DNA from: Parachlamydiales bacterium
GTDB taxonomy: Bacteria > Chlamydiota > Chlamydiia > Chlamydiales > SM23-39
Assembly: GCA_050302075.1 (NCBI GenBank)
Contig: JBNLAH010000001.1
Location: 12,136 to 76,135, forward strand
Direction: 5' to 3'
Length of the DNA: 64,000 nt
Shown: positions 1 through 64,000 of the stretch, piece after piece
Layout of the letters: the number at the start of each line of letters is the position of its first letter
Position numbering within the stretch: position 1 is the stretch's first letter
Position numbers and translations under genes: made by a program
The notes under the pieces: generated by a model
The model's database searches: none
Seen by the model: only the letters and a program-made list of their open reading frames with translations
Told to the model about the DNA's origin: nothing

Positions 1-795
1 ATTTAATTTCGCAGTTTGAATTTCAAATCTTGCTTGTTGCTTTTCAAGTTGTGACCTAAGATCTTTTTCCAAGGCTTGTAATTTTGATAATTCTTTGGAG
101 ATGTCTTGGTCTGGCTTAGAGCTAATATTAGTTTGGCGACTTAACTTTGATATTTGAGCTCTTAGTTCAGCATTTTCACTTTTTAGCCTTTGAATAATGA
201 TATCGGGTGAGCTAGTTGGTATTTTTGGTATTATTTCTTCAACAGGAGGATTTCTAGGTCCCTCAACTGGATAAGAGCCTAAATCATCTTCAATAGAATG
301 AGATTTTGGTCTAGTTTTACCTGTTACTTTTTCTCTTGGATCAGTTTCTTCAAAAACTAACTCTGCCTGCTTAACTTTATGAGCTTTAACTAAAGGCTCT
401 AAAGCCTCTGGCTCTTTTTGAGATTCCCTCGGCCATACCCAGTCTAACCATCCTTTTTCTCTATGAGGAGCTTCAGTATTTTCAGAAAACCCAGGGACTG
501 ACTTACCACTTATTACTAAAAGGGCCTCAGTATGGATCTTTTCAAGTTCTCTATTAGCCTCTATTTCATCTTTAGTAATTACATGAGAATTGTCTTTTCC
601 AATAAGAACTATGCTTTTGGCGTTATTTCCCTTAAAAATTACTTCCTGAGGGGAGAACCCAATGCCTAAGCCTCTAACATATTCAGATCTGACTAACTCT
701 TGTACTTTCATTTGAAAGTACGTGTTTATGGACTCTGGCGTCCACGAACTATGCGTTAGTTTTAATGGATCAAAAACAATTGCATCTCTAGACAT
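1..795 (-). CDS. hypothetical protein, N-terminal 265 codons only (runs off the left edge); C-terminal part is coiled-coil
   Basis: Not in the ORF track because it has no stop in the window. ATG at 795-793 opens a frame that stays open to base 1: MSRDAIVFDPLKLTHSSWTPESINTYFQMK... The distal part is heptad-like and Q/K/E/L-rich (IIIQRLKSENAELRAQISKLSRQ...LEKDLRSQLEKQQARFEIQTAKLN). No family motif recognised. Confidence 0.5.
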   Translation of the reverse strand, partial: MSRDAIVFDPLKLTHSSWTPESINTYFQMKVQELVRSEYVRGLGIGFSPQEVIFKGNNAKSIVLIGKDNSHVITKDEIEANRELEKIHTEALLVISGKSVPGFSENTEAPHREKGWLDWVWPRESQKEPEALEPLVKAHKVKQAELVFEETDPREKVTGKTRPKSHSIEDDLGSYPVEGPRNPPVEEIIPKIPTSSPDIIIQRLKSENAELRAQISKLSRQTNISSKPDQDISKELSKLQALEKDLRSQLEKQQARFEIQTAKLN

Positions 796-937
796 TACTA
801 TCCTTTAGTTAATAATAACTATATTATATCAAAAAATAATTATAATTTCAATTTAATTAACTAAATCTTAATAAACTATAATTAAACGCGACTTTAGTTG
901 TTTGAGTATATGAATTAATCGCCTGAACTTTTTTTAT

Positions 938-1891
938 TTGCAGTTTTTTGTAAGAAAGGGAAAAATTGATAAAAAAGTCAGTAATATCATGTTTAAAGGG
1001 CATTTTTCAGATAACTATTTTCTAGACAATTCAATCTTATCAATTATTTTTGGAATTATATTCTTTATAGCCAAATACTTAGCAATTAAGGCTGTCAGAA
1101 ACGCAAATAAGCCATGGACGGCAGAGCAAAGGCTAAGGCTAATTGGTTATTTAAGGAGTGTTTCCTTTGGAGTACTAATCCTCGGTATTTTGTTCATTTG
1201 GGGAGAGCAACTCCATAATTTTGCCGTGTCTCTATTTGCAATAGCTTTTGCAGTCGTATTCTCAATCAAAGAGCTTCTAACCTGTTTAAATGGAGCTTTG
1301 ATGAGGTTCAGGGGAAATGTTTATAATTTAGGGGATAGGATATCTATAGGAGATTTTAGAGGGGATGTTATTGATTTTAATCTTGTCTCAACCACCATTT
1401 TAGAAACAGGCCCAGGACCAAATAGTCATAATTTCACCGGACGATTAGTGTCTTTTCCAAATAGCATGATTTTAGGCAATTTTATAACCAATGAATCCTT
1501 CATGGATCATTTTTTTCTGCATAACATTATAGTTCCAATTAAACTAAATGAAGATTGGGTTCGTGCAAAAGAACTGTTGTTAAAAATCTCTCAAGATGAA
1601 TGTCGTCCCTTTTTGGATCAGGCCCGCAAGAGGGTTAAAGAAGCTGCTAGGCAAAGAAGTGTTCAGCTACCATCTGTTGAGCCTAGGACTACGATTAGAA
1701 TGATTAAGCCAGGCGAAGCTCAAATAATTGCCAGGGTCCCAGCTCCAATGCACTTGAAGGGGAGGTTAGAGCAAACTATCTTAAATAAATTTCTAGAAGA
1801 ATTTTACCCTTACAGCCCTAGTGCAAAAAAACAATCAACTCTAGATGATGATGATGAAGAGGCTGATTTGATAAATCAAAAAGGTATTTAA
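938..1891 (+). CDS. small-conductance mechanosensitive channel (MscS family)
   Basis: N-terminal TM helices followed by the MscS beta-domain signature GDRISIGDFRGDVIDFNLVSTTILETG...GRLVSFPNSMI. The track start is TTG; the in-frame ATG at 989 (MFKGHF...) is an equally plausible start. Confidence 0.75.
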   Translation: MQFFVRKGKIDKKVSNIMFKGHFSDNYFLDNSILSIIFGIIFFIAKYLAIKAVRNANKPWTAEQRLRLIGYLRSVSFGVLILGILFIWGEQLHNFAVSLFAIAFAVVFSIKELLTCLNGALMRFRGNVYNLGDRISIGDFRGDVIDFNLVSTTILETGPGPNSHNFTGRLVSFPNSMILGNFITNESFMDHFFLHNIIVPIKLNEDWVRAKELLLKISQDECRPFLDQARKRVKEAARQRSVQLPSVEPRTTIRMIKPGEAQIIARVPAPMHLKGRLEQTILNKFLEEFYPYSPSAKKQSTLDDDDEEADLINQKGI

Positions 1892-1892
1892 C

Positions 1893-3692
1893 CTAACTGA
1901 TCAATGCATCAATCAAATCAAGGTTTTCAGCTACATAACTTTTGATTTTATCAGGAGATATCTCCTTTTGAGATAGAAGAGTTGTATTAAATAAATGCTC
2001 GACTATTTTCTTGGAGATTTCAGGTTTAGTGGTTCTTAAATTCCATGCAGCTTCAACTAATTTGTGATTTGTGTTAATCACAAAGGTTCTCTTAACCGGG
2101 AAACTAGCTGAATCTTGAGCTAAACTCATATATTCTTGTAGTCGTCTAGCTTTTTCATCAAACTGAATCATAGCAGGAACTTTATTGCTAGCAAAGCTTT
2201 TAGCTTCTACATCTAAATCAATCTCATTTAAGCATTCTTTTACATATTCAGACATTTTCTGAGCTATTGACTTTCCGTCTTTATCAAGTACTGATTTGTC
2301 TTTAGAGGTGTCTAAAAGTTCAGACGTCAAATCAGAATCAATTCTCTTAAATTCAGTTCCAGATAATTTTGACTCTAGAAAATTTACCAAAGCAGAATCT
2401 AGATTAGAATTAGCGATTAACACAGGAATATTTTTTTCTTGGTACAGATCGATTAAAGAATTCTTGTCGTCGATTGTATAAAAAACAACGTCCTGATTGC
2501 TCTTTTCTTTATACTCTTCAACTGTCATCCATGTGTCTTCGATCGTTTTAAAAAGAAGAAAATCCTTTGATCTTTCATAAAATTTATCGTCTTGGAGAAC
2601 TGCAAGTTTGACTATAGTTTCAACATCTTGAAAAATTTTAATAAAGTTTTCCCTATCTTCTTTGAATAGTGATTTAAGTCGATCTGATATTTTCTTAGAA
2701 ATATGAGAGCCGACTTGTTTTACAGTTCTGTCCATTTGTAAATAAGATCTGGAAACATTTAAAGGGATGTCAGGGCTATCAATTGCGCCTCGCATTACTG
2801 TTAGATAGTCCGGGAAAAGGTCTTTGCAGTTATCCGATACAAAAACTCGATTGCAAAATAAATTAATCGTACTTTGATTGACATCGAACTTCTTGTGAAT
2901 TTTTGGAAAATATAAAATTCCCTTTAAATTAAAAGGGTAGTCGACATTCAAGTGAATCCAAAAAACTGGGTCTGGATCCATTGGATACAACTTTCTGTAA
3001 AACTCTAAATATTCTTTATCTGTACAGTCAGTTGGAGCTTTAAGCCAAAGCGGTTCTTGATGGTTGATTTGTTTTTCGTTTAGATAAATAGGGTATGGTA
3101 AAAATCTGCAGTAACTTTCTAAGATGCTTTTTAACTTAGCTTCTTCTAAATACTCTGTGCTGTTTTCATCAACATGAAGAGTGATCAGTGTTCCTCTTTT
3201 GTCTTTCTCAGCATAATCAATCGTATATTCAGCATTTCCATCAGATGTCCAATACACTGCTTTTTCTTTATCATTATAAGACTTTGTTAGGAGCTCAACA
3301 CTAGTAGCAACCATATAAGATGAATAAAAACCTAATCCGAAATGACCAATAATTTGATCTTTTTCTTGGTTGGACTCATATTTTTTTAAGAACTCTTCAG
3401 CTCCTGAAAAGGCAATCTGAGCAATATACTTTTCTACCTCTTCATAAGTCATTCCAATACCTGTGTCAGATATTGTAATAGTTTTTAGGTCTTTGTTGAT
3501 CTTAATATCGATTCTAAATTCATCATCAGATATGTCTAACTTCTTTTCATCTCTTATAATTTTTAATTTCTGAATTGCATCACATGAATTTGAGACTAGT
3601 TCTCTTAAAAAGATATCTTTGTCAGAGTAAAGCCATTTTTTTATAATTGGTAAAATGTTTTCACTGTGAATTGATAAATTTTTCTTTGTCAT
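1893..3692 (-). CDS. htpG: molecular chaperone HtpG (Hsp90)
   Basis: Hsp90 N-terminal ATPase motifs ELVSNSCDAIQK and IGHFGLGFYSSYMV. Length of 599 aa is typical. Confidence 0.95.
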   Translation of the reverse strand: MTKKNLSIHSENILPIIKKWLYSDKDIFLRELVSNSCDAIQKLKIIRDEKKLDISDDEFRIDIKINKDLKTITISDTGIGMTYEEVEKYIAQIAFSGAEEFLKKYESNQEKDQIIGHFGLGFYSSYMVATSVELLTKSYNDKEKAVYWTSDGNAEYTIDYAEKDKRGTLITLHVDENSTEYLEEAKLKSILESYCRFLPYPIYLNEKQINHQEPLWLKAPTDCTDKEYLEFYRKLYPMDPDPVFWIHLNVDYPFNLKGILYFPKIHKKFDVNQSTINLFCNRVFVSDNCKDLFPDYLTVMRGAIDSPDIPLNVSRSYLQMDRTVKQVGSHISKKISDRLKSLFKEDRENFIKIFQDVETIVKLAVLQDDKFYERSKDFLLFKTIEDTWMTVEEYKEKSNQDVVFYTIDDKNSLIDLYQEKNIPVLIANSNLDSALVNFLESKLSGTEFKRIDSDLTSELLDTSKDKSVLDKDGKSIAQKMSEYVKECLNEIDLDVEAKSFASNKVPAMIQFDEKARRLQEYMSLAQDSASFPVKRTFVINTNHKLVEAAWNLRTTKPEISKKIVEHLFNTTLLSQKEISPDKIKSYVAENLDLIDALIS

Positions 3693-3694
3693 GT

Positions 3695-5068
3695 TTAACC
3701 TAATAATTTATTTATATCTATAATTCCGCCTTCTTGAAGTATTATAATGAATACTCCAACAGGTGCAACCCATTTTAATAGAAAAAGCCAGCCTCTGACC
3801 AAGAAGACTAGTGTAGATCCTCTTTCAAACTCTGCCTTAGCAATATTCCTATCAACTCTCCAACCTATAAAAATGGCTGCTAAAAGTCCACCAAGAGGCA
3901 TCATCCAGCTGCCTGTGACATAGTTAAGAGTATCAAAAAAATCTCCATTGTACATCTTTGACCAGTTTGGGAACATTGCTCCTGAACCTGCTAATGCCGT
4001 TGGAATTCCTAATATAAAAGCTGTTGTCGCACAGATTACCACAGCTTTTTTTCTAGACCATTGAAAAATTTCCATTAAGTTAGATACTAGAACTTCAATT
4101 ATTGATATTGAAGAGGTGAGAGCCGTGAAAACAAATAATGTGAAAAAAACTGTAGACAAAACAAGTGTTGCCGGCATTTTAGCAAAAAGCACAGGGAGTG
4201 TTTTGAAAACAAGCCCAGGTCCTCCTTCAGGCTCAAAACCAAATGTGAAGACAATAGGGAAGATCATAAGGGCTGCAAAAAGTGATACAGATACTGAAAC
4301 AGCACCAATAATAAAACCAGTTTTTGGAATGTCCTCCTCTGGTTTCATATAACTTCCATACGTGACTAATATTCCAAGCCCTACACTTAATGTAAAAAAT
4401 GACATCCCAAGAGCATTTAAAACTCCATTAGAGCTCAATTTAGAAAAATCCGGGTACAATATGAATTTAGCTGCATCAGGAAAACCAGGTAAAAATAATG
4501 CAAAAATGAACAGGCCAACTAAAATTACTAAGAGCGCAGGAGTTAGTATTTTGCTCCAATATTCAATACCCTTTCTAACTCCACCATAAACAACTCCAGC
4601 TGTAATTAGCATAAATATAAAATGCCAAAGCAAGTTGATATCAGGAGATTGGTATAATATAGAAAACACTTCTCTTATCTGTTCGGGGGTTTTACCTAAG
4701 GTAAAGTTATTTAATGACATTAACGCATAGTTAAGGCTCCAACCAGATACAACGCTATAATAAGACAGTATTAAAAAATTTGTTAAAATATTTAACCATC
4801 CGACCATGCTCCATTGGCTGTCATTTGATAGAGCTGAATAAGCGCCTACAGAACTTTTTTGAGCGGATCTTCCAATAATCAACTCACCTAAGAAAATAGG
4901 TATGCCAATTAGAAAAGTAAATAATAAATAAAGCAAGACGAATGCCCCGCCGCCGTTTTGTCCTGTAATATAGGGGAATCTCCAAAGACTGCCTAGACCG
5001 ATAGCAGAACCTGCAGTGGCCATGATAAAGCCAAGACGAGAGCCCCAATGTTCTCGTTGTTTCGCCAT
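3695..5068 (-). CDS. sodium-dependent transporter, neurotransmitter:sodium symporter (NSS/SNF) family
   Basis: NSS signature GSAIGLGSLWRFPY near the N-terminus and about 11-12 hydrophobic segments. Lies 2 nt upstream of htpG on the same strand. Confidence 0.9.
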   Translation of the reverse strand: MAKQREHWGSRLGFIMATAGSAIGLGSLWRFPYITGQNGGGAFVLLYLLFTFLIGIPIFLGELIIGRSAQKSSVGAYSALSNDSQWSMVGWLNILTNFLILSYYSVVSGWSLNYALMSLNNFTLGKTPEQIREVFSILYQSPDINLLWHFIFMLITAGVVYGGVRKGIEYWSKILTPALLVILVGLFIFALFLPGFPDAAKFILYPDFSKLSSNGVLNALGMSFFTLSVGLGILVTYGSYMKPEEDIPKTGFIIGAVSVSVSLFAALMIFPIVFTFGFEPEGGPGLVFKTLPVLFAKMPATLVLSTVFFTLFVFTALTSSISIIEVLVSNLMEIFQWSRKKAVVICATTAFILGIPTALAGSGAMFPNWSKMYNGDFFDTLNYVTGSWMMPLGGLLAAIFIGWRVDRNIAKAEFERGSTLVFLVRGWLFLLKWVAPVGVFIIILQEGGIIDINKLLG

Positions 5069-5196
5069 TGTAATAACCTGAATGGAAATAAAAACATCCC
5101 ATCAAAGCTCATATTTATATTGATGTCAAGATTAAAAAAGAACTTGAAAAAAGGGCGGAGTACTGAAATAAATAGAATTAAGACTAAAAGAAGTTT

Positions 5197-6504
5197 ATGA
5201 GTACAATTTTCCTAATATCCTCGATTTTTAAAATAAGTATGTTTGCAGTTCTGGCATTTGCTTTAATTGGAGCTGCTTTATCATCAATGATTTTAATCAC
5301 TCGTAATAAATTAATTGGCTTTAAGCCTTGCAAGATCTTAATAAATGAAGATGAAAATCTTACAAAGACAGCTAAGACTGGTTCGACTCTTTTAGAGGCT
5401 CTGCTTACAAATGGCATCTCAGTACCATCGCCTTGCGGAGGAAAAGCAACATGCAAGCAGTGCAAAGTACAAGTACTTAAAGGAGGGGGAGACCCATTAG
5501 AGACAGATAAATCAACATTTACACACCACGAACTTAAAGAAGGCTGGAGGCTATCTTGCCAATGTAAGGTAAAAAATGATATTTCAGTGCATATTCCGGA
5601 AGATCTGCTTGAGGTCAGGGAGTTTGAAGGAGTTGTAGTTAGCAATGAAAATGTATCCTCGTTTATTAAAGAGCTAGTTGTAGAAGTTGCAATGGACGAG
5701 GTAGTTGATTATAAATCAGGGGGTTATTTACAGTTTCATGTCCCTCCTTACAAAACAAATACAAGTGATTGGAAACAGACGATGGACCCAATCTATTACC
5801 CTGAATGGGAAAAGTATAAAATGTTTGGAATTGACATAGATAATTCAAAACCAGTAGAGGCTGTTCAACGCGCTTATTCAATGGCGTCATATCCTGGTGA
5901 GAAAAATATTTTAAAGTTTACTATACGTATTGCTACTCCGCCTATAGTAAAGGGCGCCCCGTTAAATAAACCTTGGGGAATCTGCTCTTCTTATGTTTTT
6001 TCTTTGAAAAAAGGCGATAAGGTTAAATTTTCAGGCCCTTATGGTGAGTCTTTTATGATAGAAGACGGCAGAGAACTTGTTTTCTTGATTGGGGGAGCTG
6101 GAGCCTCATTCGGACGGTCCCACATTATGCAACTGTTTAAAACTGAAATGACTAAAAGAAAAGTAACTCTCTGGTATGGAGCTCGCTCTTTAAGAGAGAA
6201 TATCTATCAAGAAGAATTCGAAGCGCTTGATAAGGAATTTGAAAACTTTAAGTATTACCTTGTTTTGTCTGAGCCGACTGAAGAAGACTATAAACAAGGG
6301 TGGCCTAAAAAAGAAGATGATCCTGTTCATACAAACTTTGTGTTCAAGGCTTTTGAAATTGGTCAACTAAGTAAAATGAAAGAACCTGATGAAGCGCTTT
6401 ACTATGTATGTGGTCCTCCAATGCACAATGCCAGTGTGATGAAACTTCTGGACGATTATGGTGTTCCAAGAGAAAATATTGTCTTGGATGATTTTGGAAG
6501 TTAA
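5197..6504 (+). CDS. nqrF: Na+-translocating NADH:quinone oxidoreductase subunit F
   Basis: N-terminal TM helix, 2Fe-2S ferredoxin cysteines (CGGKATCKQCKV...C), FAD motif RAYSMASYP, and a C-terminal NAD-binding domain ending YVCGPP. Confidence 0.93.
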   Translation: MSTIFLISSIFKISMFAVLAFALIGAALSSMILITRNKLIGFKPCKILINEDENLTKTAKTGSTLLEALLTNGISVPSPCGGKATCKQCKVQVLKGGGDPLETDKSTFTHHELKEGWRLSCQCKVKNDISVHIPEDLLEVREFEGVVVSNENVSSFIKELVVEVAMDEVVDYKSGGYLQFHVPPYKTNTSDWKQTMDPIYYPEWEKYKMFGIDIDNSKPVEAVQRAYSMASYPGEKNILKFTIRIATPPIVKGAPLNKPWGICSSYVFSLKKGDKVKFSGPYGESFMIEDGRELVFLIGGAGASFGRSHIMQLFKTEMTKRKVTLWYGARSLRENIYQEEFEALDKEFENFKYYLVLSEPTEEDYKQGWPKKEDDPVHTNFVFKAFEIGQLSKMKEPDEALYYVCGPPMHNASVMKLLDDYGVPRENIVLDDFGS

Positions 6505-6509
6505 TTATT

Positions 6510-8135
6510 ATGCGTATTTACGTAGCGCAGCTAAACCCAATAATTGGGGACATTGGCAACAACACAAGAAAAATTATAAATGAAATAGACGCTGCAAAAG
6601 CTAAAAAAGCGGACATAGTTCTATTTGCTGAGATGGCTATTTGTGGATATCCTCCTGAAGACTTGGTTTACTTCTCAAGTTTTATCGATCAAATCGATCA
6701 GGGTCTAGATGCAATTATCAAAGCTTCAGATAACTTGATGGTAGTGGTCGGATTGGTTCGTAAAAATGAAACTGGTAGAGGAAAATTTTTATATAATTCT
6801 GCTGCAGTTATTATAAACCAAAAACTTGTTGGCTTCAAAGATAAGACACTTTTGCCGACATACGATGTGTTTGATGAAAGTAGATATTTTGAGCCTGGAG
6901 CTGAACAAAAAGTCTTTGAATATAAAGCTAAGAAAATAGCCGTTACAGTTTGTGAAGATATTTGGCAACATACAAAGGGGCTGGAATATGTCAGATACAC
7001 ACGGGACCCGGTTAAAGAGTTAATAGAGTTAAATCCAGATATTCACCTAAATTTATCTGCATCTCCTTATTATTTTCAGAAAAAAGATTATCGTCTTGAA
7101 ATCTTATCTCCATGTGCAAAAACTTTAAACTGCCCTCTTGTCTGGTGCAATCAAGTAGGAGGTAATGATTCATTGATTTTTGATGGACATAGCATGTACT
7201 TGGATAGCAAGGGAATTTTGATTCAATCTGCTAAGGGGTTTTCAGAAGATTTTCTATTGGTTGATTTAAATGAAAAGAAAGAAAGGTCTGTAGAGTTTAG
7301 TGATCATTATAATGATTTATATCAAGCCCTTGTCTTAGGAGTTAGGGATTATTTTTTTAAGCAGGGATTTAAAAAAGCATGTATTGGTCTTTCTGGTGGA
7401 ATTGATTCAGCGTTAGTTGCCTGTATTGCAGTGGATGCACTTGGTAGTCAAAATGTACTTTCGGTGACAATGCCCTCTAGGTATTCCTCAAAAGAGGGGA
7501 TAGAAGATGCAAAACAGCTTGCAAAAAACTTAAGTATCAAATTGCTTGAGATACCAATCGATGATACCTATGAACATTTTTTAACCTTACTGAAACCTTA
7601 CTTCCAAGACAAACCATTTGACACAACTGAAGAGAACCTGCAGGCAAGATCAAGAGGTATAGTATTAATGGCACTGTCTAACAAGCTAGGTTATATAATC
7701 TTAAGTACGGGTAATAAAAGTGAAATGGCAGTAGGGTATAGTACGCTATATGGGGATATGTGTGGAGGTCTTGCAGTCATAAGTGATGTGACAAAAACAA
7801 ATGTATTTAAGCTTTGCAAATTACATTCTGATCGTATTCCAAAAAACATTCTTATAAAGAAACCTTCAGCGGAATTAAGAGAGAATCAGACAGATCAAGA
7901 CACTCTTCCTGAATATGATATTTTAGATTATATACTATCTGAATATGTTGAAGGTCATGCGTCAGCTGAATTAATTGCAGAAAAGCACCAAATAAAATTA
8001 GAAATGGTTCAGGAGATCATTCATAAGATTCATCTTGCTGAATACAAAAGAAGACAGTCTGCTCCAGGGCTTCGAGTCAGTAAGAAAGCATTTAGCAAAG
8101 GCCGTATTTTCCCAATTGTTCAAAAGTTCAATTAA
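6510..8135 (+). CDS. nadE: glutamine-dependent NAD+ synthetase
   Basis: N-terminal CN-hydrolase domain (VTVCEDIW) plus a C-terminal PP-loop (GLSGGIDSALVA). The 541-aa length fits the fused form. Confidence 0.92.
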   Translation: MRIYVAQLNPIIGDIGNNTRKIINEIDAAKAKKADIVLFAEMAICGYPPEDLVYFSSFIDQIDQGLDAIIKASDNLMVVVGLVRKNETGRGKFLYNSAAVIINQKLVGFKDKTLLPTYDVFDESRYFEPGAEQKVFEYKAKKIAVTVCEDIWQHTKGLEYVRYTRDPVKELIELNPDIHLNLSASPYYFQKKDYRLEILSPCAKTLNCPLVWCNQVGGNDSLIFDGHSMYLDSKGILIQSAKGFSEDFLLVDLNEKKERSVEFSDHYNDLYQALVLGVRDYFFKQGFKKACIGLSGGIDSALVACIAVDALGSQNVLSVTMPSRYSSKEGIEDAKQLAKNLSIKLLEIPIDDTYEHFLTLLKPYFQDKPFDTTEENLQARSRGIVLMALSNKLGYIILSTGNKSEMAVGYSTLYGDMCGGLAVISDVTKTNVFKLCKLHSDRIPKNILIKKPSAELRENQTDQDTLPEYDILDYILSEYVEGHASAELIAEKHQIKLEMVQEIIHKIHLAEYKRRQSAPGLRVSKKAFSKGRIFPIVQKFN

Positions 8136-9085
8136 AGTTCATCAAATGAAAAACAAAGTACATCCTTTATGCATTCCTTTTTGTGCGAAAGCATAAGTAA
8201 TCTATCAAATCCAACTGAGACACCGGAGCACTCTGGTAAATTCCCGATAGAGTGAATGAATTTTTCGTCCAAAGGATAAGGGTTTTTGCCAATTAAAATT
8301 CTTTTTCTATTTTCTTCTCTAAAACGATTTAGATGTTCTTGAGGATCATTTAACTCAAAATACCCATTAGCAATCTCAACTTTGTTGTAATAGATTTCAA
8401 AACGGTTGGCAACTTCAAACCCATCGATATATTCAGTTTTTGCTAATGCTGCCTGTGATTTAGGATATTGAAAAATAACATAATAGGTATCGTCTTCAAA
8501 ACAAGGTTCAATTAAATGCGAAAATAAAAGCTGTAGCCATCCATCTTTATCCAAATCAGAGTCAAAAATTAAGCTATTTTTCTCTGCACAGGACTTCAAG
8601 TCATGTTTACTTGCGTTAAAGGGGTCAATATTTAAGAAAATTTTAAAAGCTTCTCTGTAAGACAAATGTTTTGTCTTTTTTTCCTCTGTAAAAGATTTAC
8701 AAAGATCCAGAGTCTCATCTATTAAATCTTTTAGTGAAAGTCCCACATGATACCACTCTAGCATTGTGAACTCAGGATTATGTCTACTTCCGATTTCATC
8801 AATTCGAAAAACATGTCCAAGATAGAAAATTTTCTTCATTCCCTTCGCTAAAAGCCTTTTCATCAAGTATTCAGGAGATGTGTGCAAATAGTAGTTTTTG
8901 TTTTGGTCAGATGCTTCAAAACTATCAATGTGCTGATCTATTGCGGGAAATTTAATAATAGAGGGGATATCTACTTCAATATAATCTCGACAGATAAAAA
9001 AGGAGCGTGCCTTTTGCAAAGCTAGAGCACGCAACCCTAAAAACTCAATTTTGGAGGTAATTGTGTCTTTAAACTCGAGAGACAT
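8132..9085 (-). CDS. epmA: EF-P lysine-lysyltransferase (PoxA/GenX, truncated class II LysRS paralogue)
   Basis: Class II aaRS core motifs FRIDEIGSRHNPEFTMLEWY and GVSVGFDRLLML, with no anticodon-binding domain. Sits directly downstream of efp and overlaps it by 17 nt. Confidence 0.85.
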   Translation of the reverse strand: MSLEFKDTITSKIEFLGLRALALQKARSFFICRDYIEVDIPSIIKFPAIDQHIDSFEASDQNKNYYLHTSPEYLMKRLLAKGMKKIFYLGHVFRIDEIGSRHNPEFTMLEWYHVGLSLKDLIDETLDLCKSFTEEKKTKHLSYREAFKIFLNIDPFNASKHDLKSCAEKNSLIFDSDLDKDGWLQLLFSHLIEPCFEDDTYYVIFQYPKSQAALAKTEYIDGFEVANRFEIYYNKVEIANGYFELNDPQEHLNRFREENRKRILIGKNPYPLDEKFIHSIGNLPECSGVSVGFDRLLMLSHKKECIKDVLCFSFDEL

Positions 9086-9635
9086 ATTCGCAAGTTCTTG
9101 TATCGACTTTTATAGTCTCTCCTTCTTCAATAAAAATAGGGACTTGGACCTTTGCTCCTGTTTCCAGAACAGCCGGTTTTAATACTCTACCAGAAGCGGT
9201 ATCTCCTCTGACTCCAGGAGAAGTTTCGGTTATTTTTAACTCCATAAAAGTAGGGGGAATTAAATCTACAACAGTGCCATTATAAAAAATTAAATCAAAC
9301 AATGTTTCTTCTTTCAGCCACTGCTTATTATCTTGAATTACTTCAAATGGTACGTTTACCTGTTCATAAGAATCATCATCCATAAAAACAGCTGCGTCTT
9401 GCTCTAGGTATAGAAGGCGCATTTTTTGCTCTACAACATCAGCAAGTTCAAGCTTCTCATTCGTCTTAAATGTTTTTTCTATAACTCTTCCCGTCATTAA
9501 GTGCTTTAATTTGATTCGATTAAATGCTTGACCCTTACCCGGCTTCACAAATTCATTGCTTACTACAGTATAAGGATCTTTCTCAATCTCGACTTTCATT
9601 CCTCCGCGCAGGTCATTAGTTGAAATCTGTGCCAT
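9069..9635 (-). CDS. efp: elongation factor P
   Basis: MAQISTNDLRGGMKVEIEKDPYTVV..FVKPGKGQAFNRIKLK. The KPGKGQA loop retains the modifiable Lys. Confidence 0.95.
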   Translation of the reverse strand: MAQISTNDLRGGMKVEIEKDPYTVVSNEFVKPGKGQAFNRIKLKHLMTGRVIEKTFKTNEKLELADVVEQKMRLLYLEQDAAVFMDDDSYEQVNVPFEVIQDNKQWLKEETLFDLIFYNGTVVDLIPPTFMELKITETSPGVRGDTASGRVLKPAVLETGAKVQVPIFIEEGETIKVDTRTCEYVSRV

Positions 9636-9762
9636 TATATTTCCCTTCTATATTTTGTATTTCTGATTCTAAAAGAGACCTTTTTTATTTTTCAATTGAA
9701 AGTGTTTCTTTAGAAAATTGAAAAGTTAATGTATATCTAAAAAAAATATCTTAAGTAATGTC

Positions 9763-10554
9763 ATGTCTCAAATTGAAGAACAAATTGCAAAAGAAACTCT
9801 AGAAAGGTATTCAGGATGCCATGCTGAAGAGTTTCAAGAGCACCTAATACTTACTAATTTCCCGAAATATGTTCAATATTTTGCAGAAGCAAAGAATGCT
9901 AAAATTCAAGAAGGTTCGATGTTCAAAGTTGCCCATAGCAAACAAGAAAATATCAGCATATTGGATTTTAAAATTGGTTCTCCTGCAGCAGCTCTGACAG
10001 TTGACACCTGCTCTTTTTTACCATTTAAAACAGCAATTTTTTTGGGGATGTGCGGAGGGTTGAGGCGTAGATATCAAGTCGGAGACTATCTGGTACCTGT
10101 TGCTAGCATAAGAGCAGAGGGAACTTCAGATTATTATTTTCCAATTGAAGTTCCAGCTCTTGCTAACTTTTTAATGCAAAAGGCTGTCACAAACATAATG
10201 GAAGAGGAGAAAAAAACTTATCACATCGGTATAACTTATACAACCAATATGCGGCTTTGGGAGTTTAAGGAAAGCTTTAAAGAAAGACTAAAGTCAACCA
10301 AGGCTCAAGGTATTGAAATGGAGTGCGCCACTTTATTTGCTGCAAGTTATAAAAGAAAATTTACATTAGGATCTCTTTTGTTAGTATCAGACCTTCCATT
10401 AAAAGAAGCCAAAACAAAACAGGCCTCAGAGTATATATTCGATACTTTTGCTAAAGAACATGTTGAGCTTGGAGTTAAAATTATTAAAAATGCAGCAGAG
10501 ATGGTTAAGAAAAAAATAAAAGGGGCCTATTATCGAGATATCAAAAAGGAATGA
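9763..10554 (+). CDS. nucleoside phosphorylase superfamily protein, AMP nucleosidase-like catalytic domain only
   Basis: PNP/UDP-type motifs FLGMCGGL and GIEMECATLFAAS. At 263 aa it has no N-terminal regulatory domain. Confidence 0.6.
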   Translation: MSQIEEQIAKETLERYSGCHAEEFQEHLILTNFPKYVQYFAEAKNAKIQEGSMFKVAHSKQENISILDFKIGSPAAALTVDTCSFLPFKTAIFLGMCGGLRRRYQVGDYLVPVASIRAEGTSDYYFPIEVPALANFLMQKAVTNIMEEEKKTYHIGITYTTNMRLWEFKESFKERLKSTKAQGIEMECATLFAASYKRKFTLGSLLLVSDLPLKEAKTKQASEYIFDTFAKEHVELGVKIIKNAAEMVKKKIKGAYYRDIKKE

Positions 10555-10825
10555 ATTATAATTAGTTAGTTGTTAAGATGTTAATAATTTGACTAGTTTA
10601 ATTTTGATAATAAAATATCAAAAATCAAAAGCTTAAATGATTTTAAATCAGTATCTTATATTCTCTAAATCGAAATGAAGCCTTTGTAATCAAGTTTTAA
10701 AAGATTTAGTTTTAAAGGTTAATTATTTATCTTCATAAGTATTTTATTTTTACAATGTTAGAAAAAAATAATTTCTTTATATTAAATAATATTTTTGATA
10801 TAATATTACTTAAATACGGTATATT

Positions 10826-11905
10826 ATGGCAGTAGGAGCTATTCAACCAAATTCAAATAATTCTTTTTTAGTGTTTTCAGATGCTTTTAAAGGGTACAGT
10901 TTTGACTGGATTAAGTCTTGCTTTCCAGCTTGGCCCAAATCTAAGTTTTCTTCATTGGGGAATTTGGATAGAAGGATAACTGAAGCTCCAGAAAATGCGA
11001 ATAGAATCTCAAAAGTTTTCCATGCTGTAACGAGGGTTATCGCTTGGGGGTCTTTTGCGGCTCAATTTGGATTATCAAACACAAGTGTAGTAGATCTAGA
11101 GAAGCATACTTCTTTAAATACAGGTTTTAATTACGGCTTTATTGGTTTCCCCCTATGTAGTGCAATGGGAGCTATGCAAAGCTTTAATAAGCTCAGCTTT
11201 TTTACAAGTGTAAAAGACAAGGAAAGCTTTGATTATCATGTTTCGAATGTCGTACTGGAAATTTTTGCCATTTTAGCTGGTATCTTTTATGTCTTGACAA
11301 AGTTTGCAGTTGATGCAGCTGTAGCTTATGGAACCTCTATTTTAATGCTTCCTTTTTATGGAATTAGTTATCTAATTGATTTGGGAAGGACCTCAACTCA
11401 AACACAGATGTGTAGAAATTTCAAAAAAGACCTAAAGCAAATAATTAAAAATAAAGATGATTTAAATGATGCTAAGAAGTTGAGAGAAACTCTTGAGTTT
11501 TTGCTTGAGAAAATACAGGTAACTGAAGAAGAGAAGAAACTTATTAATAGTGAAGCTGATTTGAACAAAGAGTTAATTAAAAACTCAGAGCTGAGAAGAA
11601 AGTGGATAGACAATAAAACAGATGATTTGGTTCTTTCTAAATATATAAAACTGGAAAGAAGAATTGGGGTAAAAGCAGCAAAATCTTTTAGAAAAAATGT
11701 AAAAAAGGCGTTGAGTGATTTAAATCAGTTTTTCCCAAATAAAGATTTAGCAAGAGAGCTTGTTAAGACAGTTCACAATGAACTATACATTAAAATTAGA
11801 AATAACATAATCATGATTATTTGTAAGATAGCAATAGTTATTGGTGTTACAATAGCAACAATTTCCAGCGGTGGCGGACTTGCTCCAATATTTAAAATTT
11901 TATAA
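10826..11905 (+). CDS. hypothetical membrane plus coiled-coil protein (candidate inclusion-membrane/Inc-like protein)
   Basis: Paired hydrophobic stretch VVLEIFAILAGIFYVLTKFAVDAAVAYGTSILMLPFYGISYLIDL, then a K/E/L-rich coiled-coil region, then a C-terminal TM (IIMIICKIAIVIGVTIATISSGGG). Preceded by a 271-bp very AT-rich intergenic region. No conserved family motif recognised. Confidence 0.4.
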   Translation: MAVGAIQPNSNNSFLVFSDAFKGYSFDWIKSCFPAWPKSKFSSLGNLDRRITEAPENANRISKVFHAVTRVIAWGSFAAQFGLSNTSVVDLEKHTSLNTGFNYGFIGFPLCSAMGAMQSFNKLSFFTSVKDKESFDYHVSNVVLEIFAILAGIFYVLTKFAVDAAVAYGTSILMLPFYGISYLIDLGRTSTQTQMCRNFKKDLKQIIKNKDDLNDAKKLRETLEFLLEKIQVTEEEKKLINSEADLNKELIKNSELRRKWIDNKTDDLVLSKYIKLERRIGVKAAKSFRKNVKKALSDLNQFFPNKDLARELVKTVHNELYIKIRNNIIMIICKIAIVIGVTIATISSGGGLAPIFKIL

Positions 11906-14900
11906 ATTTCCCACTTTAGTTTGAAAATTATTTTTTAGTATCTGGATAAGTTCTTCTTCGAGCTTTTGGGGGTTCTCTATATTCCTGCTATGAGGTATTT
12001 GTTTTTCAATACTCTTTTTTTCTAACTGTTGCTTTACTTGTAGAGTGAATTTGCCAAATTTAATAGATAAAAATTGATTGCTAGATGCAAAAAGCCTGAT
12101 CTTTGACAGGTGATATAGCCATTTGACTTCTGTTGGACATTTTCCAAACCTATCTTCAATTTCTTTAATCAAGTTATCAAGTTCTAGAAAGTTAATAGCA
12201 TCCCCAAATCTATGATATAACTCCATGCGAATCGAGGCCTGTTTAATATAACTTTCAGGGATGTTGGCTGGAAATGGAAATTCCATTTTTGTTTCTATAA
12301 AAGTTACTGGTTTTTTTTCTTTTAAAGCTGTAACTGTTTTCTTTAAAAGCTTGCAGTAAAGATGGAATCCAATAGCAGAAACTTGGCCTGATTGTTTTAC
12401 TCCCAAAATATCTCCAGCGCCTCTAATCTGTAAATCTCGCATAGCAATTTTCATTCCTCCACCATACCCACCAGCTTCTACCAAAGCATTTAGTCGCTTC
12501 TTTGCAATCTCTGAGATACTTTTGTTTTTTGGGACCAAGAAATATGCGAAGGCAGATTTATTCCACCTACCAACTCTTCCCTTTAACTGATAGAGATCAG
12601 CAAGACCGTACGCATCTGAGCGATCAACAATAATTGTATTTGCATTTGGGATATCGATACCACTTTCTATAATTGTAGTAGCTATCAAAATTTGAGCTTG
12701 CCCAAGTTTAAAACTATGAAAGGCCTGGTCAATCTCATCACTTGTCATTTGACCATGCACTACAGCAACTTTTGCGCCAGGCAAAAGCTTTTTGATTTTT
12801 TCAGCTTGTAGGTAAATAGAGCCTACTCGATTATGAATAAAAAATGCTTGACCTCCTCTTGCAACCTCCCTAAGTAAGGCATTTTTTATGATTTCATCAT
12901 CTCTTTCTGCAACAATTACTTTAATTGGGAGTCGGTCTTGTGGAGGGGTGTTGATTACTGACATGTCACGAATATTGATAAGAGACATATAGAGCGTTCT
13001 AGGAATAGGAGTTGCAGATAATGTCAAACAGTCAACTCCCTTTTTTAGCTTTTTTAAATGTTCTTTTGCCCTTACTCCAAATCTTTGTTCTTCATCTATG
13101 ATGATAAGGCCTAAGTTATTAAAAGAAACATCTTTTGAAAGTATTCGATGTGTGCCAATCAAAATATCGACTTTATTTTCTTTAACTTTTTGTAAAATGT
13201 CCTTGACTTGCTTTGCGGTTTGGAACCTGGAAATAATTTCAATATTAACTGGGTAGTATCCAAAACGCTCCTTGAAATTATCAAAGTGCTGGGAGGCCAA
13301 AACAGTTGTTGGGACTAAAATTGCAACTTGTTTCTCTCCATCAATAACTGATTTAAAAGCAGCTCTCATAGCAACTTCTGTTTTTCCATAGCCTACATCT
13401 CCACAAAGTAGCCTATCCATAGCCTTTTCAGACATCATGTCTGATTTGATCTCCCTGATTGCAATAAGTTGGTCAGGAGTTTCTATATATGGGAAATCTT
13501 CTTCAAACTGGATAAGCGTTTTTGAGTCAGGGCAAAAAACATATCCACCTTCAATTTCTCGCTCTGCATATGTTTCTAATAAATCAGATGCGTAACCTAG
13601 AATTTGCTTTTGAGCATTTAATTTGGTTGTTTGCCATTTTTTTGATCCAAGGTTGCTGAGTGTTGGGGAGCTTTCATCAGAACCTATGTATCTATTAACT
13701 AAGTGTGATTGGTTTAAGGGAACGTAAAGCTTACTATTTTCAGCGAACTCAATTACCATGAACTCTTTTACTGTTCCATCATGAATTTTTTGTTTTTCTA
13801 CTCCTAAGTACTTTCCAATTCCACTATGAAAATGGACGACTAAATCATTAGGCTTTAACTCATGGAATTCACTTGCTATAGAGTGGTAAGTATTTCGCCA
13901 TTTCTGCCTTCTGATTCTCTTCTGGTTGGTAAAATCTGCGTATGAAATTATTGCTGTAGAAATATCAGCAACAACAAAACCTTCACTTAAATATCCATTT
14001 ATAAAATTATAGCTGAAGCTTGGATCTTTAAGTTTTTCTTTAATGATGGTTTTTTCTCTTTCATTAACAACTAGGAAATCAACATGAAGTTTTTCTTCTG
14101 GATGCTCTGTTAAAATCGAATATAGGTCCTCTTTTTTGCTAAAGATAAAAAAATCTGCCAGCGTTAATAGCGGCAAGACTGTCTTTTTTGCTAAAAATTG
14201 ATGATCAAAAATCTCAAAGCTTATTTTATTAGAGGTCTTATCTAAAGCAACTGTTTTGCTGAGCTCTTCGATTGGAGTTGTAGATAAAAATAATGTGCTA
14301 TTTGGGGAACTTTTTTCAATGAGCTCATGAAAAGAAAAACTGGCATTTTTTCCTTTTTTTATTTCTTTGAATTGAACGTAAGCATCTTCTATTTTTAGCA
14401 AATCTTCATATACAATAAATGTATCAGAGCTTAAATAATCTAAAATGCTTGCGTGTGATTTTGCCTCTTTTAATATTTTATTTTCATTTGCGGGAGTTAA
14501 TAAGAAACTATCTTTTTTCTCGATTGACTTTTGTCCAATAGGGTCAAAAGTCCGGATGCTTTCAATAGTGTCTCCAAAAAATTCAACGCGATATGGATCA
14601 GGTAAGTGAGCTGGGAAAATATCAATAATCCCACCCCTGACAGCGAACTGTCCCTTATCAGAAACAATTGACTCAGGGGTATAGCCCAAATCAACAAAAG
14701 TTTTTTCAAGTGAATTAAAATCAACTTCCTGTCCTACCTTATACTGTATAAAAAGTCTTTCGAGATTGTTTATAGGGGGGACTCTTTGGATTAATGATGC
14801 ATATGGACATAAAATTATGTGAGGCTCATCTTTTAGGGCTATCTTTCTAAGTGTCTCGAAGCGCTTTCCAATAATATCATGACTTGGGAGTATGTCTTCT

Positions 14901-15142
14901 TCAGGTAATGTCTCCCAGGAGGGAAGCTCTAAAATCTTTCCTTTGAAAAATGAATTTAACGATAAAAAAAGCTTATCATTCTCATTTTGAGCACAAATTA
15001 CTAGGATATCTTTATTTATTTTAGAAAAAACCTTAGAAATGATAAATGACTTCATCGAAATTGTTAGAGAATCGATGAGGTGGTTTTTATCATTTGAGAT
15101 ATCATTTAAGAATTTTTCGACTTTTGAGTTTTGTAAACTCAC
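11900..15142 (-). CDS. mfd: transcription-repair coupling factor
   Basis: Superfamily 2 helicase motifs GDVGYGKTEVAMRAA, IIDEEQRFG and TATPIPRTL, plus a UvrB-homology N-terminus. Length is 1080 aa. Confidence 0.95.
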   Translation of the reverse strand: MSLQNSKVEKFLNDISNDKNHLIDSLTISMKSFIISKVFSKINKDILVICAQNENDKLFLSLNSFFKGKILELPSWETLPEEDILPSHDIIGKRFETLRKIALKDEPHIILCPYASLIQRVPPINNLERLFIQYKVGQEVDFNSLEKTFVDLGYTPESIVSDKGQFAVRGGIIDIFPAHLPDPYRVEFFGDTIESIRTFDPIGQKSIEKKDSFLLTPANENKILKEAKSHASILDYLSSDTFIVYEDLLKIEDAYVQFKEIKKGKNASFSFHELIEKSSPNSTLFLSTTPIEELSKTVALDKTSNKISFEIFDHQFLAKKTVLPLLTLADFFIFSKKEDLYSILTEHPEEKLHVDFLVVNEREKTIIKEKLKDPSFSYNFINGYLSEGFVVADISTAIISYADFTNQKRIRRQKWRNTYHSIASEFHELKPNDLVVHFHSGIGKYLGVEKQKIHDGTVKEFMVIEFAENSKLYVPLNQSHLVNRYIGSDESSPTLSNLGSKKWQTTKLNAQKQILGYASDLLETYAEREIEGGYVFCPDSKTLIQFEEDFPYIETPDQLIAIREIKSDMMSEKAMDRLLCGDVGYGKTEVAMRAAFKSVIDGEKQVAILVPTTVLASQHFDNFKERFGYYPVNIEIISRFQTAKQVKDILQKVKENKVDILIGTHRILSKDVSFNNLGLIIIDEEQRFGVRAKEHLKKLKKGVDCLTLSATPIPRTLYMSLINIRDMSVINTPPQDRLPIKVIVAERDDEIIKNALLREVARGGQAFFIHNRVGSIYLQAEKIKKLLPGAKVAVVHGQMTSDEIDQAFHSFKLGQAQILIATTIIESGIDIPNANTIIVDRSDAYGLADLYQLKGRVGRWNKSAFAYFLVPKNKSISEIAKKRLNALVEAGGYGGGMKIAMRDLQIRGAGDILGVKQSGQVSAIGFHLYCKLLKKTVTALKEKKPVTFIETKMEFPFPANIPESYIKQASIRMELYHRFGDAINFLELDNLIKEIEDRFGKCPTEVKWLYHLSKIRLFASSNQFLSIKFGKFTLQVKQQLEKKSIEKQIPHSRNIENPQKLEEELIQILKNNFQTKVGNL

Positions 15143-17754
15143 TGTTCCTCTAGAAGTTGTTTGATCATAGAAAATGCTTGAGGGATTTGACTAGGGTCTT
15201 TTCCTCCAGCCTGTGCTTGGTTTTTCTTCCCGCCGCCACCGCCTTGGATAATTGGCGATATTTTTTTTATAAAGTCATTAGCGAAAATATTTTTTTCGAC
15301 AAAGTCATCACTTACTTTTATTAAAAACTGGCATCGATCTTGTACTTTTAGCGCAATTGCCAAAACGCCAGATTTAAGCTCTCCCATAATTTCATTAGCA
15401 AACACCTGTAACTGCTCTGAGTCAAGCGATGTTTCAACGGCAATAAATGGAATGCCTTTTACCTTTTCTACTTGTTTAAGGGCATTTACTACCTGGCGTT
15501 TGATATCAAGCTCTTTGAAGTGTTTATTTTCTTTTGTGAGACTTTGGTTGCTTTCTAACAAACTGTCAACTCGAGCAATTATTTTTGACTCATCTGTTTT
15601 TAGCGTTGTAGCAATTGAATCGATAAAATCTTGTTTTTCATAAACAAATTGCTCAGCATAAAATCCTGTTACAGCTTCAATCCTTCTTACTCCAGCAGCT
15701 ATTCCCATTTCTTTAGTGATCTTAAAAAGCCCAATTTCTCCTAAAAAATTGACATGAGTCCCACCGCAAAGTTCTTTTGAAAAGTCTATATCAATAACTC
15801 TTACTGTGTCGGAATATTTTTCTCCAAAAATTTGCGTGATGTCCGGTCTACTTTGAGCTTCCGTGTATGGAATTTCATAAATATTAACTTTTTGATTTAA
15901 GCGTATTTTTTTATTAACAAGGAGCTCTATCTCTTTTATCTCTTTTTTAGTTAAAGGAGCATGATGGTTAAAGTCGAACCTCAAACGTAGATCTTCTACT
16001 AATGAGCCTGCTTGGGTAATGTGTTCTCCCAATACCTGCTTGAGAGCAAACTGCAATAGGTGGGTTGCCGTGTGGTTTTTTGCTGTGTCGTTTCTTCTTG
16101 TAGTGTCAATATAGGCCCTACATTTTGAGTTTGATGTGATTTCACCTTTTTCTAAAAACCCAGAGTGGATAATTATCCCAGGATAAGGGCTTATGCAGTT
16201 TGTAACCTGAAATGTAAAGTCTTCTCCACTGATTTCACCTTTGTCAGTTACTTGTCCTCCCATCTCTGCGTAAAAGGGGGTTTGATCTAAGATTAATGAG
16301 GCCTTCTGTCCTTCTTGCAGTTTTTCGACAACTTGATCATTTGTGATGATTTTTAAGATGTTTGCGCTACAATCAGTTTCTTCATAGCCGACAAACTTTG
16401 TATTTACTAACTTATTTGAAAGGTCTTTAAAAATTGAATGCTCATAATGTTCACTTTTTGACTTTTGAGACTTCCTTGACAGTTCTTTAGCTTTTTGCTC
16501 CAGTTCCTCGTATGTTTTTAAATCAACGCTCTTTTGATTGTCCTTTGCAATTAATAATATCTCTTCTATTGGAAACCCATAAGTATCTTTCAATAAAAAG
16601 GCGTCATCTCCAGAAATTGTTTTATCAGCTTTTTCTATGATTTTTTGAAAAATATTTCCACCGCGCTCCAGCGTTCTTAAAAAAGAAATCTCTTCTGTCT
16701 CTATCACATCTTGAATTCTAGTTTCAGAAACTGCCAGCTCACTAAAATTATCTCCCATTATCTCAACTAAAGTAGGAACTAGTGATGCTAAGAAAGGTTT
16801 TTTTAATCCAAGGGTCTTTCCATATCGAACAGCCCTTCGTAAAATTTTTCGAAGGACATATCCTCTTTCAATATTAGAAGGGATCACTCCGTCTGCTATT
16901 GCAAAAGATAGTGAGCGCAAGTGATCTGCAATTACATGAAAGGCAGGAGTATGTATATCATTTTCATTATATTTGATCTTTGTGAGACTTTCAGTTTTTT
17001 TTATGATGGCTTGAAGGATATCAGTTTGGAAGACGTTGTCACACCCAAGTTTTAATGTTAGGACTCTTTCGAGGCCAGCCCCTGTGTCGATGCTTTTTTT
17101 TGGTAATGGTTCAAGTGTGCCATCTTCTTTTTGGTCAAGTTCCATAAAGACAAGATTCCAAAACTCTAAGTACCTTTCACCATCTTTATCATCTAGTGGC
17201 GATGGAGCATCTGAATATTTAGGTCCTTTATCGTATAAAAGCTCTGAGCATGGTCCACATGGACCAGTCTTTCCCATTGACCAGAAATTGTCTTTGGTTC
17301 CCATCCTAACAATTCTACTTTCGGGTAGGTGAGCTTTCCAGAGTTCAAATGCCTCGTCGTCATCTTCAAATACAGTTGCCCATAAAAACTTCGGATCAAA
17401 CTCAAATACATTAGTAGTGACTTCAAATGCATACTTAATCGCTTCTTTTTTGAAATAGTCTCCAAAGGAAAAGTTGCCAAGCATTTCGAAAAAAGTAAGA
17501 TGCCTCTTGGTATGGCCTACATTTTCTAAGTCATTATGTTTACCACCTACTCGAATGCACTTTTGTGTAGTTGTAGCTCTCTTATAGCTTCTTTCTCCCT
17601 TTCCTAGAAAAACATCTTTAAATTGATTCATACCAGCATTAACAAATAATAACGTGGCATCATCAATTGGGCAAACTGAAGAAGATGGAACTACTCGATG
17701 GCCATTTTTCTCAAAGTATTTTAAAAATTTGTTTCTTATAGTCGTTGATAACAT
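15139..17754 (-). CDS. alaS: alanine--tRNA ligase
   Basis: Class II core FFEMLGNFSFGDYFK and editing-domain zinc motifs HTATHLL and CGGTHV. The track starts at GTG 17766; ATG 17754 (MLSTTIRNKF) has a GGTGAGG Shine-Dalgarno sequence 6 nt upstream and is preferred. Confidence 0.95.
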   Translation of the reverse strand: MLSTTIRNKFLKYFEKNGHRVVPSSSVCPIDDATLLFVNAGMNQFKDVFLGKGERSYKRATTTQKCIRVGGKHNDLENVGHTKRHLTFFEMLGNFSFGDYFKKEAIKYAFEVTTNVFEFDPKFLWATVFEDDDEAFELWKAHLPESRIVRMGTKDNFWSMGKTGPCGPCSELLYDKGPKYSDAPSPLDDKDGERYLEFWNLVFMELDQKEDGTLEPLPKKSIDTGAGLERVLTLKLGCDNVFQTDILQAIIKKTESLTKIKYNENDIHTPAFHVIADHLRSLSFAIADGVIPSNIERGYVLRKILRRAVRYGKTLGLKKPFLASLVPTLVEIMGDNFSELAVSETRIQDVIETEEISFLRTLERGGNIFQKIIEKADKTISGDDAFLLKDTYGFPIEEILLIAKDNQKSVDLKTYEELEQKAKELSRKSQKSKSEHYEHSIFKDLSNKLVNTKFVGYEETDCSANILKIITNDQVVEKLQEGQKASLILDQTPFYAEMGGQVTDKGEISGEDFTFQVTNCISPYPGIIIHSGFLEKGEITSNSKCRAYIDTTRRNDTAKNHTATHLLQFALKQVLGEHITQAGSLVEDLRLRFDFNHHAPLTKKEIKEIELLVNKKIRLNQKVNIYEIPYTEAQSRPDITQIFGEKYSDTVRVIDIDFSKELCGGTHVNFLGEIGLFKITKEMGIAAGVRRIEAVTGFYAEQFVYEKQDFIDSIATTLKTDESKIIARVDSLLESNQSLTKENKHFKELDIKRQVVNALKQVEKVKGIPFIAVETSLDSEQLQVFANEIMGELKSGVLAIALKVQDRCQFLIKVSDDFVEKNIFANDFIKKISPIIQGGGGGKKNQAQAGGKDPSQIPQAFSMIKQLLEEQ

Positions 17755-18275
17755 ATGACACCTCACCAGCCAAATAGGTTAATCTACTCCAACTGCCTTG
17801 TCAAATATTTTCATCACCAAATTAGTGGTTATTTTTTAGATCAAATTCTTAGAAATTCTAGAAAAAAATTGGGAGTACTAAATCAGAGATCGTGCAATAT
17901 TTATTGAAACTATCTTCAGCTGCAAGAATTCCAGTCTTGAAAAAAGTTTTCTTCAGTTTTTGGCCACTGTCCTTCTAAAAAATCTCGGAAAGGTACAGGA
18001 ATAAACCCTTCATTGTTTTAATTTAGATTTAGGATTGTTTCCAGGATATCATTAGAAATTGTAAGTGGTTTAAATAGCTGATCTTAAAAGAAATACACAT
18101 GCTAGTAGTATGGTTTTAGAAAAACAAACAAAGGCATTCAAGATGTTGCTTTTTAATTTAATATTATTTTTTAAGTCTTATGCAAAAAAAATCTTATGAG
18201 ATATAAAAAATGTCGCAGATTAAAAAACAAAAAAACTCAGATCAGGGTTTTTATCAAGTATCTTGAACTTTGATA

Positions 18276-19241
18276 TTAAAGATAGAGGTGTTCAGACTCA
18301 AGGCTATCCTCGAGAAAAAGATAATCAATTATTATTTTGTTTCTAGCATTCTTTTCACAGGAAGTTTGATCAATACTTTTTAGTTCTTTATATTGAGCTA
18401 CAAAAACCTCATCGATTTTGTCGCATCTGCTGTCAAAACACTCATTAGGCGTCTCAGATTGCAAAATATCTTTGAACTCAGGCTTATCCTCTAGATTGCG
18501 ATATGCAAAACTCAAATATTTATCAGCATCTTCATTGTTTCCTAGTTTATTATGTATTTTAGCTATTTCCATGTAAAATTTTGATCTTATAACATCATCA
18601 TCACTGATAAATGATTCTATGCTTTTAAGCGTTTCTAAACATTTTTGTATATTTTCAGCATCATTCATTTTTACGTAGATTTTTATAATAGCTAAATAAA
18701 CTTTAGCCCAAATTATTAATTCAAAATGTTGGTTATCAATTATGGCTTTCATTTTCTGTAAAGCTTCTTTAGCTTCTTCATGTTTCCCCACTTTAAAAAA
18801 AAAGATGGCTTGTCTTTTTAGTACTTCTAACTCGGGCAACTCTTCAGGGTAGTTAAAAAAAAATCTCTTAAAGTGCAGCTGAAGTCTCTTTTCAAATTGT
18901 TTTATTTCTTCAGAACAATATTCATCTAGCAGGTCATTATATGCTGTAATCTGCCTTTCTAGAGTTAAAGCATATGGATATTCTTTAAAATTCTTTGAAA
19001 TTTTATGGATATTAAGAAGTAAACTGGATGATAATTTTTTATCAGATAAGGGATTATTTGTTGCAATATAAGATGCTGCTAAAAGAATGTTAACTCCGGT
19101 ATATGAATCTTCAAAAGAGCAAATTAAGTCAATAATTTTTAAAGGAACTTCATATGAGAATAATAAGATAGAGCTATCATGCAAGTTTGGTATAGTATAA
19201 TTACATTGATTTGAGGAAGAGATCATAGCAGAGCTTGTCAT
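18276..19241 (-). CDS. hypothetical protein with TPR-like helical repeats
   Basis: All-alpha repeats such as FFFKVGKHEEAKEALQKMKAII, AKVYLAIIKIYVKMNDAENIQKCLETL and YMEIAKIHNKLGNNEDADKYLSFAY. No catalytic motif. Flanked by long non-coding stretches. Confidence 0.45.
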   Translation of the reverse strand: MTSSAMISSSNQCNYTIPNLHDSSILLFSYEVPLKIIDLICSFEDSYTGVNILLAASYIATNNPLSDKKLSSSLLLNIHKISKNFKEYPYALTLERQITAYNDLLDEYCSEEIKQFEKRLQLHFKRFFFNYPEELPELEVLKRQAIFFFKVGKHEEAKEALQKMKAIIDNQHFELIIWAKVYLAIIKIYVKMNDAENIQKCLETLKSIESFISDDDVIRSKFYMEIAKIHNKLGNNEDADKYLSFAYRNLEDKPEFKDILQSETPNECFDSRCDKIDEVFVAQYKELKSIDQTSCEKNARNKIIIDYLFLEDSLESEHLYL

Positions 19242-19436
19242 ATATGCCTCATTAATTTTTTATTAAAACAGGGCAGCTTAGAGCAAATAGAATTTTCTGA
19301 AATCAAAAATTTTATTTTTTTTATTAAAACTTAAAAAATATTCTTAAGTCCTTCAAGCTGGAAACTCGGAATTCACTTGAATGATTTTTTAATAAACGAT
19401 AATTTGTTCATTTAGTTCATTGGAGTTTGAAAAAAA

Positions 19437-21428
19437 ATGGATGATTCCCAAAAAAAGAATTTAGAAAAAATTGCAAACACGATTCGAATTTTATCAATGG
19501 ACGCCGTCCAAAAGGCTAATTCAGGACACCCAGGGCTTCCTTTGGGCTGCGCAGAAATAGGCGCATACTTGTATGGCCATGGACTAAGGCACAACCCTAA
19601 AAATTCTCATTGGGCCAATCGCGACCGATTAGTGCTTTCTGCTGGGCATGGGTCAATGTGGCTTTATTCCTGCCTTCATCTGGCCGGATTTAATTTGTCA
19701 TTAGAAGATATTAAGAACTTTAGACAATTGCATTCAAAAACTCCAGGACATCCGGAGCATGGAGAGACAGATGGGGTTGAAGTTACTAGCGGTCCACTAG
19801 GACAAGGACTAGCAAATGCAGTAGGTCTTGCACTAGGGCATAAAATTTTAGCTAAAAAATTCAATACTGATGAATTTACTATCTTTGACAATAAAATTTT
19901 CTGCCTTGCAAGTGATGGTGATATTATGGAAGGGGTTGCTTCTGAGGCATCTTCTTTAGCTGGACATTGGAAGCTTAACAACTTAATTGTATTCTATGAT
20001 TGTAATAATATTTGCTTAGATGGTCCAACTTTCGAGTGTTTGACCGAAGATACAAAGGCAAGATATCGTGCATACGGATTTGATGTATACGAAATCGATG
20101 CATATGATTTTGAAGCCATCGATAAATTAATGATCTCAATTAGAGACAAGCAAGATAGCCCTGTTTTTATTTTAGCTCATACTATTATAGGCAAGGGGGC
20201 TCCTACTAAAGCTGATACACACAAGGCACATGGTTCTCCTTTAGGTGAAGATGAAATCAAAGCTACTAAAGAAGCTCTTGGGTTACCTCAGGAAGAGTTT
20301 TATATCCCACAGCAGGTGATCGATTATTTCAGTCAAAAATTACAAAAAGACAAAGAAGTTGAAGAAAAATGGGCTGATACTTTTAGACAGTGGTCAAAAG
20401 CAAATCCTGAGCTTTTCAAAGAATATCAAAATATGAATGTTCAGAATATGCCTGCAGACTTGGAGTCAGCTTTATCTGAGCTTACTATAAAAACTCCAAT
20501 AGCAACAAGGGATTCTTCCAATGCAGTTTTAAATCTTTTAGCCGACAAGCTCCCAGGACTTTATGGAGGATCTGCTGATTTATCTTCATCAGATAAGACC
20601 ATGATGAAAAACTATGGAGTTATTGAACCTGGAAAATTTGCAGGAAGGAATATCAAGTTTGGAGTAAGAGAATTCGGAATGGGTGCCATAATGAATGGCA
20701 TGTCTCGTATCAATCTTATAAGGCCATATTGTGGGACCTTCTTAACATTTTCTGATTATATGCGTAACTCTATTCGTTTAGCTGCACTTTCTAGATACAC
20801 TACTATTTATCAATTTACTCATGATTCTATTTTTTTAGGAGAAGATGGCCCAACCCATCAGCCGATTGAACATTTAGCGTCGCTTAGAGCTATGCCAAAT
20901 TTACATGTATTTAGACCTGCTGACAACAATGAAGTTAAAATGTCTTGGCTTGCTGCTTTAAAATACAAAGGCCCTAGTGCAATTATCTTATCAAGGCAAA
21001 AGCTACCTGAATTAGAAGAGACAAAGAAATCTTTAAAAGATGGGGTAGAAAGAGGGGCTTATATCGTTAAAAAAGAAAATAAAAAGCCAGATTTTACCTT
21101 GATGGCTACAGGATCTGAGCTATCACTTGCGCTAGATGTAGCAGATAGCTTGGAAAAGCTTGGGAAAGATGTAAGAGTAATTTCTTTTGTTTGTTGGGAA
21201 CTTTTTGAAGCTCAAGAAAAAAGCTATAAAGAGAGCCTTCTTAAAGGCGACTTGGGTAAAAGGGTTTGTATAGAAGCTGGAGTTGACTTGGGTTGGCATA
21301 AATATATCGGGTCAGATGGAGTAGCTATTTGTATGGAAACCTTTGGATTGTCTGCGCCAGCGTCTGATTTAGCCAAGGAATTTGGGTTTACAGTAGATGA
21401 AATTGTACAAAGGTTAATTTCTTCTTGA
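19437..21428 (+). CDS. tkt: transketolase
   Basis: ThDP motifs NSGHPGLPLGCAEIG and ASDGDIMEGV, plus EDGPTHQPIEHLA. Confidence 0.95.
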   Translation: MDDSQKKNLEKIANTIRILSMDAVQKANSGHPGLPLGCAEIGAYLYGHGLRHNPKNSHWANRDRLVLSAGHGSMWLYSCLHLAGFNLSLEDIKNFRQLHSKTPGHPEHGETDGVEVTSGPLGQGLANAVGLALGHKILAKKFNTDEFTIFDNKIFCLASDGDIMEGVASEASSLAGHWKLNNLIVFYDCNNICLDGPTFECLTEDTKARYRAYGFDVYEIDAYDFEAIDKLMISIRDKQDSPVFILAHTIIGKGAPTKADTHKAHGSPLGEDEIKATKEALGLPQEEFYIPQQVIDYFSQKLQKDKEVEEKWADTFRQWSKANPELFKEYQNMNVQNMPADLESALSELTIKTPIATRDSSNAVLNLLADKLPGLYGGSADLSSSDKTMMKNYGVIEPGKFAGRNIKFGVREFGMGAIMNGMSRINLIRPYCGTFLTFSDYMRNSIRLAALSRYTTIYQFTHDSIFLGEDGPTHQPIEHLASLRAMPNLHVFRPADNNEVKMSWLAALKYKGPSAIILSRQKLPELEETKKSLKDGVERGAYIVKKENKKPDFTLMATGSELSLALDVADSLEKLGKDVRVISFVCWELFEAQEKSYKESLLKGDLGKRVCIEAGVDLGWHKYIGSDGVAICMETFGLSAPASDLAKEFGFTVDEIVQRLISS

Positions 21429-22402
21429 GATCGTCAATTTTTTTAGATGCACTTAATCGAAAAAATAAATCAAAAAAATTTCCAGTTTGGATTATGCGCC
21501 AAGCTGGTAGATATTTGCCAAACTATCAAAAGTTTCGTCAAAAATATCCCTTAAAAAGTCTTTTTACTGATCCAGAATTGGCATCAAAAGTTACCATGAT
21601 GCCATTTGAATATCTAAGCTTAGATGCTGCTATCGTTTTTTGGGATATCTTACTTATAGCAGAGCCATTAGGTTATAACATTGTTTATAATGAAAACAAA
21701 CCTCCTTTAGCCATAGAAAAAAGTGAAAATTATATCAAAGATTTTGAGTATCTTTATGCAAATATTTGTGAAATAAAAAAAGTTTGCAAGCTTCCACTAA
21801 TTGGGTTTTGTGGAGGACCTTTTACTGTTTTGAGTTTCTTGTTGAAAGACCTCAAAAAGCAAATATATCAAAACCCAAAAATTGTTCATGAAAAGTTAAA
21901 TGAAATAACAAATATCACAATAGAAAATTTAAAAGGGCAAATAAAATCAGGGGTTGATGCAATTCAGATTTTTGAGTCATCAGTTCACATGTTATCTTCT
22001 GACTTGATAGAGCAGTTTAGTATCTATTACTTGAATAAGATACTGAAGGAACTTAAGTGCCCAACCATTGTTTTTGGGATGGGAATTTCTCAACATATAG
22101 ATAAGTATAGCAATTTACCTTGTAATGCAATGGGATTGGACTGGAGGCTAGAAATAGATAGAGCAAAAAAAATGTTACCTCCTAACTTAGCGATTCAGGG
22201 ATGCTTTGATCCAAGCTTGTTATTTGCTTCTAAAGAACAGATTAAATTAACTGTAGAAAAAACTTTAAAAAAAATGAAAGACGATCCAGGATGGATAATT
22301 AATTTGGGGCATGGGATTTTGCCAGATACTCCCATTGACTCTGTGAAATTTTTTATCGAAATAGTAAATAGCTATGACAGATTTTCCAGTGAGGATATTT
22401 GA
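21425..22402 (+). CDS. hemE: uroporphyrinogen decarboxylase
   Basis: PVWIMRQAGRYLPNY signature. TTG start overlaps the tkt stop by 4 nt. Confidence 0.9.
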   Translation: MRSSIFLDALNRKNKSKKFPVWIMRQAGRYLPNYQKFRQKYPLKSLFTDPELASKVTMMPFEYLSLDAAIVFWDILLIAEPLGYNIVYNENKPPLAIEKSENYIKDFEYLYANICEIKKVCKLPLIGFCGGPFTVLSFLLKDLKKQIYQNPKIVHEKLNEITNITIENLKGQIKSGVDAIQIFESSVHMLSSDLIEQFSIYYLNKILKELKCPTIVFGMGISQHIDKYSNLPCNAMGLDWRLEIDRAKKMLPPNLAIQGCFDPSLLFASKEQIKLTVEKTLKKMKDDPGWIINLGHGILPDTPIDSVKFFIEIVNSYDRFSSEDI

Positions 22403-23744
22403 AAAATATGATATTCCTGTCCCGAGATACACAAGCTATCCAACAGCTGTTCAATTTAAGTCACTAAGTTCTTCTGATTATAAAGTAAAATTAAAATTTT
22501 TAGACCAAGAAAAAAGAAATCTTTCTATTTACGTTCATATTCCATTTTGCAGATCGATATGTCTTTTTTGTGGGTGTTCTGTTGTATTAAACAGAAAAGA
22601 TGAAAAACAACAGAAATATGTGGAATGTCTATTACAAGAAATTAAGCTACTAGGTTCTTTTTTACAAAAAAAACACTCTCTTAAGCAACTGCATTTTGGT
22701 GGGGGTACTCCTACAAATCTGACTGATCTTCAGTTTTCCGAAATTATTGCAGCTTTAAAAAGGTATATAGTTTTTAGTCAAGACATTGAAATGTCAATTG
22801 AGATTGACCCAAGAAATATCATGAAAGACTGTGGAAAAAAGCTAAGGGTTTTAAAGCAGTTGGGTTTTAACAGAGTGAGCTTTGGAGTACAAGATACTGA
22901 TTTACAGGTGCAAGAAGCAGTTAGAAGAAGACAGACCAAGCAGATGACTGTGCAGACTTTCAGATGGGCAAAGGATTTGGGTTTTGAGGGGATTAATTTA
23001 GATTTAATTTATGGACTTCCCAAACAAACAAAAGAAACCTTTAAAAAGACAGTAGAATGTATTTTAGCTATGAGGCCAGATCGCATTGCTTTATTTTCCT
23101 ATGCAAAAATTCCTTGGCTGAAACCTCATCAAAAGGCAATAAAAGAAATCCATTTGCCTTCTCAAAGTGAGAAATTTGCAATTTATAGATATGCAAGAAA
23201 AGCCTTTGTTGAAAGTGGATATATTTCGATAGGGATGGATCATTTTGCTTTGCCTGAGGATTCACTTTCAAAAGCATTTTTTACAAAGTCGCTGGACCGA
23301 AACTTTCAGGGATATAGTCTGTCCGTTGCAAGCGATATGATTGGTCTTGGAATGAGCTCGATCGGTTATGTGCAAGGTGGATACTTTCAAAATGAAAGAG
23401 ATCTTGAGGCTTATCAAGATAAAGTATTAAAAAATGAACTGCCAATTTTTAGAGGATATATATTAAATGATGATGATCACATCCATAAATGGGTTATAAA
23501 AAAAATGATGTGTGATTTTGAAGTTAATAAGTTAGAGTTTAATAGATTGTTTAATAAAAAATTTGATCAGTACTTCAATAAATTGGAAGAAAAGATAAAA
23601 GTTTTAGAAGATGAAGGTCTTATTTACTTCGATGATAAGCGTATTGTTGCTACAAAGCAAGGCGAGTTATTTATAAGAATCATAGCGTCTACTTTTGATC
23701 AATATTATGAATATAAACTAAACCAATACTCTAGGTCGGTTTGA
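22374..23744 (+). CDS. hemN: oxygen-independent coproporphyrinogen III oxidase (radical SAM)
   Basis: PRYTSYPTA motif and radical-SAM CRSICLFCGC (CxxxCxxC). Overlaps hemE by 29 nt. Confidence 0.9.
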   Translation: MTDFPVRIFEKYDIPVPRYTSYPTAVQFKSLSSSDYKVKLKFLDQEKRNLSIYVHIPFCRSICLFCGCSVVLNRKDEKQQKYVECLLQEIKLLGSFLQKKHSLKQLHFGGGTPTNLTDLQFSEIIAALKRYIVFSQDIEMSIEIDPRNIMKDCGKKLRVLKQLGFNRVSFGVQDTDLQVQEAVRRRQTKQMTVQTFRWAKDLGFEGINLDLIYGLPKQTKETFKKTVECILAMRPDRIALFSYAKIPWLKPHQKAIKEIHLPSQSEKFAIYRYARKAFVESGYISIGMDHFALPEDSLSKAFFTKSLDRNFQGYSLSVASDMIGLGMSSIGYVQGGYFQNERDLEAYQDKVLKNELPIFRGYILNDDDHIHKWVIKKMMCDFEVNKLEFNRLFNKKFDQYFNKLEEKIKVLEDEGLIYFDDKRIVATKQGELFIRIIASTFDQYYEYKLNQYSRSV

Positions 23745-25042
23745 GAAAAAAAGTTGCAATTATTGGTGGCGGTATCTCAGGCCTGAGTGCAGCCTGGTAC
23801 CTGTCAAAGCATAACTATGATATATGGGTTTTTGAAAAAAACAGTAAACTTGGCGGATGGATAGACACAAGCGCAAAAGAATTTTTCTTTGAAAAAGGCC
23901 CAAGGAGCTTTAGCTCTCAAAGATCTTCTAACTTGTTATCTCTTATTGAGGATCTAGGATTGTCTTCTGATATTATATACTCTGGAAACGATGCTAGAAA
24001 TCGCTATTTATACATTGATAAAAAGCTGCAAAAAATTCCAACTTCATTTTTGCCGTTTCTATTTTCAAAATTGACTAGAAAACATGCAGCTACTTTATTT
24101 AAAGAACTTTTTAAGCAAAGCAAAAACTTAAATGATGAAACTATTTTTTCTTTTGTTGAGAGAAGATTTAATAAAGAAATTGCCTTGAAATTTTTTGATC
24201 CGATTACTACGGGGATATATGGAGGAGATATCCATTTATTGTCAGTTCGTTCATGCTTTCCATACTTATATGAGCTAGAACAAAAATATGGATCTATAAT
24301 TAAAGGAATGCTTTTCCAAAAAAAAACCAAGAAAAAAAATACTAAAGGTCCACTTTTTACTCTCAAAAAAGGGATGTCTCAGCTTTTATATAAAATATCA
24401 GAAGAAGAAAATATTCACTTAGTTTTAGCCACTTCAGTAGAAAAGGCCTCACAGGAAGGTGAAAAAGTCATACTACAGACTAAAAATGCTAGATTAGAAT
24501 TTGACCTTGCTATTGTTGCTACTCCTTTTCATGAGCTTAAATCCTTATTCCCCAGTTTGCCACTAGATGGTAGATCGATTCCATATAATAACTTAACAAC
24601 AGTTAATGTTGGGATTAACAAATCAAACCTTTTAATGAATGGCTTTGGATACTTGGTCCCTAGAATAGAGGGGGAGAGGCTGTTAGGAGTTATTTTTGAT
24701 TCTAATATTTTTAAAGAACAAAATAAGGAAAATCAAACAAGGCTCACTATAATCACCGAGGAGGACTTTTCAAATAATAAATTAAATAAATTTGTTGAAG
24801 ATGTCTTAAAAAGGCATTTAAATATTACAGATATTCCAGCTCATATATCATATTTACGATGTAAAAATGCCATTCCTCAATACTACCTCAGCCATAAAGA
24901 AAAAATTTTAAACATAAAAGATTATTTCATGAGAAACTATTCAAAAATTTTGTTTACTGGAAATTACCTTGAGAACGTTTCTGTTGATGGTTGTATTAAT
25001 AAATCAAAACAAACTGCAAATAAAGTTGAAAATTATTTCTAA
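23741..25042 (+). CDS. hemY: FAD-dependent protoporphyrinogen oxidase (HemY type)
   Basis: N-terminal dinucleotide fold VAIIGGGISGLSAAWYL. Size and position after hemE-hemN fit. TTG start overlaps the hemN stop by 4 nt. Confidence 0.8.
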   Translation: MRKKVAIIGGGISGLSAAWYLSKHNYDIWVFEKNSKLGGWIDTSAKEFFFEKGPRSFSSQRSSNLLSLIEDLGLSSDIIYSGNDARNRYLYIDKKLQKIPTSFLPFLFSKLTRKHAATLFKELFKQSKNLNDETIFSFVERRFNKEIALKFFDPITTGIYGGDIHLLSVRSCFPYLYELEQKYGSIIKGMLFQKKTKKKNTKGPLFTLKKGMSQLLYKISEEENIHLVLATSVEKASQEGEKVILQTKNARLEFDLAIVATPFHELKSLFPSLPLDGRSIPYNNLTTVNVGINKSNLLMNGFGYLVPRIEGERLLGVIFDSNIFKEQNKENQTRLTIITEEDFSNNKLNKFVEDVLKRHLNITDIPAHISYLRCKNAIPQYYLSHKEKILNIKDYFMRNYSKILFTGNYLENVSVDGCINKSKQTANKVENYF

Positions 25043-25098
25043 TTATAGTATAATAATTTGTACGGGTTAATATTAATTAATAACAAAAAGAGAGAAAT

Positions 25099-25773
25099 AT
25101 GAGTTTAGTTTATCTTTCCTCCAAAGAAGATCAATCTTTATTTGATCTAATAAAAAAATATCGCTTTCAATTAAGCGATCCTAAACTCACTTTGTCTGAT
25201 CTAAATCAAATGGCAGACCATTTGGCCGTAGTTTTGCAAAATGAAACGAATTCAAAAGTAATTGCTGGTGAAATGTCTGCCTTCTTTGGCGAAATTGAGA
25301 GTAAAGAAAACCAAAGAAGGGGTGAAGATCAGAATCTCTTAACATTTATTCATCAGCTTGGCTTTGAGGTAAAACAGTTAAAATTACAAATAGATATTCT
25401 TCCTCCATCTATTATTGAAGCCAAGTTGGATGAGCTTAATGATTGGCATAAATCACTTTGTGGTCATAATGCTTTTCAAAATGATTTTTTTCAAAAAGAA
25501 CTCGACTATCTTGAAGATATATTAGAGGATTTATATTTTAACTTTCATTTTCCGATAGTTGCAATTCTAGAAAAATCAAATGATCAGAAAGTTATGCAGT
25601 ACCTCAAAGATGCCAGAGCTTATTTTTTTGCTAAAAATGATGATTTTTTATTTCCTAAAGAAGATCTAATAGAGTTTTTAGGTAAAAAAGGTATCAAGCA
25701 TTTAAGCAAAGAAAAAGACCGCCACTTTGTAACACAAATAATATTAGAGCGCCTTCAAGATACAATTGGATGA
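25099..25773 (+). CDS. hypothetical protein
   Basis: A 224-aa ORF with a reasonable AGAGAGAAAT-ATG context. Helical and acidic, with no motif recognised. Confidence 0.4.
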   Translation: MSLVYLSSKEDQSLFDLIKKYRFQLSDPKLTLSDLNQMADHLAVVLQNETNSKVIAGEMSAFFGEIESKENQRRGEDQNLLTFIHQLGFEVKQLKLQIDILPPSIIEAKLDELNDWHKSLCGHNAFQNDFFQKELDYLEDILEDLYFNFHFPIVAILEKSNDQKVMQYLKDARAYFFAKNDDFLFPKEDLIEFLGKKGIKHLSKEKDRHFVTQIILERLQDTIG

Positions 25774-26381
25774 TGTTCTTCTTGTAATCGATCTCCAAAA
25801 CAGTATCCGAATCGCTTCAAATTAGAATTATTTAAGTCACTTGGGTTACACTTGTAAACCGTTCTATCAGAGGCATACCCTATAAAAAAAAGACACTGAT
25901 TCTCTTTTTGCAATGAACTTAAGTCAAATGTCCTATGTGGGTTTACGAAAACTACATTTGCAAATTGCATTGGAGCTTGAAAATTTTCTGAGTAGTCAAG
26001 TGTAGTACTATGATCTAGACGGATTATTGCGATACACTTTAGATTTTGAAAAGAGAAATATTCTTCAAGGGAATCACTTTCTTTGAAAAAATTATTTGAA
26101 GAATACACTTGGTCAAAAGCTAACTGTAAGTATTTTGCTCCTGTCAGATCTTTTGCAATGTGAGCTAAATTCGAATTTTTTGAAATTTTTTGAAATAAAA
26201 AATCATTTCTAAACAGATCTCGACCTGTTTTATAAATGCTGTTTGAACTGGTGGTATCTATAATTTTAGGTAGCTTGTTTTTAGCTTCTTCTAGAAGGTT
26301 CTGGTCAATCACTTCCTCAAATTCAATGAATCCGTGTTCTAGATAATAATTAATATGTTGGTTTGCTATCGTATAACGCAT
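25755..26381 (-). CDS. hypothetical protein, co-oriented with and overlapping dapL
   Basis: A 208-aa ORF whose start overlaps the dapL stop by 16 nt. The N-terminus (YYLEHGFIEFEEVIDQNLLEEAK) faintly recalls PhyH-type dioxygenases, but no HxD metal motif is seen. Confidence 0.4.
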   Translation of the reverse strand: MRYTIANQHINYYLEHGFIEFEEVIDQNLLEEAKNKLPKIIDTTSSNSIYKTGRDLFRNDFLFQKISKNSNLAHIAKDLTGAKYLQLAFDQVYSSNNFFKESDSLEEYFSFQNLKCIAIIRLDHSTTLDYSENFQAPMQFANVVFVNPHRTFDLSSLQKENQCLFFIGYASDRTVYKCNPSDLNNSNLKRFGYCFGDRLQEEHHPIVS

Positions 26382-27580
26382 GTATAAATCTCTTTTAGTC
26401 TATTAAGTGCTATTTCAATATCTTTTTTAGGCGCAAAAGCTGAGAATCGGACGTAACCTTCGCCGCAACTACCAAAACCAGCTCCGGGAATGGAAATGAT
26501 TTTAGCTTTAGTTAAAAGTTCATCAAAGAACTCCCAAGAACTGCTTGGGGATTTCACAAAGACATAAGGGGCATCCACTCCGCCATAGAAAGTCAAACCA
26601 AGCGATCTAAGTCCCTCTGTTAGAGTTTTCATTTGGTCAATATATTCTAAGAGAAGTTTGTTGATGCTTTGTTTGCCTTCAGTGCTATAAATAGCTAAGG
26701 CACCCATTTGGATTGGGTAGGGGACTCCACCAAATTTAGTTTCGCATCTTCTGATCCAATATTCTCTGATGGGGATATTTTGAATTTTAAGCTCGCTTGG
26801 GATTACAGTGTAAGAGCATCTAAGCCCAGTAAATCCGGCTTTCTTTGAAAATGAGCGAACTTCAATCGCACATTTTTTAGCTCCTTCAATTTCATAAATT
26901 GAATGGGGAGTATTTTTAGTAGTAATAAATGCTTCATATGCTCCATCAAAGATAATTACAGCATCATTTTGAATGGCATAGTCCACCCATTTTTTTAGCT
27001 CATCATGTGTAAGGGCAGTTCCTGTTGGATTGTTTGGGGAGCAAAGATAAATCAAATCAACTGGAAAATCTGGTATCTTTGGGTAAAAATTATTTTTCTC
27101 TTCACATGGAAGGTAGACTATTTTTTGATATTTTTCATCTTGAAAAAGGCCTGTTCTTCCTGCCATTACATTTGAATCGACATAAACTGGATAAGTTGGA
27201 TCGCAGATTGCTACTTTTGAATTTATGTCGAATAATTCTTGGATATTTGCTATGTCGCATTTTGCGCCATTAGAAACGAAGATATCATCTTCAACTATAC
27301 CAAGATTTAAGTAGTCATTTTCAGCAATTGCTTTTCTTAAAGCTGAAAATCCAACTGATGGCCCATATCTTGCTTTTGAAACGTCGTGTTCAAGTTCTAG
27401 TGTTGCCTCTACAATTGCTTTAACAATGGGACTTGGTAAAGGCTTGGTTATGTCCCCGATTCCTAAATTTATAAGTTCTGCATCAGGATCAATGGCTTTT
27501 AAATCACTTACTTTTTTCTCAATTTGTGGAAAAAGATATGAAGATGCAAGCTTTGCAAAATGAGAATTAAGTTTAACCAT
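26366..27580 (-). CDS. dapL: LL-diaminopimelate aminotransferase
   Basis: N-terminal SSYLFPQIEKKV and the PLP-lysine segment SFSKKAGFTGLRCSY are typical of the DapL clade of class I aminotransferases. Confidence 0.88.
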   Translation of the reverse strand: MVKLNSHFAKLASSYLFPQIEKKVSDLKAIDPDAELINLGIGDITKPLPSPIVKAIVEATLELEHDVSKARYGPSVGFSALRKAIAENDYLNLGIVEDDIFVSNGAKCDIANIQELFDINSKVAICDPTYPVYVDSNVMAGRTGLFQDEKYQKIVYLPCEEKNNFYPKIPDFPVDLIYLCSPNNPTGTALTHDELKKWVDYAIQNDAVIIFDGAYEAFITTKNTPHSIYEIEGAKKCAIEVRSFSKKAGFTGLRCSYTVIPSELKIQNIPIREYWIRRCETKFGGVPYPIQMGALAIYSTEGKQSINKLLLEYIDQMKTLTEGLRSLGLTFYGGVDAPYVFVKSPSSSWEFFDELLTKAKIISIPGAGFGSCGEGYVRFSAFAPKKDIEIALNRLKEIYTCVIR

Positions 27581-27640
27581 AGACTAACCACCCAAAAATG
27601 TGATAATTTTAATTGAGTTATTTTAGAGGATTATAATCTT

Positions 27641-28351
27641 TTGCAACTATTAAAAACACTTATAAGCGCTAAGAAAAAGATAGAAGAGAAAATCGGCTAC
27701 ACTTTTAAAAGTGAAAAGTTATTTAGTCAAATTTTTATTCACAAGTCATATCATAATGAAAACCCTGAACTTGAGATTTCACATAATGAAAGGTTAGAGT
27801 TTTTAGGAGATTCGGTCTTAGGGTTGATTATGGCGGAGGTTTTATTTGAGCTTTTACCTGAAGTAGATGAAGGTATTTTATCTGCTCATTTAGCTAACTT
27901 GGTGAATGCTAAATTTTGTTTGTCTTACTTTCAAAAATTAGGACTACAAGATTACCTAATCTTGGGGAGGGGGGAATCGAAAAGCACAAATAAGGGAAGA
28001 AATACTATTTTGGCAGATGCTTTTGAAGCATTAATCGCAGGAATTTATTTAGATAGCAACCTCGAGGTTGTAAAGAACTTTTTTCATAAAAATTTTAAAG
28101 AAGATGTTATTAGCTACATAAAATCGCCTGCAAGAAATTATAAGGCTGACTTTCAGGATTTTTCTCAAAAGCATTTTCAAAAACTTCCTAAATACAAATT
28201 AACTTCTGAGACAGGGCCTGCTCACGAAAGGACATTTTTTATGGAAGTTTATATAGGTGATAAAAAATTTGGGGGGGGATCTGGCGGTTCTAAAAAAGAA
28301 GCTGAACAGATCGCAGCAAAAGATGCCCTTAAAAAACTCAAGGATAAATGA
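27641..28351 (+). CDS. rnc: ribonuclease III
   Basis: Catalytic signature NERLEFLGDSVLG and a C-terminal dsRBD (GGGSGGSKKEAEQIAAKDALKKL). TTG start with AGAGGA upstream. Confidence 0.93.
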   Translation: MQLLKTLISAKKKIEEKIGYTFKSEKLFSQIFIHKSYHNENPELEISHNERLEFLGDSVLGLIMAEVLFELLPEVDEGILSAHLANLVNAKFCLSYFQKLGLQDYLILGRGESKSTNKGRNTILADAFEALIAGIYLDSNLEVVKNFFHKNFKEDVISYIKSPARNYKADFQDFSQKHFQKLPKYKLTSETGPAHERTFFMEVYIGDKKFGGGSGGSKKEAEQIAAKDALKKLKDK

Positions 28352-29715
28352 TGAAACAGAAAGTAGTGTGGGAATGTGCTGAGTGTGCTCATCAGCAGTC
28401 AAAATGGACTGGAAGTTGTAGTAGATGCCATAATTGGAATACTTTTGTGGAGCTTACTGTAGATAAAGGGGCAAAGTTTGTCGGTCAAACTGAAGAGATA
28501 TCAGCTAAGCCTGTTAGAATATCTGAGATAAACCCCACAAGCTTTCAGAGAAAATCTGTTCAGATGCAGGAAGTTGACAGAGTTTTAGGCGGGGGGATTG
28601 TTGATGGTTCTTTAACACTAGTTGGAGGAGAACCGGGTATTGGCAAGTCAACATTGCTATTACAGCTAGCATATGGATTGGGATCTCAAAACTTGAAGGT
28701 GCTGTATGTTTGTGCAGAAGAATCAGTGGAACAGACTTCACTAAGAGCTAAACGACTTGATTTGCACCATGAAAATATCTACCTTTTAAGTGAGTCAAAT
28801 TTTTATTTTGTTAAACAACAAATTACTAAAATTAAGCCAAATGTTCTGATTTTAGACTCGATTCAGGTTTTATATAAACCTGAGCTAAATTCTTCTCAAG
28901 GTTCAGTTGTCCAGGTGCGTGAAATTGCAAGCGAATGCATGCAGCTTGCTAAAAAAAATAAGATTACAACTTTTTTAATCGGACATGTCACAAAGTCAGG
29001 AGAGATAGCTGGGCCAAGGGTTTTAGAGCATTTAGTAGATACTGTTTTAGAATTTGAAGGGGACAGGCAACATGGATTTAGGATGCTTAGATCTATTAAA
29101 AATCGTTTTGGCCCAACTGATGATGTTGCTATTTTCAAAATGAGAGAAAAGGGGTTAAAGCAAATTATAAACCCATCTGAAATTTTTCTAGAGCATCGAC
29201 AAGAAAAAATTGCCGGTTGTGCTACTACAGCAACACTGGAAGGAGCCAGATCTTTTTTACTCGAGGTCCAAGCCCTGGTAACTGTTAGTGCTTTTTCATC
29301 TGCAACAAGAAGATCAACTGGGATCGACCAAAATAGGTTAGCATTGCTTTTGGCAGTTCTAGAAAAAAGAATTAATCTGCAAATGCATAGATGTGATGTA
29401 TTTGTATCAGTTGCAGGCGGCATGAAAATCCAAGAACCTGCAATAGACCTTGCGATTCTTTTGGCGATAGCTTCATCATTTCAAGAAAAGCCCATCGAAT
29501 CAAATGTGGCTATAGTAGGTGAAGTAGGTCTAGCTGGGGAGGTAAGAGCCATTCCTAGAATAGAGACTAGGATTAAAGAAGCCATTTTAATGGGATTTAA
29601 AAAATTCATCATCCCTAAAAGAAATTTCAAGGGTCTGGAGCAAAAATTTTTTGATCAAATAGAAATAGTTGGAGTTAATTTAGTAGATGAAGCAATTGCT
29701 GAGTTGTTGCCATGA
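28348..29715 (+). CDS. radA: DNA repair protein RadA/Sms
   Basis: N-terminal zinc finger CAECAHQQSKWTGSCSRCHNW, Walker A GGEPGIGKSTLLLQ, the KNRFG motif and a Lon-like C-terminus. Confidence 0.95.
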   Translation: MMKQKVVWECAECAHQQSKWTGSCSRCHNWNTFVELTVDKGAKFVGQTEEISAKPVRISEINPTSFQRKSVQMQEVDRVLGGGIVDGSLTLVGGEPGIGKSTLLLQLAYGLGSQNLKVLYVCAEESVEQTSLRAKRLDLHHENIYLLSESNFYFVKQQITKIKPNVLILDSIQVLYKPELNSSQGSVVQVREIASECMQLAKKNKITTFLIGHVTKSGEIAGPRVLEHLVDTVLEFEGDRQHGFRMLRSIKNRFGPTDDVAIFKMREKGLKQIINPSEIFLEHRQEKIAGCATTATLEGARSFLLEVQALVTVSAFSSATRRSTGIDQNRLALLLAVLEKRINLQMHRCDVFVSVAGGMKIQEPAIDLAILLAIASSFQEKPIESNVAIVGEVGLAGEVRAIPRIETRIKEAILMGFKKFIIPKRNFKGLEQKFFDQIEIVGVNLVDEAIAELLP

Positions 29716-30371
29716 TAATAGATATAGCAGCTAGATCATCTAACTTATCTATTAAACAAGTAGCAGAAGTTATTAGTCTGATGTCAGAGCTATATCCAAA
29801 CATTTCGTTCAAAACCCACTTCATAGAGACAAAAGGAGATAAGGATAAAAAGCAGTCATTGAGAGATTTAGACAAAACAGATTTTTTCACGCATGAAATT
29901 GATCACTTTATATTAAATAAAAAAAACTACATTGGGGTTCATTCAGCTAAAGATCTACCTGACCCCATCCATAAAGATCTGAAGGTAGTAGCTTTTACAA
30001 AGTGCTTGGATTCTAGAGATTCAATTGTAACGAATAAAGAAGTCTCTTTTTTTGAATTAAAGAAAGGCTCTGTAGTTGCAACATCAAGTTATCGACGAGA
30101 AATGATGGTAAAATCACTTAGGAGTGATTTAAAATTTATAGATATCAGAGGGACTATTGAAGAGCGCTTAAAAGTATTAGAAAGTAAAAAAGTTGATGGA
30201 GTAGTTATAGCAGAAGCTGCTTTGATTAGACTTAATCTTACTCATTTAAATCGGGTCATCCTGGATTCAGAAACTGTACAAGGCCAAGGTCAGCTAGCTG
30301 TGATTGCAAACAAAGATGATAAAGAAATGGAGGATATATTTAGCTTGATTAACTATGGTCTTGTAAATTGA
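29712..30371 (+). CDS. hemC: porphobilinogen deaminase (hydroxymethylbilane synthase), short form with domains 1-2 only
   Basis: IAARSSNLSIKQV..., ETKGDKD, HSAKDLP, and RGTIEERLKVLESKKVDGVVIAEAALIRL align with HemC domains 1-2. The ORF ends at 219 aa, before the cofactor-cysteine domain. Confidence 0.8.
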   Translation: MIIDIAARSSNLSIKQVAEVISLMSELYPNISFKTHFIETKGDKDKKQSLRDLDKTDFFTHEIDHFILNKKNYIGVHSAKDLPDPIHKDLKVVAFTKCLDSRDSIVTNKEVSFFELKKGSVVATSSYRREMMVKSLRSDLKFIDIRGTIEERLKVLESKKVDGVVIAEAALIRLNLTHLNRVILDSETVQGQGQLAVIANKDDKEMEDIFSLINYGLVN

Positions 30372-30991
30372 AGACATTATATCTTGGTCTAAACTTTGAG
30401 AACTTTGATAAGAAAGAAAAAGCTTATCATTATCCAATTATAAAGATAGTTCCGAAGGTAAAATATCTTAGAAGATGTTTAGAAGATCTTCCAATAGTTA
30501 CTCATTGTATTTTTACATCGCCGCGTTCTGTAAGTATTCTTTGTGATTATTTACTAAATGCAGACAAACTTCACTTTTTGAAAAATAAATTCATAATAAC
30601 AATTGGGAAATCTACCCAAAGAACACTAGCTAGTTATAACATTAATTCAACTATTCCTAAAATATCAACGCAAGAAGGCATAATTGAGCTCTTAAAAAGT
30701 ATGCCTTTAGAAAATAGCCTTTTTTTTATTCCAAGATCTTCCATAGCAAGAAAAAAAATAGATCATTTTTTTGATAGGAAAAGAATTAGTTATGTAACTT
30801 TAGATATTTATGACACGCGTATCAACCGCAAGCTAAAAAAAATAGACCTAAATGATTTTGAAGAGGTGTTCTTTACAAGTCCTTCTACAGTTGAGGCTTT
30901 TTTTGAAATATTTAAAAGCATCCCAACACACTTAATATTTAAGGCGATCGGACCTGTTACAAAGCAAGTAATGGAAAAACACTTAATGTGA
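30368..30991 (+). CDS. hemD: uroporphyrinogen-III synthase
   Basis: Size, two-lobed pattern (IFTSPRSV..., FFTSPSTVEAF) and position immediately after hemC, with a 4-nt overlap. Confidence 0.7.
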   Translation: MKTLYLGLNFENFDKKEKAYHYPIIKIVPKVKYLRRCLEDLPIVTHCIFTSPRSVSILCDYLLNADKLHFLKNKFIITIGKSTQRTLASYNINSTIPKISTQEGIIELLKSMPLENSLFFIPRSSIARKKIDHFFDRKRISYVTLDIYDTRINRKLKKIDLNDFEEVFFTSPSTVEAFFEIFKSIPTHLIFKAIGPVTKQVMEKHLM

Positions 30992-31053
30992 TGCCTAACA
31001 GGCTTATTTTCAATTGACCTTATCCAGTAACTTTAAAAAATATTTTTTTTCTA

Positions 31054-31089
31054 AAACCCTCCAAGCAGTAAAAATTGCTTGGAGGGTTT
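31054..31089. terminator. perfect 14-bp GC-containing hairpin, probable bidirectional terminator
   Basis: AAACCCTCCAAGCA-8 nt-TGCTTGGAGGGTTT. It is flanked by a T/A run on both sides (TTTTTTTTCT upstream, TTTC downstream). It sits between the convergent hemD and the 46-aa minus-strand ORF. Confidence 0.6.
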
Positions 31090-31167
31090 CTGTATAACCG
31101 TCGATTGTTGGTTTTAACTATAATATCGACCTTACTTATAGTTAATAATTTCTAGTCTATTCAAGAT

Positions 31168-31308
31168 TTAAGATATGTTCTTAAGCAGCTCCAATACTTC
31201 AAAAGCAACTTTTTGAGTAGTTGCAGAAATTGGTGTTTTAGAACTTTTTGGCATATCTTCTGGCATTACAGGTGCTGGTGTATTAGATGGGTCAAAATTT
31301 ACTAACAT
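31168..31308 (-). CDS. small hypothetical protein (46 aa), not in the ORF track
   Basis: Strong Shine-Dalgarno context AAGGAGAGTTAAGT-ATG. Translation: MLVNFDPSNTPAPVMPEDMPKSSKTPISATTQKVAFEVLELLKNIS*. It shares the GTTAAGTATG start context and weak sequence similarity with the 62-aa ORF at 32203-32391. Confidence 0.45.
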   Translation of the reverse strand: MLVNFDPSNTPAPVMPEDMPKSSKTPISATTQKVAFEVLELLKNIS

Positions 31309-31391
31309 ACTTAACTCTCCTTATTAAAAATTTAAATAATAGGTGAGAATTCTTTAATATAATTACTTTTTTGTAAACTTAAATAATTATT

Positions 31392-31757
31392 TTAAATAAT
31401 AAGGTTGCTGATTAGAGCAATTATAAAAATAATTCCAAGGATCCCTAATGTAGGATATAAGTAATATTTTTTCCTATGTTTAAGGGATTGAATAAGCATT
31501 TTCTTTTTTAAGTAAATAAAAACAAGCAAACTTGGAGTTCCAATCAAGGCCATCAAACCAAAAACTAAAAAAGGGTTTGTTACCATTTTTAAAATTCCAT
31601 ATCTATAAGCTTTTCCAAGAATTAAAAATGTAATAACGGCCAAAATGTGTATTGAAAGACTTGCCTTTTTGTTACTAGAAAATTTAGTGGCAAAAATAAA
31701 ATAAGTTGGAACCATTATTCCAATGATTAGAGTCAAAGTTATAAGTTCATTGTTCAT
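31392..31757 (-). CDS. hypothetical small integral membrane protein (about 4 TM)
   Basis: A 121-aa ORF with four hydrophobic segments separated by K/R-rich loops. CGGAGTTAA-ATG start context. Confidence 0.5.
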   Translation of the reverse strand: MNNELITLTLIIGIMVPTYFIFATKFSSNKKASLSIHILAVITFLILGKAYRYGILKMVTNPFLVFGLMALIGTPSLLVFIYLKKKMLIQSLKHRKKYYLYPTLGILGIIFIIALISNLII

Positions 31758-32202
31758 ATTAACTCCGAATTAAGATGAAAAACGCCTTTAATTTTTTATT
31801 TTTCTCCAAATGGATTTAAGAAGCTTAAAAGTGTATTTTAAGTCTACAAAAAATGAAAAAACAAAAGCTGATACTATGATAAATATTTTAAAGTTCATTG
31901 TTTAAAGCAAAGGTATAAAAAGAGAAAAAGCATTGTCTTTTGATGGAGGAAATCTATGGATTAGTTCTGCACTTCTCCACGCGCTAAATCTCCGATTAAT
32001 TTAATTTTCAATTTCTTAAAAGTGCTGAGAGATTTACATGTATTAAATTTTTTGTAAATGATAATTGTTTTTAAGATGATTGAAAGCAGGGAGAAATCCC
32101 TGCTTAAAGTAACTACTTCTTCGTCATATCTTTTCAAAAACCAAAGAAGTAACTTTTTTTAATTTTTAAAAAAAATCACGTTGGTTGTGCTAGGCATATT
32201 AC

Positions 32203-32391
32203 TTACCTAAAGCTAGCTAGACTCGTTTCATCTTTCGATGCTATAGTAGCTTTTTGAAGAGCAAATGCATCTAATGCTAGTTTCTTAATGGTAGTATTTT
32301 GACCCCCTGGGTTTACTGGATCATCCATTTGGTTTAGATCAAATGAATGAGCTGGTCTACAAATAGTATCATAATCTATCGGGAATGCCAT
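32203..32391 (-). CDS. small hypothetical protein (62 aa), possible paralogue of 31168-31308
   Basis: TAGAGGTTAAGT-ATG start context. Translation: MAFPIDYDTICRPAHSFDLNQMDDPVNPGGQNTTIKKLALDAFALQKATIASKDETSLASFR. Confidence 0.45.
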   Translation of the reverse strand: MAFPIDYDTICRPAHSFDLNQMDDPVNPGGQNTTIKKLALDAFALQKATIASKDETSLASFR

Positions 32392-32589
32392 ACTTAACCT
32401 CTATTTAATTATTCAAGGTGGTTGTTTAACTTTTCAATGTATAAAAAGTTATTGGAATTGTGCACGTGCTAAATTTTTTGTAAACGTTAAATTAATTTTA
32501 ATTTGAACTCTTTGGAGATATCTCAAAAAGGGTATTCAAAAAAAGAGAGCACGCCTATCATCTAACAAAAACTAAATGGAGAAATCGTT

Positions 32590-33201
32590 ATGCAACAAAC
32601 AAACTATCAACTTCCTGACTTGCCATATGATTTTAATGCATTAGAGCCGGTAATTTCAGCTGAAATAATGGAACTTCATTATTCAAAGCATCATAAAACA
32701 TATGTGACAAAGCTAAATGAGGCATTAGAAAAATACCATGAAGCAGAATCTAAAAATGATGTGTCAAATATGATTGCTTTGCAAAATGCTATTAAATTTA
32801 ATGGTGGTGGGCATATAAACCATAGTATTTTTTGGACAATTCTTTGTCCAAAGTCTCAAGCTAAGGGAGCTCCTTCTGGAAAACTTTCAGATGCAATAAA
32901 AAAAGATTTTGGCTCTTTTGAGGAGTTTAAAAAGAAATTTAACGATAAAACAGTAGCAATCCAAGGCTCAGGCTGGGGATGGCTTGGATATAATAAAAAC
33001 ATGAAAGAGCTTCAAATTGCAACTTGTGCTAACCAAGACCCATTAAGTACTACAGGACTTATCCCATTGTTTGGTATAGATGTGTGGGAACATGCTTATT
33101 ATTTACAATACAAGAATGTAAGACCTGATTACGTAAATGCCATATGGGAAATTTTTAACTGGGAAGAAATAGAGAAAAAATTTGACCTTGCGTCAAATTA
33201 A
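32590..33201 (+). CDS. sodA: Fe/Mn superoxide dismutase
   Basis: [20 protein letters not shown] and [13 protein letters not shown] metal-ligand motifs. Confidence 0.95.
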
Positions 33202-33215
33202 TTTTAAAAAAGTCT

Positions 33216-33238
33216 ATGAGCGCTATTTTGGCGCTCAT
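33216..33238 (+). terminator. hairpin after sodA
   Basis: ATGAGCGC-7 nt-GCGCTCAT, starting 15 nt after the stop codon and followed by a T-containing AT-rich tail. Confidence 0.45.
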
Positions 33239-33427
33239 TCAAATTAAATTTTTCAACAAAGTTTTGAATTTTAAAGTAGCAAAAGTTTTGAATCTCTAGG
33301 GTATTTCATATCTATAGCTAAAAATTTTAATTTATAAATTAAATTATTTAAGAATAGAAGCTTTTAGAAATTGTCATTTGATGTATAATAATTGAAACTT
33401 AAGAATTAAACTATTTTTTTAAACTTT

Positions 33428-34378
33428 ATGGGACTTTTTTCTAGAAGCAAACCAAAAATCAAAATTAAAACAACTAAAAAAGACGGTTTCAGTGGCTGGG
33501 TAAAGTGCAGTGGGTGCTCTGAGTTAGTGCATGCCAATGAGCTGCAGCAAAATTTAAACTGTTGCCCAAAATGCGATCATCACTACCGTATCGGTGTAAA
33601 GCAGCGCATAGCACTTCTTTCTGATGATGACACTTTTCAGAAAATGTTCGAGAACATCCATTCGATGGATCCTTTGAACTTTGAAGATACTGAAAAATAT
33701 GTTGATCGTATCAAAAGAGCTAAAGAGAAATCTAATAATTCAGAAGCTGTGACGGTCGGAGTCTGTAAATTAAATGGAAAAGATGTAGCGATTGGAGTAT
33801 TGGATTTTTCATTTATGGGCGGATCGATGGGATCTGTAGTAGGTGAGAGGATAACTTCAATTATTGAGCACGCTATCGAGAAGCGATTTCCATTAATAAT
33901 AGTTTCAGCCTCTGGTGGAGCTAGAATGCAAGAGTCGATTTTATCGTTAATGCAAATGGCAAAAACATCTGGAGCTCTTGCTAAATTACATGACCGCAAA
34001 ATTCCATATATTTCAATTTTAACAAATCCTACAATGGGTGGCATCACTGCATCTTTTGCCTCTTTAGGAGATATAGTTATAGCAGAGCCTGAGGCATTAA
34101 TTGGCTTTGCAGGGCCTAGAGTTGTAGAGCAAATCACCAAACAAAAACTTCCTGAGAATGCTCAAAGATCGGAGTTTCTGCTTGAGCGTGGAATTATTGA
34201 TTGTATTGTGAAGCGCTCTGAATTGAAGGAAAAAGTTTCGTTATTTTTAGATTATTTAGGTAACTTTGACTCTAATTTGCTTGCGGAAAAAGACACAAAG
34301 AGATTAAAACAACTCGTTGAATATTCACAAGAAGTAGAAAAAGATGAAACAAAATCAAAAAGTGCGTCTACCAATTAG
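33428..34378 (+). CDS. accD: acetyl-CoA carboxylase carboxyltransferase beta subunit
   Basis: N-terminal zinc ribbon CSGC...CPKCDHH and a carboxyltransferase core ([22 protein letters not shown]). Confidence 0.93.
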
Positions 34379-34796
34379 TGTTGAAGACAAAGAACTACTT
34401 CCACACTATGCTTCATTAGAAGCATCAGGAGCAGATTTAAAAGCAGCTATCAAGGAAAATGTAACTATTGCCCCGGGTGAGTCAAAACTTATCCCTACGG
34501 GAATAAAAGTTGCAATACCAGAAGGCTATGAAATTCAAGTGAGGCCAAGAAGTGGTCTTGCATATAAATTTCAGATAACAGTCTTGAATACTCCAGGAAC
34601 AATTGATGCTGATTACAGAGGAGAAATCGGAGTGATTTTAATAAATCACAGCAAAAACGATTTCATTGTAACCCCTTATATGCGAATAGCCCAGCTAGTG
34701 CTAGCTCCTGTAGTTCAAGCTGATTTTTGTATAAGTGAATCACTTACGACCACATCAAGAAATGAAGGTGGTTTTGGCCACACAGGAACTCACTAA
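34344..34796 (+). CDS. dut: dUTP diphosphatase
   Basis: Motifs [24 protein letters not shown] and [10 protein letters not shown]. Overlaps accD by 35 nt. Confidence 0.93.
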
Positions 34797-34801
34797 CTTA
34801 T

Positions 34802-35266
34802 ATGTCTACAGTAGATATAAAAATTTCATCTTTTCTAGATCATGAAAACATTCTTTTCTTAAATGAGGCGTCAAGAGATGGTGCTTTATCTAGATTAGTT
34901 GAGAGCCTTTTCTCCTCCGGAAAAATTGATAATAAGGAAAGTTTTTATGAGGCTATTATAGAAAGAGAGAGTGTTGTTTCAACTGGAGTAGGACTTGGGA
35001 TTGCGATCCCTCATGCAAAAAAGCCTCATTATGAAAATTTTTTCATAGCAATCGGAGTTCAAAAATCTAAGGGTTTAGAATGGGATTCTTTAGATAAGTC
35101 TTTGGTTAGGTTAATATTGATGATAGGTGGTCCAGAAGATAGACAAAATGATTATTTAAAGATTCTATCCAAACTAACTTCGGTTATTCGAAATGAAAAA
35201 GACAGAAAATCAATTATTCAAGCTGAGTCTCCAGGTGAGATTTTAAATATTTTTAAAGAATATTGA
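34802..35266 (+). CDS. ptsN: PTS EIIA (fructose/nitrogen type, PtsN-like) regulatory protein
   Basis: EIIA-2 fold with the phospho-His segment GVGLGIAIPHAK. Stand-alone, 154 aa. Confidence 0.8.
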   Translation: MSTVDIKISSFLDHENILFLNEASRDGALSRLVESLFSSGKIDNKESFYEAIIERESVVSTGVGLGIAIPHAKKPHYENFFIAIGVQKSKGLEWDSLDKSLVRLILMIGGPEDRQNDYLKILSKLTSVIRNEKDRKSIIQAESPGEILNIFKEY

Positions 35267-35328
35267 TTTTTTTAAAGTTTTTTTTTAATTTTACTCTTTT
35301 ACCTCATAATCAAAGGAACTTAAGTAAT

Positions 35329-36054
35329 ATGGATCTTAAAATAAAAGATGTAGCCGAACTTTTAAATGTTTCTGAAACCACAATTCGTAGATGGCTATCG
35401 GAAGGGAAAATACCAGCTTACCGTATTAATCATCAGTTTAGATTTTCAAGGTCAGAAATTGAAGATTGGGTTATGAGCTGTAAAATGGAGTCGAAATCAT
35501 CTCAAGGGACTGATTCAAAAGTTCCTTTGCAGTCAGATAACATGAAAAAAATTGTTAGCAGGGCAGGGACTAGACAGTTTAGTTTATATAGAGCATTGCA
35601 CCATGGGGATGTCCTTTGTGACATTGAAGGAGCTACAAAAGAAGAGGTCATTAGGAATACTGTAGAAAAGATTTCTAGCAGATTAAATGTTGATGCAGAT
35701 GTTCTTAGTATGTTACTGCTTGACCGTGAAAAATTAATGCCTACTTCTCTAAACTATGGTCTTGCGGTTCCTCATACCAGAGATTTCTACATAAAAGAAT
35801 CATATGACACTATTTTTACAGTTTATCCCAAAGTTCCAGTTGATTATGGAGCATTGGACGGTAGTCCTGTTCACACTATGTTCTTTCTGTTTGCCTGTGA
35901 AGATAAAAGGCATCTTAATTTACTGGCAAAACTAGCCCATCTAGTTAATGAAAAACACACAAGGGACTACATTCAAACGAAGCCTGATAAAACAAGCCTT
36001 TTAAAATACATCAAAGACTTTGAAACAAAAATTCCTAATTTAGCAAGTTGTTAA
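35329..36054 (+). CDS. DNA-binding HTH (excisionase/MerR-like) fused to a PTS EIIA-2 domain
   Basis: N-terminus [48 protein letters not shown] is a classic HTH_17-type motif. The C-terminal half has EIIA-2 features with His ([11 protein letters not shown]). The track start 35263 adds 22 unlikely residues; ATG 35329 is preferred. Confidence 0.75.
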
Positions 36055-38531
36055 ACAGGGACTTTTTCTTCTTGTTCAATAAGTTTGATTTTTTCGTCTT
36101 CAACTGTAATCGTAATGTGCTTGCCATGCCCTTCAGATAATAGAAGTTTCTCAGATATAGGATCTTCAAGATACTGCACGATAACTTTTCGAATAGGTCT
36201 AGCTCCCATCTCAGGTTGGTAACCTTTATTCACTAAGAATTCGACAGTTTTTTCATCTATGTCAATATATAGATTTTTTTCAGCAACTCGATTTTTAAGC
36301 TTGTTAAACTCAATATGAATTACTTCTTTTAAAGCTTTTTTATCTAGAGGTTGGAAAATCACAAGGTCATCTAAGCGGTTTAAAAGTTCTGGTTTAAAGT
36401 GTTTTTTTGCAGCCTTTTGAATTTGTTCTTCAATATATTTAATATCTAAGTTTTCTTTAGCCCCAAACCCAACTTCTGATGATTTTTTCAACATATCAGC
36501 GCCAAGATTTGACGTCATAATGATAATGGTATTTTTGAAGTCTACTTTTCTCCCTAAAGAGTCTGTAAGCCTACCTTCCTCGAAAATTTGCAAAAATAAA
36601 TTTACAACATCAGGGTGAGCTTTTTCGACTTCATCAAAAAGAACAACGCTATAAGGTCTTCTTCTTACTCGTTCTGTTAGCTGGCCTCCTTCTTCATATC
36701 CGACATATCCTGGAGGAGATCCTGTCATTCTACTAATTGCAAATTTCTCCATGTATTCAGACATGTCAATCTGAATCAATGCATCTTCTCCGCCAAACAT
36801 ATGGATAGCAAGTTGTCTAGCTAAAAGAGTTTTTCCAACACCTGTGGGTCCGAGAAATAAGAATGCTCCTATTGGCCTGTTAGGGTCTTTAATATCAGCT
36901 CTTGAACGTCTTATAGCTTTGCATATTTTTGAGATGACATTGTCCTGTCCTATAACAGATTGCATTAAAAATTCTTCCATTTTTAATACTTTTTGAGTTT
37001 CTCCCTCGGTTAGTCTAGTCACAGGTATACCAGTTTGTTTAGCTACAATACGGGCAATATCTTCTTCAGTCACTTCAATTTCACTATCACTTTCTTCTTT
37101 TTTTTGCTGTTCCTTAAGTGTGACAAGCTGTTCAGATAGTTTTTTTTCTTTATCCCTAAAACGCGCAGCCTTTTCGTATTCCTGGTTTCCTATTGAATCT
37201 TCCTTGGCTTTTTTTGCTTCTTCAATTTCTTGTTCCATTTTTAAAATCTCAGGTGGTTGATGCATGCTTAAAAGCCTAGCTTTAGCACCAGCTTCATCCA
37301 TTAAATCAATGGCCTTATCCGGTAGGAATCTCCCCGAAATATATCGATCAGATAAATAAACAGCTTCTCTAATAGCTTTTTCTGTATATGTACAATGATG
37401 ATGTTTTTCATACTTTGGTTTAAGCCCCTTGAGGATCTCTTCACTCTCTTCAAGATTAGGGGGTGCAACAGTAATTTGTTGAAATCGTCGTTCAAGGGCA
37501 GCGTCTTTTTCTATGTGTTTTCTATATTCATCTTGAGTAGTAGCCCCAATGCATTGGATTTCGCCTCTAGACAGGGCTGGTTTTAAAATGTTAGAAGCAT
37601 CAATCGCCCCTTCAGCGGCTCCCGCCCCAACGATGGTATGAATCTCGTCAATAAATAGTAAAATATTGCCGTTCTTCTTAATTTCATCCATCACAGCTTT
37701 AATTCTCTCTTCGAATTGGCCTCGGTATTTTGTCCCAGCAATCATTAAAGTAAGATCCAAAGAGATTAATTTTTTATTTCTTAAGTTTTCAGGGACTTCT
37801 CCATTTACGATAGCTTGAGCTAAACCCTCAACAATTGCGGTCTTACCAACTCCGGCCTCTCCAATTAAGACAGGGTTGTTTTTTCTTCTCCTGCATAAAA
37901 TAAGAATTAGTCTCTCAACTTCTTCCTTCCTTCCAATGACAGGATCCATTTTATTTTCCCGGCATAGCTCAGTCAAATCATGCCCATAGGCCTTTAATGC
38001 AGGTGTTTTATCAGATCCGGTGCTTGACGATGGCCTTTCCTGCTGTCTAGTGGGAGGCGTCGCTGAAACCCCCATTGGAGGTAGCTGTAAGTTGAATGTT
38101 TCTAATTCTTTTAAGACTTCTTTTCTAACTTCCTTTAAGTTGATATTTAGGTTCTCAAGTACTTGAGCTGCAATTCCATCTGTCTGCCTTAAAAGGGCCA
38201 ATAACAAATGCTCGGTTCCGACATAGTTGTGGTTTAATTGAGTTGCCTCTTCATTTGCAAATTCAAATGCTTTTTTTACTTTACCGGTCAATGCAGGGTC
38301 ACCATATACCTGAATTTCAGGGCCATATCCTACAATTCTTTCAATTTCTGTCCTGACTGTGTCGTAATCTAAATTTAAATTTCTTAAGACATTAACAGCT
38401 ATTCCTTGGCCTAACTTCATAAGACCAAGTAAGACGTGCTCTGTACCTAAGTAATTGTGATTCAGTCTTTGAGCTTCTTTTTTTGCTAATTTAATGACCT
38501 GTTTGGCCCGATTGGTAAATTTGTCAAACAT
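36051..38531 (-). CDS. clpC: ATP-dependent Clp protease ATP-binding subunit ClpC
   Basis: Duplicated Clp_N repeats, two AAA+ Walker A sites ([15 protein letters not shown] and [15 protein letters not shown]) and a UVR-like linker ([16 protein letters not shown]). Confidence 0.93.
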
Positions 38532-38691
38532 TTGGGTCCATCCCTTCTTGATACGGCTACTTTTATAATGTTAGTTTGTTTTTATTTTTTTGTAAATTCA
38601 TGTGAGGTTTAAAATATACATTTTTTTTTAAAAAAATTCATCGATTAGAATGCTTTATTACAGTATTCTTTCTTAAATCCTGGAGTTTTAC

Positions 38692-39408
38692 ATGCTTGAG
38701 ATTCTAGATACTGGCGCAGATTCTGCAAAAGAAAATATGCAAATAGACTCAAAGCTTTTAGAAGATCTTAATACCTTTAAAAAGCCTGTTTTACACCTAT
38801 ACAAATGGTCTAAGCCATCTGTAAGCTTTGGATATTTCATTGATGTAAGTAAATATTTGGATATACAGAGACTTAAAGAGAAAGAAATAGACTTTGTAAG
38901 GAGGCCTACAGGAGGGGGGATTGTTTTTCACATTTGGGACTATGCATTTTCCTTTTTAATGCCTAGGTCCCACCGGATGTTTTCGGAGAATACCCTAGAA
39001 AACTATAGGTTTGTCAATAATATTGTTCTAGAAGCCTTGAAGGGATTTTTAGAAGAAACTGGCTTAAAACTAATTGGTCAGGATGCTAATGCAGATGATT
39101 TGACCCAAGTTAATTTTTGTATGGCCCACCCTACAAAATATGATGTGGTATTAAACGGTAAAAAAGTTGCTGGGGCTTCACAGAGAAAAACTAAAGGGGG
39201 ATATCTCCATCAAGGCACTATATCAATAGGACTTCCTAAAAAGGAAATATTGAAAGATGTTTTACTTCATAGCAGTATTTTAAATAGCATGTTAAAGTAT
39301 TCTTTTGCCCCTCTTGGCTTTGATTGGAACTTTGAAACTTTAGAACAAATGAGAGACAAGATTAAAAATCAATTAATTCAAAAATTTCGAATAACTCTAG
39401 CTAAATGA
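38692..39408 (+). CDS. lipoate-protein ligase / octanoyltransferase family protein (BPL_LplA_LipB)
   Basis: RRPTGGGIVFH and the KKVAGASQRKTKGGYLHQGTISI catalytic-lysine region. Confidence 0.75.
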   Translation: MLEILDTGADSAKENMQIDSKLLEDLNTFKKPVLHLYKWSKPSVSFGYFIDVSKYLDIQRLKEKEIDFVRRPTGGGIVFHIWDYAFSFLMPRSHRMFSENTLENYRFVNNIVLEALKGFLEETGLKLIGQDANADDLTQVNFCMAHPTKYDVVLNGKKVAGASQRKTKGGYLHQGTISIGLPKKEILKDVLLHSSILNSMLKYSFAPLGFDWNFETLEQMRDKIKNQLIQKFRITLAK

Positions 39409-39417
39409 GGACCTACT

Positions 39418-40935
39418 TTGAAAAAAAAAACAGCTATTACACCAACTAGAAATGAAGACTACTCAGAATGGTATTTGCAAGTAATTAAAGCAGCTGACTT
39501 AGCGGAACATTCCTGTGTTCGTGGCTCTATGGTCATTAAACCTTGGGGCTATGGAATTTGGGAGAGCATTCAAAGGAAGTTAGATAGAAGATTTAAAGAA
39601 ATTGGTGTTGAAAATGCCTATTTCCCATTATTTATTCCGCTCAGTTTTTTTGAAAAAGAAGCAGCTCATGTTGAAGGTTTTGCAAAAGAGTGCGCTGTAG
39701 TTACCCATCACCGGTTAAAAAAAAATGATAGTGGAAAACTAGTTCCAACATCTCCGCTAGAAGAGCCACTAGTGGTTAGGCCAACATCTGAAATGATTAT
39801 CGGAGACCATTTTTCAAGGTGGGTAAGTTCTTATCGAGATCTTCCATTAAAAATAAATCAATGGGCAAATGTCGTTAGATGGGAAATGAGAACTAGGCTG
39901 TTTTTGCGGACAACCGAAATTTTATGGCAGGAAGGACATACGGTTCATGCTAAAGGTGAACAAGCTGACGAAATGGCCAGAACTATTCTAGATCTATATG
40001 TTGACTTCTTGGAAGACAAGCTTGCAATTCCTGTGATTAAAGGTGTAAAAAGTGAATCTGAAAAGTTTCCAGGCGCTGAAAAAACTTATACTTTTGAGGC
40101 TATGATGCAAGATCGTAAAGCTTTGCAGGCTGGAACTTCACATTACTTAGGTGAGAATTTCGCAAAGTCATGCAATATTTTATTTCAAAATGAGGATGGA
40201 GAGAAAAAATATGCATCTACCACCTCTTGGGGAGCTACAACTAGATTGATTGGTGGGTGTATAATGGTGCATTCAGATGATGATGGTCTGGTGCTTCCTC
40301 CTAAAGTTGCAACAGCACAAATTGTCATCATGCCAATTTTGCATGACGATGAAAAAAAAGCTTCTGTAATGAAATATTGCGAGAAAGTAAAAGAAGAGCT
40401 TTCAAAGTTAAGTTATGATTCTGATCCTGTAAGAGTAATAATTGATGATAGGGATATTAGAGGCGGAGAGAAAAACTGGGGATGGATTAAGAAAGGGGCC
40501 CCGCTTCGAGTTGAAATAGGACCTAAGGATATTGAAAAAGATCAAGTGGTCTTAATGAGAAGAACAGAGGATTTTAAAGATAAATTATTTTTACCAAGAC
40601 AAGAATTTATTGAAAAAGCTTGTAATTTTTTAGATGAGATTCATAACAAGCTATTTGAAAAAGCAAAAAAATTTAGAGATGACAATCTTAAATTTATTGA
40701 CAGTGAAAAAGAGTTTTATGAATTTTTCACACCTAAAAATATAAAAAAACCAGAAATACATGCAGGATTTGCTTGTGTTAATTTCTCAATGGATCAAAAT
40801 ATAGAGGAGAAAATCAAAAACGATTTGAATGTTACATTACGCTGTATACCTTTTGATTTTCAAAAAGACAAAGGAAAGTGTATCTTCTCAGGAAAAGAAA
40901 ACTCTCAAAAAGTAATCTTTGCAAAAGCATATTAA
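39418..40935 (+). CDS. proS: proline--tRNA ligase (archaeal/eukaryote-like type)
   Basis: N-terminal EDYSEWYLQVIKAADL and class II motifs. There is no bacterial INS editing domain, and the protein ends in the conserved C-terminal Tyr (...FAKAY*). TTG start with GAGG 7 nt upstream. Confidence 0.9.
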   Translation: MKKKTAITPTRNEDYSEWYLQVIKAADLAEHSCVRGSMVIKPWGYGIWESIQRKLDRRFKEIGVENAYFPLFIPLSFFEKEAAHVEGFAKECAVVTHHRLKKNDSGKLVPTSPLEEPLVVRPTSEMIIGDHFSRWVSSYRDLPLKINQWANVVRWEMRTRLFLRTTEILWQEGHTVHAKGEQADEMARTILDLYVDFLEDKLAIPVIKGVKSESEKFPGAEKTYTFEAMMQDRKALQAGTSHYLGENFAKSCNILFQNEDGEKKYASTTSWGATTRLIGGCIMVHSDDDGLVLPPKVATAQIVIMPILHDDEKKASVMKYCEKVKEELSKLSYDSDPVRVIIDDRDIRGGEKNWGWIKKGAPLRVEIGPKDIEKDQVVLMRRTEDFKDKLFLPRQEFIEKACNFLDEIHNKLFEKAKKFRDDNLKFIDSEKEFYEFFTPKNIKKPEIHAGFACVNFSMDQNIEEKIKNDLNVTLRCIPFDFQKDKGKCIFSGKENSQKVIFAKAY

Positions 40936-40945
40936 AGAGGATCTT

Positions 40946-43192
40946 ATGCTACAGTTTTTTCGCAAGTACCAACGTGTTTTTTTCTTAATTATAACTTTTG
41001 TAATTATCATATCTTTTTCATTCTTTGGAACCCAAGTAAATGCACCTACAAAAGAAATAAAAGATAAAAAAATTTCACAGACAATTTATGGAAAACCAGT
41101 TACTTATAGACAAGTTCAGCTGCTTTCTAATTTTCTCGACTCTAAGTGGGACGATCAAACAAATCCTAATCTATTTAATGACGATGTCTTGGTGAATGAT
41201 ATTTTTAAGCCTGGCTATGCAGAAAAACTTGTGACAGTTTATTTTGATATGCTTAAAGAAGGACTTGAAAAAAGTTATTTAAAAGCTAAGGGTTATAAAA
41301 CATATGTACATCCTAAACATGACTTTTTAAGTGTGGAAAATATTTGGAGCCAGTTCTTCCCTAAAATGAAAGAAGATTATAGTGAATTTTTAAAACATAA
41401 TAAATTTTCTGTTGAAGTTTTTAAGGATATGGCCAACTTATTCGTCAATGAAAGCTCATTCCCTCCGTATTTATTGAAATCTATTTTGCTAAACACTGAA
41501 AAGAAACAATCTTGGATAGAGCCAGATAGTTCATTACTTCATAGAAACTTTGCTTTGTTTGGTTTTAAAGCTCCTTCAGAATGGTTTGGAAAACCCTTTT
41601 TGGAACTAGTTGCTCAGTTTATTTTAAATGCTAGCAGTCAGGCAAATGAAAAAGGTTTCAAGGTATCTTATGAAGAAGCTAAAATCGACTTGCACAAGAA
41701 TCTAATAAGCTCTTTAAAAAAAAGAAAAGAGTTTGACGAGAAAACAATAGGAAGCTTTTTGGCATATCAGCTTAACCGCCTAGGTATGTCAGAAACTGAG
41801 GCTGTTAATTTATGGAGTCATGTCTTATCTTTTCGCAAGTATTTCCAGTCGATTTCTGACAGCGTTATCTTAGATTTAGAAATTTGGCCATTTAAAGTTA
41901 CAAAGTCAAGCATTACAAGTTACCAATTGCCAGATTACTTAAAGTTCAACACATTTATCGACGCATTAAAGCTAGATCTTTATATTTCAGCGGTGTCTGA
42001 CAAAAAATCTCTTACTAATACACTGAGTTTGCCTCAAAAATATTTAAGCACTGCTGATGTAAAATCTGCTTATCCAGAGCTTGTAGAATCAAAATTCAAA
42101 ATTGCAGTTAAAGAAATTTCAGAAGAGAAGCTAAAATCAAAGATTGCAATCAAAGATATTTGGAGATGGCAACTTAAAGATGAAAATTGGTCTAAATTGA
42201 AAGATAAGTTCTCTTTTATAAACGTTGACATAGTAACTCAAGATGCCAGATTTGAAAAGCTCAAAGAGCTTACTCCTGATAAACAGAATTTAGTTGATGA
42301 TTTTGCCAGAGATGAAATTATCAAAGAGGATCCAAGTATATTGATAGATTCTTTTAGCTCTGTGAAAGAACATGAGATGTTAGTTGGAATTTCCAAAAAT
42401 AGATTAACAAAAGATCTTATTGGAATTGATAGCCCTGCTAATTTAAAAAAGTTTCTCCTAAGTTGCTCTTGTGATGTATTTTCTAAGCCATACTCTGACA
42501 ATAAAAAAGCTTACTATCAGTTTAAAGTTCTTGAAGGTAGCGATAAAGAAGAAATAATGACTTTTGAAAGAGCTATTCAAACTAAATCTATTGATATTGC
42601 CTTAGAAAGGTTTTTAGAGGAAAAGTATCCAGTTATCCGAAAAAGCGACCCAAATAGATTTAAAGATAATGAAGGGAATTTTAAACCTTTTAATCAGGTT
42701 TTAGATGATGTCGGGCTTGTTGTATTTCAAAAAACATATGATGAGATAGTTGACAAATATTCTAAATATCATGAAAAACAGCAACCTACGCTTAATTTCT
42801 TTGCTGCAGCGAGACTTTTATCTCATTTAGAGAAAGCATATTTAAATAAAGATAGCGGCTTGGAAAAATTTGTTAGTGAAACAGCAAACTTGAGCTCATC
42901 GCTTAATGATCAGTGGAAATTAATTAAGAAAGACGAAGATCTTCACAGTAGCGACATAAAAGAGGGGTTCATTACTTCTGCATTTGAGTTAGAGGAGAAG
43001 AAATATTCAGAAATAGGTATACATGAAAATTCCCCACTATTTTTTTATATCAATAGTAAGAAAAGTGTAACTGACCAGGAAGCTATAGAGAATAAAAAAA
43101 GAGGTATCTCAGCTGAGCTAAAAGAAAACCTAGCAAAAAGGATCATAGATGAGATGCACTCAAAAGAAGTAGTTTGTTTTTTAGGCGAATAA
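40946..43192 (+). CDS. PpiD/SurA-N-like membrane-anchored periplasmic chaperone
   Basis: PpiD-type N-terminus MLQFFRKYQRVFFLIITFVIIISFSFFG and a long helical body. The C-terminal EGFITSAFELEEKKYSEIGIHENSPLFFYI resembles the degenerate parvulin/chaperone end. ATG 40946 (AAAGAGGA Shine-Dalgarno) is preferred over the track start 40919, which overlaps proS. Confidence 0.55.
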   Translation: MLQFFRKYQRVFFLIITFVIIISFSFFGTQVNAPTKEIKDKKISQTIYGKPVTYRQVQLLSNFLDSKWDDQTNPNLFNDDVLVNDIFKPGYAEKLVTVYFDMLKEGLEKSYLKAKGYKTYVHPKHDFLSVENIWSQFFPKMKEDYSEFLKHNKFSVEVFKDMANLFVNESSFPPYLLKSILLNTEKKQSWIEPDSSLLHRNFALFGFKAPSEWFGKPFLELVAQFILNASSQANEKGFKVSYEEAKIDLHKNLISSLKKRKEFDEKTIGSFLAYQLNRLGMSETEAVNLWSHVLSFRKYFQSISDSVILDLEIWPFKVTKSSITSYQLPDYLKFNTFIDALKLDLYISAVSDKKSLTNTLSLPQKYLSTADVKSAYPELVESKFKIAVKEISEEKLKSKIAIKDIWRWQLKDENWSKLKDKFSFINVDIVTQDARFEKLKELTPDKQNLVDDFARDEIIKEDPSILIDSFSSVKEHEMLVGISKNRLTKDLIGIDSPANLKKFLLSCSCDVFSKPYSDNKKAYYQFKVLEGSDKEEIMTFERAIQTKSIDIALERFLEEKYPVIRKSDPNRFKDNEGNFKPFNQVLDDVGLVVFQKTYDEIVDKYSKYHEKQQPTLNFFAAARLLSHLEKAYLNKDSGLEKFVSETANLSSSLNDQWKLIKKDEDLHSSDIKEGFITSAFELEEKKYSEIGIHENSPLFFYINSKKSVTDQEAIENKKRGISAELKENLAKRIIDEMHSKEVVCFLGE

Positions 43193-43825
43193 ATGTTTGA
43201 AGAAGTACCATCGTTATCAGTCTTCTCTTTTTTTAATATTAAAACAGATCTTTTTTATGCAAAAAAAGCATTAGAAGTGACTGATAAAAAATACTTACTT
43301 ATTTCAAGCGCGCCTTTCTTGTCTGAAGAAAAATTCTGCGATGTATATATGGGATATAACCACCATGCTATTTATTTTCACGTTAGGATTGATAAACCTT
43401 TTGAAGAAGTAAATAGCGCAGATTTCCAAAAAGGGGATTCAGTGGAGTTTTTTATTGATACTAGAGACATCAAAGATAAAACAATCGTTTCACAGTTTTG
43501 TCACCATTTTGTTTTTTTTGCAGAAGCTATAAATGGGATTTTAGGAAAAGAAATTACACGCTTCAGAACAGATGAGGTTCATCCACTATGCAATCCCAAA
43601 GATTTGAAAGTAACTACACATTTTTCTAAAAAGAGCTATATTCTAGATATAGAGATTAAATCAGGGGCTTTATTTGCTTACGATCCAAGTAGTTTTGACC
43701 GACTGGGATTTACGTATAGAATTAATAGAAAAGGTGGAGCTCCTCAGCATTTTGCTCTCAGTTCATCAGAATACAAAATAGAGCAACAACCATCTCTTTG
43801 GGCAAGCCTTGCCTTTCGCAAATAA
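43193..43825 (+). CDS. hypothetical protein, possibly a CBM9/DOMON-like beta-sandwich
   Basis: The start abuts the stop of the upstream gene (TAA-ATG). The pattern YMGYNHHAIYFHVRIDKPFEE...GDSVEFFIDTRD recalls CBM9-like domains. This is a weak call. Confidence 0.35.
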   Translation: MFEEVPSLSVFSFFNIKTDLFYAKKALEVTDKKYLLISSAPFLSEEKFCDVYMGYNHHAIYFHVRIDKPFEEVNSADFQKGDSVEFFIDTRDIKDKTIVSQFCHHFVFFAEAINGILGKEITRFRTDEVHPLCNPKDLKVTTHFSKKSYILDIEIKSGALFAYDPSSFDRLGFTYRINRKGGAPQHFALSSSEYKIEQQPSLWASLAFRK

Positions 43826-45189
43826 TCTGAGTATCCACAAATTAATCCTGAAATTCCGAAAAACATTATCTTTCCTTTTTGCATCATAAGATAGTAATAA
43901 TCAAACATACCAATCAATAAGTACCCAATTAATATAACTATTAGAGTCAACATCAAATCATCCTTCTGATTTTTTATCTTAATAATTACTGAAAACAAAA
44001 ATGCTAAAAAAAATAAAAGACCTGGTATACCCACCTCAGCTGCAATTAATAAATAAATATTATGAATTGTTGCTGTGACTTTGAATTTCTCATTTTTTAA
44101 TTTAAAGTGTTCAGCATTTTTAATGAAATGATCAAAGCCAATACCTAAAAAATAATGTTCTTTGATAATTCGAAAGGCAAGGCGGTTGCAACTTATTCTT
44201 TCATTATTCGATCCTTTTGAAAAGTTATTTTCTATAGAAAAACTGCCTCTTTTATTATGGACAGGATAAAAAATAACAACATTAGCTAGAAAAAAAACTA
44301 ATAAAGCAATTAGATGGAGTACCTTTGAGCGTAAATTAATTTCCTTCATAAAAGCAACTAATGCAAAAGTTGATAAAAGAGTCGCTGCGATACCAGCTCT
44401 TGAAAAGGTCAAAAAAAGAGCGGTTATTTGTAGAATAATTAGCACACTAAAAACTGACTTATAAAATATGTTTTTCTTAGTCCAGAAGAACAAGCTACCT
44501 AAAATAGAAGTCATAAAAAAACTAGATAAGATATTCGGATGAGAGAATGATCCATATGCTCGAAAAAGCCTGACGCTATCTGTTCTGAAGTAGTCAAATA
44601 ACCATTTTTTACCATCATAAGAGGGGATTCGTGAGCACATTTCAATATTATTTAAGAACTTTGGTTCACCAAGTTTATATAAGCCGAAAGGCTTTTGTAA
44701 GAAATACTGATAAATTGCAAGAGTTGATTCTAAAAGTGCAATAATGCAGATTGCAAGTAAAACCCTTTTAACTAGAACTTCACTTGACACGGTAGTTAAT
44801 AAAATAAAAAGCAAAAAGGCAAAAAAAAGAGAACTCACTCTTGATAGTCTTGATAAATCTTTTTCATATGGTGTGCAAAAGATGGAAATCAAGGCAAGAG
44901 TTAAAAAAAAGAACAAAAATATAACTTCTTGCCTTAGTAACAGAGATTTAAGGCTTTTTACATAAAAGAGTGCTAATAGAAACCCTGAAAAAATTAAAAC
45001 GTCTGTTAAATAAAATGGATAATCATGTGACAAACCGTTAGGAAGTGAAGCTATAGGAGAGAATAATTTAAACACAGCATGGTAAAGTCTATGTTCGAAA
45101 GTCTTGTACTCTAAGCAAAAATACAGAAAAACAAAATAGATTAGAGACTTTGTAATAAATTGGATATCTAGGCTTTTTATTTTTATCAT
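43744..45189 (-). CDS. O-antigen ligase family (Wzy_C/WaaL-like) polytopic membrane protein
   Basis: About 11 TM segments, FSRAGIAATLL, and the family hallmark HNIYLLIAAEVGIPGLLFF. The 3' end overlaps the convergent ORF 43193-43825 by 82 nt. Confidence 0.7.
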   Translation of the reverse strand: MIKIKSLDIQFITKSLIYFVFLYFCLEYKTFEHRLYHAVFKLFSPIASLPNGLSHDYPFYLTDVLIFSGFLLALFYVKSLKSLLLRQEVIFLFFFLTLALISIFCTPYEKDLSRLSRVSSLFFAFLLFILLTTVSSEVLVKRVLLAICIIALLESTLAIYQYFLQKPFGLYKLGEPKFLNNIEMCSRIPSYDGKKWLFDYFRTDSVRLFRAYGSFSHPNILSSFFMTSILGSLFFWTKKNIFYKSVFSVLIILQITALFLTFSRAGIAATLLSTFALVAFMKEINLRSKVLHLIALLVFFLANVVIFYPVHNKRGSFSIENNFSKGSNNERISCNRLAFRIIKEHYFLGIGFDHFIKNAEHFKLKNEKFKVTATIHNIYLLIAAEVGIPGLLFFLAFLFSVIIKIKNQKDDLMLTLIVILIGYLLIGMFDYYYLMMQKGKIMFFGISGLICGYSDYLRKARLAQRDGCCSILYSDELRAKC

Positions 45190-45277
45190 AATTAATGCAG
45201 CAGTGAAAAATTTTTATTTGTAACAAAGCCAATAGAAGGGCCTTTTAGTAGATTATAGGTTTTACAAAAACGTATTA

Positions 45278-45691
45278 CTATCTAAAATCATATCCTTTAA
45301 GTGTCTGAAAAATAGAGCTTAAAACAGCCTTAAGTTCTTCTTCAGCATCTTGAAGTTCTTTAAAATATTCGAATTGCTTAGCACCACTTCGCTCCTCAGG
45401 TTTCTTTTTATATGAACGCAAAAGGTGTTTTGCACTTTGCTCAAATGAATGAATACATCCTTTGATTTCATTAAAGAAGTTAGGGTCTAATTCTTTCAGT
45501 TTGTCAAGATCAGCATTCAAATCAAGCTGTAAGTTAACTAGATCTAGGTCCATTTTTTTTGGATTCAAAAGATATTCAGCTGAAGCTTTTCTTGCTTCAT
45601 TTGAAAACGTCTTATAAAGGTTCTCACATGTGTTTTCGATGTGATTAAAAATTAGCTTAATTTCTTTTTCAGAGTAGGGAAATACCATCAA
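45278..45691 (-). CDS. hypothetical small all-helical protein
   Basis: A 137-aa ORF with no motif recognised. Charged and helical (LDLNADLDKLKELDPNFFNEIKG...). Confidence 0.4.
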   Translation of the reverse strand: MMVFPYSEKEIKLIFNHIENTCENLYKTFSNEARKASAEYLLNPKKMDLDLVNLQLDLNADLDKLKELDPNFFNEIKGCIHSFEQSAKHLLRSYKKKPEERSGAKQFEYFKELQDAEEELKAVLSSIFQTLKGYDFR

Positions 45692-45782
45692 TTTTGTCTC
45701 CTTATTAGAAGGGATAATATTTTTTTTACTTTACGTCAATTTTTCTTATATCATATTAGAAAAATATATAAGGAGGATTTAT

Positions 45783-45920
45783 ATGAACTCATTAATACCA
45801 TCAATCATCACTATTATTGCAGGACTTGCGATTTTAATTTTTCCAAGGCTTTTAAGCTATATCGTAGCGTTTTATTTAATTATTGTAGGAATTTTGGAGC
45901 TGGTAACTAGACTGAGCTAG
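45783..45920 (+). CDS. small 2-TM membrane protein (DUF3096-like), not in the ORF track
   Basis: AAGGAGGA Shine-Dalgarno 4 nt before the ATG. MNSLIPSIITIIAGLAILIFPRLLSYIVAFYLIIVGILELVTRLS* matches the pattern I recall for DUF3096 peptides (...aGilILifPrll.yivA.yLIivGil.l). Confidence 0.6.
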   Translation: MNSLIPSIITIIAGLAILIFPRLLSYIVAFYLIIVGILELVTRLS

Positions 45921-47515
45921 TGATGCTTTCTTTTTTCTTCGGTAGTTTTTATTTGTTCTTTAAGCTTTGGAAAATTTGCAATTAAAGCGCCAAAGTCACT
46001 TTTTCTGATAGCTAAGATATCAGCAGGATCTATGCATTTGACTGTGGCGTTTCTTCTTTTTTCATTCAAAAGAGACATCTCTCCAAAGAATTCTCCTTCC
46101 CCTAAAAATGTTACGTGAACATCTTCTTCTAGTTTTTTCTTCAGTATTTCTACTTTTCCTTTAACAATAATATAAAGATAGTCACCAACATCACCTTCGT
46201 TGAAAATAATATCGCCCGGTTCAAAATGAAGAGAGTTAATTCCTTGAGAGGGTGATAACTTTAGCTGCACCGCTTCTATTGGAATAATCATATCTAGAAA
46301 CCAAGACAAAGCAACTTTAATTTTTCTATCGAATCCTGGGAGTTTAATCCAATAGATGACACGCCACATTAACCAAGCAAGAAAGCCTGATACTTTTAAA
46401 AATCCAAATAGTTCAGCTACAGCGCTATGGTGCCCTAAAGCCCCAAGCATCCCTAAGCTTTTAAAGCAGAACTTGTTTTTTGTTTTACCTTTAATTTCAG
46501 CTACAATGTTTTTTGCTAAAGTTTTTGCCTCTCTAATTGCAAACTGAGCAGTGGGAGGGCATATGCTACCTGTCTCTACATCAGGGATATGAGCGCAGTC
46601 ACCAATTGCCCAAATATTATTAGTTCCTTGGACTTGCAGTGTTGGCTCAGTAATGATTTTTCCCTTTTCTTGTGGCAAGTTGAGAGCTTCAATTAAAGGA
46701 TTAGGTGAAGATGGGACAGTGGATATAATGGTTTTGCTTTTTATTCTTGTCCCATCATCTAATAAAGCACCCTCAGGAGTGGCTGTTGCAAGCCTTTTAT
46801 TAAAGATAATATTCAACCCTCTTTTTTGTAGGATTTTTCCAGCATAAATGCTTAAGCTTTCGCTAAGCTCCTTTTCAAGTAAGCGTTCTTTGCTGTGAAC
46901 TAAGTATACTTTGATATCTTTTTTGTCGATGGTTGGAAATTTTTTTGCAAGGTTGTACACCAGGTCATTTATCTCGGCTGCAATTTCTGTTCCTGAAAAA
47001 CCTCCTCCTGCAATTAAGTATGTTAAAAGAGATTTTTTTAGTATGGGATCTTCTTCAATAGATGCGGCTTCTATTGTATCTATGATATGATTTCTGATCC
47101 TAAGTGCATCGGATAAGTTTTTAAAAGGAAGGGCGTGCTCGTGGAGTCCTGGTGTCTTCCTGAAGTCAGTGACATTTCCAAGGCCAATTATCAGATGATC
47201 ATATTTAACGATGAGTGATTTGTGAGAAAACTGAGGATAAAGCTGGATTAGTTGCTTGTTTAAATCAATGGATTCAATGTCCTTTATATATAAAGTAGTT
47301 CTAGGAAGTCTTTTCCTTAGAGAGCTTACTGTGTCTATGATTCCAACAGAACCTCCAACTACCTCAGCTAACATTGGCTGATAAACAAAATAATTTTCGC
47401 GGTTGATTAGTACAATTTCATAATCGGGAATTTTACGGAGGTAGCTTTCTAAATAAGATGCTGTATAAACTCCACCAAATCCACCACCTAGGATTACTAT
47501 TTTCTTTTTGCTCAT
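45917..47515 (-). CDS. ndh: type II NADH dehydrogenase (NDH-2) with a C-terminal cyclic-nucleotide-binding domain
   Basis: Two dinucleotide folds (KIVILGGGFGGVYTA and YLIAGGGFSGTEIAAE), IWAIGDCA, and a membrane-anchoring helix region (GFLAWLMWRVIYWIKLPGF). Residues of about 425-515 form a CAP-family cNMP domain (FEPGDIIFNEGDVGDYLYIIVKGKVEI...FFGEMSLLNEKRRNATVKC). Confidence 0.85.
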   Translation of the reverse strand: MSKKKIVILGGGFGGVYTASYLESYLRKIPDYEIVLINRENYFVYQPMLAEVVGGSVGIIDTVSSLRKRLPRTTLYIKDIESIDLNKQLIQLYPQFSHKSLIVKYDHLIIGLGNVTDFRKTPGLHEHALPFKNLSDALRIRNHIIDTIEAASIEEDPILKKSLLTYLIAGGGFSGTEIAAEINDLVYNLAKKFPTIDKKDIKVYLVHSKERLLEKELSESLSIYAGKILQKRGLNIIFNKRLATATPEGALLDDGTRIKSKTIISTVPSSPNPLIEALNLPQEKGKIITEPTLQVQGTNNIWAIGDCAHIPDVETGSICPPTAQFAIREAKTLAKNIVAEIKGKTKNKFCFKSLGMLGALGHHSAVAELFGFLKVSGFLAWLMWRVIYWIKLPGFDRKIKVALSWFLDMIIPIEAVQLKLSPSQGINSLHFEPGDIIFNEGDVGDYLYIIVKGKVEILKKKLEEDVHVTFLGEGEFFGEMSLLNEKRRNATVKCIDPADILAIRKSDFGALIANFPKLKEQIKTTEEKRKHH

Positions 47516-47590
47516 ATCTTCTTTTTAAATAACTAGACATTTTTTTTCATCGAAAATTGATAATAAAATCATTATTCAGTAGATTCCGAA

Positions 47591-48208
47591 ATGGAGAGGA
47601 AATTAATGAAAGAAGGATCTGTGCAAATAAAAAAGTTTCAAAAATTAAATCGCGAATACACACCTTTTTCTTACTTTGGTAATCGCAAAGAAGAAGAGGA
47701 GTTCCAAAAGTATTGGAAAAGATATTCTAAGCGAATGATAGAAAATCAAGCTGAAAGCTTGGTAAAAAAAATGAAAAAGTTATTTTCAGAAATCAAAAAA
47801 AACGGAAATGACGATAGATATGTAGAAAACTTAATTATTAAAAAAGTGAGTGATGTTAAAGGGTTTGGAGTTTTCGCCAAGGATAAAATCCCTAAAAACA
47901 CAATTATAACACATTATGCTGGTATAATTAGAAAAGATGTTGGTTCTTGGGGTAAAAACAACCGCTATGTATTTGGTTTCACCGGTACGAAAAAATTGGA
48001 GGACTGGGTCATTGATGCGGAAAAAGTATGTAATCTAGCATCCTTCATGAACCATTCAAGTCACCCAAATGTTGAAGCCGTAGAATACTATGAAGAAGAT
48101 GGCCCTAAAGTCGTCTTTAAAACAATAGCTGAAGTATCTCCAAATGAGGAATTAGTCTACGATTATGGTAAAGAATATTGGGAAGGCCTTAAGGAAGAAC
48201 CGGAGTAA
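47591..48208 (+). CDS. SET-domain protein lysine methyltransferase
   Basis: GFGVFAKDKIPKNTIITHYAGII, NHSSHPNVEAV and EELVYDYG are the canonical SET motifs. Confidence 0.85.
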   Translation: MERKLMKEGSVQIKKFQKLNREYTPFSYFGNRKEEEEFQKYWKRYSKRMIENQAESLVKKMKKLFSEIKKNGNDDRYVENLIIKKVSDVKGFGVFAKDKIPKNTIITHYAGIIRKDVGSWGKNNRYVFGFTGTKKLEDWVIDAEKVCNLASFMNHSSHPNVEAVEYYEEDGPKVVFKTIAEVSPNEELVYDYGKEYWEGLKEEPE

Positions 48209-48210
48209 CT

Positions 48211-48675
48211 ATGCTTAATTTTGTAGCAGTCCGTCATGGAGAGGCCAATGAAATTGGATTCTTCAATAAGAAAAAGAACTTATCATCTCATGGAATAGAA
48301 CAAGTTAGGAACACTGCAAACCTTTTAAAAGGCAACGACCTATTTCCGAGCATAATCTATACTTCGCCTAAGCTTAGAGCAGTCGAGACAGCCGATATTC
48401 TTCAAGAGGTATTAGCTGGAAATATTTTTGAAGAAAATGCCTTATGCGAGCCGTTTGACTCAAATAAGTTATTAGATATTTTAGCAGACTATTCTAATGA
48501 TAAAAGCACTGTTTTCTTTGTCGGACATGCTCCTACTCTTGCAGAATTCGTCAATGATCTTGTTGGTAAAAATGTTTTAGAAAAAGGATTACCTAAAGGT
48601 AGCGCAGCTCTAGTCACTTTTAAGAGCTCTGTAGAGTTCGGAAAAGGGATTTTTCAAAAATTGTTCCAAAAATAA
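48211..48675 (+). CDS. sixA: phosphohistidine phosphatase SixA
   Basis: Histidine-phosphatase RHG motif (AVRHGEA), a second His (FFVGHAPTL), and small size (154 aa). Starts 2 nt after the SET gene. Confidence 0.75.
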   Translation: MLNFVAVRHGEANEIGFFNKKKNLSSHGIEQVRNTANLLKGNDLFPSIIYTSPKLRAVETADILQEVLAGNIFEENALCEPFDSNKLLDILADYSNDKSTVFFVGHAPTLAEFVNDLVGKNVLEKGLPKGSAALVTFKSSVEFGKGIFQKLFQK

Positions 48676-48732
48676 CTACCAATAAAATTTTACTTTCGTC
48701 CAAAATATAGCTAATTTTAAATAGGTTTAGTT

Positions 48733-49092
48733 ATGAGATTTACGGAGTCCCATGAGTGGATTAATTTAAATGATAATGTTGGCTTTGTTGGAATTACAGA
48801 TTTTGCAAGAAATGAATTAGGCGAGATTGTTTATATTGAGCTTCCAAAAATAGGAGATGAGGTTAACGCTGGAGACGAAGTATGTGTATTGGAGTCAACA
48901 AAAGCTGCATCTGATGTATATAGTCCAGTTAGTGGAAAAATTATTGAGGTTAATGAAGCTTTGCTAAAGCAAGTAGATATTATTAATGAGTCAGCAGAGG
49001 ATAAAGGATGGCTTTTTAAGATCGAGCTCTCAAATCCCAGAGAAGTAAAAGGACTGCTTGATCTGAATGAATATACTAATCTAATTGACTAA
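48733..49092 (+). CDS. gcvH: glycine cleavage system H protein / lipoyl carrier
   Basis: SHEWI, and the lipoyl-lysine motif VLESTKAASDVYSPVSGKI. Confidence 0.92.
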   Translation: MRFTESHEWINLNDNVGFVGITDFARNELGEIVYIELPKIGDEVNAGDEVCVLESTKAASDVYSPVSGKIIEVNEALLKQVDIINESAEDKGWLFKIELSNPREVKGLLDLNEYTNLID

Positions 49093-49793
49093 GGCTGTCC
49101 GCCCAAATCCTCTAAAGATTCACTTGGTGGAAAATCGCTTTCTAATTGATCTAGGTTTATTCCAGTTAAAGCCAAAAAGCCGATAGCCATTAATCCAGTT
49201 GTAATAAAAGTAATTCCCATCCCTTTTAGTTTTGGAACAATATCCGCATATTTTAGCTTTTCTCTAATGGAAGCAATTAGTGCAATTGCCAGCCACCAAC
49301 CTATCCCTGAACCAAATACATATACAATATTTGCAACAAATGGATAGTTTCTAGTAGTTGCAAATAAAGAAGCTCCTAAAATTGCACAATTTACTGTAAT
49401 TAAAGGGAGGTAAACACCCAAAGCGGTGTATAAAGCCGGGGAGAATTTATCAATCACTATTTCAAGGACTTGCACAAATGCCGCAATTACTGAAATATAG
49501 ATCAAAAGTTCTAGAAAATTTAAGTTTACCCCCTGGGCATTTATTCCTAAATACGATAACCAGCTAAGGGCATTAGGGCCAGTGATAAAATGATTTACAA
49601 ACCAGTTCAAGATTCCTGATATTGTTATAACAAAAGTTACAGCTTTCCCAAGTCCATTAGCTGTGGACATCTTATTAGAACAAGCAAGATATGAGCACAT
49701 TCCAAGAAAGTAAAAAAGTAAGATATTTTGGACAAAGATGGACTGGATGAGCAATCCAATTAAATTCATAAATGAGTAATTTCCTATCCACAT
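49089..49793 (-). CDS. nqrE: Na+-NQR subunit E
   Basis: QNILLFYFLGMCSYLACSNKMSTANGLGKAVTFV matches the NqrE/RnfA signature. Six TM segments. Confidence 0.9.
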   Translation of the reverse strand: MWIGNYSFMNLIGLLIQSIFVQNILLFYFLGMCSYLACSNKMSTANGLGKAVTFVITISGILNWFVNHFITGPNALSWLSYLGINAQGVNLNFLELLIYISVIAAFVQVLEIVIDKFSPALYTALGVYLPLITVNCAILGASLFATTRNYPFVANIVYVFGSGIGWWLAIALIASIREKLKYADIVPKLKGMGITFITTGLMAIGFLALTGINLDQLESDFPPSESLEDLGGQP

Positions 49794-49796
49794 AAA

Positions 49797-50423
49797 CTAT
49801 AACCTTTTTTCATTAATGATATTAGCAATCCATATGAACCCGCCTAAAATAAAAAACGCAGCGGGAGCCAATGGCATAAGACCAAAGTTTACGTACCCAC
49901 CTGGATTTTCAGCTGTTGCATACCAGCTTAATGGAATAATTTGAAAACCGAAAAAAGACCCAAATCCAAATATTTCTCGAATAGCTCCAACAGCTATAAT
50001 CACATAACCATAACCGAGTCCTGCAGAAAGGCCATCTAGAAAAGCTGGAATTGGTGAGACATTTTTAGCCATGCTTTCAGCTCTTCCCATTACTAGACAG
50101 TTTGTAATGATCAATCCTACAAAGACGGACAAAACTTTAGACATTTCATAAAAAAATGCCTTAAGAAATTGATCAACAATGATTACAAATAAAGAAATTA
50201 TCGCAAGCTGGGCAATCATTCGGACATTGTCTGGAGTGATTTTTCTAATTAAAGAAACAAAAAAACTAGAAAAAGCTGTTACAAATGAAACGGCTAAAGC
50301 CATAGTTAATGCAACTTGCACTTTGACAGTAACAGCCAAAGCCGAGCAAATTCCTAAAATTGCTACCAATATCTGGTTGTTCCTCCACAGAGGATCTAAA
50401 AAAAAGGAGCGGTATTTTTTCAT
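49797..50423 (-). CDS. nqrD: Na+-NQR subunit D
   Basis: [22 protein letters not shown] matches the NqrD/RnfE signature. Confidence 0.9.

Positions 50424-64000: not shown

Follow-up and report, generated by a model that had tools for sequence, protein, structure and literature searches.

The window, by which we mean the whole 64,000-nt stretch of DNA that was analysed, contains an AT-rich islet between hemD and sodA. In keeping with the initial annotation, the GC content of this stretch is 0.287 compared with 0.337 for the window, which places it in the lowest 1.6% of 1.6-kb windows. The three minus-strand ORFs of 46, 121, and 62 aa that had been described here are all present, and all of them are annotated as genes in assembly GCA_050304555.1. 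Two features beyond that description were also found, namely a 36-aa hydrophobic ORF and two hairpin terminators. The minus-strand layout is P1-orf62 (truncated)-terminator, followed by P1'-(a putatively destroyed gene)-orf36-4TM, and then by P2-orf46 (truncated)-terminator. No tRNA was found, and Rfam, using gathering and E-value thresholds, gave only sub-threshold matches to the terminator hairpins. The surrounding gene order (radA-hemC-hemD / sodA-accD-dut) is kept in approximately 60 Chlamydiota MAGs, and the gap between hemD and sodA is 65 nt in L008 and L009, the sampled relatives closest by SodA (78-79% identity), and likewise in most of these MAGs.

Truncated micro-ORFs and their transcription signals

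Both micro-ORFs are related to a rare, unannotated family of Cys-rich proteins of 90-112 aa (loci L088, L089, L092, L095, and L096). Proteins of this family combine a variable N-terminus (SFDPTNxDDPVNPG in subfamily 1 or MSVSFNP in subfamily 2), a KKLxxGAxAxQAAAMAP[KR]AE[AG] segment, and a hydrophobic C-terminus with 2-3 CxxxC motifs. Full-length members have a signal-like segment 35-45 residues from the N-terminus, with a basic pair, approximately 12-14 hydrophobic residues, and an A-[EDN]-[AG] site. The 62-aa orf62 (32203-32391, minus strand) is a truncated member of subfamily 1. It scores 20.5-26.1 bits against the family HMM (E 7.6e-6 among 21,463 six-frame segments), a score reached by 0 of 2000 shuffles, and in tblastn it matches the 107-aa gene of L088 (41% over 58 aa, E 1e-6). 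The N-terminal motif is present as HSFDLNQMDDPVNPG, within the subfamily 1 pattern SFDxxxxDDPVNPG...KKLxxxAFALQ; from the signal-like segment orf62 keeps IKKLALDAFALQKA, with the end altered to TIASKDET, and it stops at the point where full-length members continue into the MAPKAEAG motif and the CxxxC domain. When 5.8 billion proteins were searched with orf62, the sole match was orf62 itself.

The 46-aa orf46 (31168-31308, minus strand) is related to subfamily 2 (MSVSFNP...) but is truncated and has diverged. It begins with MLVNFDPSN and has the charged QKVAFEVLELLKNIS instead of the signal-like segment. Its kinship is seen at the DNA level, where the match (E 1e-14) reaches approximately 55 nt into the coding region; the protein itself matches the family weakly, at 4 bits, with 16 of 2000 shuffles scoring as high. 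Both micro-ORFs end before the CxxxC domain, have one Cys (orf62) or none (orf46), and are without a hydrophobic window (maximum 13-residue Kyte-Doolittle mean 1.05-1.10). A frameshifted Cys-rich domain past the micro-ORFs was considered and rejected, as no remnant of it was found downstream in any frame. Judged by sequence, the micro-ORFs represent the 5' portions of genes belonging to two subfamilies, with the signal-like and twin-CxxxC half lost. The two peptides had been thought to resemble each other directly. This did not hold pairwise, where BLASTP of orf46 against orf62 gave nothing at E<=100 and a shuffle test of their similarity gave p of about 0.13, but kinship did emerge through the full-length relatives and the DNA of the upstream modules.

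The upstream regions of the window modules can be matched to those of their relatives motif by motif. The identical GTTAAGT-ATG start context reported for the two micro-ORFs is present, as ...GAG(A/G)GTTAAGTATG, and both keep a promoter-like element, a Shine-Dalgarno sequence, a start codon, and a terminator, which counts against decay. The three TTTACAAAAAA elements that had been listed for the islet were all recovered, with TTTTTTGTAAA at 31367, 32048, and 32474. Over the whole window, seven copies of TTTTTTGTAAA were observed compared with 0.81 expected; of the other four, three fall within genes and one is located approximately 55-65 nt ahead of the start of clpB. Because of these copies, the 11-mer was rejected as a cassette-specific regulatory site, and we regard it as a promoter-type -35 plus A-tract.

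The three promoter copies of the islet are of two types, with P1 occurring twice and P2 once, and all three are homologous to modules on phage-like contigs, which bears out the duplicated promoter-plus-peptide module suggested earlier. The two P1 copies (32000-32064 and 32426-32490) are 72% identical and form repeat D1. In the orf62 module, the P1 promoter-like element (32457-32484, minus strand) consists of TTTACA, 16 nt, and CACAAT, a -10 hexamer that is more degenerate than the TATTAT or TAATAT of the phage copies. The DNA from 32502 to 32281 matches L088 4531-4750 (E 1e-17), L089 2025-2227 (E 2e-16), and L092 5808-6022 (E 6e-10). The second P1-type promoter with its 5'UTR, P1' (32000-32064, minus strand), has TTTACA at 32058-32053, 16 nt, and TAAATC; it matches L088 4545-4610 (E 1e-5) and L089 2032-2110 (E 9e-8) and is still present in the sister lineage L005. 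P1' corresponds to the third element copy that the initial annotation had placed at about 32047. The P2 promoter and 5'UTR of the orf46 module (31309-31402, minus strand) comprise ATTTAAAATAATTA, TTTACAAAAAA (31377-31367), TAAAGA, TTTAAA-TTTTAA, and AGGAG, and the DNA from 31402 to 31253 matches L088 5762-5902 (E 1e-14) and L089 620-733 (E 9e-11).

Just downstream of the P1 -10 hexamer of the orf62 module is an A/U-rich hairpin of 10 bp (32427-32451, minus strand), a position that probably places it at, or close to, the transcript's 5' end. Its folding energy of -7.3 kcal/mol makes it the stablest of all copies, and an equally stable structure was found in 0 of 300 shuffles. An equivalent hairpin is found in the P1 modules of L088, L089, L092, L095, and L096, and in L095 the stem bases are altered on both arms (UCCUUUU/AAAAGGA). 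RNAalifold gave no consensus on the P1 5'UTRs because the stems are all A-U, and the hairpins were judged by single-sequence folds. The 5' hairpin of P1' has decayed and is no better than shuffles. As for transcript ends, the orf62 unit has a hairpin terminator (32084-32105, minus strand) made up of AAGCAGGGA, a loop, and UCCCUGCUU, then UUCAAUC (-16 kcal/mol, z -3.2). A G+C-rich hairpin of 14-16 bp at 31054-31089, conserved in L005, is a shared terminator candidate on both strands (-25.8 and -26.1 kcal/mol, z about -8 on each), and its predicted structure can terminate both hemD on the plus strand and the orf46 unit on the minus strand.

Membrane-protein genes and the intact cassette

At 31899-31999 (minus strand), past P1', there is no ORF, only a GGAG and an 8-codon GTG frame, and no family match was found in any frame. 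Because the islet is collinear with L088 (P1, 107-aa gene, 4-TM gene), we infer that this is the position of a subfamily-1 gene copy that would be expected after P1' and has been destroyed. Between P1' and the 4-TM gene lies orf36 (MNFKIFIIVSAFVFSFFVDLKYTFKLLKSIWRKIKN; 31788-31898, minus strand), a 36-aa mini single-TM peptide with a basic tail. Mini-TM peptides, which we recognized by approximately 20 hydrophobic residues, a Y/K-rich basic tail, and a location beside a Cys-rich or 4-TM gene, are also found in L089, L092, and L096, and an HMM was built from the peptides of these loci (43, 43, and 39 aa, respectively). Against this HMM orf36 scores 14.8 bits, a value attained by 0 of 2000 shuffles, and among 21,463 segments it ranks first outside the training set (E 0.026), giving moderate support for its membership. 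In L005 it is 92% identical in nucleotides and 86% in amino acids, with a dN/dS of 0.26 from 9 changes. A weak promoter-like match (ATGAAA, 16 nt, TATGAT; 31853-31880) is located on the plus strand inside or near orf36.

The 4-TM gene (31392-31757, minus strand; 121 aa) is intact; its Shine-Dalgarno sequence is GGAG, and four helices are predicted for its product. Homologues are P0005 (62% identity, L088) and P0006 (58%, L089-91), and a profile search recovered the remote members P0007, P0008, and P0009. All proteins of this family are 121-122 aa long, with the motifs NEL, PTYF, GTPSLL, KKKML, and NRKKYY. The window protein shares 57 invariant columns with P0005 and P0006, and the window gene is 72% identical in DNA to L088 4992-5408 (E 1e-69). 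AlphaFold2 gave four helices at low confidence (pLDDT 53). Both orf36 and the 4-TM gene may still be working.

In all four outside loci with a 4-TM gene (L088, L089-91, L095, and L096) a Cys-rich family gene is found directly upstream, and this linkage persists at a 4-TM identity of approximately 30%. The idea of a peptide plus membrane partner, put forward in the initial annotation, fits these full-length relatives. The micro-ORFs of the islet likewise have their own P1 or P2 module and adjoin the 4-TM gene, and the order P1 / 4TM / P2 is collinear with L088. Pfam, NCBIfam, and PHROGs, holin and bacteriocin-immunity families included, gave no significant match and none at the curated threshold for any of the micro-ORFs, the full-length family, the 4-TM proteins, and the mini-TM peptide.

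Judging from these loci, the intact cassette encodes one to three paralogous proteins of 90-112 aa, each with its own promoter and Shine-Dalgarno sequence. One of the family genes is followed directly by the gene for a predicted four-helix membrane protein of 121 aa, and often there is a single-TM peptide of approximately 40 aa as well. The promoters are of the sigma-70/66 type (TTTACA, 16-17 nt, TATTAT-like), and those of P1-type modules have an extra hairpin just past the -10 hexamer. The family proteins are predicted to be exported or membrane-inserted through the KKLxxGAxAxQAAAMAPKAE(A/G) segment and may then work in the envelope alongside the 4-TM and mini-TM proteins, where their likely role would be that of a toxin/immunity-like or superinfection-exclusion-like pair favouring the mobile element.

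Origin of the islet

The loci with cassette genes point to mobile elements. The L088 contig encodes a large terminase, ParA, and a P22-type portal; that of L092 a P22-type portal, YqaJ, ERF, and RusA; that of L095 YqaJ and Tad2-like genes; and that of L096 ParA and a P22-type portal. In PLSDB, the L088 ParA is most similar to those of two Rhabdochlamydia plasmids (57% identity, against 39% for the match that follows), and some of the phage or phage-plasmid contigs that bear the cassette are linked to Chlamydiota, which presumably also include the hosts of L092 and L095. To our knowledge, the isolated phages of Chlamydiota are Microviridae. The INPHARED phages and PLSDB plasmids, chlamydial ones included, gave no match to the family or 4-TM proteins, IMG/VR gave no match to the 4-TM profile and a single contig with the family alignments, and the JGI metagenomes yielded only the L089-type locus already known. 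Within the 64-kb window the cassette stands alone, with no other phage genes, structural ones included. The sister lineage L005, which is 85-90% identical, is without the orf62 module, and its 4-TM gene is a 17-codon stub; an 81-nt L005-specific segment was rejected as an orf62 remnant because the similarity was not significant.

We believe, with a probability of roughly 70%, that the islet is a horizontally acquired, decaying remnant of a moron-type accessory cassette of tailed-phage or phage-plasmid contigs. Because the hydrophobic half with the signal-like segment and the twin CxxxC is lost, the micro-ORFs are most likely still-transcribed relics. Among the three roles that the initial annotation put forward, decaying gene remnants is the best fit, with the Cys-rich half gone and the losses in L005; an origin from a phage or mobile element was not among its readings.

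The retained signals of both micro-ORFs would also be expected if these were functional small proteins that have lost the exported half and are expressed from retained promoters. The orf46 gene is kept in the sister lineage (P0003; 85% identity over 39 residues), and the hairpin past the orf62 -10 hexamer is well preserved, but we consider this explanation quite unlikely. The two lineages do not share a conserved orf46 N-terminus, and the dN/dS of 0.34 for this ORF, computed from only 11 changes, is not significant; no counterpart of orf62 was found in L005 or elsewhere, its -10 hexamer is degenerate, and the truncated form recurs in no other locus. It is very unlikely that the family is instead an old chlamydial host locus taken up by phages, with the islet ancestral rather than acquired. 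Phages do capture host genes, and the L089 family copy has a chromosome-like setting beside uvrB and tyrP, but next to that copy the uvrB 3' end is duplicated, as is typical for site-specific integration. Furthermore, the family is missing from the hemD-sodA junction and its flanks in all 80 Chlamydiota loci searched, L008 and L009, with the most similar SodA sampled, have the 65-nt junction, and the most divergent and complete versions sit on phage-like contigs. The direction of transfer was presumably from phage to chromosome.

Two other explanations concern the nature of the micro-ORFs. The host phylum uses type III secretion, and hydrophilic N-termini rich in S, T, P, and N could suggest type III substrates or Inc-like effectors. 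Inc proteins are defined by a bilobed hydrophobic domain of about 40-60 residues, however, and the micro-ORFs have no hydrophobic domain at all; their homologues are carried by phages, and no effector family of Pfam or NCBIfam is matched. We found nothing in support of the type III substrates proposed earlier, and this role appears highly improbable. We give virtually no credence to the micro-ORFs being chance ORFs in AT-rich junk DNA, which would agree with the non-significant pairwise similarity of the peptides and with the lack of a close homologue of orf62 among the proteins searched. This is refuted by the orf62 profile match and by the homology of promoter and gene DNA to genes elsewhere, and the gene order conserved with L088 and the identical length of the 4-TM family argue against it as well.

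The reading of the islet as a decayed mobile-element cassette explains an orphan islet in a strictly syntenic housekeeping block as a mobile-element fossil in an obligate intracellular phylum. The analysis also defines, from sequence comparison, three linked and unannotated candidate families of small proteins (Cys-rich exported-type, 121-aa 4-TM, and mini-TM), and it ties uncultured contigs of P22-type-portal phages or phage-plasmids to Chlamydiota via the shared cassette and a plasmid-type ParA. As the window copies are mostly relics, it is the family and the host link, rather than the micro-ORFs, that give the locus its value. A bolder suggestion, which we regard as rather unlikely, is that the intact cassette is an undescribed envelope system of P22-portal-type tailed phages or phage-plasmids infecting environmental Chlamydiota, with the window as its chromosomal fossil. 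If so, a toxin/immunity or superinfection-exclusion module would operate inside the inclusion, formed by a hydrophobic twin-CxxxC peptide that is exported, its dedicated 4-TM partner, and a mini-TM peptide, and the cassette would serve as a sequence handle in the search for tailed phages of Chlamydiota.

Comparison with known systems

Parts of the cassette recall several small-protein systems. By analogy, orf36 resembles type I toxins such as Hok, Ldr, and Fst, as a peptide of the 36-43-aa class with one TM helix and a basic tail; unlike in those systems, the start of the mini-TM gene in L092 follows the Cys-rich stop codon by 2 nt, a spacing that suggests co-translation rather than antisense control. 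The arrangement of a CxxxC, 9-20 residues, and a second CxxxC is reminiscent of twin CX3C proteins (small Tim proteins and plant alpha-hairpinins), but the corresponding segment of the family is hydrophobic, rich in proline, and closed by a conserved PTP, and there is no homology. A further analogy may be drawn to Sec-dependent and two-peptide class II bacteriocins, which are also short, hydrophobic, disulfide-capable peptides behind a signal-like segment. Several cassettes have two paralogous peptide genes, as two-peptide bacteriocins do, and the small polytopic membrane protein immediately downstream could be likened to the multi-TM immunity protein of bacteriocin operons. The family differs from class II bacteriocins in its 35-45-residue N-terminal extension ahead of the signal-like segment and matches no bacteriocin or immunity model of Pfam or NCBIfam, and the cassette, unlike bacteriocin operons, is without a transporter or processing gene and is carried by phage-like elements of an intracellular bacterium.

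Phage morons, lysogenic-conversion genes, and superinfection-exclusion genes include lambda bor and lom, P22 sieA and sieB, and HK97 gp15. The cassette has no sequence similarity to any described moron or to a PHROG, and in the window, unlike in phages that carry morons, it occurs without phage structural genes. Like morons, which lie in accessory or early regions of temperate phages, it is composed of self-contained units of promoter, small gene, and terminator, its products are predicted to be small membrane or exported proteins, and its copies and fragments are scattered over host chromosomes. Phage genes have been reported from chlamydial plasmids (Koestlbacher et al. 2021, PMC7846284). 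Cys-rich and 4-TM genes, by contrast, were found on no PLSDB plasmid, but the L088 contig with its ParA resembles the reported combination of a terminase and tailed-phage genes with a plasmid backbone (PMC7846284).

The islet, its micro-ORFs and a Cys-rich protein family

The AT-rich interval between hemD and sodA (30992-32589, the islet) has a GC content of 0.287 vs 0.337 in the window, a value in the bottom 1.6% for stretches of 1.6 kb. Its flanks are housekeeping genes, as described in the initial annotation, and their order (radA-hemC-hemD and sodA-accD-dut) is kept in ~60 Chlamydiota MAGs. The minus-strand ORFs of 46 aa (orf46, 31168-31308), 121 aa (a 4-TM protein, 31392-31757) and 62 aa (orf62, 32203-32391) are all present and are all called genes in the assembly. 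Both micro-ORFs have the common start context G(A/G)GTTAAGTATG, and the 11-mer TTTTTTGTAAA was found at all three reported sites (31367, 32048 and 32474), with seven occurrences in the window against 0.81 expected. The proposed likeness between the two peptides was not significant in pairwise comparison, as BLASTP gave no match at E<=100 and the shuffle test was insignificant (p ~0.13).

Searching the peptides with tblastn, a check that had been suggested at the outset, gave a significant match for orf62 (41% over 58 aa, E 1e-6) to a 107-aa gene directly upstream of a 4-TM gene on the contig L088. It also matches a 90-aa gene on L088 and a 100-aa gene on a second contig, L089, and orf46 weakly matches the same genes. 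These belong to an unannotated Cys-rich family of 90-112 aa with a three-part layout. A variable hydrophilic N-terminus carries SFDPTNxDDPVNPG (subfamily 1) or MSVSFNP (subfamily 2); a basic pair is followed by the moderately hydrophobic, near-invariant KKLxxGAxAxQ(A/G)AAMAP(K/R)AE(A/G); and the proline-rich hydrophobic C-terminus holds two or three CxxxC motifs, ending in PTP in most members. Against a profile of the full-length members, orf62 scored 20.5-26.1 bits (E 7.6e-6 among 21,463 six-frame segments), with none of 2000 shuffles as high, and orf46 scored only 4 bits, a value reached by 16 of 2000 shuffles. At the DNA level, what the 3' half of orf62 (32228-32300) most resembles is the L088 gene of subfamily 2 (5943-6016, E 6e-4), whereas the promoter and 5' half belong with subfamily 1, and the ORF lacks the 11-residue SKKSSWKIPS segment; orf62 may be a recombinant of paralogues from the two subfamilies.

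Promoter modules and gene order shared with mobile elements

The duplicated promoter-plus-peptide module of the initial annotation is borne out, as the promoter-plus-gene modules of the window are homologous to mobile-element modules both by blastn and by upstream regions that align motif by motif. The P1 module lies upstream of orf62, the 107-aa gene of L088, the 100-aa gene of L089 and a 99-aa gene on L092, with diverged copies before family genes of 103 aa (L095) and 106 aa (L096). It comprises an AT-rich TTAAAATAAT box, TTTACA, 16 nt and TATTAT or TAATAT, followed by an A/U hairpin of 7-10 bp and AGAGGTTAA-N2-ATG. The P2 module, upstream of orf46, the 90-aa gene of L088 and a 112-aa gene of L089, comprises ATTTAAAATAATTA, TTTACAAAAAA, TAAAGA, TTTAAA-TTTTAA and a Shine-Dalgarno sequence. 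In blastn, window 32502-32281 matched L088 4531-4750 (E 1e-17), 31766-31353 matched 4992-5408 (72% identity, E 1e-69) and 31402-31253 matched 5762-5902 (E 1e-14). The "third copy" reported at ~32047 is a second P1 (32000-32064; repeat D1, 72% identical), which has lost its downstream gene and whose hairpin has decayed; here 32064-31997 matched L088 4545-4610 (E 1e-5) and 32073-31996 matched L089 2032-2110 (E 9e-8).

Among the intact P1 modules, few or no shuffles match the stability of the hairpin in orf62, L089 and L095. Both arms of the stem have changed in L095 (UCCUUUU/AAAAGGA vs ACUUUUU/AAAAAGU), which would suit an RNA or DNA stem more than a protein-binding site of fixed sequence. As its -10 hexamer, orf62 has CACAAT vs TATTAT in the phage copies. 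The TTTACAAAAAA 11-mer also occurs on the minus strand at 38586-38596, upstream of clpB (826 aa, 36051-38531) at a distance of ~55-65 nt from its start, so TTTACA with an A-tract seems to be a usual kind of promoter in this genome. Within a 36-aa ORF (orf36, 31788-31898), the promoter motif recurs imperfectly in inverted orientation (GTCTACAAAAAA, plus strand, 31825-31853), with 78-79% complementarity to P2 and P1, and a weak plus-strand promoter-like match follows at 31853-31880; the inverted copy could be an antisense promoter or an effect of composition.

Homologues of the window's 4-TM protein with identical length are P0005 (62% identity), encoded on L088 with a large terminase, ParA and a P22-type portal, and P0006 (58%), encoded on L089-L091 beside uvrB and two tyrP-type permease genes. 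An alignment profile run against 1.84 billion representative proteins added only three members, all of 121-122 aa. On L088 the order is P1 and the 107-aa gene, 4-TM, a DUF2059-like gene of 117 aa, then P2 and the 90-aa gene. The islet is collinear with this cassette, without the DUF2059-like gene and with an extra P1-orf62 unit upstream. L095 carries a YqaJ exonuclease, the 103-aa family gene, two tandem 4-TM genes and, directly 3' of these (2187-2676), two Tad2-like (Thoeris anti-defence) genes, so the cassette there sits in a part of the phage fragment given over to anti-defence or accessory genes. L096 has the 106-aa family gene, 4-TM, a 39-aa peptide and a 94-aa family gene, with ParA and a P22-type portal further along. 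L092, an IMG/VR contig with a P22-type portal, YqaJ, ERF and RusA, has a 43-aa single-TM peptide starting 2 nt past its family gene, and a similar 43-aa peptide follows the 4-TM gene in L089. Against a profile of these mini-TM peptides, orf36 was the best non-training match (14.8 bits, E 0.026, 0/2000 shuffles). Two further genes travel with the cassette and are absent from the window: the DUF2059-like gene (L088 5385-5738 and L089 243-596, whose proteins are 98% identical) and one for a ~110-aa protein (L088 6174-6509, L096 1970-2302).

Family genes are linked with the 4-TM gene: outside the window, four loci have a 4-TM gene, and in each of them a family gene stands directly upstream. This linkage is kept while 4-TM identity falls to ~30%, a point in favour of a functional pair.

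Probable decay in the window and in a sister lineage

Both micro-ORFs are truncated, ending before the hydrophobic Cys-rich half of the family; they have no hydrophobic window and at most one Cys, and orf46 has gained charges in the formerly hydrophobic segment. Nothing 3' of either matched a frameshifted C-terminal domain. The window's 4-TM gene is full length with all family motifs. orf46 has one homologue, P0003, encoded on metagenome contigs L002-L007, whose DNA is 85-91% identical to the window over the islet and both sodA and hemD. One of these, L005, covers the complete junction and shows an islet in flux: 81 unrelated nt replace the 439 nt at 32059-32497, removing the whole orf62 unit, and loss of 31424-31741 reduces the 4-TM gene to a 17-codon stub that retains its Shine-Dalgarno sequence, codons 1-5 and about the last ten codons. 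Where the window has two TTTACAAAAAA copies L005 retains one, and it also retains the orf46 unit. This truncation and partial loss agree with the decaying gene remnants considered initially, and we infer that the micro-ORFs are what remains of a pair of family genes, in each case the 5' half.

That the micro-ORFs instead have a function of their own seems unlikely to us. In its favour, their promoters, Shine-Dalgarno sequences, start codons and two strong hairpin terminators (31054-31089, -26 kcal/mol on each strand; 32084-32105, -16 kcal/mol) are intact, so the units are probably still transcribed. Between the window and L005, dN/dS was 0.34 for orf46 (11 changes) and 0.26 for orf36 (9 changes; 92% nucleotide identity), counts too small to tell weak constraint from neutrality, compared with 0.05 for sodA (51 changes) and 0.17 for hemD (57 changes). 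The dS of orf46 and orf36 (0.21-0.23, from small counts) is about half that of sodA and hemD (0.47-0.50), possibly reflecting nucleotide-level constraint or a more recent exchange of the islet.

Probable acquisition, link to Chlamydiota and putative function

Comparison of the hemD-sodA junction, as initially proposed, revealed no islet in the nearest SodA relatives (L008 and L009), where the spacing is 65 nt, as in most MAGs. The window comes from an uncultured member of Chlamydiota; its SodA is <=79% identical to that of any GTDB species representative, with best matches all in Chlamydiae/Chlamydiota MAGs. The Cys-rich, 4-TM and mini-TM families were absent from the 80 Chlamydiota loci examined, and none matches Pfam, NCBIfam, PHROGs, INPHARED phages or PLSDB plasmids; the rest of the 64-kb window has no phage-locus matches. 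L089 has two copies of the final 186 nt (~61 codons) of uvrB (1747-1932, vs the uvrB 3' end from 2763). They flank the module of P1 and the 100-aa gene, and another cassette is found past the second of them; the arrangement, also seen in L094, looks like the outcome of site-specific integration at the 3' end of uvrB, in one or two events. Given the empty junction in relatives, the absence of the families from the 80 loci and the uvrB duplication, acquisition of the islet from a mobile element is the economical reading. The junction, usually 50-100 nt, is enlarged to 0.7-4.3 kb in ~16 of ~60 Chlamydiota MAGs (L015, L018, L019, L021, L025, L030, L032, L036, L038, L042-L045, L071, L076 and L079) by unrelated lineage-specific genes, by eye including F-box-like (L021), LRR (L042), RING/U-box-like (L044) and AAA ATPase (L018), and looks like a recurrent insertion hotspot.

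In PLSDB, the L088 ParA is best matched on plasmids from Candidatus Rhabdochlamydia porcellionis and R. oedothoracis (57%; next best 39%), and the L096 ParA is 68% identical to that of L088. L088 (Logan SRR28875812, 39.8 kb) and L096 (Logan SRR23853039, 33.3 kb) are candidate phage-plasmids of Chlamydiota. Chlamydial plasmids have been reported to carry phage-derived genes, including terminase (PMC7846284), and the phage diversity of amoeba-associated chlamydiae has been described as little known (PMC5010888).

The family proteins may be exported or membrane-inserted through their signal-like segment, which is followed by an A-[EDN]-[AG] site, and the twin-CxxxC hairpin would then act in the envelope with the 4-TM and mini-TM proteins. 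The moron-like architecture, the early and anti-defence (Tad2-like) neighbours and the paired paralogues suggest a toxin/immunity-like or exclusion-like pair that would benefit the element. We give a probability of about 0.7 to the overall picture of a decaying acquired cassette, an exported or envelope family system and micro-ORFs as relics. The initial annotation had picked out a real feature with good structural intuition. The interest of the islet lies in three linked, unannotated families and in the link of P22-portal-type phage and phage-plasmid contigs to Chlamydiota; the islet itself is best assigned to a class already known, accessory cassettes gained by horizontal transfer and now in decay.

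Follow-up and report, generated by a model that had tools for sequence, protein, structure and literature searches.

The fusion gene and its locus

The window (the whole 64-kb stretch of DNA that was analysed, from an environmental chlamydia) contains on its reverse strand a complete gene in which an oxidoreductase of the NDH-2 family is joined to a C-terminal cyclic-nucleotide-binding (CNB) domain, and it also contains the Na+-NQR genes nqrB-E and an nqrF-like gene, as the original prediction had noted (Table 1). The ORF list gives the gene the extent first proposed, with an ATG start and a TAG stop codon at 45917-45919, and the motif strings that had been quoted for it were all found in the protein and mapped to window coordinates. 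The Pfam check that had been recommended was run and placed Pyr_redox_2, NDH2_C and cNMP_binding all above their Pfam cut-offs, with a cNMP_binding span (45974-46228) that agrees with the CNB span first given (45971-46243). A protein identical to the 532-aa fusion is also called on contig JBNLDT010000001.1 of GCA_050304555.1, and the identical protein is on record for three contigs. Promoter and terminator sites scanned for between 45200 and 47800 were no commoner than in shuffled sequence.

Table 1. Position, strand and basis of the features of the NDH-2-CNB gene and of the Na+-NQR genes in the window.
Feature	Position	Strand	Basis
NDH-2-CNB fusion gene, complete, 532 aa	45917..47515	(-)	ORF list; >120 same-architecture clusters
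CNB domain, residues 426-532 (beta-barrel, phosphate-binding cassette, aB/aC)	45920..46240	(-)	Pfam, AlphaFold2
Phosphate-binding cassette FGEMSLLNEKRRNATV, residues 477-492	46040..46087	(-)	Conservation
Inter-domain linker IPIEAVQLKLSPSQG, residues 411-425	46241..46285	(-)	Conserved
NDH2_C domain, residues 355-410, two interfacial/amphipathic anchor helices	46286..46453	(-)	Pfam, AlphaFold2
GD motif G305-D306 and quinone-site AQFAIR, residues 323-328	46532..46603	(-)	AQxAxR variant
Two-Rossmann-fold flavoprotein core, Pyr_redox_2, residues 5-317	46565..47503	(-)	Pfam, 118 bits (cut-off 26.1 bits)
H207-S-K-E-R211, end of strand beta2, second Rossmann fold	46883..46897	(-)	Alignment
NAD(P)H-binding GxGxxGxE with catalytic Glu, GGGFSGTE, G170-E177	46985..47008	(-)	Alignment
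FAD-binding GxGxxG, GGGFGG, G10-G15	47471..47488	(-)	G10, G12, G15 invariant (121/121)
nqrB-E	49089-52856	(-)	Na+-NQR
nqrF-like gene	5197-6504	(+)	Na+-NQR

Distribution, selection and longer architectures

The same uninterrupted architecture occurs in more than 120 homologue clusters (60-93% identity), and a survey of its taxonomic spread, which had been suggested at the outset, found a relative in 427 species genomes from several phyla, the best 80 of them all carrying full-length fusions. The concern raised with the original prediction, that a sequencing frameshift had merged two separate genes, is answered by these uninterrupted copies. Fusions are present in at least four phyla, namely Chlamydiota, Acidobacteriota, Planctomycetota and Ignavibacteria/Bacteroidota, and the identity between phyla, at 50-55%, is high. 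Of the top 150 representatives at 50% identity, about 70 carry the NDH-2-CNB architecture, and relatives also occur in thousands of metagenomic clusters. A neighbour-joining tree of the NDH-2 part, too crude to separate a single origin of the fusion from several, groups 57 of the 69 fusions together in one clade.

The core and the CNB are translated together as intact domains, and purifying selection on both is strong, with dN/dS values of 0.034 and 0.019, respectively, and with a CNB dN of about one third of that of the core in comparison with orthologues of 82% identity. Longer relatives add CBS, FHA, TPR, DoxX or aquaporin (MIP) domains and take the forms NDH-2-CNB-CBS pair, NDH-2-CNB-FHA (one to three copies), NDH-2-CNB-TPR, DoxX-NDH-2-CNB and MIP-NDH-2-CNB. 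A CBS pair was found in 10/10 tested, and one to three FHA domains and TPR also occur. All share the NDH-2-to-CNB core in one stretch (residues about 5-525, 35-52% identity) and differ in their extra sensor or membrane modules, so that the window protein is the minimal form; the addition of sensor domains to a shared core argues for a regulatory C-terminus. Tandem CNB domains were considered for relatives of about 680 aa and rejected, since Pfam identifies CBS pairs there instead.

The NDH-2 catalytic half and its electron donor

By its motifs, C-terminal domain and fold, the catalytic half is an NDH-2 of the AQxAxR subtype. In the 121-sequence alignment, G170, G171, G172, S174, G175 and E177 of the second nucleotide-binding motif are invariant, as are G305, D306, T322, A323, Q324 and R328 around the GD and quinone-site motifs; the string IWAIGDCA is present, and its GD codons lie at 46598-46603. 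The GxGxxGxE motif and the role of its Glu have been described previously, and the NDH-2 quinone-site motif can be AQxAxQ, AQxAxR or APxAxQ, with AQxAxR accounting for 15% of NDH-2s (PMC5299459). The AlphaFold2 model of the fusion protein has a mean pLDDT of 83.5, and when it was compared with the PDB using Foldseek the top 27 matches were all NDH-2 structures, the best being Caldalkalibacillus thermarum NDH-2 (4nwz; E 2e-34, TM-score 0.88 normalised to target). These features point to a monotopic membrane-surface protein with predicted NAD(P)H:quinone oxidoreductase activity.

The original description of this half as a standard NADH:quinone oxidoreductase holds for its NDH-2 identity, while the choice of NADH as donor has to be qualified. 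An acidic residue at the end of beta2 is typical of NADH-specific NDH-2s (E272 in Ndi1) and has been proposed to exclude NADPH (PMC11670749). The acidic discriminator is replaced in the fusion by an invariant His207, which aligns with E198 of 4nwz and the Asp of 9mqy and is followed by S208 and R211, both at least 90% conserved; the donor may therefore be NADPH or both nucleotides, and the fusion is possibly an NDH-2 sub-type capable of NADPH use that still belongs to the NDH-2 family. Taken further, this substitution would suit a catalytic half that is mainly an NADPH-preferring quinone reductase and not a respiratory NADH dehydrogenase, with a role in NdbB/NDC1-like reduction of naphthoquinone precursors during menaquinone synthesis, in redox balancing or in quinone detoxification. 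This is a possibility of some substance, although we judge it doubtful. A homologue of 63% identity (P0032) is named 'Demethylphylloquinone reductase NdbB' at source, but the name is an automated label; Na+-NQR is already present for NADH oxidation, yet an NDH-2 alongside a second NADH dehydrogenase is common in bacteria. A non-acidic residue is also no guarantee of NADPH use, as O. parapolymorpha Ndh2-3, with Gln at the discriminator position, oxidised NADH only (PMC11670749). An NADPH-preferring reductase would be compatible with regulation by cyclic nucleotides (cNMP) and is not exclusive of the mechanism proposed below.

Anchor helices and inter-domain linker

The Pfam match to NDH2_C covers residues 355-406 (30.6 bits against a cut-off of 27.7), and the AlphaFold2 model places the two anchor helices, which are Trp-rich or amphipathic, at residues 378-391 and 395-410, with hydrophobic moments of 0.35 and 0.54. 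The membrane-anchor helices that had been proposed are thus present but are interfacial and not transmembrane, as no transmembrane-grade segment occurs in the protein and the highest Kyte-Doolittle 19-residue window is 1.55. The linker that follows is conserved (P412, E414, V416, Q417, K419 and G425 at least 90%), and no part of the protein evolves more slowly than NDH2_C together with this linker (dN 0.017). Despite this conservation, residues 418-424 have a pLDDT below 50 in the model. The structure prediction that had been suggested for seeing how the CNB docks accordingly yielded a model of the protein, but the docking pose on the catalytic body is undefined in it because of this low linker confidence.

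The cyclic-nucleotide-binding domain

The CNB matches Pfam cNMP_binding (PF00027) with 80.3 bits from residue 430 to residue 514, taking in positions 3-88 of the 89 in the profile, and so lies far above the cut-off of 27.5, below which the original assignment was to have been abandoned. In the PDB, the sequence of this half matches the CNB domains of PKG, PKA-R and Bd1971. The eight-stranded beta-barrel and the hinge/lid helices (aB/aC) are both found in the AlphaFold2 model, with strands within residues 426-504, a phosphate-binding cassette helix at 479-483 and helices at 505-514 and 516-531. The N-terminal helical (N3A) element through which CNB domains relay the allosteric signal has no predicted helix as its counterpart here: what separates anchor helix 395-410 from strand b1, which starts at residue 426, is the conserved linker of low model confidence.

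Within the cassette, the cNMP-contacting residues F477, G478, E479, R488 and A490 show no variation among close relatives (121/121) or cross-phylum ones (136/136), and retention of the phosphate-binding Arg, which had been claimed from the single protein, therefore extends to the whole set (R488, 121/121). G478, E479, R488 and A490, the contacts to the ribose and phosphate, are equivalent to G199, E200, R209 and A211 of PKA RI-alpha, and the Gly-to-Arg spacing of 10 residues is the same as in that protein. We infer that a cyclic nucleotide is the ligand of the CNB, with cAMP the likeliest. The residue after the cassette Arg varies (S/T/L/N), and cNMP selectivity is for this reason unreadable from the sequence. 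Among divergent representatives of the family, 49 of 67 keep the cassette Arg and about a quarter are without it, so that some fusions need not bind cNMP.

Genomic neighbourhood and candidate cyclases

A cyclase, phosphodiesterase or other CNB gene was not found in the 64-kb window or its flanks by Pfam context, a tblastn search of the window with an approximate Rv1625c catalytic domain gave no cyclase, and a CNB profile run over L001, the 21.6 kb surrounding the fusion gene, detected no CNB gene besides it. In two PVC MAGs (L042 and L050), the fusion gene lies about 7 kb or less from a class III cyclase of CHASE2 + Guanylate_cyc architecture, and a CNB-Rce1-like protein is also encoded within about 7 kb; of about 58 chlamydia-like loci, only these 2 show such linkage. 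Homologous CHASE2-type cyclases are present in Rhabdochlamydiaceae and Parachlamydiales, and one contig of 95,067 bp carries both a cyclase and an NDH-2-CNB gene. The cyclases retain the metal-binding Asp residues, Asn and Arg, and their substrate pair is Lys/Thr, typical of class IIIb adenylate cyclases. The linked CHASE2 class III cyclases are adenylate-cyclase-like in their residues.

Clustering of the ORFs of 80 loci revealed no conserved operon partner, none shared across phyla and none related to signalling. The commonest neighbours were EamA, MatE, MFS, MscS, transaldolase and one unannotated family, each in at most 23 of the 80 loci, and the neighbourhoods are otherwise unconserved.

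Proposed mechanism and alternatives

The best explanation, to which we give slightly better than even chances, is that the protein is an NDH-2 with a CNB tail through which binding of a cNMP (likely cAMP) modulates electron entry into the quinone pool. In this mechanism, cAMP would be supplied by a membrane class III adenylate cyclase with a CHASE2 sensor, of the kind seen in related chlamydial and PVC genomes. The last anchor helix continues through the conserved 15-residue linker into a canonical CNB, and nucleotide binding would move the hinge/lid helices (aB/aC) and the linker, a movement that could act on the adjacent C-terminal anchor helices. Since in known NDH-2s these helices form part of the quinone site and of the membrane attachment, a change in them may alter how fast electrons pass into the quinone pool in parallel with Na+-NQR. 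If other CNB-regulated enzymes are a guide, the apo CNB is probably autoinhibitory and is relieved by the activating nucleotide, but this direction of control is a guess. Control by cNMP gains support from the invariance of the ligand-contact residues in the fusion, from the strong purifying selection on the CNB and from the linkage of a class III cyclase in related genomes, and direct second-messenger control of electron entry to the quinone pool, as originally suggested, is a well-motivated hypothesis.

The CNB may instead bind cNMP without gating catalysis and control membrane attachment or release, oligomeric state, placement or partner recruitment, which we consider unlikely. The position of the CNB directly after the anchor helices, the slow evolution of NDH2_C and the linker, and the protein-interaction modules (e.g., FHA and TPR) appended in relatives would all fit such a role. 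Against it, no conserved partner gene lies beside the fusion, and changes in attachment and in catalysis are hard to separate where the anchor helices help to form the quinone site.

It is less probable still that the C-terminal CNB fold binds another ligand or none and acts as a structural or dimerisation element, as might be suggested by the haem, 2-oxoglutarate and redox sensors of the CRP/FNR group. Adaptation of the fold to ligands that are not cNMP has been documented (Kannan et al., 2007), and both the absence of the cassette Arg from some divergent representatives and the lack of a cyclase in the window are compatible with this. Against this stand the Gly-Glu ... Arg-x-Ala set, invariant and canonically spaced throughout the clade, the low dN/dS of the CNB, and the class III cyclases of related Chlamydiota, some of them adjacent to the fusion gene; moreover, the CNB families that sense other ligands, such as NtcA, have degenerate cassettes (Kannan et al., 2007).

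An assembly or sequencing artefact joining two separate genes has a negligible probability, as the ORF is single and unbroken, the same protein occurs on three contigs, the architecture recurs in the clusters and the 80 species genomes described above and in the complete chromosomes of Simkania, Simkaniaceae and Neptunochlamydia, and the inter-domain linker is itself conserved; the fusion is real and strongly conserved, and both chance and a sequencing frameshift are excluded.

Possible significance

Returning to cNMP control of electron entry, cAMP from a CHASE2-sensor cyclase might switch a respiratory quinone reductase directly, at the post-translational level, in environmental chlamydiae and members of several free-living phyla, a tentative proposal that we regard as having the weaker chances. 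In the general view, transcription and substrate supply are what controls bacterial respiratory dehydrogenases. A CNB sensor in NDH-2 would in addition let a second messenger adjust, quickly and directly, how electron entry is divided between the energy-conserving Na+-NQR and the non-conserving NDH-2. A signal from the envelope or the host would then determine within seconds the number of NAD(P)H electrons that avoid the Na+-pumping NQR and reach the quinone pool uncoupled. Chlamydial energy metabolism could in that case be tied to the developmental cycle or to the state of the host, and the fusion would be the first second-messenger-gated entry point into a bacterial respiratory chain. In other pathogens NDH-2 serves as a drug target, which would make a natural allosteric handle on the enzyme interesting.

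The family is large and has been missed twice, as the reference analysis of the NDH-2 family left out fused-domain proteins (PMC5299459) and the most recent reconstruction of the chlamydial respiratory chain mentions neither NDH-2 nor cyclic nucleotides (PMC9816063). Literature searches found nothing relevant on chlamydial cAMP or CHASE2 signalling and no biochemical evidence for cNMP switching of an NDH-2-CNB protein, and in agreement with the original prediction, which knew of no characterised example, they gave none either.

Comparison with known systems

The architecture class has already been catalogued and is listed in databases, as the original prediction had allowed for: a UniRef homologue is named 'Cyclic nucleotide-binding domain-containing protein', and 'Bact_Pyrredox' is family 13 in Table 1 of a survey of CNB domains (Kannan et al., 2007, Genome Biol 8:R264). 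In this subfamily the CNB lies C-terminal to a pyridine nucleotide-disulphide oxidoreductase domain, an arrangement also found in the fusion, and 9/17 positions are shared between its cassette consensus GEMGLISGRRRGATVRA and the corresponding GEMSLLNEKRRNATVKC of the fusion. Bact_Pyrredox was described with tandem CNBs, whereas the window protein and 20 Pfam-scanned relatives have one, and with a CNB profile specific to the family each CNB-bearing NDH-2 representative showed one CNB region, split into two fragments in one of them (P0129). The subfamily was catalogued only, without an assigned function or a connection with NDH-2 or quinones (Kannan et al., 2007).

The solved NDH-2s (4nwz, S. 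aureus 5na1, mycobacterial 9mqy and yeast Ndi1 4g6g) have the same fold (TM-score 0.74-0.88 normalised to target) and share with the fusion the GxGxxG folds, catalytic Glu, GD motif, quinone-site motif and C-terminal amphipathic helices. The fusion differs from them in its sequence (about 26% identity), in having AQxAxR instead of AQxAxQ and His instead of the acidic discriminator, and in an extra 120 residues of linker plus CNB that are absent from every solved NDH-2; the NDH-2 matches in the PDB all end at about residue 420 of the fusion. The only NDH-2s discussed earlier as having a built-in sensor for a second messenger or small ligand, with a proposed role in regulating activity, are the EF-hand enzymes of the plant NDB1 and fungal NDE1 type, external NAD(P)H dehydrogenases of mitochondria (PMC5299459; PMC11670749). 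These are eukaryotic, some of them use NADPH as well, and their Ca2+-binding sensor interrupts the catalytic domain at a point after the GD motif and before helix a7, whereas the fusion is bacterial and its sensor is a complete C-terminal CNB. No EF-hand was found in the fusion among Pfam matches at E up to 0.1, and the segment at residues 309-321 is short.

The closest counterparts for the sensor are M. tuberculosis Pat (Rv0998) and Bdellovibrio Bd1971, in which an enzyme carries one canonical CNB in cis, as here, and to which the CNB of the fusion is related in sequence (Pat 2.4e-8, NCBIfam; Bd1971 6hq2 5e-15). In both proteins cAMP relieves autoinhibition. Their CNB stands at the N-terminus and acts on an acetyltransferase or a c-di-GMP phosphodiesterase (EAL) as output, whereas in the fusion the CNB lies C-terminal to a predicted membrane-associated respiratory flavoenzyme, which it may regulate.

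Domain architecture and spread of the fusion

The original prediction of a type II NADH:quinone oxidoreductase (NDH-2) fused to a cyclic-nucleotide-binding (CNB) domain is borne out, with Pyr_redox_2, NDH2_C, and cNMP_binding all exceeding their Pfam cut-offs in a single ORF, and the window protein genuinely belongs to both families. In a PDB sequence search, residues 1-420 match bacterial NDH-2s (C. thermarum 4nwz, 1e-37; mycobacterial 9mqy) and residues 425-530 match the CNB domains of PKG, PKA-R, Bd1971, and SthK. All motif strings quoted in the prediction were found where it had placed them, and an identical protein is annotated on the 430-kb contig JBNLDT010000001.1 of GCA_050304555.1.

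Coordinates of the features discussed
Feature	Position	Strand	Details
NDH-2-CNB gene	window 45917-47515	minus	one ORF, 532 aa, ATG start, TAG stop
Pyr_redox_2	residues 5-317		Pfam 118 bits, over curated cut-off
NDH2_C	residues 355-406		Pfam 30.6 bits vs cut-off 27.7
cNMP_binding	residues 430-514		Pfam 80.3 bits vs cut-off 27.5
H207-R211	window 46883-46897	minus	invariant His207 at acidic discriminator position, then conserved S208, R211
Inter-domain linker	residues 411-425, window 46241-46285	minus	15 residues, strongly conserved
DUF3096 ORF	window 45783-45920	plus	45 aa, hydrophobic
SET-domain, His_Phos_1 phosphatase, and gcvH genes	window 47591-49092	plus	SET-domain gene divergent from NDH-2-CNB gene, 75-bp gap
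nqrB-E	window 49089-52856	minus
1605-aa ORF	window 52967-57784	plus	beside nqrB; called as 1603 aa
nqrF-like gene	window 5197-6504	plus	Fer2 + FAD_binding_6 + NAD_binding_1
Cyclic-nucleotide (cNMP) module	L085:8792-13649; L087:8751-14135; L042:7928-14760; L050:7934-16111		related loci
MBL-fold hydrolase (Lactamase_B_2)	L042:9090-9917; L050:9096-9923	minus	between CNB-Rce1-like and NDH-2-CNB genes
Module-bearing relatives	P0122-P0124, P0135, P0141, P0144, P0148, P0138-P0208		protein representatives

The architecture is identical in all of the 120 best homologue clusters (60-93% identity), whose named entries are all Chlamydiota (Simkania, Simkaniaceae, Rhabdochlamydiaceae, and Neptunochlamydia). 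When one genome per species was scanned, 427 genomes proved to contain a relative; in the best 80 of these the match always spans residues ~1-530, and the hosts are mostly Chlamydiota, complete chromosomes among them, with Pyrinomonadaceae/Blastocatellia, Ignavibacteria/Bacteroidota, and Planctomycetaceae/Pirellulaceae also present at 50-55% identity. An assembly or frameshift artefact joining two separate genes is ruled out by the recurrence of the uninterrupted fusion in these 120 clusters and 80 species genomes. When 1.84 billion representatives clustered at 50% identity were searched exhaustively, ~70 of the top 150 consisted of NDH-2 then CNB in a single aligned stretch (30-53% identity). 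A profile from divergent fusions recovered 120 further sequences, all built in this way; some of them carry the names Terriglobales, Acidobacteria, or 'Deltaproteobacteria'. The taxonomic survey proposed with the original prediction thus places the fusion in Chlamydiota, Acidobacteriota, Planctomycetota, and Ignavibacteria/Bacteroidota. Orthologues from the latter three groups (loci L059-L084) share 50-55% identity with the chlamydial protein, an unusually high value for different phyla, which suggests that the fusion gene spread as a unit by horizontal transfer.

Catalytic half and electron donor

Both halves would be functional by all the sequence criteria applied. In an alignment of 121 close relatives, the GxGxxG motif that binds FAD, the GxGxxGxE motif that binds NAD(P)H and contains the catalytic Glu E177, the GD motif, and the quinone-site residues A323, Q324, and R328 are invariant; AQxAxR is a recognised variant of the quinone-site motif, found in 15% of NDH-2s (PMC5299459). 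The AlphaFold2 model (mean pLDDT 83.5, pTM 0.78) aligns with solved NDH-2s at TM-scores reaching 0.88 (normalised to target); it recovers the NDH-2 fold but not the docking of the CNB domain, as linker residues 418-424 have pLDDT <50 and their placement is not given by the model. Neither of the two C-terminal helices (residues 378-391 and 395-410) is transmembrane; they are Trp-rich or amphipathic, like those of known monotopic NDH-2s.

The description of this half as a standard NADH dehydrogenase stands for its motifs and fold but not for the NADH-type acidic residue, which is replaced by His207. The corresponding residue in Ndi1, E272, lies at the end of strand beta2 in the second Rossmann fold, and a role in excluding NADPH has been proposed for it (PMC11670749). 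His at this position typifies the whole subfamily around the window protein, including N-terminally extended NDH-2s such as the DoxX-fused P0177, and one homologue bears the source-given label 'NdbB'. With an invariant His in place of the acidic residue, the donor may be NADPH or both NADPH and NADH, which leaves the regulatory hypothesis unaffected.

CNB domain, linker, and added modules

The phosphate-binding Arg is retained as predicted: R488, together with the cassette residues F477, G478, E479, and A490, is invariant in 121/121 close relatives and 136/136 cross-phylum relatives, with the same spacing as G199, E200 ... R209, A211 in PKA RI-alpha. Against the 93%-identical orthologue, dN/dS is 0.034 in the core, 0.025 in NDH2_C plus linker, and 0.019 in the CNB domain, and dN against two 82% orthologues is 0.06 for the CNB domain and 0.17 for the core; the sensor is therefore constrained at least as much as the enzyme.

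The high conservation of the linker, set against its very low AlphaFold2 confidence, suggests a contact outside the monomer-in-solution model, such as one made with the membrane, across a dimer, or at the quinone tunnel. In the model the linker runs directly into the CNB barrel, for which no separate N3A helix is predicted, and the linker and last anchor helix may take over the N3A relay role. A CBS pair follows the NDH-2-CNB core in 10/10 tested relatives of ~680 aa, and other relatives add 1-3 FHA domains, TPR repeats, or, N-terminally, a DoxX or aquaporin (MIP) domain; DoxX-NDH-2 without CNB also occurs (P0177). The recurrent extra modules and the conserved linker may be counted as evidence for a regulatory C-terminus.

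Possible nucleotide source and gene neighbourhood

In the window and its flanks, Pfam annotation contained no gene for a cyclase, a phosphodiesterase, or a further CNB protein; tblastn likewise gave no cyclase match within the window, and a CNB profile found no second CNB gene in the 21.6 kb around the gene. Cyclase genes lie near the fusion gene in 5/80 related loci (tblastn, class III catalytic domain), the neighbourhood being otherwise unconserved. In loci L042 and L050, from MAGs labelled Verrucomicrobia by their submitters and with fusion proteins 59-60% identical to the query, ~7 kb hold genes for a CNB-Rce1-like membrane protease, an MBL-fold hydrolase, the NDH-2-CNB protein, and a CHASE2 + Guanylate_cyc cyclase. 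The 120 best homologues of this cyclase, among them entries from Rhabdochlamydiaceae and Parachlamydiales, all have its CHASE2-cyclase architecture. The hydrolase, in which a PDEase_II match is absent, is a possible cNMP phosphodiesterase. The cyclase adjoins CNB-Rce1-like and FecR-domain genes in two contigs (one Rhabdochlamydiaceae assembly, one metagenome), and a single 95,067-bp contig carries the cyclase at ~36-38 kb and the NDH-2-CNB gene at ~79-81 kb. The cyclases keep both metal-binding Asp residues, the transition-state Asn and Arg, and the substrate pair Lys/Thr, which marks class IIIb adenylate cyclases; this adenylate-cyclase-like pair makes cAMP the more likely ligand.

A CHASE2-sensor class III cyclase (Lys/Thr) with one or two adjacent CNB-Rce1-like (CPBP) proteases, and often a FecR-domain protein, forms a recurrent cNMP module in chlamydial/PVC genomes; it is undescribed as far as found in the literature, where our search found no paper tying CHASE2 cyclases to chlamydiae.

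The Na+-NQR reported in the same window is present as nqrB-E and, ~43 kb away, an nqrF-like gene; no nqrA was seen within the window, and no Pfam match is on record for the 1605-aa ORF. The DUF3096 ORF converges on the fusion gene with a 4-nt overlap that includes its stop codon, and a DUF3096 gene (69 aa) is called at the same position in the 93% relative, L090. The order SET-domain, His_Phos_1, gcvH is also preserved there. SET-domain proteins are known chlamydial effectors.

Comparison with known systems

As the original prediction suspected, databases already hold the architecture: a 'Bact_Pyrredox' CNB subfamily is described as a pyridine nucleotide-disulphide oxidoreductase followed by tandem CNBs (Kannan et al., 2007), and the UniRef entry of one homologue is titled 'Cyclic nucleotide-binding domain-containing protein'. 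Its author knew of no characterised example, and our literature search likewise found no functional study of NDH-2-CNB. The reference NDH-2 family analysis explicitly dropped proteins that carry a further domain fused at either terminus (PMC5299459), and a 2023 reconstruction of the chlamydial respiratory chain mentions neither NDH-2 nor cyclic nucleotides (PMC9816063). The window protein belongs to a widespread, catalogued, uncharacterised fusion family, which is large and overlooked. The mechanism with the best support is direct control of quinone reduction by a cNMP, probably cAMP; it is a proposal that we narrowly favour and that is cheap to test. Functionally, the nearest analogues of the fusion are the NDH-2s of plant and fungal mitochondria that depend on Ca2+ through an EF-hand, together with Pat (Rv0998) and Bd1971, two enzyme fusions regulated by cAMP.
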